DNA of 64,000 nt, from NCBI GenBank assembly GCA_964057225.1, contig OZ059898.1:14260001-14324000 (forward strand), given 5' to 3'. The notes under the pieces are model-generated. The model was given only the letters and a program-made list of their open reading frames with translations. It was not told the origin of the DNA and made no database searches. This document shows positions 1 through 64,000 of this stretch, piece after piece. Origin of the DNA: Auanema rhodensis. Lineage: Eukaryota; Animalia; Nematoda. The stretch's first letter is position 1; each line of letters starts with the position of its first letter. The position numbers were made by a program, and so were the translations under genes.

Positions 1-3000
1 CGAATTTTAACTGTTAATCCAGTGCAATTCTAATAGAGCACATGATCTTTTCTTGACCCGCCAGCTACTCGAGTGACCGGGCACCGGCTGCGAAGAATGA
101 GGTGGTGGTGGTGGTAGTAGTGGTGCAGTGGCTATTCGGTGTTGTGTGGCGGTGGAATGCGAAACGAAGTAGAAGATGGGAAGACGAATAAGAGAATGAA
201 AAGGTTGGCAGGGAACGAGGTCGTGAAGGGAAATTGCTGTTATGGGACAGTTGTGTTGAAAGTCTCAACTGTTTGTGACGACGCAGTATCGTCGAGGACG
301 AGAAAATGCTTCTGCATCATGTATTGTTGTCAGATTCTGTAGAAAGGTAACAATGATGGACGGAAGGTAGCAATCAGGTTTTTCGCTGATGTCGATGACA
401 CCGACGGGAATCGATCGAATCAAATTAGACAACCTTGAAACTTTGCGATGCGTCTATTATGGCAATGGCATACAAACGTCTAGGGCAGTCAGTAACTAAA
501 GCTGTTTTCTAGTTCTTCTTACAATACATGAAAACAATCAATTGTAGAATGGAGAAATTGGACGTGAAAAGACTAATATTCCTTGATATTAGGATTGTAG
601 AGACTCAGAGTTCTGATTAATAAGATAATAATCCGGCTCATTTTATGAAGCTTATTAGCTGCAGCCCCAGAGCGACAAGAGCAACATTAAGGAAGTGTGA
701 GGGCTTGCCTTTAAATTCTATCTAATGCTGATGGGCTGCACATGCCGTTCAGGAAGATCAACTCAGAACCAACTCCTAAGTTTCCAGACAAAGAGATTGA
801 CAGAAGGAAACAGCAGCTTGGCATTGTGCTATTGACAGCGAAACTTAAATGATGCTCCAAGAGCAAAAAGTACAAAAAGAAATAAAGAAAGTTTAGAAAA
901 AAAGGAACAGATAACGATGGCCTAGAGAGAGTACGGGGATTCCCTCGTGAGAACATGCAGCTCGTGTTAACAACGAAGATTGAGTAGAACGCAGAACTGA
1001 TGCTCTGATGTCTCCTGATTACCTCATTTTATTTTCCGGCGCTCTTAGTGATATCTCAGAGTCAGATCTCTACTCCCATTCTTCTAAATTTCTTCTTTCA
1101 CCCCTCTCATATTCATTACTCTATCTCTTTATCTCGTTTTTCTTGTTCACACTCATTGAAGTTGTTCTCTACATATATCAAGTCTGTTCTTCGATTTGCC
1201 AGGTTTCTTCTAGTATCTACACAAATCTATTGCATTCACTCAATCAGTCACATGACTTTGACTGAATGTTACATCGCCAGAGAAAGTCAGAAAAGGCTGA
1301 GCTAATGAAATTTCGCTTTTTTGAGGTAGTCTCAGACATTTATGGCAAATATTTTATCAGCTGGATATGAAAAGTTAGTGCTGGAATAACATTATAAAAA
1401 ATGGATAAAGGACCAAATTAATTAAATGACCGAGGACAAGAGAGAAAAGCCACTTTCTCATCGATCTCTTGGATTGGAAAATAATATTGCTCAGCTTTTC
1501 ATCTGTTTCTCTAGTGAAGTTGAGACACACACAACGAGCAGTAAGGAACAAAAAGTTATACATATATGAAGAGTGTAAGGAAAAGTTACATGAATTTGGT
1601 ATTTCAATTAGCTTGAACAGAGCAAATTGAAGAATTTAAATTGAGAAGATATAAGACATTCACAAGGGGGGGGGGTAGTTGAAGAAGAAGCGCAAGATGA
1701 AGAACATAGACATATAGGAGATCAATGAACGCACTCAAATTAGCTTGAACTTGAAAATTAAAGAAAGAAGGCTGCAACTCAAATTGAAGTTGTCAATAGT
1801 AGAAGTAAAAGTAAATGAAGCTTTCATATATGGAATTTGAATTCATATATATATATATATCAAGAAATTGGTTTTGAAACGTATTCTCATAAAAGGATAG
1901 AGGAAGGAATTCAATAGAGTATGGATACATACGTAGAGTTTCAGAGTGGGATAGATTGAGAGCAAGGCAGAGTAAGAAGAAAACGAGCAATAGGCTTACC
2001 ATTTAAGGAGAGAATATGTCAGACACGTGAGGGTGAGGTTTAAAAACTCAGATCTACTCTTCAAACGAAGACAGAGTCTGAAGAGAATTCAGTGAAAAAG
2101 AGTCGTAAGTGACCAGATATCATACATGGTCGTTCTTCCTGAGCTATCTGGTGTAGTACAACAGAGCCTACAGATGAAAGTCAAAACAAGGAAGTAAGCT
2201 GTTGTTAATACTACATAATCACATCTCGAATTCAAATATGGGTTCAAGAAAAAATTAAAAATAACGATAACGATGACGATGATGAGATCGAAAAAGGTAG
2301 ACGAAAGTATTGACTCTCAGAGACCTTATACGATATCGATGATAGCAAAAGACATTCAAACATCATTTGAACGATGTGATCACTGCTAGTAAGAAGACAG
2401 CCTGATTCCAGCAGCCACCGCTTATGACCGAAATTTCAGGTCTGACTGAAAAATTATCCTTAGATGATGAGCCTTAGCTTCACTGATCAACCGAAAATGA
2501 TCAGAAATTTGAGCCACCACGTGAGCCGTATTTATCAGGTCCGGCCCCTCTGGTTTGTAAAGTTTACATAGCTATCAGGTTGATTTCACAGATAAAAATA
2601 TGTGAAGTTAATGAGAAAAAGAAGAAAATATACAAAAAATAAAACTATACATATGGAAAAATAAGAAAGGATCCTAGGAAATCGCTACAGATCACAATGT
2701 CTTTTAGGACTGAATGTGGTTGATCACATTAAATTGAAAGATACGAAACGGCCTGTCGAGTTCAAAAAAAATTTTTTTCGATTTTTGACTCACTCACTTT
2801 GCTCGCTGTCCTGCAAATTTGTATTTTTTGTGCGCCTACTACTAGTAGGGAAAGAAAGGTGCAAGGCAAACTAAGTGCTTGAAGAAGTGAAAGAAACCAA
2901 AAAAACTTTTAGAAAAAGGTAGTAAGAAGGGGGGGGGGAATCAGAAATGGAATAGTGAGAGACAGTGATTCTATAGAGAAATTGAAAAATTCGGAAGAGA

Positions 3001-5002
3001 GTGCGAAGTGAATTGATATTTCGCAGCAACAACGACATTACCGTGAGATACGAGAAAAGCAAGTTTTTGACTTTTAATAGGAACCATATTGTACAAATGT
3101 GTCTTTTCTCGCCGAAATTCCTGTAAGAATTATGGTCAGGCAGGCAGGAAGGCAATTCTATTTGCTTGACTGAAAGAGACATGAATGGAATATAAACGCA
3201 AATATTTAATTCAAAACGTGGAAAATGCCGTTATTTCTTTATTTTTTTGAGTTTTTTGTTATGTTTTTCTCTCACAGCTATGTGTGAGGGATTGAATAAT
3301 GTCGTTTAGGCTATTAACAGAAACATGTGGAAGAACAGCAACAGGTGCCCGAGAAGAAATGCACTGACTGCACTGCTCTCTCGGCTCCAAAAATTCGATT
3401 CACACCTGACATGCTATAAGCACGGAAGATATGATTTTTCGATCTCAGCTGAGCTCCACGAAACTGTTTCCTCAAAAATCATTGAGATCTCAATTCTTAT
3501 GTGTGACTGATGGGAGCGACAGATGTGTATGCAATAACCGTTGCCAAATTTCCTACACAAATCCCAAACATGACCGGTCAATGACCCTCAGTTGAGCCGC
3601 TCGTCGCAATGCTATTGTTGCACGTGGAACTATTTCTGTAACAAGCTTAGAAGAATTTGAATATGCTAGTTGCTATGTGATATAACATATAATTCAGTTA
3701 ATTATCGTTCGAATGGCAGTTTTAACTCAATGTTTCTTATTATAGACCGGATACTATCAGTGAAAAGCGGTAATGATTTCTCGCTTTGATCACTTGCCGG
3801 CTCAATAATTTATTTGCGATTATTTAGACGATAAGACAAGCAATATTTACAAAACGGTGAATAACAAGAACAATTAATGTGCGAAGACGTGGAAAGTATT
3901 AAGAGTTAAGAGGTAAGAATTTTCAGAGAGAGATTGAGCGAGAGTTACGGCGAGAGAGAGAGAGAGAACAGAGGAACAGCTTTGGTAAAAGCCGTCGAAA
4001 TCGAGAGAAACTTAGAATTTAAGAGAAATATTTCCTTAAAACAAATGAACTTTTAAACACGTGTTTCATTTTTGTGACAGATTGTACGAAATCAAAATCG
4101 TTGTCTGAAGACGACGAGGAAGAGCGATGGAAGTGGCACGTGATAACTGAGCGTTTGCGAATTTTGAGGATAAAGAATATGAGATAGTTTTCATAACTAG
4201 TTCAATGTATATTTTCCATAGAAATATAGAATGTGGATCATGTGAGTAGTGAAGGCTAAATATCGAAAATTTGAAGTTAATTGAGGTAGCAATGGTGATA
4301 AATGTCTTTTAAAATTTTAAAATTTTGAATAGAATCGATGAAGAATGGAAGAAAAACGAAGAAAAGCACAACGACGAACGTGATGAAGGACATAGAAATT
4401 GGAAAAGATGGCAGTGTTTCAAGAATATTCTCATGTTTAAAATCAGCTATATTAGGAATTCAATATTGACATTTGGCATATTTTTGAAAAATCTTCAGTT
4501 CTTTAATGAAGTTCAACACAAAACTGAAATAAATCAAAGAAACCAAAGAAACCAAAGAAACAAGTAAAGGGACATGGAATGTACAAGTTGTGGATAAGAT
4601 ATGAGTTCAATTTGTACTTTGATGCCACAAATTGATATTTCAAAAATGTTTTAGAAATGAGTATACTTTGGCTATATTAAGTTTGATAAAGGAAGTTCAA
4701 ATTAGATGAATGTCTCAGATTTCGGACAGCAATTTCAAACTTTGTTCTATAAAATTAAAGTTTTGATAATTAGATAACAAAATATATGATGTATTCTTAT
4801 ATTAAATCATGGGATATTACATGAGGAATTGGAGAAAAGTCATGAGAATTCAAGCTATGTTTGTCTTATTCTTTCTATTATATCCAGAATCTGAATGAAG
4901 ATAACTTACAGGATATTCTCAAATTGCTATACAATAAGATTCATTTTTTCTTATTTCCTACTTGTAAACAAAAATATTCAAAACTGTAGTTTGAATATTA
5001 TT

Positions 5003-5056
5003 TCTCTCTCTCTTCTCTCTCTTCTCTCTATCTATCTATCTATCTATCTATATCTC
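5003..5056. repeat. (CT)n/(CTAT)n microsatellite
   Basis: Directly visible: tctctctc...tctatctatctatctatcta. Confidence 0.9.
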
Positions 5057-5642
5057 TTTCAAAGCCATAAAGAAGCAAAGGAATAAGTTAAAAGCCCAAA
5101 TTGAAAAACGTTTCAAAGTAAGTCGAAAGTGGTTAAACTAAAGAAAATACTTTGTAAAGACTTAAGTCACATGAGTCTAACGATGTCTAAATAACGGGGG
5201 GACGATTATCACAGATCCTTCTAGACAATTAAAACAATCCTTTCGAATAAAAAAGAATAGAAATTGAATAGAAGTACTTCTTTGAGTAGTTTCTCTTGTA
5301 AAATAGCCAGATATCTTCATTATAATATGACGTTTTCTATCATTTTTGTTAAAATATTTAATTAAAATTAAAAAATTACAATACATTTATTATAAGTGGA
5401 ATACGAGCAGCATATTCAGCAGCATGTACGCTTCGTTGTCCAGGTGCTATGTCTCATAAATTTTGAAATTTTAATCTCAGAAGTTTAATGGTGAATAAAG
5501 GTATTTGAAAGGGAAACATGAATTACTTATATATATATATATACTAAACAGGTGTAGTTATTAAATGAATTGAAACAGAAAAAAAAATTTGTAATTTGAA
5601 GTTGAAAAAGAATATTCTCGGTCGGCAATCAAGCCGGTTAAG

Positions 5643-7615
5643 ATGCGAAATCTAATCGTTTTTTTACTTTTTTTTTGTCATTTACTCTATAACGTAACAG
5701 CAATTACTTGTAATCAATGTATTACAAAGAAGATCTTTAACACTGAGCAGTAAGTCTTTTTTAGTTTTTTTCTGAGATAATTCAATGAACTTCTCAGACC
5801 ATGCTCAACATGCTCTGGAACTCAATGTTACATCTTGGAATATTCATATAAATATGAAAGTTATAAAGGAAAGAAAGCATATGAAATGGTTTTTCATAGA
5901 AATATTTAAACTTTTTAATTTTTCTTTTAGGATTGTATAACTACTTCCGGTTTTAAATATAATAATGGCTGTCGTCAAAATAAAGAAGGGCATGTGCTTT
6001 GTATTTGTGAGTAAGTGGAAGTTTCTAACATTCATAACATAATCTAACATGTACTCATACATCTTCTCTTTATTTTTCTTTTTAGTACTGATAAATGTAA
6101 TGAAGAACGCAATCTGATACAATCTTCAAAATCAAATTTACCTCTCATATCATGTCATAATCGAGAGTATTCTTCAGCTCCTCAATCTACATGTACTGGA
6201 CATCGATGTAGTACTGTAGTTTCTAATCTTCTTGTAAGAATACAATTTTTTAAAATAAAAATAGAAATGTATTCTTAAAGGGTACCACCTATCTTTGTGA
6301 AGGGGGATCGTCTAAATCTCAAGAATTGCTCCTAAACTTTGATGTATTGTAAGTTTTTTAAATCAAAAAAAATTAAAAAATATTTCCCATAAAACGATTA
6401 TTCGAAAGATTTTTTTGTGTTAAAGCTCGAGTGCGTCTGGCTTAACTGTACCAAGTAACATGTGTGTTTATGTTAAAACAACTGATAGCTCTTCTGAAAT
6501 ACAATGTTCATATGGCAGGGTATGTATATTTTTAAATTTTTAAAGAAAATTCTTAGACAAAAAGAAATATTTTGAGTTGTGTTACTTCAACTGCATATGT
6601 ATATTCTTAATTATTTTGTTTTTCAGAAATTAGAAGCAGCAGTATTTGAAGTGGAAAGAAAAATCAGCTGTTTAACTGAAACACCAACATCATATGAGGT
6701 TTTTTTATTAAAATTTTTGTTTATTTTCAAAATTTAATAATATTAATGTCTCAAAAAGAAGAAAATTCAAAGAAAACACACAGACAGCGTTTTATCAAAA
6801 TTTCTTTTGTGAAAAAAGTGCTCAAAGTTCTTTTTTTTTTGATTTCGATAATGAAATATGTTTGCGAACAAGTTTCAGATTTTAAAAAAAATCCGAATCA
6901 TAATAAATGAATTCAACTAATTTACAGGAAACTACTTGTAACAGCAACTTGTGCTATGCCTCCACGGAAAATGACGGAAAGTCTTATTATGGTTGTTTCT
7001 CATATGCAAACAGTACGGCAGGAATTACATTCAAAGTTGACTACATTTGAAAATGAAAATATTGGAATCTTTCTTTTCAGCCAGGATTACATCAAGTTGG
7101 AATAAATAAGTTTTTCTTATGCGATACGGATATGTGCAATAAACAGATTGTAAGTATTATTTTGAAGAAAACAATCGAATGTGAGATGTGGTGTTGTTAG
7201 CATTCATGCTTAAGTAATTTTGATTTCTGAATAGTTCTTGTGCATTCGGATTTTCTACGACAAGCTGTTGAGTGATGCTCATTTAAGCGTTTTTATAATT
7301 TCTGATCATACATCTGTAATAGTCCATTAATGGGATGAAAAAATGAGAGCAATAGCATTTGCAGCCATTATAACTGATTTTTCTGCTTCATCTGGAAATT
7401 ATATTTTACAAAATTGCTTATTGTTTTCATTTTCACAGGACTCCGACGGTAATAAGAGGAAACCCAAAGAACACAAAGAAGAAACTATATCTCTGGGAAT
7501 CAGCTGTAATTGCCCACAAGGTAAGAAAGGAAACGAAAACAGTTGCACCAAACCACAATTTCTCGTATTTTTCTTTTCATTTCTGTTTCTGTTCAGCTAT
7601 ATTCGGTTGTATTAA
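5643..7615 (+). CDS. Secreted, probably GPI-anchored cysteine-rich repeat protein (three-finger/LU or ET-module-like), about 10 exons
   Basis: ATG 5643 gives signal peptide MRNLIVFLLFFCHLLYNVTA-ITCNQC. Spliced exons give PCSTCSGTQCY, GCRQNKEGHVLCIC-STDKCN, CHNREY..CTGHRC and TCNSNLCY..GCF..FLCDTDMCN. The last exon ends in a hydrophobic tail, FLVFFFSFLFLFSYIRLY*. Some internal exon boundaries are approximate. Confidence 0.7.
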
Positions 7616-10600
7616 AACTTTTATAATAATTATCTAACATTTGAGCATTTTTTCCCGAAATTTACAAAAATTTACACAACAATTTAATGAAAATAAACTG
7701 TTTTTATTATGTAAAAATGTTTAGAGTATTAATGTGTAGAATAATTTGTATAATAAATGATTGAATTACTGGAAAAAAGTTGTAAGTTGCTCCCTCTTGC
7801 CATTGCAATTACATTATCACGCTCCAATAAAGAATTGACGAAAATAATAAGATCTTTCATTTGTAGGTTGTTCGATTGCGCGGTCTTCTGATATGAAAAT
7901 TACTTGAAATAATTAAATTATCCTCTCTTCTCTTCTCTTATCAAACAATGCAAATATATTATTAATATCTATTTGCTAATGATTTATTTTTATTTTTTTC
8001 GAAATATTTTCACAATCGCATCCTGTTGATCAGATCAAAATAGATTTTTTGGCCCGAACAGATTAAATGTTGTAATAAAAAGTGCTATATTGATAATAAG
8101 TTCTGAATAATTCATTATAATAAGCACTTTCGATTTTTAGAAAAAAAAATGAAAAATACGTTTTATTATAGTATTACAATGTAATTGCATGCAGTTGCAC
8201 CTTGCCCTCAATCAAAGTTCTGTACTTGTTTTTCATATTTAACAGCATGGAATCAACCGGTAGAGGTATAACCTGAATGTAAAATGATGTCTAATTAGCG
8301 TTTTTTTTTTAATTTTTACACGTTTCACGTTTCACGTGAATTTAAAATTTTCTTTTTGCGTCTACAATGCATATTCTAATATTTCAATGAAAAAATATTT
8401 GAACAAAAAATGTTATCAGTTGTCTCTGTCATTTACAATTTTAAAAAAAAACGTGTAAATTAGTAACTTAATCATCAAAAATCTGTTTTCGTGGATCACA
8501 TATTGAAACCACGTCAAGATAATTATTAAATTTAGAAAATATTTTATTGCATGAATTTTCCATTTTTGGCGAAAAAAATAAAGTATTTCTCACAAAGGGA
8601 GAGAAATTCAGAATTTTCGCAGAATTAGACCTTCAATAAGATGAACATCACCTCGGCTTTCGCACAAATCTTGTCGGCTTTTCTCCCCAATATTAAGCCG
8701 ACTAAGATTTAGACAACTTCTAGTGATTGCTTTTGCAATATATTTTCTATACTTTAGATCAATCACATGATATATACAATTATTTTATAAACAAACGTTT
8801 TTTTCCTAATATATACATATTTTTACTTTTCACTTGATCTCATTTATAAAAAAAATAAAAAAAGGAAAATAGCTTCAAGCTGAAGCATGTCAGTTGTTTC
8901 TTTACATGTTCCATGTTCTCGTCGTTCCATCCAACATTATAAATGGCAACTAGTGAAAGATTCTTGATTTGCGGAGTGATACAGAAGTTCAGAAATCATA
9001 TTCAGATTTTTCATTCATTCCTAATAGCTGGCTGTTTAAGCTTTCTAATCTATTTTAAAATCGATCTGACAAAACTTGTTGAATGCTATCATATCAATGA
9101 CCAGTCAATGATAATTTATATATTATTCATTTCCAAATATATGTGCTGTACTTCTCGATGAATCATAGTTTTTGCCAATGAAAAATTTCGGCCTCTGAGC
9201 TTCGATGTGAGAATGTTGTCATCCTAGCTATGATCATTGAAGTTTATCTCGAGACAATTCGTAGAGATTTTTTGAACTTATCGAACATCATTGCTAACTT
9301 TAACAAGACGTCCGTTTTTCTCTCTATCATTCTCGATTTCTCTCATACATTCCACATATCTGTATCTTATCTTTACCATTTACTTTCTCTCTCTCTATCT
9401 TTCTTTCTCTCTCTCTCTCTTGGTGATGCGTTATCTCTCTTCTGAAATTTACTCACTTAGTGACGTTCAACAATTTGACTTCGAGACCAGACTCCGGAAA
9501 ACTATCCGAATTTCTTTCCTTTTCACCAACTTCATGTTTATTCGTCCAGAAAGCACGTCGCTTCCATTTAATAACGAAGACAACTAAAAAATTGGAAGAA
9601 GGAATCAAAAATCATCTGGTAGGTGAAGTTGTTGGTCACATTTTCTTTTCTTTCTCCACCGTATGATTCCAAAATATTTTGTGGATTGTGGACTTATAAG
9701 ACTTTAATCTTATTAACTGCTTGATCTGTATTTTGACCATATATGTATATGTGTGTTTGGTATTTCTTCGTCGTCTTTTGAACTTCCTATTTTTCGTAGT
9801 TCAACTGACCAGAAGTGAAGGTAAACTTCATTTAAACTGCACATGTCAAGCCGATTTCTGACCGATTACAGCATGTCTTTCGTTTTTTGATTTTATTTTT
9901 TCTCGAGAAATCAACGTTTTATGAGCATTTTTGATAATGTTTACTACTATTTTCAGCATTAGATAAATTGGAAAGAAAAGTTGATTCACGTGACTTGTTC
10001 AACAGTTTCTGCAAAGAATATTATTTACAACATTATATTTAGTAATTGATAAGAATTTTTAAACTTTTGCCGACAATCATCAAAGAAAAAAAAAATATAC
10101 GGTTGGTGGTTGAAGATTGAATGAATCTCATGTATATTCTTGTTAAAATTAAAAAAAAAGGAATAACCTATAAAATATCTTTTTTGTTTCTTTTTTGAAA
10201 GAAAGATAGATGAAAACATCTCATTTGACTCACTATTCTAACCCCTCTTCTCTACTGCCCCTCTCCTCCTTTTAAACATTTGATGAACTATGTCAACTGC
10301 ATTTCAGACATCACAGAATATGTATCAGCTGAATAAAAACATTCATTTGATTCTCAGAAAGATTTGTGAGAACAAAAAATAATTTTAGATAATTCAAAAC
10401 GGAAAGGAAAAAGATGTTTTTTCTTGTCTTATATTGCATTCCAAATGTTTTTTTCGCTTTCATCTCCTCTAACTAACCCTTGTACCTACAATAAGCTGTA
10501 AATTCATTGCCATCATGATTATGCTCTCACCAAATCATGAACTCAGTATCATTTTTAGAAAAAAAAAACATTTTTTCGACACATCATCTCGCATTTCAAT

Positions 10601-11408
10601 TTCTGGCGTCGCTTCATTCTTATTTTAGATGTTAGAAATGATTGAAACTAACTCAGATCAAAACATGTTTCTCATTCCTCTCCTTGTTTACACAGATTTA
10701 TTTGAAAAATTTGATTTTTGCTACTTCTTCATGAAACGTTCAATAACTTCTTTCTTTGTTGATATATTTAATCCAACAAAAAAATAGTTTCACTTGTATT
10801 ATTCTTACAAATGAAATTGGGAAGATTTTCTTTGTTACTCCCTCGAAAATTCTAAATTGAAATTTAAAATGTTTTTAATACTTCCGTCTTGATGTACAAG
10901 GTTCGTGGCAACAGCAAACTTCCGAAGCAGAATTATTTCCGGTATCCAAGGCAACAAAATATTTTTTTTGGCTATCTCATATAACTGCTAATGTTTCATA
11001 TAGATAGAGAATACATTAAAGTCACAAGTTACGTTTTTTTCTATCGAAATATATAATTTCAAATCAATTTTTCGAATTCTAAATCTTGGCATATAGCGTT
11101 CTATCACAACAGTTGTTGGCTGTCTCCTTCTTCTTCTTTTGCCCCGTCAACGAATTACACGAACTTTGGCGGGAATAGTCTGATGAGAGCGTGTCATCAT
11201 CATCTTTAAATCGAATATATTCAATCGATTAATATAAAACTACATTATTTATATAAAGATATATATATAAAGATATGTGTATAGTTAAACAATATTCTCT
11301 GGTTTAAGAGGTTTTCAAAGACTTGCTGTAGTAGTCAGATTTTATTTCAAAATGCAGTTTGTAAATGGACTCGAAATAGCCTTAACCTCGTCGTATTGAC
11401 GAGAACAC

Positions 11409-11419
11409 TCTGCGTCTCT
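11409..11419. promoter_or_regulatory. TCTGCGTCTCT (AGAGACGCAGA) motif, EOR-1/GAGA-type accessible-chromatin element
   Basis: Exact match to a motif known from C. elegans promoters and enhancers, in a CpG-richer patch upstream of the Kelch gene. A second copy lies at 44730-44740. Confidence 0.45.
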
Positions 11420-12445
11420 TTCGCGTAATTCTGACGGAGTTTGAGCTTTTGCTGTGCTGAAGAAGCGGGAGACTGCTCCTTCTCTGGGATGTATATGTAT
11501 ATGCATGCGAGGGAGGGACCACTAGCCAGCTAGTAAAAGCAGAGAGAAATGGACAGACTACGTCCTCGTGATGAGGACCTCATTTCGCATCAGTACTGCC
11601 CATTTTGACTAAAGAAATCTCTAATACTTTGTATTATATTTCATTAAAACGTATCACACAGACTTTATCGATGTTCTCTTGTTTGAGTTTTTGTTCTTCG
11701 AAATGATTTGATCGTCGTTGTTGTTGTCTTACAATAAGCTTTTTGAACTTTTTGATTCGGACGCCGATTGCGCCGCCGAGTTGTAACATGAATACGACTG
11801 ACCACTACTAAATCCTGCAGCTGTTCGCTCAAAGTTCGATACTTTTGCAACAAACTTATCCTTTAACATTTGCTAAATGTTTTTAAAATATCAGATAAAG
11901 CTATAGAATCCGTTTCAAATTGGCTACTGCTCGCAACATTTTCAAATCAGTTTGAACTCGCGCCAACCTTTTTTTCCGCATCAACAAGCAAGCGTGAGTA
12001 TACAATATCCTTCGAATTTTATCACATTTCCTGTGTTGTTGGTTCTTTAGCCATTTTCTTTGTAAAAATCTTTATGTGCCATAATAAGTTTATACCTCGT
12101 GATCACCCTTTTTCAAATTGCCATCTAATATTAGTATTGCTCTTTGGTTCACTGTTGTCAAACAATTTTACTCTTACTATCCTTATATTATGAGAGAATG
12201 TTTTATCTTTAAAACTATGACTAGCTGACCATTTAAGTCATAGTGCACTGATTATAAGTTTTCCTTTTGTGTTATCATTATAACCACTTATGAACCTAAA
12301 CTGCTCTACGACAACACCATCATTTTCAATTTTTTTCTTTTTTTTTCAGACCTCTAGTTCTCTCATTCCATCATTCTAGGATTTTACCTTTTGATTTCAT
12401 TTCCCTCTTCTTTTTTTTTCTGTTTTGTCTATCCATCCCATCCCA

Positions 12446-12465
12446 TGTGTGTGTGTGTGTGTGTG
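12446..12465. repeat. (TG)10 microsatellite
   Basis: Directly visible. Confidence 0.9.
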
Positions 12466-14970
12466 CAGACGACAGATAAAGAGGGTTTGATATGACCATC
12501 GTCTGCCGAAGATATGAACTGCGTGGTGTCTGATTTTGCTTTTTAATTGGTTGGATCTTGAATGAAAATTTCTATGAAAACCCTGTTTGCCCTAAACCTG
12601 CACATGCAGTTTTCTCTCTATCTCTCTCCTTCATACTTTCTTCCAGCCACACTTCTTAGGTGGATAGTTCTTCTTCTATCCCAATTAGGTTGCCTTTATA
12701 TGTATCCTTGACATTTTCCAACACACGTGACTAACTAGCAGCCCTTCTAACATATATGATTTGCTGATGATTTCTTGATCTATCATTCATTGATTCTATA
12801 CCTTCTACTGACTGCTCTCCTCCCTCCCATTGGCCCTCCCCTCACGCAAGGTTTATTGTCTTCACACTCTCTTTCTCTATCGCTCTCTCCCTCCCTCTTT
12901 CTCTCTCATTGTAGTTTTCTGTAATTCATCTAGTGATCAAGTATTCCGAAACAGTATTGTTCTGTTCCTTGGTATAGTCTTGTTTCCTAGCTCTTCTCAA
13001 GCGTTATGTCTTGTTGTTGTTGTTATGTGAAAACTATTAAAGTGAAACATGTTAAATATTACCAATTACTGATTTAATTGTTTATACTATTCTTTTCTAT
13101 TTAATTCTCTTTGTTATTTATATATAGTTAGTTGTTTAACTCATATTTTTATTGTTTATTCAAGAACAATTGCAGAAATAACTCGAACGTTAGTCAAAAG
13201 ATACTCCAAAGAGTACATTAGATATTCGAGGCCCAGTGTTTCAAGTGCAGTTTATCTTTCTTGTACTATACTCGCCACAAAAGTTATAACCTTTCGACTT
13301 TCCATTGATTGTCTACCTTAGAATTAGCTTCTAGCTTTTGAAATTTCTGTATCCACCACCGAAACCTGCTCTTGGCCGTGTTTTAGAAAGTCCTCAAGAC
13401 GTGTTGCTCTCTTATCAGCAGCTCTTTCTCTATCTCTCCTTTCGATTTGACGTTTTTGTGCCCTTTGACCAGCGGCGTGTTGATTGAAATTCTTTTCCTT
13501 TTTTTCTCACGAACTAGTGAAAACTGGCGTTTTCTCTTGAATATTTTCACTTTCTTCGTGGCTCTCATCGTTCAAATTTTCATTGAGCAACAAGATGATC
13601 GACAGTTCTTTCATAATTTTATACGCAAATTATCAATTCGTTGAATTTCGTGTTTGAATTTTAGCACAAACAGTTTGATCGTAATCCCTTTTCAAATTCT
13701 TCACGCTTCCATATCTTTTTCATTACAGATTCAAATAACATTTTTGTATCAACAACATGGCTAGTGAAATGAGAGTGAGGGGTGAGAGAGAGAGGACACT
13801 AGCTGCCGATCGTCACCAAAGCAGCTCAATCGATCAATCCGAATTCTATGCATGCACTGAGTATCGGCTTGGTCACCTGTACCAAATCTTCACAGATTTT
13901 TTTTGAAATTCAATGTTCCACATTTTAATGAAATATCACATGAAAGTTTTGACAAAAAATCTGGTTTTCCTAAAGAAGTTAGTTGTTAAACTTGTTAATT
14001 ACTATTGTAATAGTTGAAAGAGGACGGAAGACGATGACAAAGACAAATCTTCATATATTCATTTATATTTCGTATTCTTCGTATTCTTCTTCGTCTTTTT
14101 TTTTCATTTTTTTTCATTTTCTTTACTTCTGAACACAAACATCAACAAGTAAAAATGAGAGAGAATGAGAAAAAAGGGGAGAAGGAAACATCTTCAAGAA
14201 GACGAATAAACATTTGTATTTTTTCTTATTTCACTCTATTTTCTTGTTTTTTTTAAACGTCTTCTTTATGAACGATCTCTTTTTACTTTTTTTTACATTC
14301 TTTTATAATTATGCACTATGTTAAACATTTAAATTTCTTTTTCTCACATTCGGCGATTTTCAACGCTGTTATTGCGTTTCAACACACGGTCACCAGGTCT
14401 TTCCTTTTTTTGAACTTATTCTATGTGATGAACGGTTGGTTGCATTTGCAGACAACATCTGGAACTGAAAACTACGCTTAGCATACTTGAATTTCGAATT
14501 AAACATCACTAAATTTTAGAATCAAATCATATGTTGGTTTTATGTAAGCCTCTACATAATTTCCTACTTGTTAATAAGGTTATCAACAATCTATTAAGAA
14601 GCTCCACCTCTTTTAGTCTGTCATTCCTATATAACTAAAAGTTTGTCTTCACAATTTATGTAATTGCTTTTCACTTTTCAATCAACCTTCATACCAGAAT
14701 ATGTTAACAATGTTTGTTTACTAGAATCTTAAGTTCTTAAGTCTATTGTTTTCTCAAGAAAATATATGAATTTATTGATATATACGCTCAGCTTCTACCT
14801 TTTTCTACTTCAATATGTATTTTAATTCTAGTCGTTTTGATTCTACGTTTATGTTTCTTTCTTTTCTTTTAGTTTTTTTCTTAATTTTTTCTTCCAGCTT
14901 CGGCTCTTTTTGGGGCATTATCCGCCAACATACGTTGCATTTTTAATTTGGGAAGAGGTTTCTTCTGAAA

Positions 14971-17900
14971 ATGACTCTTGAAGTTATTGAAAATAAAAGA
15001 AAAGTGTCGATCGTCCGTACTCCGGCTGATAAACAGACAAAGAAGGTATGTTCACCTTAATTTCTAATGATGTCTTGGAAATATATGTATGTGCAAAAAA
15101 GGAATCTGTTCTCCAAGTCACCACGGTGACAACGAAAAGATTAGCATTGTCTCTGCTCATTTTTTTCTTTTTTTTCCGATTAAACTGGGGAAATCGTTGT
15201 ATTCTACTTAATCTGTACACGTGAAAGTCACATCTGGAGAACAGGTCCTTATCAGATGTTTTCCTTATCGCCATCGAATGGTCAGCTTTGTGCCGTCTTG
15301 ATGCAATGAAATTTTAGTGTTCGCAAGGATAGTATTTGAAAAGAATATAGATGTTGAAAAGGCTTTCATAACTTTATAATGAAATCTTAATGACATATGG
15401 TAGTATCAGCTGATTATATTCTCAAGTATCCAATAGTTTTTCTTGGCTACTTATATGATTCAAATACCGGGAACATAATTATCACGATTGTCCGAATACT
15501 ACTTCAATCCTAATAAGGAGCGAGAACCTAGAATGATCATGTATTTCCATGGAAAAACTTTACTGAATGTAAAGACGACGACCAGCTTTCCCAACGAGTT
15601 GTTTGGTTTTTGAACTTGGTCTTCTCATTTGTGTGCTTTTAATGATAACCCAATGTTGTTCTATGATATAGTGCTAACATTCGTTTCATGAATTGCTAAG
15701 AAAACTGAAAATATGGAGAATATTCTGATATTGTTTTGCTTTAGGGTGATGTACTAACTCTTGTGCCTAAAAGAACAAGATGTGCAGTATCTGTTAGAGC
15801 TGATGACACGGATTCATGGGGAAAAGAAACTCTAGATGAGCGAGAAGACTTTCAACTGATGCTTCGAGACCCAACGGTTAAGGTAAGCTATTTTATCTCT
15901 TCGACTTGGTGTGATAGTATGGGCTGTTTCGATATTTTGTGAATCAATTTTTCTTCGAAAATTTTATGAAACTAACATCAGGATATAGTGTGAATTGAAT
16001 GTAACCGTTTTTCTTTTTTTTCTAATTAAAAATGAACAGGTGTTCTCAAGCTTTTTGCGACCATTAGTTCAAATAAATGAATACAATTGGTTTTTGATCT
16101 TAAGGAACCTTTTCTTCCTGGAAATTCGTATATAAATTTGAGTAATCTTGTTTCAAAACATAAAATTTGTGGTACGATTTGTTTGAATTCATTTCATATA
16201 TTGAAAACTTGCGTATAGTTGTAGTTCAATTTGCAAGAAAAATGTTGATTGTTATCTGAGCGATCATGGACGTCATGACACAAATTCTACTCGTTCTTTC
16301 TTCATTTGACGTAGTATTAAATCTAAATATAGTTTCGCAAAAAAAGAAAATGATTTTCACCGGATAGAAGCGGTTTTCTTGAAAGTAGAGAGAATAAGAT
16401 AGAAGGGAGGGAGAGGAAGAACAGCGGTTGATACAAAGAAAAGCTGAAGATGGGGGTGTTTTGCTATATTTCTAGCTGATTGTGATGTGATCAAGAAAAA
16501 AAAATATTTTACAGAATGACTTGCTGGATCGCCTGAATACATTCCGATGTAATAGAGAACTGTGTGATGTTGTTCTTTTTGTTAAGTAAGAGGATATATG
16601 AAGATATTAGGGGGATATGATTGTTTTCTTTTTAGGGAACGAGAAATCTTTGCTCATAAGGTTGTCTTAGCCGCAGTTTCACCAGCATTATTTGATATGT
16701 TTTTGAAATCAGATGAGGAAGACCGTGACAGTGAAGGTTTGCCATATTTAGATTTCACTATCTCCAACATGTTTTTAATATGTTCAGGGAATTCGACACC
16801 AAATTCAACAGTCAATAGCGGCGGGAGCAATGGATTTCATGTTCCTCCAACTGCGGTTTTGGTGAATATTGCTTTTCTTTCCTTTTTCTTATTTTTATTG
16901 TTGCAGGGCTCTTCATCCAAAAATCAGCTCTCATATTTCGAGTTTGCTCATTCTGACTTCGAGTGCTTTGAAGCATTGGTTACATTTGCATACACAGCTT
17001 AGTAAGTAGTTTATCGTAATCATATCCATACATGGATGTTTTCAGTCTTGAAATCAGCTCTAAAAAAGTTGCTGAGCTTTACAAGACTGCTTTTGCTCTT
17101 CAAATGGAGCCTGTTGTTAAAGCGTGTGCTGCCTTCCTTGGAGATAACTTGAATGTAAAGAATTGTATTGGTTAGTTTTGAACCCGTGGTTTCTATAAAC
17201 TACAAAGTGTTTGAAAATGATGAAGGAATTAATTTTTATTTTCAGGTATAAGACGTCAAGCTAATTTTAATAATGATACATACTTGCTTGGAAAAGTCGA
17301 CCGTTTCATTCGCGAAGAAATTAGCACGATTGTTGAAGATAGTGTGGAGTTTACTCAATTACCATGTGTCAAAGTCTGTTATATCTCTATTGGCTTGTTA
17401 ACTCTTGTGTTTTCTTCAGATTCGAATAATTTTGCCGGAAGAAATGCATGTTGAAGATAGAAGTGGTGCTAGTCTTGCCCAACGTGCTCTTGACTATTTG
17501 AATTCACTTCCTCATGATCGAATTGATCATTCAGTTGACATGCTTACTTGCAAGGTATTTCACATCCATAAAGTATAATGGTTTAATGCCATGGATTTCA
17601 GACCCATCTCCTGTATGTTGAAGAGGACGAACGACTTGCTGATTGTGCTGACATGGACGATCGATCTTCCGTTGGAAGTTGTGACATTATTCAGGATTAC
17701 AAAAAGTCGGGAAGCTCCGTCGCTCGAGCATTGAGCAAGTAAGTATTTTTTCTTTTTGCCATATTTCCCGTTTTCAATAGTGTTGCTGATGCTGCTGCTA
17801 TTGGTCCAGTTCAACATAGGGTCACGGGAGCCGTACCTGTGCGACTGAACGCTAGTCGAATTCCAAACGTATGATTCCCATTCGTTTTTGGCCTTATAAT

Positions 17901-19509
17901 CATATTTACAGCCTTTCCTTGATCTTCTTTATATAGTTTTCATTCAAAGAGTAATAATTTATCTTTTCAGGTTCGTTACTCCTCTACTGAAAGTTTGAAT
18001 TCTGTTGGAACGGACGAGAGTGATCCACAAGAAACTATCGAAACTCGTTTGATTGCTGTGCATCAAATAGCTGGTATTTCTTTCAAACTTCGATTGAAAT
18101 ATCATATTCGACTTTTCCAGCTGATTATTGGGCAGCATTGGCCGTTCTCTACAGAAGATTGGTGACGTTGAGCATTCAATTGACTGAAGATGATGAGCTG
18201 ATGACGAAACCACGTTTAAACAGCGGATCTTCTGATGTCAAACCTGTTGTTCCTAAACGAACAACAAATACAACACAACGTGTTCCTTTGGCTCCTATGA
18301 GCGGCCCACGTTGCTCGATCGGGGCTTCGTTTGTGAATGGAAAGATAATTGTCTGCGGTGGATATGATCGTGGAGAATGTCTGAAAACCGTAGAAGAATA
18401 CGATGTAACCAAGGGTGAATGGAAACAGTTAAAGTCAATGATTAACGAACGAGGCAGATTTGATAGTGCCGTTGTAAACGGAAAGGTTTGGTTAAGATTT
18501 CGAAAATGTAATTATAAGTTTCAAAATTCAGGTGTATGCTGTCGGTGGAAGTAACGGTAATCATGATCTTAAAACTGCTGAAGTTTTCGACCCCAAAATG
18601 AATAAGTGGGGAACAATCCCGTCACTTAATAAGCCCAGAAGCCATAATGGTACATATAGCTAATCTTCATTGCCCCGTTATACTATTGTTATTAGGTTGT
18701 GCGGCTCTCGAAGATTATATATATTGTATTGGTGGATCATGTGATCAAGTTGTTATGAAAGATTGCCTTCGTTATAAGGAGGGAATGAGTGAATGGGAGC
18801 AGATTCCTGGTATGGAACATGCTCGTTATCAAGCTGGAGTTATTACTTGGAGGGGATTGGTGGTTGCCGTTGGAGGATGTGACAGGTAAAACAGAAATTA
18901 TGAACTTGGCAAACAACACGCACTCTTTCAGATGGGCTTGTATGGATTCTATAGAAGCGTATGACCCTAAAACTAACGCTTGGAAACAATTAGCTAAATT
19001 ACGAGTAGCACGACGTGGTTGTGCTGTAGCTGTCATCAGAGGTTGTTGCTTTATGTGGAAACTGTATAAGTTGATTCCATTCCAGATACTTTATACGCAA
19101 TCGGTGGGCATGATGGATCTCAATCCTTATGCTCTGTCGAAATCTTAGATCATCCTAACGGAAACTGGCGTAATGGACCATCTCTCATCACTCCTAGGTA
19201 AGCAGACGTGTTTTAACTTTACAACCGGGGTTTTCCTTCAGAGCCAATACTCATGCTGTTGTTACTGCTGGTAATGTTATTTATGCCATAGGTGGTTTTA
19301 ATGGAAATCAGTTCCTAAACTCAATCGAATTGCTTGAATCAGGTTAGTTCTTGTTATCCTCAACAACTCATTCACCACATTCTATTTCAGAGTCTGTTGG
19401 ATGGAGAAATTGGCAACTAAATGCTACTGATATGCTAAAGGAAGAAGAGGACGACGAAGATTCAACTGTTCCAACTGTGGTTGTAGGAACTGCTGTAGAA
19501 GCTCAATAA
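14971..19509 (+). CDS. IVNS1ABP: BTB-BACK-Kelch protein, influenza NS1A-binding protein (IVNS1ABP/NS1-BP)-like
   Basis: Exon 14971-15045 (MTLEVIENKRK..QTKK) splices in frame to 15745 (GDVLTL..DPTVK). BTB: NRELCDVVLFVKEREIFAHKVVLAAVSP..ALVTFAYTA. BACK: LNVKNCIGIRRQA. Kelch repeats: VCGGYDRGECLKTVEEYD, AVGGSNG, CIGGSCD, AVGGCDR, AIGGHDG, AIGGFNG. Stop TAA 19507-19509. The start exon is less certain. Confidence 0.85.
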
Positions 19510-19993
19510 CTCCATTTTCTGCAAAGAAAATTATATCATTCCACTGTTATCAACTGAGCGAGCAGATTTATCAAAGCTCGTGTATCATGAACCTCTATTA
19601 TTTTCTGAAAAATATCTGCCGTTTTGTTGTGATGTAAAAACAGAAAAATCAAATATTCCCAACCTTTATGTAAATGTTTGTTAAATTTCTGATGTACATA
19701 TAGCTAATACTTCTTTGTCTATTTATTCTCAAGGATATGTGTCTCTTTTCATATGAAATATAAAATTCTGAAGGAAAATCATGAAAACATTTCATTTTTG
19801 GCAACATTTCGCTCTAATTTGTTCATACTTTCAAAATGAACTTTATATCACAAATTGTTCATTGTCCCTTTTATAAAATGAAAATTTCATTTTCAAATTT
19901 AAAATTGTTGCTTCCAATGTATTACCAACACGCTACCTTTTGAATGTTTTTACAAGAAAGAGCAAATTTTCGTATAATTAGTGAAAGGAACAT

Positions 19994-21485
19994 ATGATTG
20001 AACGATGGCTTCATCGACAGTTTCTTCTCAGGAAAGGCAGATGTGCTTTGATACTTCTAGCTTTGACGTCACTTTATTTTTCTGGAATGAGTGACCATTT
20101 AAGTGCCATTTCATTTCGTCATTTCCAATGGGTTCCTGCTCATGTAGATGTTTTTGAAGAGGTTATTCAAGCTTAGCAATCCACATGAAAGCATTCGTTT
20201 GCAGGTACATCAGGCTTTAGCTAGTAAGCAGTTAAAAGCTCCCATAATGAACAACTTACCACAATTACAAACATTATTTGAACCAGAGTACATATAAACA
20301 TAGGATATTCAGTATTCAACAACTTCATATTTTTAGATGCGGAAAAGATTATTCGGATTTGAAGTATAAACTTCTAATCATAGTGAAATCAGCTGTTCAG
20401 CATACTAAAGTAAGTATTTGATTGAATAGTAAAAAGATTTTACTTCGTTTTCAAACCCAGGCAAGGGATGCTATTCGGAATACGTGGGGACATGAAAACT
20501 TCATTGATAATTATCTGATTAGAACTATATTCATAGTTGGACGTTTTCAAGATGATAAAGAACAAATTAGTATGGCAGGAGGTTTTCATTCAAGGCTGGA
20601 AAAAGTAAATTGCATTTGTTTTCCATTTAAGCTATACAACGAGAATCTGAGTTACAAGGTGATTTACTGGTAATGGACGAACCCGACGTATATGAAGCAA
20701 ATATTCGTAAAGTATTTTGAAAATAATGAATTTAGTCAATTTCAAATTCTTTATTTAGTTTCTTCATTCAATCAAATATGCTCATTTACCTGGTAAGGAT
20801 TGCGCTCCTCCAGATTACTTACTGCTGATTGATGATGATTACATGCTTTCAACTCATAATCTTGTTCGTCTTTTGGATGAAAGAAGCTCAAGTGACGAGG
20901 TATCCTATTCTTATACTTCATTACACATTTTAAGAGGTTAAACTTGAATTTAGATGTACGAAGGCTGGATGTTTGATACAAGTCCATTCAGATTCAAGTT
21001 ACACAAGCATTCGGTAATTCTCAATATTTGAAGATTTTTAATTCTAATTTATTATATCTGCAGATTTCTTTAAATGATTATCCATATGATCGATATCCTG
21101 CTTACATAACTGCTGGAGCAGTGCTCATGTCAAAATCAACAGTTGATAGATTTTACTATGCAATTCAGATAATTAAGGTCCTTAACCATGTGATTGTGGT
21201 GTGCTTTATGTTGTAATTTTTCAGTTGTTTCCTTTCGATGATGTGTATGCTGGCATCGTAGCATACCTGTTGCATGTTCGTCCTGAACAGAACGATGGAT
21301 TTCTTTTCTGGACAAGAGATGTGTCTCATGAGGAATGGATGGATGGTCAAGTTCGTTCAAATCATTTAGCTTCTCTCACTTTTACTGAACAAATACATTT
21401 CTTCTAGGTCATAGCAGCACACGGATTTGATCCCAAAAAAATGGAAGAACAGTATCCTCTAGTTCGATTTACTGTACCAGGTTAA
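19994..21485 (+). CDS. bre-5: GT31 beta-1,3-glycosyltransferase, Brainiac/BRE-5 orthologue (glycosphingolipid synthesis)
   Basis: N-terminal type II TM. Motifs LIIVKSA..RDAIRNTWG, LLIDDDY (DxD), YEGWMFDTSPFRFKLHKHSISLNDYPYDRYPAYITAGAV, FPFDDVYAGI and IAAHGF closely match C. elegans BRE-5 as I recall it. Confidence 0.85.
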
Positions 21486-22416
21486 TGGATATCGAATCAA
21501 GAACGTATTAGGCTATTTTTGGATCTCTTATCAGGACGAAGATTGCTCATCTTGCATAATTTATTTGTTTTTCTATATATATTGAGAAAATAAAAATAAA
21601 AGTATCATACCTATATATCATATTGTGTACCAATGTATCAAAGTACAAAACTACAATATTATACTCTGAGCATATCAAGTAAACAGCATTAAGTACTCGC
21701 AAGAAAAATAAACAAATGCAACCGCACTCTAACTAAAAGTAAAATAAAATGAAAATAAATATTGTACATGGCGTTCGCGCATTGTTCTAATTAGCATAAA
21801 TTATATGAATGATTGAAGCATAATTAGGACCATAATTGTTACTTTAAAATTGTTTTGAACATCTAATTATTCAGTTTTTACATTGAAAAATACAGATATA
21901 ACTGGAATTTCCTGAAAGAAAAGAAGGAGACAGGAAGCTGGACTTTATAAGATTAATCAAATACATAAATTAATGGAATATATAGTTTATATATGCCAGC
22001 AAAAATATTATTTTGGCAAAACATTAAATTATTGTAATATTTTTGATCATTTATCTAATGCTCTGAGCTAATAGTTACTGCTGATAAGATTTAATAGAAT
22101 ATGTGATCTTGTTCAAATGAATCTTATCAATTACATGATAGTAATAGATTGCTGAAAACATATGTTATCTATTACCTTGAATATGTATTTTTTATTCTTA
22201 AATGATGGCTTAATAGAGTATAGTCAGAGTTAAAGTTGATATGCGTTCAGATGCTCTTTTCACATTTCATTAATCACATTAGTTACATACTAACTGTCTC
22301 ACTTCAATATGTTTTTGAAAATTTGAAAATTTTATTTCAATAATTTTACTTTTTTATAGAATTTTCTTTTATTTTTAACAACAACTAAAAACCGCACAAG
22401 GAGCGACCAAAGAAAT

Positions 22417-22902
22417 ATGCTCATATGGATTACTTTAGCTTTCTCCGTACTTTATCCAGTTGAATGCTATAAAATTTTAATTTTTTCTGCTCCAACTGGA
22501 TTCAGTCATACACAATTTACTCGAAGTATAATAGATACAATAGCAGATGCTGGTCATAATGTGGTATGTTTCATCTTCAATTCAATTCATCCAGAGCTTC
22601 ATAGTATACCGAAAATACTTATTAACAGACCGTTTTAATGCCGTTACCAGATGAGAAAACGGCAAAAATGGCTAGTCCTAAAGCGAGATATGTATTTGTA
22701 GATGCACCAGATGATATTAAACAACGATTTGCTAAACGAGCACAAGGATTTTGGAAGGTATGCTTGAATTTTAATTTTGAATTCTTCTTTCTTCGAATTC
22801 CTATCTGATTCATCTTTGCCATAGTGTATTGGATTATGATCTCCTGATGTCTGATTATAGACATGAATCTGATAAAAGTTGAGAGAGAGAAAGAGGGAGA
22901 GA

Positions 22903-22952
<50 letters not shown>

Positions 22953-24886
22953 AAGGGAGAGAAAGAGAGGGAAAGAAAGGAAGAGAGAGAATGAAACATA
23001 AAATACAAATATCAATTTGAGGTATTAAATCCAATAAGAGATAGTAAAGGAACTCTTTCAATTTCTTCGGTCTACTCATTTTATTTTTGCTTATTTCAAC
23101 TAAATCAAGCATAAGAAGTACCAGAATCAGAATATTAAGAAAGAGATATACTATACATATTATATATTTTGACAGACAGATGCCTTCTTTGGAAATCTTC
23201 ATACATTACATAAAATTAGTAATATTCAAGTGGATTTTTGTGATTGTATGTTTCATTAAATCTTTTAAATTATAATTTCATTTAAAGATTTAATTGGAAA
23301 TATGCATTTATATTTGGATGAATTGCAAGATTCTTACGATGTAGCTATAGCAGATCTTGCTGGATTCTGTGCTTTTGGAATCTTTCATGTCAGCTTTCAA
23401 TAATTTTATTCGAAAACCATTCAATTCTTACAGAAACTTCAAATTCGAAGTTATACTGTTATATCAGCTATTGGATTTGTATCAACATATAGTAAAGATT
23501 TTCAAGTTCCTATTGTATATAGTTATATGCCAGGTATTCAATACTTTTAAAATAATTTTGAACATTAGTATATCAAACTGTTAAGCTTCTTTACTTTATT
23601 TTACTGATCGTATGTCATTCCTCCAACGTACCTTCAATGCTTTTTGGCATCTTGGCTCTGATATCGGTTTTCATTATGGCTTTGTTGCTGGATATCTGGT
23701 AAGCAAATGGATTTGTCTCCGTTCATTCATAATTTTCTCTTTTCTATCATAGAGATTGTTTGTAAAGTATGGTATCGAATTAGATATTAATCGGGATATA
23801 AATGGAAAAACCAATTACTATCTGGTTAATACAGTTGAACATCTGGATTATGCTCGTCCTAACTCCGGAAAAATGAAATATATTGGAGGAATTGCGGTGA
23901 AACCAGCAGGCAATATGCCAGCAGAGTTTGATACTATCTTAAACAAATCCAAGAAAGGCACAATTGCCATAAGCTTTGGATCATTTGCTACTACATCGGA
24001 TATGCTGCCAGAAATGAAAAAAGCCGTTCTGGATGCCGTACAAGGTTTGTGAGAAAGCCATCGCAGAACTTCATACTGATGTCGTTTATAGAATTTTCCG
24101 ATTATCAATTCATTTGGCGAGTTGACAAATCTGATTTATCGTTGTCAAACCAATATACGAACCTTAAGACTGTTCTTTGGCTACCACAAAGAGAATTATT
24201 AAGTTATCTAACGACGATTAGAGCTTATCCATTAGTTATCTTCAGATGATGCTCGTGTTAAGATATTTATTGGCCACGCTGGCATGAATAGTGTCTTAGA
24301 AACGGCAATATCAGGAAAGCCAAGCATACTAGTTCCCATATTTGGTGATCAATTCCAAGTTTGAACAACTGTTTCTTCTATGAGAAAAGAAGTTCTAATA
24401 TTCAGAATGCTGGAATGATGTCACGATTGAATTCTTCAAAAATTCTTTGGAAAGAATCATTGAAAGGTGATGCGGTAATAGAAGCATTAAGAGAGTTATT
24501 ACAGACTGACAGGTACATAATCCATATCTTCAATCCACAAAATAAGACATTTGATTTGATTTCAGTTATGCAAAGAATGGAAATAGGATAGCAGAGTTGA
24601 TAAAAACAGAGAAATTAACTCCTAATGATGTTTTACTTCAATCATTAGAACGAACAGGTGAAGAGGATAGTCTTGAACTTCATCTAATGATGACAATGTT
24701 TCAGCTCGATTTGGAAAAATAGCTAGTTTGGATAATACTGGTTATGAAATGAATTTCATACAATATTATTCAGTGGATGTTTTCGCTTTTTATGCTCTAA
24801 TTATATATATTTTCATAAAATTAACACAAAAATTATATTATAATACCATATATCATATAATTAATTTTAAATTAAAACAAGAATAA
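22417..24886 (+). CDS. UDP-glucuronosyl/glucosyltransferase (nematode ugt family)
   Basis: Signal peptide, YKILIFS..GFSH (catalytic His), GHNVTVL, ISFGS, UGT signature WLPQRELL..FIGHAGMNSVLET..VPIFGDQ, C-terminal TM and KxKxx ER motif (KLKQE*). The exons I traced splice in frame. Confidence 0.92.
22880..22990. repeat. (GA)n-rich microsatellite in UGT intron 2
   Basis: Directly visible. It generates the spurious LSLSLS ORFs on the minus strand. Confidence 0.95.
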
Positions 24887-25014
24887 ATAGATTTATTTTA
24901 AAGATTTTAATTACATTCATTTCAAGTTATTTTTTGAATTTTTTATATTTCAAGAAAAGAAAAATGAAAAATTGATCTCAAATTATTATGTCCAAACATT
25001 GAAATTGGTAAGAT

Positions 25015-25112
25015 TTATCAATGAGAAGCATTTAGTTATCAAGAAAACTTCTTTAGGACAGAGACAAGGCAAAGGAAACACTCAATAATACTTCATATCA
25101 GAGGTATGTTTC

Positions 25113-25143
<31 letters not shown>

Positions 25144-25471
25144 CCATATATACGGAGATAACAATCGAAGGGAGCTTTCATAAGATGAAAACATATAATA
25201 TATGAGAAATGTATTTGGTTTGCATACATTTCCTGATACAACAATGAGTCATTTGATAAATTCTTATCGATACTTGATCATCTTCAAGCGTTTGTCATAC
25301 TATTTAAGGTGAAGCCTTTTCTTGTGATAAGCATATTCGTTTATACGTCATTGCACCTACCTTTTGAGTTTATATGAACCGTAGAGAGATTGTTTTGTTT
25401 TATTTTTCATTGAAAATTTGATTATTTTACTATGAATATCATTGAATAACTTAGTTCTTACAGAATTATCA
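25015..25471. promoter_or_regulatory. Cluster of TGATAA GATA sites upstream of the vWA-alpha-kinase
   Basis: TTATCA/TGATAA at 25015, 25036, 25254, 25325 and 25466. TGATAA is the ELT-2 intestinal consensus. Confidence 0.45.
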
Positions 25472-25485
25472 ACTAGAAGAGAAAC

Positions 25486-27979
25486 ATGTCAGATCGAACA
25501 ACTGCTCATCGACGGACAGGTATCTTGAATTCTTAAAACTAAACTGATTTCAATGATTCAGAAAGTGTCGAAAACCCTACAAGTCAAAGTATTCCTCCAT
25601 CTGGAGTTGAAACGGGGAAACGCGAGAGAACACAAAGAAGGAAGAAACATAATCAGAATCAACGCTGTATTCCAAGTAGCTCAGAAGAACAATCAGAAAT
25701 AGATGTACAGGGGAGGCTTGAGATTCAAAATGATTCACAAGTTCAACAAGATTCACATTTCAATAAGAGAAGGGGAGGTAAAAAAGATCGAAATCAGAAG
25801 CGGTTGGAAACTTCAGAGGAGAATAAAGATATGAACGAGGGATGCCTGCATACTGGGGACAGTTGCCTGAGGCCAAACTGTTCAGAAAATCAGGATAAGG
25901 AAGTGAAGGAACAAAAAAAGAAAAGAAATCAGCCGAAACACAAAATTCCACGAGATTCAGTACGAAAAGGAGAGAAAGGAGGGACAATTCTATCTATGAA
26001 AATAACAAACTCACCCATAGTTGAACTTACTGTATTCACGCCAGAATCAACACAAGAGATGAACACACGATTGAGATCTGTTTTTGAGGAGGAAGATATG
26101 GATTTTGGTCAGGATGTTGTTGCTGATGAACTGGCTAATCGGTTCAAAGTCGCAATTGGTCTTCGTGAGAAACGGATTAATGAAGTAAGTTTCAGCTCTT
26201 AAACACTCAACAACTAACTTAACAACTTATAGGTTTTCAAAGCAATTGAGGAATCAGCTTCAGTTCAACTTTGCTTTCTGATTGATGCAACTGGCAGCAT
26301 GGACCCTCATATTGCAGGAGTAAAAGATGCAATTATGAATATTGTTGATGAACTTTGTAAACGTCAACCTGATTTAAAAGGCGACAAAATTGTGAAAAAA
26401 ATTCTGCTCAGCATATTTGCATATCGGGATTTTGATGTAACATGCCGGCATCAGAGGCTTCAATTCACAAAATCTGTGACTATGTTTCATAACTTCTGTG
26501 CAAACCTAAAAGCATATGGTGGACGCGATGCTGCTGAAGATGTAGCAGGAGGCTTGGATGGTGCTTTGAAGGTAATATTTCCAATATTTTTACAAATATT
26601 TTTCGAAATTTCAGTTAAATTGGCTGCCAGAGTATAGAACTAAAGTTATATTTCATATAGCTGATTATCCTGGACATGGACAAGAGCTTCATAACCAAAA
26701 TTCAAACTATGATGATTATCTGAATGGAGATCCATATGGATTGAAATATCCTGATCTATTCAAATCATTACGAGAGAAGAACATTCAATACTTTTTTGGA
26801 AAAATACACAATAGAACTGACATAATGATACAGAAGTTTTCTGAATACTATGGAAGTCCTGTGATTCAATTCAATATAGAAGAAGTTAACAGAATTTGTG
26901 AATCTGTTGTATCTGCAGTTAAGGAATCAGTTAGTACTTCTGTAGATCAATCAACTACTGTTGGAACGAAAACAAATGAGATTAGTTCATATATCCTTGA
27001 TACTATAGAACCAAATTGGAACAAATGTAAAGTAAATGAAGGTAAAGTTGTAAGTTGAATATCATTGTAAACAACGTTGTTTCAGGAAAGTTTATTTGTT
27101 ATAAGCATCCCACAAGTATACAAGATATTCTGAATGATATACCATTATTGGAAGAGGAGCCTATGAAAGGATTCATGAAAATAGCAGCAAATCCTTTTGC
27201 TATGACAAGTGGACGAATGTACTATTATGCTCGTGAAGATGGACATTTCTTGAGAAAATCTGATCCTCATTCTCCGAATCAGGAAGTAAAGTCTCATGAG
27301 TTTGTCATGAAAGAATATGTTAATACAGCAAATGGTTTGAATACAAGCAAAAGATACAAAGTTTCTAATCGAATTCAAATCATTTCTTCATATTTAGCTA
27401 TTAAATTCAATAAAGATATAAAGGTATTTTAAGATATAAATCATTTAAAAGCTAATATTCTCATTAAGGAAAAGGTTCATTTGGAAAAAAGAATTCAATT
27501 CTTGAATACTCGGACTTTCTGCTATTCAACTGAAACTGCAAAAGCGCGATTCATGACATGTGAGCCTCGGATCAAAAAGAATAATGGACAATTTCTTCGA
27601 TTTACTAATAATACGAATTATTCTATTTTGGAATCAAAAACTGAATCTATGGGCATTTCAAAAGAATTTTTGGAATTAATTGTAGCTTTTTCTCATTGGA
27701 CCTATGAGGTAGATATCATTGATGATGCAAATTAAGCCTTTAATCAATGCTTTTCAGGTCACCCATGGATATCTTATGATTGTTGATCTGCAAGGAAATA
27801 TTCCAGATGATGTAAACGACAAAACTCATATTCTCGTCACAGATCCTGCTATACATTGCAAAGATGTTACTCGATTTGGACATTTGAATCTTGGAACAAG
27901 AGGAATGCAGAACTTCTTTAAAAGACATTGCTGTAACCATATCTGCCAAAAGTTAAATCTCTCGGAACCCACCCTCTAA
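25486..27979 (+). CDS. vWA domain + alpha-type (eEF2K/MHCK-family) protein kinase, VwkA-like architecture
   Basis: Disordered, charged N-terminus. vWA: QLCFLIDATGSM..AYRD..GGRDAAEDVAGGL..IFHIADYPGHG. Alpha-kinase: NPFA..R, VMKEY, AFSHWTYE, IVDLQG, VTDPAIH, FGHLNLGTRGM and Zn motif RHCCNHIC. Seven exons. Confidence 0.9.
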
Positions 27980-28084
27980 GGAATACTCTGACAGCAGTTT
28001 CATCAGCGGCTTGTAATATGCGAGTTGAATCTCTCGGAACGCACCTCCCAACGAAGACTCTGACAGCAGTTTCATCAGCCGCTT
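27951..28084 (+). repeat. 72-bp period tandem duplication spanning the kinase stop codon
   Basis: agtt.aatctctcggaac..actctgacagcagtttcatcagc.gctt occurs at 27951 and again at 28023. Confidence 0.9.
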
Positions 28085-28365
28085 ACAAACTTGAATTACA
28101 TATATTTCAATTTTTTGTATTTATCAAGTTTTTTTCAATTTCATTTTAAATATTTGGATGTATAATTATAAAAAAATTTCTTGATTATACATAAATAAAT
28201 AAATGAAATTATCATATTTTTATAATTTTTATATAATAATTTAACTAAATATATGTATGTATGTCACGGATTTTAATACATGTTAATTTTTTGTTTTACT
28301 CTGTACAACCGTAGGTAACAAAACAATAAATAGTTTTACAATGAATAGTTAACGAATATCCTTTT

Positions 28366-29788
28366 TTAGTCTCGAGGAATGAGTTCGGCAGGTCGTCCAC
28401 AGGGTGTTGGATTATAACGTCCTAATGGATTACGGTAGATATCTGGTCGACAGTAGTTACATGTCTTACGGCATATTCTGAATGCTAAACTTGCGAATTG
28501 TCCATCACAAGACCATTGAGACTATAAAGAGAAATAATAAGAAAACTATATGTTTTATGAGTTCTAGTATTACCTTTCCCCAAACATCCTCTCTTTTCAA
28601 AAAACGAGCACAGAAATCGGAGCTATGACGATCGAAGCAACTCTTTGAGTGATCACCCTGAAGGAAAAACAAATAAGACTGTGAGTAAAAATAGTTCGAA
28701 GCTTCTTAGATCAATATGTTGTAGCAAAAGTGGAATTTGGATTATACGGAAATAGATTCAATACCTTCTGAAAGATGAGTTCATAACGATCAGCAGCACT
28801 TTCTAAGCCGCATGTGTTGCAACATTGAATGAGAGAAAAATCAGCATCTCCTTGACATCTAAAGATCAGAAAATATGTTTCAAAACATTTTGGGAAAAGC
28901 CTAGTTATGTTCAAACTATTATAGAAACCTTTGTAAGAATTTTGTGGGATTTGATTGTTGAAGCCGTCTACAAGCAATACTGCTAATGGTATCTGAGCAA
29001 CAAGGAGGTGCCGGAGTTCCAAGTGCTGGAAAGAAGTTTTTAGACGGAATCTTCTAGTTTGATTTCTAGTTCATAGTGCTGTACTGTATTTACACAGACT
29101 GGAAATAGAAGAAAAAGCGCCAATTACCTCGTGAAAGTTCGCTTGTTTTTTCAATTTTAGTGTCATTGAACATCATCCATGGATTACCATAAACAGTAAC
29201 TGAAAATAGCAGAACTAGTATCTGTAATCATCTAGTTCTCTTAGTTCTTTAGACAATCGTTCTCTTTCTCAAGCTTTCTTTGCGCTTTTCATCTTCTTCT
29301 CTCTTTGCTCAACTTGACCCGGAACCCATATAAACTTGGACCTAGATATATCGTCCAAAAATCACACAAAAGACTTGTTTCCTTATCTTTGAACCTAATT
29401 TTTTTCACGAACCTTCTTTTATGCTTAAGTATGTAAATATAGTGCTCATACATGGAATTCAACAAAAATAAGCAATAAAGCTTGAAAGCTTGAAGCCTTT
29501 TTCGAATAACTAGTGCTCAGTTTAGTTGCAATTCTGTTTTTTTTTTGAGATTTTGCTATTCTTAAGCATAACTATAGTTTTATAAAATAATAATAATAAT
29601 AATATTTTAAATATATCTAATTAGCATATTTTTAAACTTTTTTGAAAACACGTGAGTATTCACGTAAAACTTGCAAAATATTATGAAACAAGTTTACCAG
29701 GAAAGGAAATACAAACAAAGATTTGTAACGAAAAGTTAGAAAACATACCAAAAAGTACTGAAAAGAGTATCATCCGCTGATTGAACAT
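28366..29788 (-). CDS. Secreted ShKT-domain protein
   Basis: Signal MFNQRMILFSVLFVTVYG, then PPCCSDTISSIACRRL..RCQGDADFSLIQCCNTC and CFDRHSSDFC..WSCDGQFASLAFRICRKTCNYC (ShK-type CxxTCxxC). Ends ELIPRD*. Confidence 0.8.
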
Positions 29789-31157
29789 TATGCGCAACTG
29801 TGACCAAGATGTGGCTTCTGGAGAAAATTAGAAAAGGAAAAGTCTGTCAAGTCGAGCAATTCGGAGAGTCGGCAGATATTTATATGAGATACTGGACCAC
29901 TGTCCGTCCAGCCTACCGTTTATCTGTCTGAATCTCTACACAATTTGAAGTATTTTTTTGCTGTTATAGTCTGGCTCTTCGTCTCTCGTTCGCCAAGGCG
30001 ATAGAAGGTTGATGACCGTTCTGTTGCTCCACCCCTCTTCGAAATTCTCCCCTCCAACACCCTTCATCTACCTTTCCCTCTTCTTTCAGGCAACCTCAAG
30101 CCGGACGATGATGATGGTGAGAGCATCAAGCATTGGGATGGTGAAAGCAGGACATGACTAGACCGGTCTTGCACACATTAGGATGGCTCTCCTAGCTGTC
30201 AGTATGAGAGATAGGAAAGAGAATGATGAAAGTGAGCAGGAAAGCATATGAAGAGAAATCATAGCGCCGAGAGAATAGCTTTCCGGACTCATCACTTACA
30301 TGGATTGCACATCAGAGACCCTGAGATTATTTGAAGAACCAAACAGATGAGCCAAAACAACTGTCATCGATAGACCTTCAGGAATGTTTCGTCATCGAAC
30401 TTCCTGTTTGATTCCTCGGATTAGTGACGATGCGGAATGCTGATATGAGTAAAAATTTTTCTTTTGATTATTCAAAAGCCTTGTTTACAAAGATATAACG
30501 TTGTTTCAGTCGCATATTCTTAGCAAGTTATACATGATGAGTGAAGAGTAAGTAGCTCTATTGAAACATACATACATCTGTCAAATTATAGTTTTTCGTA
30601 GTTTTTGATATATTCTGAACTTTTTTTATACAGATAGCATGAAACTCAATCAAATTCAATTTCCTCACAAGCCAAAAAGACAAATTTTCAAATATGAAGA
30701 GAAAAAAAAACTTTCTTGAACTGAATTGCTTTTTACGGAATTTGTTTAACCAGCTGAACTATGGCTTGTCCATGCAAAGAGGAAAAAACGTTCCCTGTGT
30801 CCTTCTTAGCCCTTCTCATATTCTCATAGAGGTTGAACGACCATACTGCTACGCTGTCCGGTTTTCCGGACACCGTCAGATGCACAGATGTTGTCCCGTC
30901 ATCGGTCACTCGATCTCTTTCTCCTTTTCACATTCTATTTCAACTCAGATCGTTGTCTGGCATTCCTATGAGCCATTGATTAAACATGACAGGAAAAAGC
31001 ACAAGATGAAGAAAATGTTGATAAAGATGAAGAAGCCGGAAAAACGACTTCTAGCTCTTTCACATACCATTTCTATTCAAACGTATTTTAACAATTGGTA
31101 CATGAAGAACATACATTTTATTAAAACGAATATGAAGAAAGAGAGAGAGAATTCGTT

Positions 31158-33672
31158 CTACACGTAGTAAACCAAGCAGGTTATGATGAACAATAAATCT
31201 GAAATTGGAACGTTAAAATGGATAATAAAGCCACAGATCATCGTACATATGAAAATCTGTGAAGATTCCGTTTTTTTCGGTGGATCCACTGGTTCACTCT
31301 TTTGAACTGTAAAGTTGAAGAAAACCTGTGTTCTTGCTGGTATTGAATATGTTGTTATCTTTCTCTTAGCAGGGTAAGATAGTGGACCAGTAGCTGAGAT
31401 ATTTGCAGATATAGCTCCATATAAAGGTCCATTGATAATCAGAAGAGAATCAATCTGAATAATTGGTTAATTAATTGTTTTTTTTTTGTTTTTTTTAATT
31501 TCATTTATAAGTATTTACCCCTTACCCCTTTTAATAATACATAAGTTAAAGTAGATGAATCTAAATCATCATCTAAAATCACAATGAGTGACTGAATTTC
31601 CGATGAATTTGATGTTTCAGTTTCTAAGCTCGTATTTGCTATGCTTGAAGCCATGCGCGCACAAGTTGTTCCATACAATGAAATACCTAAAATTTAGAAA
31701 ATCTAAGTATGACAGAATACTGATAACTGACTAGTTTCATCAAGTCCAACAATGAGCAAATATCCGCTTATTGTAACTGAATTCATACAACCAATGAACG
31801 CTGATTTCTTTATCATCAAATGTCGACAATCAAATGCTTCTCGTAAGCTATATCTCTTCATTTCACCCATTTTATCGGTAGTTTGAACAAAACAATTATC
31901 CAATTGTTTTATATAATTTCTGGAGGTTGAAGATGGAGCTGCATATGTTAACAATTGAAATGACTGTAATTTTGAAAAGATGTCACTTTGATGATTGTCA
32001 AACAAATTCTTACTGATGTTCCAGGTGGAGTTAGGAAATAGTATTGTTTCTCAGCCAGCGCTGACATATTAACCAGATAAGATGTATCATTACCTCCAAT
32101 ATAGATAGTATCCACAGGCTTATTAGCATCTAAACTCTCATATGTTATATATATTTGATGAATAAGCCATTAATTCCTATAACTAACCGAATAATTTGAA
32201 AGTTGCTCTAAAGCTAAAAGATCCTAATCCAAATAATGAAGTGAAATTGAGTCGACCATTCATAGGTAACATATAGGTATCATTCATCTGAAAACCTCGG
32301 TAATCAGAAGAAGATGAAGGATAGCTGTAATAATAACTTCTACAATAATTCCGAATTAACGTCTACCTGGAAAAGGTAACTCCAAATCCATCATGACCTT
32401 CTATGCGTACTGTTGATGATCTGTTCAACTCACCTAACAGCGCAAGTTCAACATAATATTCTTTTAAAGGAATAAACTTAAATTATTATAGTTATTTATA
32501 TTGAAAAATAGCTAAAATACATTAAAATTGCAGTCATATGATCCGCTAAAAAGTGAGTCGTAAAGTCCATTGTTTGGAGGAAAGTAGAATGTTTCTCCGT
32601 CCAGTTGTGATATATCAATTGATCCTTCACAAACTTTAAAATAAAACTTAATATAGCAAGGTGAAAGACAATACAGTACCTCGTCCTTCTAGAGATGGTG
32701 ATATTTTGATATCAACGTCAACATTAAAAAAAAAGAATGTTGTAAACATTGTATTTGGAGTAATATAAGACATTGGTAAATGAATCTTTTCGCTGATCCA
32801 TAGCTGTCCAGGCTTCTCTGGAGTACTATCAGATACTGAGTAATATCTTTGACCATCCTACAATTATTTGTTTTAATATGTGAATCAAAGGTAAATACAA
32901 AACTATAAAATCTGAATATTCAATGCGTGTGAGAGCTCCATCAAATGACACTGTTGTCATTGCAGCTGGTATATAGAGGCTTAAAACATTTATTGTTCCC
33001 ATTTTTGCAACTCTTTTCAAGTCCATTACTTGGTAAGATAGAAATTCATTAACAGCTTGAAAAATATTCATATTTCCAAAATAAAATTTAAATTCTGATT
33101 TTACGTCCAGAATCCTGTACGACAAGAGCCAATTGTTGTACCAGAACTACACTACATTTCAATACCATGTCCTCTTCATAGATCGCAGTATTTGAGAATG
33201 ATAGACATAAATCATATAAACTAAAAGATTTATAAAATCTCTTTTCGATTTTTTTTGAAAACAATAGTCAAAACCAACTTGTTAACAACTTTCTGCGGAT
33301 CCTTCAGTAGAGATAATTCACATGACTTATACGACTCTGATACATGTTCCACAAAGTCTCTTGTAAAAGGACTAATAGCCAGCTAAATAATGAGAAAATC
33401 TTTAGATGTTTCTTTTAACATTTGAAGAATATTTACTCCAACTACTCCATCACCACGTTTGAAAATATATCGATTCAACGTTATATTTGTTAATATAATT
33501 GCGGGAAATTTACTGTGAATATTAAATAATGTAGTAGAACTATTTACTGAAAAACCTCAGAAAACTAAATATTCAGAAGCAATACTACAATACCTGTATA
33601 TGAATTTTGTTCCGGAAATAAGCAAACTGTAAGTTGGAATCCGGAAAGAAGAATTAGAGAAACAGAGAGCAT
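31158..33672 (-). CDS. Nematode-specific secreted/membrane-anchored beta-rich protein, probably CUB-like
   Basis: Signal MLSVSLILLSGFQLTVC, many short exons with canonical splice sites, few Cys, and a hydrophobic C-terminus (ICTMICGFII..LLFIITCLVYYV*). The family assignment and some boundaries are inferred. Confidence 0.5.
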
Positions 33673-34554
33673 ATTGAAGAATTATGAATCAATCTTATCA
33701 ATCATTATTATAATAAAGTTTTGGATTATAACAGTTCTTCTTAATTTCAAAAGCCTCAACTAATACCATAATACATTATCAGTGACGACAGTGTCAATTT
33801 CATCACGTTGGAGAACTATTTGAAAATGCATCTCTCATTCAAACAAGGACAAAAATGGTTCATAAACAGCATCAATATGTGAATCAAAAGTAAATCATTT
33901 CAATTTTAGTTTATGAATCATGAAAATCTGTGAAATGATACTCAAAACGAGGTTTTGACGAGTTTTTTGAAAGAAGTCAGACTCTCTCATTGATACATTC
34001 TACAAAGCAACTTCTAGAATTTATAGATTTCACAATGAATTCTTCTGATCTATAAAAAGAAGAAGAAAAATAGCCGTCGATGAAAATAATCAGAAGAAAA
34101 GGAAGTGTCTTAACAGTGACTCCTGAACATTTTCACAAACCAATACTATCAGAGAATATAGAGGTATTACATTACATTGCCCGATAACATAATGAGTATC
34201 CAGCGATAATTGTCTTGAAGTCTTTATCAAGAACAGAAATCCCCGTTATTACATACCCTCTGTTACTAGTTCACCTAACGATATATTAGAAGTTACATTC
34301 ATCTTCATTCAAGAGTACAAGGATTACTATTTGTCAGGTTGAAACGGTTAGCCGCAACCACTTTGCTACGCGTTTCCGCTTTTTACTATACGGTAGGGAA
34401 ACATACGTAGTACGCCAAAATACGAACAAGCAAAAAAATTAGAAATATATTCATATTAGTGTTTTGCTTTATAAGCTTTATTCTTCCTTATTTATTATTA
34501 CTTCTTTTAAATCTTTATTTAGTTTAATATACATTTATAGAAAAAGTAGTAATC

Positions 34555-35151
34555 ATGGCTATGGCAGCAAGAGGACGCGGAACAAAACTTCCACCAGAGG
34601 TAATGCTGACTTCATATTTCTTTCGAATGTTCATCTTTTTTTTAAGGTTAATAGAATATTATATATCAAAAATCTACCATATAAAATTACGTCTGATGAA
34701 ATGTATGATATTTTTGGAAAATTTGGAGCTGTTCGTCAAATTAGAGTGTAAGTGTTTCATTAACAATTGCTATTTAATCAGTAACCTTATTCAGAGGTAA
34801 TACGCCAGAAACTAGAGGAACTGCATTTGTTGTTTATGAAGATATTTTCGATGCCAAGGCTGCTTGCGAACATTTAAGTGGTTTCAATGTTTCTAACAGG
34901 TTCAACATTTTCTACAATTTTTATTTATCTTTTATGTTTAGATATTTGGTTGTTCTTTACTACCAAGCTACGAAAGCCTGGCGTCGTATGGATACAGAAA
35001 AGGTACATTAGTGTTATATTAATTTAATCTTTTCATACATCTGCTTCAGGCAAAAGAAAAGTTGGAAGAAGTTAAGGAACGTTACGGAATCGGTGGAGAT
35101 ATTGCCAAGGAAAAAGAGCGTGTTGCTATGACTCCCACTCCTCGAAGATAA
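34555..35151 (+). CDS. SF3B6: U2 snRNP branch-site protein p14 (SF3B6/SF3b14)
   Basis: [82 protein letters not shown]. Confidence 0.97.
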
Positions 35152-35461
35152 GATTTCATATTTCATCGGTCTCATTTCATTATTATTATTGTTACATAAC
35201 TGTGGTAAACATAAACAACTTTTTTTCAAAAAAAAAATTCATTAAGACATCCAATTAAAGACAACCAATTAGATAGAATTATGCTCTTGATTCAGGGTTT
35301 AAACAAATATGGTTTTAATCTGAACCCGATTATTAAAAAACCGGATAGTTCTCCGATTCAGACTAGATAATAATATTTGGGTAATTTTAAGTGTGGTGTT
35401 AAAACGGTAAGAAATGAAAAGCAACGCATAATTTCCTACAGATGTTAGACATGTCTTGAGA

Positions 35462-38404
35462 TTATAATGCGTTTGAAATGGAATTATCAGAAACCACATA
35501 GCGGACTTCTGATGATGGAGGTACGGCGAACAAATCGGTAGAGGAAGACACGATCATCGATGGCTAAAATAAGAAATCACAAGTTATAACTGACAGCGGA
35601 ACGAAATCCAAATAATATATATCACAACATCGGAATTGCACAGGTCAACCAGCTATGTATATAAGGGAGAATGAAACTATAACTAAGAAAAAGCGACACA
35701 ATCACAATAAAAGAAAAAGCCTTCAGAGCTGCATGCCATCAACATCTGAGGAGTTATTATTATAAGCCCCACTGACCGCTCTTTGCCTCTCAGATGTAAA
35801 AATTTTGGCAAAAGGATAGCAACAAGGAGGTAAAGTTTGCTCCAAAGAAGGAATAGCATGTGTAAGTAGTGGTTTCATAAAGCTAAAACAATTAAATTAC
35901 ATGTAGTCAGCAATTCACACATACCATGAGTCAAAATTATACCATTTTCTTGGTAAGAAAGCTTTATCCCAAGGATTTGAGCCAGCAGGTCCATTGGGAG
36001 TAAAAGGTGTTTCAACAACTTGGACATCATCCACATCAGACTAAACAATAAATTTTTTTCCAGACAATATATTAAGAAAGAAATAGGCAGCGTACCGCAT
36101 TAGGTAAGCGTATATTATTTTCATTTTCTTCTAAATTGTTACTTCTCGAGTTATTAGCAGCCTCACCATGCCTAATAAATATCAAAATATATCCAAACAT
36201 GTTGTAGTAATATCTTACTTGATTCCTAAATAATCAATCATCCAAGATGTCATTCCTCCATTGAAAAATACAGTTATTAAGACAATTGTGGAAGTTGTGT
36301 CACATATAATCTTGAACATTCAAAATAATAAAAATAATGAAAACCTAAGATGATACCTGTCGATTTTCAGTTGCCGTATTTCGAGCAGCTAAAGCGAAAG
36401 CCATTGCACCACGAAGTCCAGAGAATACAATCATATGTTGATATCTAGAAAGAAATTATGAAGGAATATAAAGATAATAAGAAAAACCTTCTGGGAATAA
36501 TAGGACGACGTGAAATATTAATGATTGTACATAGTGGATAAACGAATAATGCACGAGCAAAAACTATAGAAATCTATAAGAAACAAAGTTTAATTCGTTT
36601 TAATTCTAAGAATAAGCTTACTAAAGCAAAGAAGATAAAAGCTATACTCCATTTTTGTTGATTACCAGCAATAACACTGACACCAATGTAACAGAAAATG
36701 AAACTTTCCAAAACAAAGGCAATCATCTGAATTATTTCAAAAATATTATTAAAAGGAGGTTCAATTCTACCTGGAAAAAGTTTTTGGTAGACCTTTGTGA
36801 TTCACGAGAAAGGTTATTATAAGTGTAATGAGCTTGAGCAATTCCACAGAATAAAACAGCCACAATTCCTAAAGAAATATCGATTATATAAACAAAATAT
36901 TTTACCAAATATACCTGTAAAGCCAACAACTTCTCCAATCAAGAAAGAAATATATGAAACTAGAACAAATAAAGAACTTTCTAATAACGGATAATCAGAT
37001 ATATGTGTCATCTTAGTTATAAGTGCATTTGTACATCCAATTACTGAACCTAATACACATGAACCTGAAAACAAGTTTGTAAGATGAAACAGATTTCAGG
37101 TAAAGCAAATACCAGCAAACGTTGAGAAGAACAACCACATAGCCGAGCCAAGTTCTGCCCAACTTAGTACAGAAGAGCCGGTAGAGAAATTATCGATGAT
37201 GCTATAAAGATACAGTTCAAAGAGTTTTCTGAAATTTTTGACTTACTTAGATAGTACGATAGCAACAGCATCATTCAAAGCACTTTCACCAAACACCAAA
37301 GCAAACAAATCTGCTTCCACTTTCATTTCAGAGAAAATAGAAATAACCGTTACTGAAAGTGGCAGCTTTTGAACGAACCCTGTAGCAGTAGCACATACCT
37401 GGATCTGTAGCTGATATCACAGCTCCAAAGAAAAGAAGCTCTTGGAATGAGAAACCCATTCCAAAAATTTTTGTAAGCACAAGCATTAGAGTTCTAAACA
37501 AATGAAATAAATTATAAAGATTTTATAAAATACCCGGTGGCTAAGCATGATACAGTAGTTCCAATGAAAACAAAAGCCAATATACTGCCTAAATTTGCAG
37601 AAAATATATACACCACGCATTCAGCGGAACGAACCAATATTTCGGAAAAAGTTGCGTTTCTTCAAGCTATATCCAGCATTGAATATTATAGGTGGAAGAA
37701 GAATATTGAAAAAAATTTCAGGAGAAAATGTACTCTGCAATGTGGTAGGTAAGTGATATCACCGAAAATAAACAGTGATAAGCTTACTTTCTGCTCGATT
37801 TTGTGTTCGTTATGCTTTTTGGTGTCAGCAAAAAATCCTTCGATTAGCTCATAATGGAACGATACCTTTTGCCCTCCCTCGGGTTTAACTTCTAATCTTT
37901 AATAAATTCAATTACAAACATGAACAACTAAAAATATATAGTCACACCTTAAATAATCAGGTGGTTCTGACACGATGGTATGGTTTTTCAGCATTACATC
38001 AAACGTTTGTGATTCAAGCAAACCAATATTGAAATATTTTATAAGTATACCAATCAGTAATCCTATAATCGACATATATTTGGTCTAAAGTCAACATTTT
38101 GAACTGTATGACCAACCGTAGATAAGCGTCAATCCTGACTCGTGTATGAAACGGAATCTATAATGTTTGAAGAACCATGCGGTCAACACGATTATGACCA
38201 TAACTGTGATATATGTTAGCAAAACTATAGTATCTAGATGATGCAGATTCTCTGCTCTCTGAAGAATTTCACGATTATCAACGATTGTTAAGATGAACTC
38301 ACTCTTTGTGCTGAATTTTCCAACTTGGACATATCTGATTGATGTGCAGCTATGACCAGTGTAGGCAAACACACCAATGAATGAATAATACCAAAGCGTA
38401 TCAT
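35462..38404 (-). CDS. nhx-5: Organellar Na+/H+ exchanger, NHE6/7/9 type; two alternative C-termini (stops at 35723 or 35462)
   Basis: [113 protein letters not shown]. Confidence 0.9.
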
Positions 38405-39294
38405 GGTTGGTGTTCCCTCCGCACAATCAGTAGTTTAGATAGGCTGCAACGTAATAAAACGATTGAAACTAGAACCATCTATTTTTAAAACTTGTCGCAC
38501 ATTTCGCAACTTTCTATAGAATATAATAGTTCATTATACTCCATTGAACCTATTATCCTGCTATACTGTTAAGCTTTCACATTACACTTAACTATTATTG
38601 CGAGTTCTCAGTATATTGTGTCTGAATTCAACAGTTACTATTGTAAAACAATGCTTTGCGTGATAATATATTATTGGATTTAATAACGATTATAATACAA
38701 CAGAGTGAAATCCTGAAAAGCAGATGATAGACGAAGAGAACATACAACGCTACTCGGAGACTGGTAATTTTGAGTATTTAATCGAAGTTATTATGAGAAA
38801 TTACTACATTTAAGTTAAGATGAACAATTTCAATGATTGGTGCGCAACCTATAGATCTCCTGATAGAAGAATAAAATTTTGTGAAAACACCTGAATTGTT
38901 TTAGCAACATCAAATAACAACGCATCAAATGACAATCCAAAAGGCGAATAAACAGGCCATGCATAACTTAAGGGGGATCATGATATACAGAGTGGGTTTT
39001 TTTGGGGCTGCACACAGCCAATTCTGGAGAAGTACTTGAAATAGGCAAAGAAAAATGAATGAACCAGTATGTCATAATAACCAAAGGCAAAATTGACATC
39101 TACAACAACGTTCTATGAAGATCAGAACAGGACAATTGGGCGACAGCCCTTAAAAATCTATTTCTCTGCTAAAACACAAAAACAATATATATGTGAAACC
39201 AGTAATTCAATACACTTTCAAGAAGAAATAAATATAATAATGACTAGCACCATTCAGTGGAGCAAAAAAAAACGAATTAGGAACGTCTTCATGT

Positions 39295-42200
39295 TTAGAA
39301 GTTAGCTTCGAAGTTCGCCATCATTTCCATTTGGCTAGTGAGATCTACGTCATTATCTCGTTCACGTTTCCTTCTTTCCTAAATAATGCCACCACTTAAC
39401 CCCGACTTATTTTTCAACTCCCAACCTGTTCCTTGAGCCTTAACAAGCGAGTTGCCTCGTCTTCTTCCATAGAAGTAACTTTCCTCCGTTCATCTTCACG
39501 CTGACGCCTTTCTTGTTCCATTCGCTATACAATTTTACAATGTTATAACATCAATATGACAGCTTGTGCTCTTACCATTCTGTCTTCCTTAACTTTTGTC
39601 TGTTTTTTCTGTTCATCTAGAGCATTATTTTTAGGTTCTTCTCTACTTGGTAATAACTGGTCCAATATGGAACCGCCTAATATCAAATTTTCAGTATAAC
39701 TTTTAGCCTCAAAATTAGATGTACCGATTCCGACGGGTATTACAGTCCTTGTATTTTGCAAAAGAGGTTTAGCCCCTTCATGTACAACTGAGGATGAGAT
39801 CGTTTTTGTGGATGGTGGACCTTCTGAAAGACACATACGTTACGACGATTATTCATTCCACAATTTTTTACCTGGGGCAACTGTAGTAGTTGCCGAGGTA
39901 GTAACTGCTTTGGGAGGGACCGGTGAAGGTGCCGTTGCTACCGGAGGTGGCATGGTAACCGGAGGATTAGCAGTCCCGTTCACTCCTGTTTTCACTGCTG
40001 GTGCCGGAACCATAGGCGCAGCAGGTGCAGTCGTCGTTGGCGGTAATACTGCTGGATTGGATCGGCCGTTTAATTTGCCACGAACTCGGTTCATCTCATC
40101 GTCACGGTGACCTGATGAAATGATAATAAGGTGTCGATAATAAAAAAACACCTTAATCATCTTATTTTGCGCAAATGAATCTCTGTCCGGAAACAAGTGA
40201 TGCAAATCCTTATTAGAATACGGAATAAATAATGTACAATAGCACAAGATTAATATCTCAAAAGATAACGTACAAATATACACAGGATAAAACGACAGTT
40301 GTGCTTAAAGGCTTTTGAAAAATATTAACTTAGCGGGCAAAGTTTGAGAACCAATAATGACCTTAGTAAATGCATGAGATTCTGAGATAAAAAATATATA
40401 ACACAGGGTACAGATAGCAGCGAATTATTAGTTACCCGAGATAAGGAATTCAGCAGCAAATATAAATTACACGGCAGCAGAACATCGTGAGCAATTTACA
40501 AGTAAAAAAATCTTGTATATACAGATAATTAACGGCAGAGAGGCGGGAAGGAGGCACTCATCTCTGCCGACCTTCCACCTCCCTGGAGCCGCCCGGACAG
40601 AGATTGGAGTGCCCCACTAGAGTCCCGCCTAACCTGATTCAGAATCCGAGGAATCACTATCCGAGTCTGAGGAAGAGCTTGATTCTCCTGAGGAAGATCC
40701 GGAGGACATGGGTGAGGCGATAGGCCGAGATGGTCCAGCTGGGCGAGGAGCATCAGGAACTGAATGAATAGTATAAGATATGAAAATGAATATTTATATT
40801 AGTTTATCAGGCTAAAAGTATATATAATATAAAATAATTTAAGTTAGAAGTTAGATTTGCAACATGCTAATCGAGCAGTACCATTCTTACTAGCAGCTTG
40901 ATGATTCACAGAACCTCCCAGCTTCTTAATCTTCTCTTCAAGATCACGTTTTCGCGCATCCATATCAGAGATGGATTTAGGAGCTGAAAAGTAAGCACTC
41001 CTTTGATCATCGGGAAATTCCCTCAAGAGCTTTCGGTATCTTTTTTTGAAAGGTTAGAACATGAAGGACGAAAATCGTGCAAATCAAAAATAGTGCCGAA
41101 TAGCGTTTATAAGCAAGGCGAATAAAGCCCTGAAGTAACATACCGCACGGCTTCCTAGTCTTCTTGGAGAGGTAGGATGAAACAAATGCTTCTAATTCCC
41201 TCAAAGTTGCCGGTTTCAATGTTTCAAAATCAATTTCTATCTCCTCAGGGTTGAAGTCCTAAGTTAATTGTTAAGAAAAAGAAAGTAATGCAAGTATTAC
41301 CGATAACGCTTCTCGACTCTCAATTATACTAACTACAAGATGGAGCTTGTCTCCAGGAAGTTTATTAATGTCCAAGCTCAGCTTGCGTTTTTCATCGTAG
41401 GTCATCGGTTCATTTGCTGCTTCATCAGATGAATCGAACTGATATCCTTCCCTCCAAGGTTTCGCGTGATTTGGTTCCACCTTCAGTAAACGAGACCAAA
41501 TTGGGATTTGTTCAAAAAACATACCTTGGGCTTGTTCTTCGAACCAGGTTTTCGACCCCTACCAGAATAAGGCTTGGGTGTCGGGGCAGGATTTAATAAT
41601 GCTGTTGGGGTCACTGATGGCCTAGCGGTCTGTGGTTTCATCTCACGCTTAATAACAGGTGAAACAGAAGATACGGGGCCATTGGACATTGGTGACTCTT
41701 CTTTAATTGGTCTAGCGCGTTGCATTAGCTAAACCAATAGAATTTAGAATGAGAACTTTAAAAACTTTCTAACCTTGAAAGCGGGACTAACTGTTAATCC
41801 CAATTCAGTGCAACTAGCGGCAACGAGGTTCACAATGTTGCCAGGAAGACTAGGCGCTGGAGTTTGATTCAACTTAGCCTCTTTCCGTTTAAACTTCAGT
41901 TCAAATAATTGGTTATTATATGCGCTGATCACTGCTAATTTTTCTTGCACTTTAACTTGCTGCGTTTGAATCTTAAGTTTCATAAGTTAAATGTTTAACC
42001 GGATGAAAAGAAAAGTACTTCATTTATAAGCACTTCTATTCGTTCATCGTCATCTGCTTCTAATATTGGTAAGGCGTTGACATTGGCAACTACATCCAGT
42101 GATCTCATGCTTGCACTTCCCGCCACTTCAGGTTCTTCCTCATCAACAGGTATAGTTAAGAACTGAGAAAAAAAAACATTTAAAAAGTTACAAACAGGCT

Positions 42201-44418
42201 ATATTACCTTTTCCTCGAATAATGCCAATAAAGATTGCCCATGTTCATGAACAATGTCGTTGGCAGGGTTATATTTGAAACAATTATTACAAACCTAGAA
42301 GACGTCGGTGACTTATATTTAAATGAATAAATTACATACCAAACGAACATCTTCGGCAAACTCTTGTGCATTTAAGTACATACGATTCTCAATCTTCTTT
42401 TTTATAGTTCCCAAATCCATAGGATGTGTTACAATATCATAATAGTCATATAGCTTCAGTCCATCAACATCTACAGGCTCCAAAAACGGCCAAGTGAAGT
42501 GCTGAACAATATTTTCAGTTTCAACCTATTGTTTCATTTTATTACCTTATATTTCTTTGAATGAAGCTCATTTATAACTTTTTGACAAAACTTCAAAGAC
42601 TCTGTTAATTTTCCTTTGAATCGAGGTTGTTGCTGGGACCAGTCAATAAAGGATGCTGGCTTCTTAATTGGTCTAGTAGATTCCCTACGTATACCTCCCT
42701 TTAATATGGCAACTATTAAACTAATATTTTTGAAAGGCGTTACCTTTGAAGAATCTTCTTCAGCACCAGTAGTGGTGTCTGCCTTTCGTTTAACACCTTT
42801 CTGAAGCTTTGAAGGTTGAACAGGAGGGACAACAATCTGGAAAACAGTCATCAGCTTTCATATGCGCAAGGTTTTTCTTACGGGAAGCTCTGATGTTGTT
42901 GGCTTTACATCTTCTAGAGATGGGGATACATCCATATATGCCACGCTTGAACTATCAGCGGCTCCCTTTTGAATCGAGGATTCGCGGGATGCTACAAAAT
43001 CTAATATCAAAAGCAATAAATAGATCCAAAATAAGTGCTACAGGCGCTTTTCTTTCTTCACTCTTTTTTTTTCACACCTCTTATTGCTGCGTTATGAAAA
43101 TGTTCTAGAACGTGATCGGCATCCCCGCTCCCACCTCGAACTACTGACGACGATTTCCTATTTCCTGCAGGGGTTGCTTTCTTGACATTAGCCTTTGGGC
43201 CACGTTTGGTAGAGGGTCGGGGAATCTCGACTTCCTAAATATATTTCTTTCATATTTTGATTCTAGGAAAGCCTGCTTGTCGTCTTCAATTCTACCTCAG
43301 GTGGCATACTTTGAATTAAATCTCTATACAGATTTTCTACATTTTTACACATAAGAGTAACATCATCCTCAGATTGATTGAAGCTGTAGCAGTTGTCGAA
43401 GACCGCTTGGAAATCCTAAGAAGAAAAAAACTCACTTCAGGTGGCATCTGCGCGACTGAGGTAAGGATGAATTGTTCGAGATCACGAGCCATAGTTACCA
43501 CACCATAATGAGGGGGGTTGTACGTGTAGCAATTGTTGAACATGGTCATAATGTCCTACAACATCGGAGAACCTCTAAGCCTTTCTAGCTCCGCAAGGGT
43601 ACAAAATTTCCTTATTTGGTAAGTCCCTCTAAGGGACACCGGAACTAATTTCGAACTGTGCGCGTTTCTTGAACAAAAATTTGGGTGATAATGGTGCAAT
43701 ATTGGGCTGAAGGTTCTCCGATACCACACCTTAACGCCGCTGATCTCGACCAACTCTACCTCCCACAGCCCGTGATTGGCAAGCATATTAAACCATTATT
43801 TTTCAAGAAAGGGTGATAAAAGCACAGAAAGATGGAACGGTACGTTCGAAGTTTGTTCCGGTGTTGACAAAAGAAGTATTGTTTTTCTTGAGAAGAATTT
43901 TAGCATGCTATACGTACCTCCATGCAATCCTTAGCGGAAAAATAATAGCAATTTTTCAATCTCTTCTCAATTGACTTCAAGTCCATAGGACGTTTAATAA
44001 CCTTGTGATAATCCTAAATATTAAACATCATTCTCTATCATGCTCTTAATTTCATACAGGGAGATGGAGCTTTAAAGTATCCACAGGAGCATTAAAAGGC
44101 CATGCGTGCTTATGTTTCATAGCCTCCTTTATAACCGTATTCAGCATATAATCCAATTGATTTGTATGCCTTGTAGGTTTTTTGATAGGGGGAATCACTC
44201 GAGGTTGAACGATTCCGTTAACTGGTTCCTACAAAATTAATTAATTCACGAACATATTTCATTTAAACCTGTCGGGGAGTTGCCCAGGGATTTTCCTGAA
44301 CCGTTGCATCAGGTCCATCTCCCTCATTCGAGTTATCATCTGTGGAGATGCCATTCGTGGCCGCATCTTCTGATGTGCTAACTCCATCAGTAACCTTTTC
44401 TGGATCCTTAGAGGACAT
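39295..44418 (-). CDS. bet-1: BET-family double-bromodomain protein (BRD2/3/4, fs(1)h orthologue) with ET domain, Ser-rich tract and C-terminal motif; alternatively spliced
   Basis: BD1: [31 protein letters not shown]2: [28 protein letters not shown]. Motif A: [13 protein letters not shown]: [43 protein letters not shown]: [17 protein letters not shown]. It could be a bet-2-like paralogue. Confidence 0.93.
43296..43415 (-). other. bet-1: bet-1 mutually exclusive exon B (BD1 C-terminal half, 40 aa)
   Basis: CTTAG|[40 protein letters not shown]|GTAGA, 120 nt, phase 0-0. Confidence 0.88.
43436..43555 (-). other. bet-1: bet-1 mutually exclusive exon A (BD1 C-terminal half, 40 aa)
   Basis: TGTAG|[40 protein letters not shown]|GTGAG, 120 nt, phase 0-0. 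Confidence 0.88.
43636..43864 (-). promoter_or_regulatory. Long nested intronic stem-loop upstream of the bet-1 exon pair
   Basis: Arms 43636-43656 and 43844-43864 pair at 19 of 21 positions. Nested inverted repeats: ctgtgc/gcacag, tttcttgaa/ttcaagaaa, caat..gggctg/cagccc..attg. Confidence 0.7.
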
Positions 44419-45435
44419 TACTGTCCAAAAGGCTGTAACTGAAGATATACAGTATTTGCTAAGGATAATTATAATATTTTAAAAGCACAAAAATTTAGTG
44501 AAGAAATAATGTAAAAATTTAAAAGAAAACAAGCTAAGAAAGAAGAACTAAATATAAAAATGAACTGTAATCCTTTAAAAGCTTGACGCTTTTTCAACGC
44601 GCGCGGCAAAATCCGCCGCGACGCTTGCAAAAGTAGAGAAATAGAGTAAGGGAGGAAGTTATGCATTAGAAACAATGAGGAGAGAACGAGGTAGTATGTA
44701 CGCATAAGAGGGTGCAGACGCACTACCTCTCTGCGTCTCTGACAGCGTCCCTTCCCTAAAATAAGGAAAAGGTATTTTTTAAAAACTGCTCACCATATAC
44801 GGCTATTATTGATGATATTTTCAAGTAACTGCTAAAAATAAAGAGAAATACTTCACTTGAAATCTTTATTAGGCAAAATGACAGTCAATATCCCAACTGA
44901 AAATAGAGGAGCGCAAACGGCAAGACACGCTCGACAATGGGGCCGCGCGCGGCAAGCTGACTAATTTAATGATTCTTCAAATTAAAACCATACAAAAATA
45001 TATCTACCATACAAAAAGACATCATATCTACGAAGAAAATCGTACTTCTTAACGCTTAATCCTTTCTGTTTATGGAAAACAAGTAGACAAAAGCTATAAC
45101 GACCGACCTAACGCTAAAACACCAGACGCTGATTGGATATAACGTAAGCAGACGCGCGCGTCCTTTGGCACAAGGCCAGCATATGTCATAGGCAGTATCT
45201 CGCAACGACAATGCTGCGGTATTTTAGATTACACTCAGAAATATTCAAATTTTAAATTTAAAAGTGAACTATATAAAAAAAGATCTCTATCTTATTTAGA
45301 AATATGATTATTTCCAACTAAAAAAATTTATTAATATTTCTTTAGTTGGTTTATAAATTATATATTTTTTATTTATTTCGTAAATAGAGAAAACTATAGA
45401 TTTTCGAAAAGTAAACTTAATTAAAATACCTACAG
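44419..45435. promoter_or_regulatory. Divergent bet-1/ruvb-2 promoter region, CpG-enriched
   Basis: Head-to-head genes. CGCGCGCGGCAA at 44598 and 44944, TCTGCGTCTCT at 44730, CGCAAC at 45201. Confidence 0.65.
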
Positions 45436-47223
<1,788 letters not shown>

Positions 47224-47382
47224 ATGACATTTTACGTTGTTCTCATTTGTTGATCTTGTTGTGTATATGTTGATACTCATGGCACTATACATAAATATAC
47301 TGTCTATAAATTTTTATTAAATTTGTCACATTTAACCTAACAATTTCAACAAATATATTCAACAACAGACTAAACTAAATCC

Positions 47383-48351
47383 TTATATGAGCGGCGGGAT
47401 TTATCTTTAAAGAAATAATCTGGTTTCTCGTCCCATAAACCGAGATTACGTTCACGTCCCAGCTCATCCTAAATATTCCATATGAGGATATGTATGTACC
47501 AAGTTACGCTACCTGTTTGTTATAATTATGATGCATGGACAAATACTTAATTCTTTTACACAAATCATGCCATCGTTTGGGGGAATTGTTCTAAAATTAT
47601 AGTATAATTAAATTTTTTAAATTATCTTAATTGTGATTATTGATACCTTCAGCTTATCGGCATATAAGTTACGGTAATGAATGAGTTTAACCAGCTCGTT
47701 GGCACGATGTTGTCCAGGGAAACCTCTAAGCCATGATGGAGTATGGTACTGAAATAAATACATAGAAGTTAATTAAATTATATAAATCTGATGCTATAAT
47801 AAGTTAAATGGGTAATTCGACAGCAATCATGTGATAATCAGGCTATCAAATCACAAAGGATTAATTTTATTCTCTGCTCAATTAGGCAACGTCAATTTTA
47901 TTATATGTTCACATATCTTTTTTAATATATATAAATATAGCCAACCTGCAGCTGGGCTGGGTGAACACTGCCATCTCCTAAAATGTCGATATAATCATTT
48001 TGACCAAACGTTGCCTGCGCTGGGCTCCATGAATCTCTTATTTTATAAGAAGGTTTAGCTACAGGAACCTTAGAACTGGAATACAAACAAAAATATTATA
48101 ACAACGTTAGTTTATTTCACTTTGGGTCACGAGGAAGTGCATCGATTCCATTTTGGTGATACCGAAAAACATAGCCTGCGTCAGAAGTTCTGGCGGATGA
48201 CTAAAAATACAACACAACTGGAAATAAAAGATGATTAACTCACCTTTTCTCTGTCATCAACTACTCTAGGCACTGCACTTCGATCATGCATAGCCCTAAC
48301 ATTAACAACGGAAAGTCTGGAAGAGCCCAAAAACCTTCCTGCGCATAGCAT
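47383..48351 (-). CDS. mrpl-51: Mitochondrial ribosomal protein L51
   Basis: Transit-like N-terminus MLCAGRFLGSSRL, then [63 protein letters not shown]. Six exons, absent from the ORF track. Confidence 0.9.
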
Positions 48352-48670
48352 CCTACAAACAAATTCCGATGTAAATTAAAATACTATAACATTTCAAGAC
48401 AAATTCGATAATATTATTCCGCGAAAAACGGAGAAATAGAATACTATAATATAGAGAATTGAAATTAATATAATGAGATCACAATTTGAAAAACATCGGA
48501 CCTTCACGCACAGGAATAAAACTCGTAGAGCAACAATGGTTCAGAAGAACCGTCAAAAAGTGAGATGAGATCTCAGTCGTTAGACGAAAGAACGCTAACG
48601 ACAAAGAAAACCATAATTAACCCGTAAACAAACATTAAAACAAAAAATAGTAAATAACTTGAAAGATATA

Positions 48671-51600
48671 TTATGTTACTCCATTTATACTATTTCTTAA
48701 GTTTCTAATTTCAATATTAAGCTTTTCTGTAAGTCGCTTTCTTTTAAACCGTTGTGAGTCGCGAATAGAAAACTCGTATAACTCTATTGCGTCGGCAAGA
48801 GAACCTCCGTATATTGTCTTCTGAATTTCGTCAAATACGCTTTGATCTGGAAATAATCGTAGTTATAATAATGCTGAGTTTAACAGAGTTTCTACCTTTA
48901 CTAGGCCTACGGATGACAGACGATATAGCGAGTTTCTTGTTCCTCATGTCTTTTTGGGGCAAATCAGTACCAAACCGCGATTTCTTGCTGGGAGGACCAT
49001 CATCTACATCCATTCCTTCATCATCCTCCTCTTCAAGCCCCCATGCTTTTAAATTGGCCTAAGAGAATAAACATACAAGATGTTCTTATTTGTTAAATTT
49101 ACCTGTCCAGTACGTTCAACCTCACCATTCGATAGAGATGTAACACCATTGAGGTTTTCCTTTATTTTCTCGTTTGACGACGATTCTACCATTTTAACAT
49201 CCTCATCTATGCCTTTCATATAGGAACTATCGGACATGATAGAAGACACCTCCGATAAAGTTTTACGACGGTCTCTATAATCAGAAAAATAAAAAAAACA
49301 GAGTAAAAAATTTAAAGCTAACCTCCATTGTCCTAAACTATTTTGTGCTAGTGCACCTGGTTTCCTTTTCGGAGGGCGGCCAGCAGAAGAAGAGCCAGAT
49401 TTCCTATCTCTTTTCATTTCTTTCGATTCCGACCTTTGACCAACTGCAGGACCTTCTCCTACCTTAAAATTAAATTTATGTAATATTGTACGAACAGTGG
49501 TAAAAACTTCATCAATGGCCAAACTCTTTGTTTTGAAGGGATTACCGAAGGCATGTGTTCGCACTGGCTTTTCTTCAATCTCCCTAAGAGGTGCTCTACC
49601 AATTGCAGTGAGGGATTTTATGTATTCTTCATAATTGCCCATAAGAGCAATGGGCTGAGAATGGAGCTCATCTTAAATAATTAAATTATAAATTTTCCAA
49701 AAAACGATATCAAACCTGCATGATGAAGCTTAATATTGAATCCTGGCCGACCACCTTCCAGAACGGGAATAGGACTATCACGCAGGAGAAGACGAATATT
49801 TGCACACATTCTAAATTTAATTAAGTAAAAGCAACTAATAATTTTGTTTATCACCTGGGTAAGTGATCAACAAGGTCGTTTTTATTCAATATTAACGGGT
49901 TACGATAAGTAGACACCGCAGGTGCTTTAGTTTTCGATTCATTCATATGGAACTAAAATTATTAACATCACAAAGGAATACAAATTTTGAATATTACCTG
50001 AATATTAGTTTTTTCAGGAGTGTGAGCTTGAATGTTCTCAGCTGGATCTTTGAAAAATTCCTCCTGTTCTTTCCTATCTCTATCTTTTCTGTCTTTTTTG
50101 GTAGCTATTGTTTTCCAATAACGTCGGGACGTTTGTTTGATTCTTCGCTCAACATGAAACTGAAAATCGCTTTCAGAATTTTAAAAAAAGATCAGATGAT
50201 TACAGTTTGTTGAGAAGACGCATAAATTTGTCCAGCAATTGTAACACATAACCTATCATGCTCATCTTTAGCATGAGGCTTCAGTTTGTTTAACATGTTT
50301 ATGATACCGATAGGATAGACTTGAGAGAGCTAAATAAAATAATTCAATAAAAATATTTAAAAGGGTGGAATACCGAATTCTGTTCATCCAGTAACCCTCC
50401 TGCTATCTTCCATTTCATTAAGTTTTTCCGTAATGCCTAAAGCACGATGTTTATAAGAAGCTTGATTGATTAAATTCGTACCAGAAGATAGTAAGGTGGA
50501 ACATTTTCTAGATAACTATCTAAACGTTTCCGCCATTGTACAGCGCCCCGAAGTGATTGGTCATTCTATAATTTTGATAAATTCCAATTTGATACAGTAA
50601 AAATCCAAAAAACCTTTAGCTCTTGTAATAACTGAATAAGCACAGGATAATTATAAGGCATTAGAAATAGATTAACACCCGTACCAGAAGAAGTGACTTT
50701 TAAATACCCGAATGGTTTACCATACCCTTCCGTACGTCCCGAATTATGTACAAAAACCTTAAATGGAGAGCCAATATAGGATTTCGGTCAGAATATTTAC
50801 CTGCAAACATTGATCCGTTTTACCATCTTTAAATTTTTCGAGAATATAATCAACAACTGGGGAAGGTTCAATTTCATATTTGTCAAAAGGAAAATCTGAT
50901 AAAATTTGCGAAGGAGTAGAATCAAGCATGAAATATATTATAGGCTGAGCTGTTCGAATAGGAATTGATCCATTTCTAAAGAAATTAGATGAGAATTTAG
51001 CCAGAATTTAGGATATTTTTACTCAAGTCTAGTATGCCAAAAACCTTCAGGAATAGGCCAATGATTAGTTACTGGCTTTCCTCCAACCATTCTCACAATA
51101 ACAGTTGTCAAAGGGCGAGCTTCGAGTTTCTTTTTCAATCTCACTTCAGGCAGAACATCATTAGATGATGAACTATCATTGTTTGTTCGATATTGAGCAC
51201 CTAAGAGGGCAATTTCTTAGTTTTTATATTGAATTGAATAATTTTACTATTCAGAACAGGACATTGAAATCGAACAGATATTCCTGGTTGTTGTATGGTT
51301 TGAATAATTTGATCTATACATTGACTAATTTGCTTGTGACAAACTATCGAGAAAGAACGCCCTAATTTAGAACAATGAAATTTAGCTGAAACTGTGATTC
51401 GAAACCTCCTGTAGAAGCACAACACCTATCTATATTTTCTGAATCAGGATCAATTCGACCTTGCGGACTAAACCGGGGATGAGAAGCAGGGACTCGGAAT
51501 ACCTTTAATGGCAATATTAGCATAAGTTTGGAAAGGTTAATAACATACCACACTAAATAATTTCTGGTCCCATCTAAAAACTTCTTTTGTCAGATCTTGC

Positions 51601-52405
51601 TTACTTTTTGTGTCCAACTGAAAATGCATGAATAATCTAAATCATCTAGGAAAATTCTCCCTGAACCTTAAAATCAGGGATCATCTCATCTACTGCAGCT
51701 CCATCTGTTAGAGAAAAAATAAATACAGGTTCCATATAATAAGGAAACCGGCCATATCCGTAGTTATCAATACCTTTAAAACATTGTCCTAATATTTTAA
51801 ATAAGGTTCCAAGCCTACCAGTAGTTGATCTATTCAAATTTAATAAACGAAAAACACTTTGAATAGACCCGCATAATGAGTGACGGCCTGATGGTTTCAA
51901 AGATTTCATGGGCTCCATAAGAGCATTTTCTCTCCAAGCAGTCTAAATAACTCAAGTTTCAAGAGTATGTAGAGATTCAATGAATTACAAAGAAAGAGAA
52001 ATATTCGAAATTACTATCGTGAGGAGATGAAGTATTCCTCAAACTTGTAGTTTATTTACAAATAATTCTTTCCTTCAAACAGAAAAAAAGTTAGTATTGA
52101 AAATATTAGATAACAAGAAATGAGATAGATTTCTTACCCTCAACTCTTTCACACATCCCGGATAATCTTCAGTAGAAAGGAGCATATAACGGTCAAAGCC
52201 CCTATTTGACACATCTCGCCCCCGTGCCTAAGAAAGGAAAATTTATTTGTCTCTCCGAAACAAGAGAAGGAAGGTGTCAAAAAATTAAACACACCTTTAT
52301 AAATTCAGAGACAAATGCTTTACAGAGATCAAGACACGATGAACCTTTATAATTCTTTTGTGCCATGGAGGCACTTGTGTCCATTAAAAACAATATGATG
52401 GTCAT
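48671..52405 (-). CDS. ints-6: Integrator complex subunit 6 (DICE1/dic-1)
   Basis: vWA start MTIILFLMDTSASM, GIDNYGYGRFPYYMEP, FRWDQKLF, HWPIPEGFW, PFDKYEIEP, PFGYLK, FLMPYNYP, HSQPIALMGNYEEY, HAFGNPFK, C-terminal RFKRKRL. Confidence 0.93.
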
Positions 52406-52809
52406 CTCTCATTGGTGAAATCAAGGTTCTGAGAATCACCTAGACAATCTTTTATTAAAATTCTTCGAAGCAATGATGAATTCGCTTCCAAAAATTGCCT
52501 AAAAGATACGTGCTCTTTTTCGGTTCTTTATGTATGTTCGTGGCCGCAACGCGATCCGCAACGCAGGTCTGCAAATTTTTTCAAAGATTGGCTTTTTTCC
52601 AAGCTTTAAATCATGATTTAAATATTAAATTAATGTTTTATATTAAGTTTTTTCTGTTGTAAACCTTCTTGTTAAAGTTTCTCATATTTAAAATTATGAT
52701 GATTGTGCTTTAGAGATTTTGTATCCGTATGTGCGTGACATAGGGGCGGTTTGTTTGAAGCAGAGAGGTTCTCTGTAAAGTTTTAGCTATTTTAGAAATA
52801 TATACAGAG

Positions 52810-55800
52810 ATGGAGGAAGAATTTGTGGTAAAACCTGCGCTTCCTCTAGTTCCACAGAATTGTGGGCCTCCTACTATTGGGTTAAATCACCTTATTGATT
52901 TTGCTGTACAACAAATTTATCATGAGGTTACAGTGCTTTCCGAATTGTAGGTTTTTACTTCACATGCAGTTCCATAAGCTTTGTCTTACAGGCTACCAAA
53001 AAAGCTCGATGCAGATAGAAAGATCAGTTTAGTGCAATTTGCACATTCAACTCGTATGCTTTTTGTGAAGCTATTAGCACTTGTAAAATGGGTTAAATCT
53101 TCTAAAAAGTTTGAGACCAGTGCGGTTGGTTCAGTCTATTCGGAACGGAATAATCATTTTGCTTCAGTCTATTTGCTATCTGTTAGATCTCCAAAGCCAA
53201 TATTTCGTTGAAACGGCTGATAGATTATGCACTTTCACGCGAGAAGAGTTAGTTTTAGCTCGATTGCCTCAGTTCCAAGTCAGTGCTGCTGTTGATGTTT
53301 TAACACAGGTTTAGTTTTTTTTCTCCTGTGTGTCATAACATTTTTTATTGTAGGGAACTTTTTGCCGTCTGCCATTGTGCATAAAAGAAAGATTTATCAA
53401 AGAGCAAAAGATCACCATCAAAGAACAAGCTCATGTCTTGCTTAGGCTGAATCAAGTATTATGACTTTAAAGTATTGACCTAATTATGTTTGTAGATTTT
53501 GCAATATCGTGTCTCCCGATTATCCGCGAAATTATCACCTAGAATAAAAGAGATAAAAATCAAAAATGGAATGGTAAGCTATTTATTTTGTTATATTCTA
53601 GTAAGACGATATTAGGTTGCCTTAACTGTACCCGGTGAATTTGAAGTTGCTTTAACCGTTCTGGGAGAAACTGATAATACTAAATGGACTTTACTCAATA
53701 TTAAAATGCTCGTCGAAGATCATGAAATTGGTTATGGAACTCAATTGGTTAGAACTTTTTTTTTCTTGAAATTGAATATTTATGAGTATAGGCTCATCCG
53801 CTGCAATTGAACATGATTCATAACATTTTGCAATCAAGAATGGACGTTGCAATCAATGTAAGTAATAATTTTTTTAATGCAATTCATATGCGATCTTTAG
53901 CCCTTAAGTGAAGTTTATGATATTCTTCATACCTTTGCGCAAACCCTTCAGCTAGATGTTTTATTCTGTCAATGTTCCCAATTGTCTGCGGGTAGATTAC
54001 GGTAATGATTATAATCTTGATTTCTATATATTTCTTCATTTTAGCCAGAAAATTATAATTGAAAAATATGATGTTAAAGAACGGATACTGACAGTTGGAT
54101 ACTGGGTGCAGAGAATTGCTCAAAGAAAGGGCAGTTCTCATGTTAGGTAAGTTATTCACAACGTTATAACACACTCTATTTTTTTGAAGGCTGGTTCCTC
54201 AATATCGTGTTACAATTTATGGTAGCGATGAAGACGATACTTCACTACGAGTCAAACACTCACCTAATTTCCCCAATCTAGGACAATTAGATGATCGTAC
54301 CGGGTTGGTTAAAATTTTCCTTATTTTTCATTTTTCTTAGAATTCTTTGAATTCTTTAACCGTTTTAATTTACGATGTTGTTCATGTTTGCTTACAAATT
54401 TGCATATCCAAGGGCAATGACCAATGAATTCCTAATTTTTCAGCCGTTTATCCATTGATCGTTTACTTTCTGAAACGTTTGCTGTGAGATGTCGGGAAAG
54501 ATTGCTTCGAATCAGAAAAAGATTAGAAGCGGCTGAGCCTAAAGCCTTAATTGCCTTAACAGGTACGTTTTTCTTTAATACATATGTATTTATATGAATT
54601 TTTGTTCTAGGACAAGCAACTCCTTGTCTATGCTTCCCTCTGCTAAGGGATAGTGTTGATAATGTAGAAGAATGTCTTTATGTATCTGTGTGCATGTCCA
54701 CAGGAAAAGTTCTCTGTACTCTGTCAGCTATTGGTAGATTTTTAAATTTTAAATTTCAACTAATTTCTTTTTTGAAGAGCAAAATAGTACGAAAGAAGTT
54801 AAGGAATTAGAAAAAGTTCTATATGATTGCCATTCCGTAGATTTGTTAAGAAAATTATTGGATAGATTAAAGTTTGCTACTTTTTTTGGACTTTTCTTAA
54901 CACTTTTATATTCTAGGGTGCTTATTATGATTAGTCGATATAGAAAGTCAGTTGCTGCTTTACAAGTTCGTATAATTAACGAAGCTCAAATGGCTCCCTT
55001 CTTCTCTAAGGTGTGTATAGTGCTTGTATATGAATTCATTTTTTATCTATAGGTTCGGAGTCTACCTCCTGACAGAATTTGTTTGCAATTCATCAAAGAA
55101 GAACAATACTATTTGGTTCGTTGATCGTAACTGTACATTTCTTCATGTTTTTTTTTATTTGTTTTAGGTTGTTACTTTCAAACCTGATAATAATTTATCG
55201 ATTGAAGTTGGTCTATTTTTAATAAGTGTGGCTGAAGAAAATGTTCAGTTGATTGAGCTAGTTAAGGTATAGTATAATATTGAAATTCTTTTGCAAATGC
55301 ACGCGTCTTCAGGATCTGCCTCATGTGGCAGCACCTCTCGATCGAATTGTCACATTGCAAGCCAATACATTCGGCTCAAATAATGAAGAAGATGATTGGA
55401 AACCGCAACCAAAGGTTTATAATTAGTTGAGTCTTGGATTTCGTTACATCTTGCTTTTTCAGAGACAAAAGATGGAGCGATCTATGGAACGGCAATTGCC
55501 TCAGGCTGTGTCATCTGTGGACGATCGTTTGTCTTTCATGAAGGTTTGCCTCGAACTGGATAAGAAGGCCATCCGATACATGAGTGTTGACGATGAGCCA
55601 CATGTTGGAGGATTGGTATTACATATTACTGAGTATGTTTTAATTTCAGCAAACATTACATGATTTTGACCTTTGTAGACTTTCCCAAGCCTTGGATAAA
55701 AAATGTCCCGATTTCCTCAAGAAACTTGTTCGTTGCTGCCTGCGATTAGATAACAAGATGAGAATAATTTGGCCATTTGAATGTTGTATGACTAGTGCTC

Positions 55801-58578
55801 CACTCCTAAGAGATTATAGAAAGGATGCGTATAGAAATCAAGTATTTTCCCTCTGTGTAAAATTATATATTTTTAAATTAAATATTAGGTCTGTACTTAT
55901 GTGCAAGAAATGTCATCCAACGGAGCTAATGGTAATGAAGGAATTGCTCAGTCAATTGTTGAAAGACTCACACGGTTTGTTCGCGTCTTTTACGTTCTTT
56001 TAATTTTTGAAATTATTAGGTATCTTCACATCTATGAGATTGTTAGCAAGTTTGCCATAGCTTATAAAGCCCACTATAGCAAGTATTGTAGTGTAAGTGT
56101 TGATTCGTATTTCAGCTCTTAATTTTGAATTTTGAAGGTTGTTGCATATACATACCATAAACTTATTTTGTCGTATGGTGAAAAACGTGATCAGCTTCTT
56201 ATCGTAACGTTTAAGCCTACTCCTCCACAGGAAGGTTTTAAACTAACTTTCGGACAGGTATTTGACCGTTTGATTTACCATATTTAAATTTTGGAAGCTT
56301 TTTTAGACATTATCACGAGAAGCTCCTGATTATATGGATATATGCTGGGATGACGAAATTCATTGGAATGCACATTGTCTATTATCACCTATTTTGAACA
56401 CCAAGTATATCAAATACATTTTAGAATACTTAATATTTTGTATTCTTCAGATTCAATAAGGATAAGAACTTAGTCGAGCTTGTCAATTATTTAATATCAA
56501 CCACAACACCTCTTCAAGCTTTGTCAAACTTTAGTCGAGTGCGATTCCAATCGTGCAAAGTTATAGCACAGCTGATGAATATTGATATTCCTCACCCAGT
56601 CAAGTTAAAGGTAGTTTTAAAGTAATAAATAATTCACTGTTTCTTTTCTTTTTTAGTGTCATCTCTCGTATATTAATGAGCACACTGTTCGATTAACGTA
56701 TGGTTCTATTCATTTGGAATTCGCGTTCTTACAAGAGAAGCAGGTCGCAGTTCGTGATAGTTCACGATTACGACCTAGAGCTGCTGGATTACTTCAGTTC
56801 TTCAAACTTATTGCTGAGTAAGAGCAAGAAATATGTCCATTTTGTTTATATTCTCATTTCTAGCCAAAAGGGAGTTCAAGTGTGTGATGAAGATGGAGAA
56901 AAGCCAGGAAATATGGAATCTCCAACACCCAGAGCTGAATCGTTGCCTCAACATGTAAGTTTATTTTGCTTTCTTCACGAAATTTCTTCTTTTTTTAAGT
57001 TCGATACTTCTCCTGCAGGATATAATAGCAATTTATTATCTTTGCCTGCCCATTTCGATGGAGGCTCTCCATCTACTACAGGTACCATTATTACTCTCGA
57101 TTTTTCAATTTCATAAATACTTCTTTCCCTTCAGGTTCTCCTAGTCGTGCTGCCCTACGTATTATCTCTTCTCCTATCATAATATCTCATTCTACCCTCG
57201 TGAAAGCTTGCCAATTCAACGAAGGTATAAAACGTTTCTTGATATTGTAAAACCTTTTTTAAACCTACCATCTTTTTTAGTAGAAGGTGGTCGCGTGCGT
57301 TCATTGCTGGATGATTATCTTTCTCAGCTTAATTATTTGGAGAGATTAATATCTGTATTTGAAGTTTGCAAAAGGTAAAATCATTATATTCTTTTGTGTT
57401 TTACTTTTTTTTAATTTTCAGCGGTTCTAGCCAGGTTATTCCACTTGGAACTATAAAGGAACTGGTGCATGATCTCGATTTTGTACGAGTTACAGTTGTG
57501 GGAGTACAACATCCCGGGTTTAATGGCAATGTTTCAACGTTGATAAATTTCCATTTTTATATTGATCCTGCTACTATGACATTGCAATTGAAAATTCAAT
57601 ATTGTAAGTAAAAACACTTATAGCCTTTTCTATTATTTTTCTTCGTTTCAGCTGATTTTGGCCCAAGTGCTAATGAGTTGTCTATGTTAGAACGATATTT
57701 TACTAAGGTTTGAAACTTTTTTTTTACGGATGAAATTTTATTGTGTTTGATTAAAGGTAGTATTACTACTCAATAATGAATTTGCCACTCTATCATTTAT
57801 TCAATTATGCCGGATGACTAATCATGGCGCAATTAATTCAATTGCCCGAGTGATGAATCTTCAAATGGTATTCATATTCCTTCTCATTCATCATCTAACT
57901 ATCGAACTTCTTTAGGAAAGCACACATTTTAACCTCCAATTGGTGTATTTAGCTCGAGAGCCTAATACTACGTCCAGGAAATTCTGTTGCGGTGTTATTA
58001 TTGATTCAACTACTTCATACATTTTAATATTGGTTCATTATTAATTTGTTTTAATTATTATTTTTTTTTTTTCAGGTAAGTTTCCGTTATCAGAAGAGCC
58101 GAATGCCCGATCGACATATTCTAAAACTGCTTTATTGCTCGAAATCGTAAGATTCCATTTTAGGATATTTAACTTACTCAAATAAATATAGAAATACTGT
58201 AAAGCAACAAGGAACCGAAGACGACTATATTAGTTCAATGTTGGTAGCAGCTAATAACGAAGCTCATAGAAATGGCGAATGTCCGATATTCGCTGCAATC
58301 AACCAATTACATGACAGGTAAGTCATGATAACCATTTGAAACTAATCATGTGTGCTCTAGAGTTGTTTCTGGACTTCCTCTCGGAAGCAGTCAGACCCCG
58401 CGCCCTCCATCTGTTGGCGGATATATGCCTAGCTCAGTTGGCTCAATGAATATCGGTTCTGCCGGAGGCCCAGTTTCGGTTTGTTTCTAATCTCAAACTG
58501 ATGTTATTTCATTTGTTATAGGCCGGAGGAAACAATCCTGGTTCGATAATGAATCCTGGCTCTAATTCGGGTATGTAA
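52810..58578 (+). CDS. rgr-1: Mediator subunit 14 (RGR-1)
   Basis: [121 protein letters not shown]. Very many short introns and a PGS-rich tail. Confidence 0.93.
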
Positions 58579-59327
58579 ATACAAATGTGATGCGCAACAG
58601 CATTACGCATCATTTTGCACTTGTTACTTTATACCATCGTTTATTTATAATATGAGTAAACATATATGCTAAACGTGTTTCAATATATTTCATAAAATGT
58701 TTCAAACATTTTAATATATCAGCTTTTGTTGTTTTGTTTTTTGTTATTTTTGTATATATAATTTGGCGCGTAATTTCGTCTTCAACGCACGAAGTGATTT
58801 CGTGTGCTAACTTCGCGTTGATCGGTCTCTTGTGTATAATATTCTGATATTTTTTTGTGTTTATATCGGTCACGGTAGATAAGAGAGTCATGGTATATAC
58901 CTTGCTCTGATTCATTTCCAGCTATGGTCTAGCTATATGAGTATTGATTGGGCCTTCGCGCCTCACAAGCTAATAACTTGGATGTGGTTTTCTTATTGCT
59001 TTCTTAGTTTTATTAATGCTTCTTGATGAAAAACTTTATTTTTATTTTCTCTCGTTTTTAATTTTTTTTCTGTTTTTTTTTCTTGTGGTATCTTTTTGTT
59101 TTATCCTAGTTTGGCTTTCGAAAACACGTTTCATCTTTTCGCTGTTCTCGTTTCCACGTTGTCGATTATCCGACATGTTTCTTCATTCTACACTCATCAT
59201 ACGTTGTTATCTCTGTTATCTATACCAGGAACATCTTTATGCTCGTTATTTTACTACTTACTATTTTGACTCTCTTAATATAGACAAAAATTCAGTTTTT
59301 TCAACTTTTCAGTACGACTTAGGCAAA

Positions 59328-60198
59328 ATGGGAGCAGCAGCCTCGGGTGTGTCTACCCAAATGCAAGCCGAGCATGATCCCAATGCTAATTTTCCTTGGT
59401 ATTTTTTAATTAATTTTGTTTTGTTTTACAATGTTTTTCTATTCTTATGTTTTTGAAGGTGGGTACGCTTCTTAGCTAAGGCCATGGGTATTATCGGTGG
59501 ATTGCTTTCTATCTTCTTTGGTGTATTAGGACTCCTTTCAATCACCCCAACATGTATCATAGCAGTGCTATTACAAATGTATACATATTTATTACAAATG
59601 TTAGCAAGCTTATTTTTAATTATTTTAGGGTGTTTGGATTTCTAACAATAGCTCTCGAAGCTCCATTTTGTTGTGCTTTTATTGATTTCATTGAGAAAAT
59701 TTCTGCGTTCAGTGAATCTCGCTCATATTGGCACAAAGCCGGATTGTATGGAGTGTAAGTGTAGCATTTTTAAAAACGAAGCATAATTTATAAAAAAATT
59801 TGATTATCAAAAGGAAACGAAATAGCTATATGTGCTTTTTGAAGTGGTAAAAAAGATTTTATTACTAATTCATTTTGGTTTTGCATTTGACATCAATATA
59901 TCTTTCTATTGGAATACTCAAATTTTTATTAAATTTATCATGTAAATAAAATTAAATGCGATTTCAGAATGGGAATTCTGCCTATTTTAATGTGCTTTGA
60001 ACTTAACACTGTTCTGGGATCTGGATCAATTTTTGCATGCGGAACAATTTATGGTTTCATGGCTCTCGGAAAGAAGGTATATTAATGCTGTTTTAAATTT
60101 TATGAATATTTTGTGATTAGGCTGATCGTAACACTATGATGGCTTCTGCTGGTGCTGACCCAGCTTGGAACCCTAACCCAACTCCTTCAATGTCTTAA
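59328..60198 (+). CDS. flwr-1: Calcium channel Flower homologue (CACFD1)
   Basis: [71 protein letters not shown] acceptor ends at 59312. Confidence 0.92.
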
Positions 60199-60627
60199 AT
60201 AGTTTCGTTCGTTAAATATTCTTTCCCAGTTCGCATGCTTTTATACTTGTTTCATTTCTTTCTGAAATATTCCTTAGATTCACTCGTGCTGTTGTGTTGA
60301 CAGGTTGTAATAGTTGATATTTTTGCAGTAGTTTTGCCATAATATCACTTTTTTTTACCTTTTAATCTTTAATATTCCAATAATTTATTACTGTTCATCC
60401 ATCATATTATCACATTATGGAAGATTTTATGATAAAGCTAATTACTTAAGAACTATAAGAAAGCGATTTTCGATAAAACCTAGGGTTCAAATATGTAAAA
60501 CTTGTCTTAATAGCAGCAAGGCAATATGGGCGATCATGGCAACATATGTAATTATAATGGTAATCGTAAATTAATATGCAAAGTATAAAATAAAATTATT
60601 AATCATATTTGGAGGTATGTAAAACCT

Positions 60628-61750
60628 TCATATAGACCGACTTGTTCTAATTTCTTTGAACAATAAGCAAAATCGAGAAAACGGACTTCCGATCTGAAAG
60701 AAGCATATATATATATATATATTGAATGCCTTGAGGAGAAACAAACTTTAACAAGCTCTGATACGTCTAAAGCCCATAATTCCACTCCGGCAGATTGAAG
60801 AGAAACAAATTTCTAAACATTTGTTTAAAAAAAAGACATTCACCAAACTACCGGCTCATTTTTATCTTTCCGGAAAATAATACGCCCATTGACGAATAAA
60901 CAGTTAATACTGTCTTCTTCTTCAACTTTGATCACTTGATACTGGAAAGTGGCCTCTTGTTCCATTCGCTGAATTTTCTGTATACACCGCCTGTTATCAT
61001 GAGAGCTTGTACCTTAAGTATTTGTTGAGCTTCTTTCCCAACTCCAATCGATAATATATTATTTGAAGCTAAGGACACATAACTTTTTAAAGGTCCTGCC
61101 TTATCACCTAATTGAATAGGAATTACAGAAAGATCGCAGAAAATTTTGCCCAAAACCTATATGATCGTATCATTAAAACATTAACATGATAGATTGTTAT
61201 CATTACCAAAGCTCCTTCCATATTTGTACCGTTTTTCCGTACTCCAACAAATATCTCTTTACCAGTAAATAATACATCAGACCCTTCTACATATACTTTT
61301 TTTCCGTTCAACTGTTCAGGGCAATCGTGAACTGTCCAGCAGATTTGAGATAAGATCGTTTTAATCTGAATGAAAATTTTCGAATCTTGCTTTCACTGTC
61401 CTCATTTTCTTGTAGTTTACTTCTTGTTAGTTTTACTCTTACCTCGTTGCTCATGCTCGTTTCCTTTCTGGGATGACATAATAGAGCTGTTCCGTTTATA
61501 ACTACCGCCAAATCGTCCACAAAGAAGTTATTTGGAGTCAAGCCATCGGGGCAATCAATGTTTATAACATGGACACCTTCAAATTATACTAATACATTAT
61601 CGTTTATTTATTTGCAATATTACCTGATTCTCGTAGGGTTTCCGCCAAACCGTCTTGTTGTTTCCGGAGAATTGCGGCATCCGCTTTCAACTTTTTATCT
61701 AGTTTGATACTATCTGGTATTTTAATTATAAGGGCATGAGTATATGTCAT
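60628..61750 (-). CDS. Dimethylarginine dimethylaminohydrolase (DDAH)-fold protein, catalytically divergent
   Basis: MTYTHALI..IPDS, FFVDDLAVVINGTALLCHP, VEGSDVLFTGKEIFVG..TNMEGA, LKSYVSLA, NCLFVNG, VSELVKIG. Confidence 0.88.
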
Positions 61751-61988
61751 TACTAGTTATTATTTACTGTTGGATTACCAGGTAGTCATCAACAACAACC
61801 TTGGCAAGAGGCCAAGCAAGCCTATTGGTCTCGCAACGATACCCCTGAAAATAATATCTGGTGACAGTTGCTACGGCATACATTCCTTCATCTGTTGCTG
61901 CAGAGACACAGCTTGACCTTTCTCTCTTCGATTCATTCTATAAGCAAGCTTCTTCTTATTTGTAGCATATTTTTTTCAGGGTAGCAAG

Positions 61989-62895
61989 ATGAATGTTTTC
62001 CGTCTTGCTGCTGATATGTCCCATCTGGTGGCAATATTAATATTGCTCAGTAAGGTAAAAATATTCTATCTTACAAATTTCAATCGCTATACACAACTCA
62101 GATGTGGAAAAGTCGTTCGGTTTCTGGTATCTCAGCCAGATCTCAAATTCTTTTTGCTGTAGTCTTCACAGCTAGATATTTGGATTTATTCACCACCTAT
62201 ATTTCCGCTTACAACACTGTCATGAAGGTTAGGCTTTTAGATGGCTACTGTAACAATACTTCTTTTTAGGTTTTCTTCCTTGCTTCTTCTTATGGAACTC
62301 TTTATTTGATGTTGGTTAAATTTAGAGGTAATTTATAATATCACTTCATGGTTCCGCAATATTCATGTGGCTGCAGAGACATCGTAATTCCGTTTATCTC
62401 TTTTCAGGATCATACGAAAAGGAAAGTGACAATTTCCGTGTCGAATTATTGCTTGTTCCATGTGCTATCTTAGCATTGGTTATTAACCATGAATTCACAG
62501 TTATGGAGATTCTATGGACTTTCAGGTCAGTTAAGATGTTGATTTTTTGATTATATTTTTTTTGTAATATTATAGTATTTACTTGGAAGCCGTAGCTATA
62601 ATGCCTCAATTATTCATGCTTCAATCTACTGGATCTGCTGAAACTATCACAGCTCATTACTTGTTTGCTCTGGGATCATACCGTGGGCTTTATCTTTTCA
62701 ACTGGATTTACAGGTTGAACTTTACAACATTTAAGTAAAATTAACTATTTCCTTTAAAGATACCACACTGAATCTTTCTTCGACCCAATCGCTACTGTCG
62801 CCGGAATCGTTCAGACTATCCTATACGCTGATTTCTTCTATCTGTATGTCACCCGTGTCGTCCAAAAAAGAGCTGCAATGGAGCTCCCAATCTAA
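61989..62895 (+). CDS. erd-2: KDEL/HDEL ER lumen protein-retaining receptor
   Basis: [91 protein letters not shown]. Confidence 0.97.
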
Positions 62896-63599
62896 TTTAA
62901 TCCAGAAAACCTTTGTTTTATACAACACAGTCTTCATTTAAGGTACGTACATGGTTTGATCTTTGCCTTATTCATATAATATCCAATAAGCTTGGGTGTT
63001 TCCGCCCTACTTATTTTGTTTTTATCTGTGATGTCGATTTTAGACATATTAATATATGAAGTCCAAATAGCTTACTCAAGCTGTTGTTTAATAATTTATT
63101 ATTAATTACATCCTAAGTCTTGTTTTGATATCTTTTATATGGGTGGTTTTTTTTGTTCTCATCAATTATAAATAATAAACTTTTTGCATTCAGATATTTC
63201 AACTTCATATGAAACTAAATTAGATTTTTCCGATAAATCAGTTGATAGCTGGGAAATATATTCGATTGCTCGATTGGTTTTATGGTTTGGACAATGTAAA
63301 TAGAAAAGAAGCTTAGCTACTGTGATGGAGGTTAAGGCTGACATTGAAAGAAATGACAGTTCGTCCAAACAGTTCGCTTTTTCATTCGTTTCACCAAAGA
63401 ACTTCAATTTTCATCTTCCTATATTGATTTATTCCGTGCAAAATTCTGTAAAAATGCATTTTTTGCCTTATATGTCCTATATTTTTTTTTGAAAAATATG
63501 GGTTTTTAGATGTTTTTGCTTTATTAGCATTGCATATATACATATGAAGAGAGAGAGGTCAGCTCACTATCACCGCTCTCTGCTGGATAAGAGGTCATT

Positions 63600-63657
63600 T
63601 CATTACAAATGACAGAGCATTTAGAGTTCGAACTAACAGCTGCTCTGTCTTTGATGA
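63600..63657 (-). ncRNA. Candidate pre-miRNA hairpin; 3' arm UAAAUGCUCUGUCAUUUGUAAU
   Basis: 58-nt fold-back with a perfect 9-bp core (GACAGAGCA/TGCTCTGTC) and flanking helices. The 3' arm starts UAAAUGC, as in miR-232/miR-357/miR-277. The basal stem is weak. Confidence 0.3.
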
Positions 63658-64000
63658 TCATTTAGAAAAAGAATCGAAGAAAGAAATTTTTTTTTACTAA
63701 ACTTCAGGGTCATACGCAGCAGACATAGTTCCATTCATTGAAGAGTGATACCAAAGTTGTTTTATTTTTAAACAAAACAAAATGAGTTAACTATTCGATT
63801 TATTAATCTTTTTTTATTAAAAAAAACATTCTTTATAAGAGATAGGTCATCAGCCATTTATTTGCTGTCACCGAAATTATAATACATTGCAAATCTTTTA
63901 AAGCATATAATTGTATAGAAACGAACTTTGAGATTTTAAAATCCATGGCTGAGCAGATAAGCCATCTTGGTTTCAAATGTTAAAGCTTGGCATAATCTTT

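What the first reader, a model, noticed from the sequence alone, without database searches (positions are those of the whole stretch)
43296..43555. Swappable acetyl-lysine pocket: bet-1 bromodomain 1 is completed by one of two alternative exons, BD1-type or BD2-type
Seen: after the exon ending ..[10 protein letters not shown] come two 120-nt phase-0 exons with canonical splice sites. Both encode helix B, the BC loop and helix C, and both end in MPPE. A = [40 protein letters not shown]; B = [40 protein letters not shown]. Both keep the acetyl-lysine-anchoring Asn. Established: the BC loop is the main BD1/BD2 selectivity determinant (BRD4 BD1 YNKPGDDI with Asp144; BD2 YNPPDHEV with His437). Exon B is BD1-like (Asp-Asp). 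Exon A is BD2-like (NPP, an aromatic Tyr at the His position, VVxMAR). Inference: splicing reprograms one reader pocket, changing histone or transcription-factor preference and BET-inhibitor sensitivity by tissue or stage. I know of no such switch in vertebrate BET genes. I recall similar sequence variants in other nematode BET proteins, so it may be conserved, but I cannot confirm prior description.
Basis: partly seen in the sequence, partly recalled or inferred. Interest (0 to 1): 0.9.

Follow-up and report, generated by a model that had tools for sequence, protein, structure and literature searches.

The report
Mutually exclusive exons in BET bromodomain
A nematode BET chromatin-reader gene completes its first bromodomain with one of two alternative 120-base exons; transcripts confirm the switch, but the same exon pair was already published for C. 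elegans bet-2, and only its functional meaning is still open.

Summary
On the minus strand, two 120-nt phase-0 exons (A 43555-43436, B 43415-43296) follow the exon that ends at 43918. Only 20 nt separate them.

Transcript contigs from four runs show the joints e3>A, e3>B, A>e5 and B>e5. None joins A to B or skips both. The B:A depth ratio is about 60:40 in three runs and about 100:0 in the fourth.

The pair is ancient. A- and B-type exons, in the same order and with 18-54 nt spacers, occur across rhabditid nematodes (Rhabditina, Tylenchina, Spirurina). All B exons form one clade. Each type is 62-67% conserved between species, but only about 34% identical to its partner.

It is not new. Kuroyanagi et al. 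2014 validated C. elegans bet-2 exons 3a/3b: 120 nt each, 35% amino-acid identity, a 37-nt intron, steric interference.

The label "BD1-type versus BD2-type" holds only for a few BC-loop residues. As whole exons, both are BD1-derived. A is the conservative copy with a Pro-Pro-x-aromatic rim. B is a nematode-specific copy with an acidic Glu-Asp-Asp rim.

The different ligand or inhibitor preference is a plausible inference but is untested.

The parts
44269..44418 (-). Exon 1 of the BET gene (ATG at 44418-44416), 150 nt
   Evidence: Translation. Joint 44268/44227 (40-nt intron) in all four runs.
44058..44228 (-). Exon 2, 171 nt. Encodes the N-terminal extension, helix Z and the start of the ZA loop of BD1 (contains WPF).
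   Evidence: joint 44057/44012, 44-nt intron. 84-86% identical to the Heterorhabditis and Haemonchus orthologs.
43918..44013 (-). Exon 3, 96 nt, constitutive. Encodes the ZA loop, helix A and the first turns of helix B. Ends ...KDCME.
   Evidence: Pfam Bromodomain positions 28-56, E 2e-7. Its donor joins either A or B.
43556..43917 (-). Intron 3 (362 nt) upstream of exon A. By far the longest intron in this part of the gene, so a likely site of regulatory elements.
   Evidence: Joint 43917/43554. A low-depth unspliced contig covers 43528-43946. No Rfam match and no repeat within the window.
43436..43555 (-). Exon A, 120 nt, phase 0. The conservative BD1 copy, with BC-loop rim N-P-P-H-Y-G-V.
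   Evidence: Joints e3>A and A>e5 in runs X1-X3. 85% identical to the Heterorhabditis A block.
43416..43435 (-). 20-nt spacer GTGAGTTTTTTTCTTCTTAG. It holds the donor of exon A and the pyrimidine tract plus AG of exon B back to back, and is too short to be an intron.
   Evidence: No joint across it in any run. The shortest confirmed intron in the gene is 40 nt. The C. elegans minimum is about 40 nt.
43296..43415 (-). Exon B, 120 nt, phase 0. The nematode-specific copy, with BC-loop rim N-Q-S-E-D-D-V and helix C M-C-K-N-V-E-N.
   Evidence: Joints e3>B and B>e5 in all four runs. 80% identical to the Heterorhabditis B block. Falls in the B clade, support 98/99.
43078..43234 (-). Exon 5, 157 nt, the common acceptor for A and B (EVEIPRP...).
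   Evidence: Joints 43233/43295 and 43233/43435. Translation.
42205..42504 (-). Exons encoding bromodomain 2 (BC loop Y-N-P-A-N-D-I-V).
   Evidence: Frame translations. tblastn with P0001 and P0179.
41181..41483 (-). ET-domain coding region.
   Evidence: tblastn with P0001 residues 624-711, 66% identity. P0001 and its relatives carry PF17035.
37527..38039 (-). Part of the next gene downstream, a Na+/H+ exchanger homolog (a synteny marker, not part of the switch).
   Evidence: tblastn with P0001 residues 923-1067, 50% identity. P0001 carries PF00999. The same neighbour lies next to the C. angaria gene.

Best explanation
This is a pair of tandemly duplicated, mutually exclusive exons in a nematode BET (double bromodomain + ET) gene. 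It is the counterpart of C. elegans bet-2 exons 3a/3b.

Shown:
- Every transcript form seen carries exon A or exon B, never both and never neither.
- The A:B ratio differs between samples.
- The swapped 40 residues are the last 12 residues of helix B, the BC loop, helix C and the MPPE tail of bromodomain 1. The models used for this mapping are of the Parascaris isoform pair.
- Both exon lineages are conserved across Rhabditina, Tylenchina and Spirurina.

Inferred mechanism of exclusivity: the 20-nt spacer is too short to be spliced out (steric interference). It also places the 5' splice site of A directly against the pyrimidine tract and AG of B. U1 snRNP on A's donor and U2AF on B's acceptor should therefore exclude each other, which gives a binary toggle.

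Inferred function: the switch yields two BD1 readers built on one scaffold. By alignment to BRD4, the swapped block supplies the residues at positions Cys136, Tyr139, Asn140, Asp144, Asp145, Ile146 and Met149. A and B share Cys, Asn, Val and Met. They differ at the rim: A has P-P-(H/E)-(Y/F)-G, B has Q-(N/S)-E-D-D. They also differ at the Tyr139 position (Tyr or Phe in A, Phe in B) and at several conserved helix-C surface positions (B: Cys, Asn, Asn, Arg). Different acetyl-peptide, partner or inhibitor preferences are therefore likely.
For: Anatomy.

Transcripts: the joints 43917>43554, 43917>43414, 43435>43233 and 43295>43233 have GT..AG ends. There is no A>B joint and no e3>e5 joint. Depths of B versus A are 93 vs 61-66, 43 vs 30-34 and 33 vs 22-24 in X1-X3, and 83 vs 0 in X4.

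Same part of the domain: (BRD4 128-167 and 421-460).

Folding: the Parascaris isoform pair gives complete four-helix bromodomains, pLDDT 95.8 and 94.9. Both match human BD1 structures at TM about 0.9.

Conservation: tandem A+B blocks or A/B isoform pairs occur in more than 20 nematode species. Isoform pairs in Parascaris and Mesorhabditis differ only within residues 161-199. Genomic spacers are 18, 20, 31, 32, 44 and 47 nt, and read-through ORFs imply 24, 27, 36 and 54 nt. The B clade has 98/99 support. Identity between species is 61.7% for A and 67.0% for B, against 33.5% between A and B. Between the window and Heterorhabditis, the constitutive BD1 part is 88% identical, A 85% and B 80%.

Literature: C. 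elegans bet-2 3a/3b are 120 nt each, 35.0% aa identity, with a 37-nt intron. They were shown to be exclusive by RT-PCR and assigned to steric interference.
Against: The transcript evidence is assembled contigs, not raw reads, from four runs of a single study whose library kind is only guessed to be RNA. Contigs drop rare forms, so low-level double inclusion, double skipping or spacer retention cannot be excluded. Absence of A in X4 means 'below assembly level', not zero. The sample types are coded, so tissue or stage control is not shown.

Spacers of 44-54 nt in Enterobius, Dirofilaria and one unnamed contig may be long enough to splice, and a Brugia model (Bm10119 isoform c) carries A+B in tandem. 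Steric interference may therefore not be the whole mechanism in every lineage.

The U1/U2AF toggle and every functional difference between the two pockets are inference. I could not retrieve the C. elegans bet-2 sequence, so orthology rests on identical architecture plus the literature. The C. angaria gene in the same synteny has only an A exon.
Confidence: 0.85

Rival explanations
1. The switch matters mainly through the exposed face of helix C, a partner-binding or intramolecular surface, and not through acetyl-lysine pocket selectivity. This rival overlaps with the best explanation rather than excluding it.
For: In exon B the helix-C positions are almost invariant across 22 taxa: M-C-(K/Q)-N-(V/I)-E-N-x-Y-R-(E/D)-K. 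These include residues that are not pocket residues by alignment to BRD4 (block positions 23, 25, 28, 31, 32). Exon A keeps a different and looser pattern (A-(K/R)-x-L-E-x-x-x-L). The gatekeeper (Val), Asn, Cys and Met are the same in both exons.
Against: The BC-loop rim, including the positions of BRD4 Asp144 and Asp145, also differs consistently between the two lineages. From my own knowledge, this rim is a recognised determinant of BET ligand selectivity. No partner is known.
Confidence: 0.3
2. The two exons are biochemically interchangeable. The pair is kept only because expression control has been divided between them (regulatory subfunctionalisation), so the splice choice has no consequence for the reader function.
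For: Both keep all the core pocket residues (Cys, Asn, Val, Met). Both fold equally well in models. The C. angaria gene manages with A alone. One paper reports no RNAi phenotype for C. elegans bet-2.
Against: Each lineage has kept its own diagnostic residues across three rhabditid suborders, while A and B stay only about 34% identical. Interchangeable copies would be expected to drift, be homogenised or be lost more often.
Confidence: 0.15
3. One of the two exons is a decayed or unused duplicate, or the two are ordinary cassette exons that can be included together.
For: Many public gene models include both blocks in tandem. Run X4 shows no A form.
Against: Both exons are spliced into transcripts in this organism. 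Both have open frames, canonical splice sites and strong cross-species conservation. No A-B joint was seen, and the 20-nt spacer is half the smallest confirmed intron. The tandem models are automatic predictions. Where isoform pairs are annotated, they are alternatives.
Confidence: 0.02

Closest known systems
C. elegans bet-2 (WBGene00010199) exons 3a/3b, a mutually exclusive pair (Kuroyanagi, Takei and Suzuki 2014, Worm 3:e28459, PMC4165533)
   Same: Both are in a BET double-bromodomain gene. Both have two adjacent homologous exons of exactly 120 nt (3n). The aa identity between partners is 35% in both. Both have an intervening segment below the roughly 40-nt intron minimum (37 nt there, 20 nt here). 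Exclusive use was shown experimentally there and by transcript contigs here.
   Different: The species differs: the window comes from a clade V rhabditid whose closest sampled relative is Heterorhabditis. The spacer is even shorter. The paper lists the pair as a splicing case only and says nothing about which part of the bromodomain is exchanged, about conservation, or about function. I could not fetch the C. elegans sequence to align it directly.
Other steric-interference exon pairs in C. elegans: let-2 exons 9/10 (30-nt spacer), egl-15 exons 5B/5A (14 nt), gly-5 9b/9c, gly-6 8a/8b
   Same: Homologous 3n-length exons separated by a segment too short to be excised, so double inclusion is physically blocked and NMD is not needed.
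   Different: The proteins are unrelated (collagen IV, FGF receptor, GalNAc transferases). Here the exchanged module is half of an acetyl-lysine reader pocket.
Vertebrate BET BD1 versus BD2 (BRD4 Asp144/Ile146 versus His437/Val439)
   Same: The same structural positions are varied. Exon B has Asp-Asp as in BD1. Exon A has Pro-Pro and an aromatic residue where BD2 has Pro-Pro and His.
   Different: In vertebrates the two pocket types are separate domains of one protein, not splice alternatives. As whole blocks, both nematode exons are BD1-derived. Both have Val at the gatekeeper position. Exon A has Tyr/Phe rather than His, and Ser in strongylids. Nematode BD2 itself has Asp and Ile at these positions.
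Mammalian BRD2 and BRD3 poison exons inside bromodomain-coding regions (PMC10789245)
   Same: Alternative splicing inside the bromodomain-coding part of a BET gene.
   Different: Those exons trigger unproductive splicing and NMD to set expression level. They do not encode an alternative pocket. That paper reports no annotated NMD isoforms for BRDT or fly fs(1)h and mentions no coding exon swap in any BET gene.

Membership tests
Homologous mutually exclusive exon cluster, steric-interference class | Adjacent exons of the same length and phase that are homologous to each other | tested here: met
   120 nt each, phase 0, 50% nt and 35% aa identity, reciprocal tblastn E 2e-6
Homologous mutually exclusive exon cluster, steric-interference class | Mature transcripts contain exactly one exon of the cluster | tested here: met
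   Four single-inclusion joints seen; no A-B joint and no double skip in four runs. Caveat: these are contigs, which hide rare forms.
Homologous mutually exclusive exon cluster, steric-interference class | Intervening segment shorter than the minimal spliceable intron | tested here: met
   20 nt against 40 nt for the smallest confirmed intron in the same gene and about 40 nt in C. elegans. Causality was not tested.
BET family (two bromodomains plus ET domain) | Two bromodomains with the conserved Asn, followed by an ET domain | tested here: met
   Pfam PF00439 on exon 3, A and B. BD2 and ET regions found by translation and tblastn to P0001 and P0179. Orthologs carry PF00439 and PF17035.
Ortholog of C. 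elegans bet-2 | Same exon pair: size, phase, divergence, short spacer | tested here: met
   Compared with Table 1 of PMC4165533
Ortholog of C. elegans bet-2 | Direct sequence or tree orthology to C. elegans BET-2 rather than BET-1 or F13C5.2 | not tested
   No C. elegans protein came back from the three word-indexed searches. The C. angaria gene with the same Na+/H+-exchanger neighbour is only 55% identical in BD1 and has no B exon. That nhx-5 lies next to bet-2 in C. elegans is my recollection; a search of the paper library for these gene names found nothing.
Vertebrate BD2-type pocket (claimed for exon A) | His at the BRD4-437 position, Pro-Pro after the Asn, Val gatekeeper, and overall closer to BD2 | tested here: not met
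   Pro-Pro and Val are present. Position 437 is Tyr here (Y15/F4/S3 across taxa). Mean identity is 49.2% to BD1 against 40.8% to BD2, and A groups with BD1 in the tree.
Vertebrate BD1-type pocket (claimed for exon B) | Asp144-Asp145, Ile146 gatekeeper, Lys-Pro after the Asn | tested here: inconclusive
   Asp-Asp is present and nearly invariant (D21/22, D22/22). The gatekeeper is Val, and the loop reads Gln-Ser/Asn instead of Lys-Pro. B is a separate long-branch clade.

The most novel reading that the evidence does not exclude
Across rhabditid nematodes, one BET gene encodes two pharmacologically and biochemically distinct BD1 pockets, a Pro-Pro-aromatic rim and an acidic Glu-Asp-Asp rim. A 20-nt U1/U2AF toggle selects between them in a tissue-, sex- or stage-specific way. 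This matters because JQ1 kills adult Brugia in vitro (PMC6890932).
Probability: 0.35. Interest if true: 0.6.

Novelty: already known. Interest (0 to 1): 0.35.

Why it matters
The splicing event itself has been in the literature since 2014 for C. elegans bet-2, so it is not a discovery.

This analysis adds three points that I did not find in the searchable literature:
- The exchanged module is half of the acetyl-lysine pocket of BD1.
- Both exon lineages have been kept, with their own diagnostic rim and helix-C residues, across at least three rhabditid suborders, including the major animal and plant parasites.
- Many public gene models wrongly string both exons together, which gives a BD1 with a duplicated helix B/C.

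If the two pockets differ in ligand or drug binding, this would be a rare case of a chromatin reader retuned by splicing. It would also bear on BET inhibitors as anthelmintic leads, because a compound would have to hit both pocket variants.

Tried and rejected
- I could not pass the window's own spliced protein to the protein tools, because no reference exists for a spliced product and I did not type long sequences. Homolog searches therefore started from the 40-aa exon A and then used database proteins. The structure models are of the Parascaris isoform pair, not the window's protein.
- Three word-indexed protein searches returned no C. elegans protein, so the C. elegans comparison rests on the paper.
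- Two contig look-ups found no record (Mesorhabditis and Steinernema). One had no DNA.
- Taxon names for the short read-through ORFs were not available.
- An Rfam scan of 43000-45300 found nothing. Intron 3 is not repeated in the window or in the fetched loci.
- dN/dS was not attempted. The only DNA-level relatives are so distant that synonymous sites would be saturated. Amino-acid conservation relative to the constitutive exons was used instead.
- Literature searches for a bromodomain BC-loop exon swap, for other bet-2 splicing work, and for mutually exclusive exons in bromodomain genes found nothing beyond Kuroyanagi 2014.
- The idea that exon A was copied from BD2 was considered and rejected on the tree and the identity panel.
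Full report
**1. What is in the sequence**

The gene lies on the minus strand. I read 43100-44100 and then 39500-46500 and translated the pieces.

| Feature | Coordinates | Size |
|---|---|---|
| Exon 1 (ATG at 44418) | 44418-44269 | 150 nt |
| Exon 2 | 44228-44058 | 171 nt |
| Exon 3 (ends ...KDCME) | 44013-43918 | 96 nt |
| Intron 3 | 43917-43556 | 362 nt |
| Exon A | 43555-43436 | 120 nt |
| Spacer | 43435-43416 | 20 nt |
| Exon B | 43415-43296 | 120 nt |
| Intron B to exon 5 | 43295-43235 | 61 nt |
| Exon 5 | 43234-43078 | 157 nt |

- They share 60/120 nt and 14/40 aa (and my count), and find each other by tblastn at E 2e-6.
- Both map to the same stretch of the Pfam Bromodomain model, positions 60 to 76/82 of 84.
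- Both align to BRD4 residues 128-167 (BD1) and 421-460 (BD2).
- Further downstream the gene encodes a second bromodomain and an ET domain, so it is a BET-family gene.
It consists of a GTGAGT donor followed directly by a T-rich tract and AG.

**2. Are both exons used?**

Four runs of one study hold this locus as spliced contigs. I laid them on 42700-44500.

- All runs confirm the constitutive introns of 40, 44 and 45 nt.
- At the exon pair, four joints are seen, each with GT..AG ends: e3>A (43917/43554), e3>B (43917/43414), A>e5 (43435/43233) and B>e5 (43295/43233).
- No contig joins A to B, and none joins e3 to e5.

| Run | Depth of B form | Depth of A form |
|---|---|---|
| X1 | 93 | 61-66 |
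| X2 | 43 | 30-34 |
| X3 | 33 | 22-24 |
| X4 | 83 | none |

- In X4 a single contig runs e3-B-e5 with no A branch.
- So both exons are expressed, they are alternatives, and the ratio is not fixed.
- Limits: these are assembled contigs, the RNA label is a guess (the spliced joints show they are transcripts), all runs come from one study, the sample types are coded, and contigs hide rare forms.

**3. Why they exclude each other**

- Reading through the spacer shifts the frame into a stop. Removing it as an intron would keep the frame.
- The spacer is only 20 nt, while the smallest confirmed intron in this gene is 40 nt. The C. elegans minimum is about 40 nt.
- The best-supported mechanism is therefore steric interference: the spacer cannot be spliced.
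- I add an inference. A's donor and B's pyrimidine tract plus AG are back to back, so U1 snRNP on one and U2AF on the other should exclude each other. This would make the choice binary.
- What prevents skipping of both exons (which would stay in frame) is not explained.

**4. Relatives**

A phmmer search with exon A against 1.84 billion representative proteins and two region-restricted searches gave many nematode BET proteins. Names came from cluster look-ups.

- *Models with both blocks in tandem.* These are Heterorhabditis bacteriophora, Strongylus, Nippostrongylus, Enterobius, Syphacia, Thelazia, Elaeophora, Dirofilaria, Toxocara, Anisakis and Gnathostoma. H. bacteriophora is the closest: A 34/40 and B 32/40 identical, and the constitutive BD1 part 88%. 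The tandem arrangement is evidently a prediction artefact.
- *Models with one block only.* A-type: Ancylostoma, Diploscapter, Meloidogyne, Steinernema, Acrobeloides, Wuchereria. B-type: Haemonchus, Necator, Angiostrongylus, Ascaris, Brugia, Loa, Globodera, Bursaphelenchus.
- *Annotated isoform pairs.* In Parascaris univalens and Mesorhabditis spiculigera, two isoforms of equal length differ only within residues 161-199.
- *Read-through ORFs.* Short ORFs called on unannotated contigs start at a Met inside exon A and read through in-frame spacers of 18, 24, 27, 36 and 54 nt into a B-type exon. The spacers begin Val-Ser (GTnAGT), and most end Phe-Gln (TTTCAG or a similar xxxCAG).
- *Genomic loci.* They give spacers of 18 nt (a Logan contig), 31 nt (Pristionchus mayeri), 32 nt (Bursaphelenchus xylophilus), 44 nt (Enterobius) and 47 nt (Dirofilaria), always in the order A then B.
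- *An exception.* The Caenorhabditis angaria gene has an A exon only. Like the window's gene, it is followed by a Na+/H+ exchanger gene. A 53-nt intron leads straight to the next exon, and tblastn finds no B.

**5. Evolution of the two exons**

- A maximum-likelihood tree of 56 forty-residue blocks puts all 22 B exons in one clade (support 98/99) on a long stem.
- The A exons sit with non-nematode BD1 blocks.
- Non-nematode BD2 blocks form their own clade (99/100). Forty columns resolve little else.
- Over 17 taxa with both exons, mean identity between species is 61.7% for A and 67.0% for B. Within a species, A and B are 33.5% identical (range 30-40%).
- The duplication therefore predates the split of Rhabditina, Tylenchina and Spirurina, and both copies have been under constraint since.
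- Whether it is older (Plectida, Enoplea) could not be tested.

**6. BD1-type versus BD2-type**

*Whole blocks*
- Exon A is closer to non-nematode BD1 (49.2%) than to BD2 (40.8%). Exon B likewise (37.3% vs 29.9%).
- Against BRD4 alone, A scores 30.0 bits on BD2 and 25.0 on BD1. Its best single-domain PDB match is BRD3 BD1. B scores 23.4 on BD1 and 14.2 on BD2.

*Rim positions (numbering by alignment to BRD4 BD1/BD2; counts are taxa)*

| BRD4 BD1/BD2 residue | Exon A | Exon B |
|---|---|---|
| Lys141/Pro434 | Pro 21/24 | Gln 19/22 |
| Pro142/Pro435 | Pro 22/24 | Asn/Ser/Met |
| Gly143/Asp436 | His or Glu | Glu 20/22 |
| Asp144/His437 | Tyr 15, Phe 4, Ser 3 | Asp 21/22 |
| Asp145/Glu438 | Gly 16/24 | Asp 22/22 |
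| Ile146/Val439 | Val 17, Ile 7 | Val 22/22 |
| Tyr139 | Tyr 18, Phe 6 | Phe 21/22 |
| Ala150 | Ala | Cys 21/22 |

The label "BD2-type" still overstates it.
- The nematodes' own BD2 has Asp and Ile at the 437 and 439 positions (the window reads Y-N-P-A-N-D-I-V).

*Structure models*
- AlphaFold models were made of the Parascaris BD1-A and BD1-B isoforms. The window's spliced protein could not be submitted by reference.
- Both are complete bromodomains, with pLDDT 95.8 and 94.9, helix B at 85-102, the BC loop at 103-107 and helix C at 108-124. The swapped block starts at model residue 91.
- The top 50 structural matches of both models are human BD1 domains, TM about 0.9 and rmsd 0.8-1.0 Å.

**7. 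Prior knowledge**

- Kuroyanagi, Takei and Suzuki (Worm 2014; PMC4165533) list bet-2 exons 3a/3b among 29 mutually exclusive clusters of C. elegans validated by RT-PCR.
- Their data for the pair: 120 nt each, 45.8% nt and 35.0% aa identity, a 37-nt intervening intron, similar read support (35 and 32), and no dependence on NMD.
- They place it among five clusters whose intron is too short to be excised. They note that the intron is retained rather than both exons being included.
- The paper does not say what the exons encode within the bromodomain.
- I found no paper that discusses a bromodomain pocket swap by splicing.
- A paper on mammalian BRD2/BRD3 describes poison exons, not coding alternatives.
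- BET inhibition by JQ1 kills adult Brugia malayi in vitro, and that paper names bet-1, bet-2 and F13C5.2 as the C. elegans BET genes.
- The window's gene is best read as the bet-2 counterpart, not bet-1. Direct orthology to the C. elegans protein was not tested.

**8. Verdict**

- The thing itself is an already published kind of event in the orthologous gene family.
- Two points remain open and moderately interesting: the functional meaning of exchanging half of the acetyl-lysine pocket, and its deep conservation in free-living and parasitic nematodes.

Noticed in passing
window 42991-43000 (minus strand), acceptor after the donor at 43078: Two in-frame tandem acceptors 9 nt apart. Runs X2 and X3 use 42991 and run X4 uses 43000, which would add three residues (Asp-Phe-Val) before ASRESS. 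X4 is also the run without the exon A form, so the two choices may be coupled or sample-specific.
   Followed up: partly
window 43528-43946: A low-depth contig (4.5-8.6, against about 100-400 for the neighbouring exons) runs unspliced from exon 3 through intron 3 into exon A in all four runs. It is either retained intron 3 or pre-mRNA.
   Followed up: no
L001:2616-2790 (Caenorhabditis angaria, GCA_947459285.1): This BET gene shares the Na+/H+-exchanger neighbour with the window's gene. It has an A-type exon followed by a 53-nt intron and then the common exon, and no B-type exon anywhere in the locus. Its BD1 is only 55% identical to the window's.
   Followed up: partly
L006:1976-2247 (Bursaphelenchus xylophilus) and L005:2356-2626 (Pristionchus mayeri): B. 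xylophilus exon A has Cys where the acetyl-lysine-anchoring Asn should be (Y-C-P-P). P. mayeri exon A is followed by GCGAGT (a GC donor), and its exon B has Ala at the otherwise conserved Asn of F-x-N-C.
   Followed up: no
Public protein models P0001, P0003, P0167-P0171, P0183-P0186, P0175, P0174: Many automatic nematode gene models include both exons in tandem, which gives a BD1 with a duplicated helix B/C. The Globodera model joins a partial A to B. The Heterorhabditis model is also fused to the downstream Na+/H+ exchanger. A Brugia model (Bm10119 isoform c) starts inside A and continues into B.
   Followed up: partly
window 42205-42300 and BD2 of P0001, P0042, P0171, P0179: Nematode BD2 domains carry Asp and Ile at the positions of vertebrate BD2 His437 and Val439. 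The residues used to tell BD1 from BD2 in vertebrates therefore do not apply in nematodes.
   Followed up: partly
window 37527-38039 (minus strand): The next gene downstream is a Na+/H+ exchanger homolog. The same gene order is seen in C. angaria and is implied by the fused Heterorhabditis model.
   Followed up: partly
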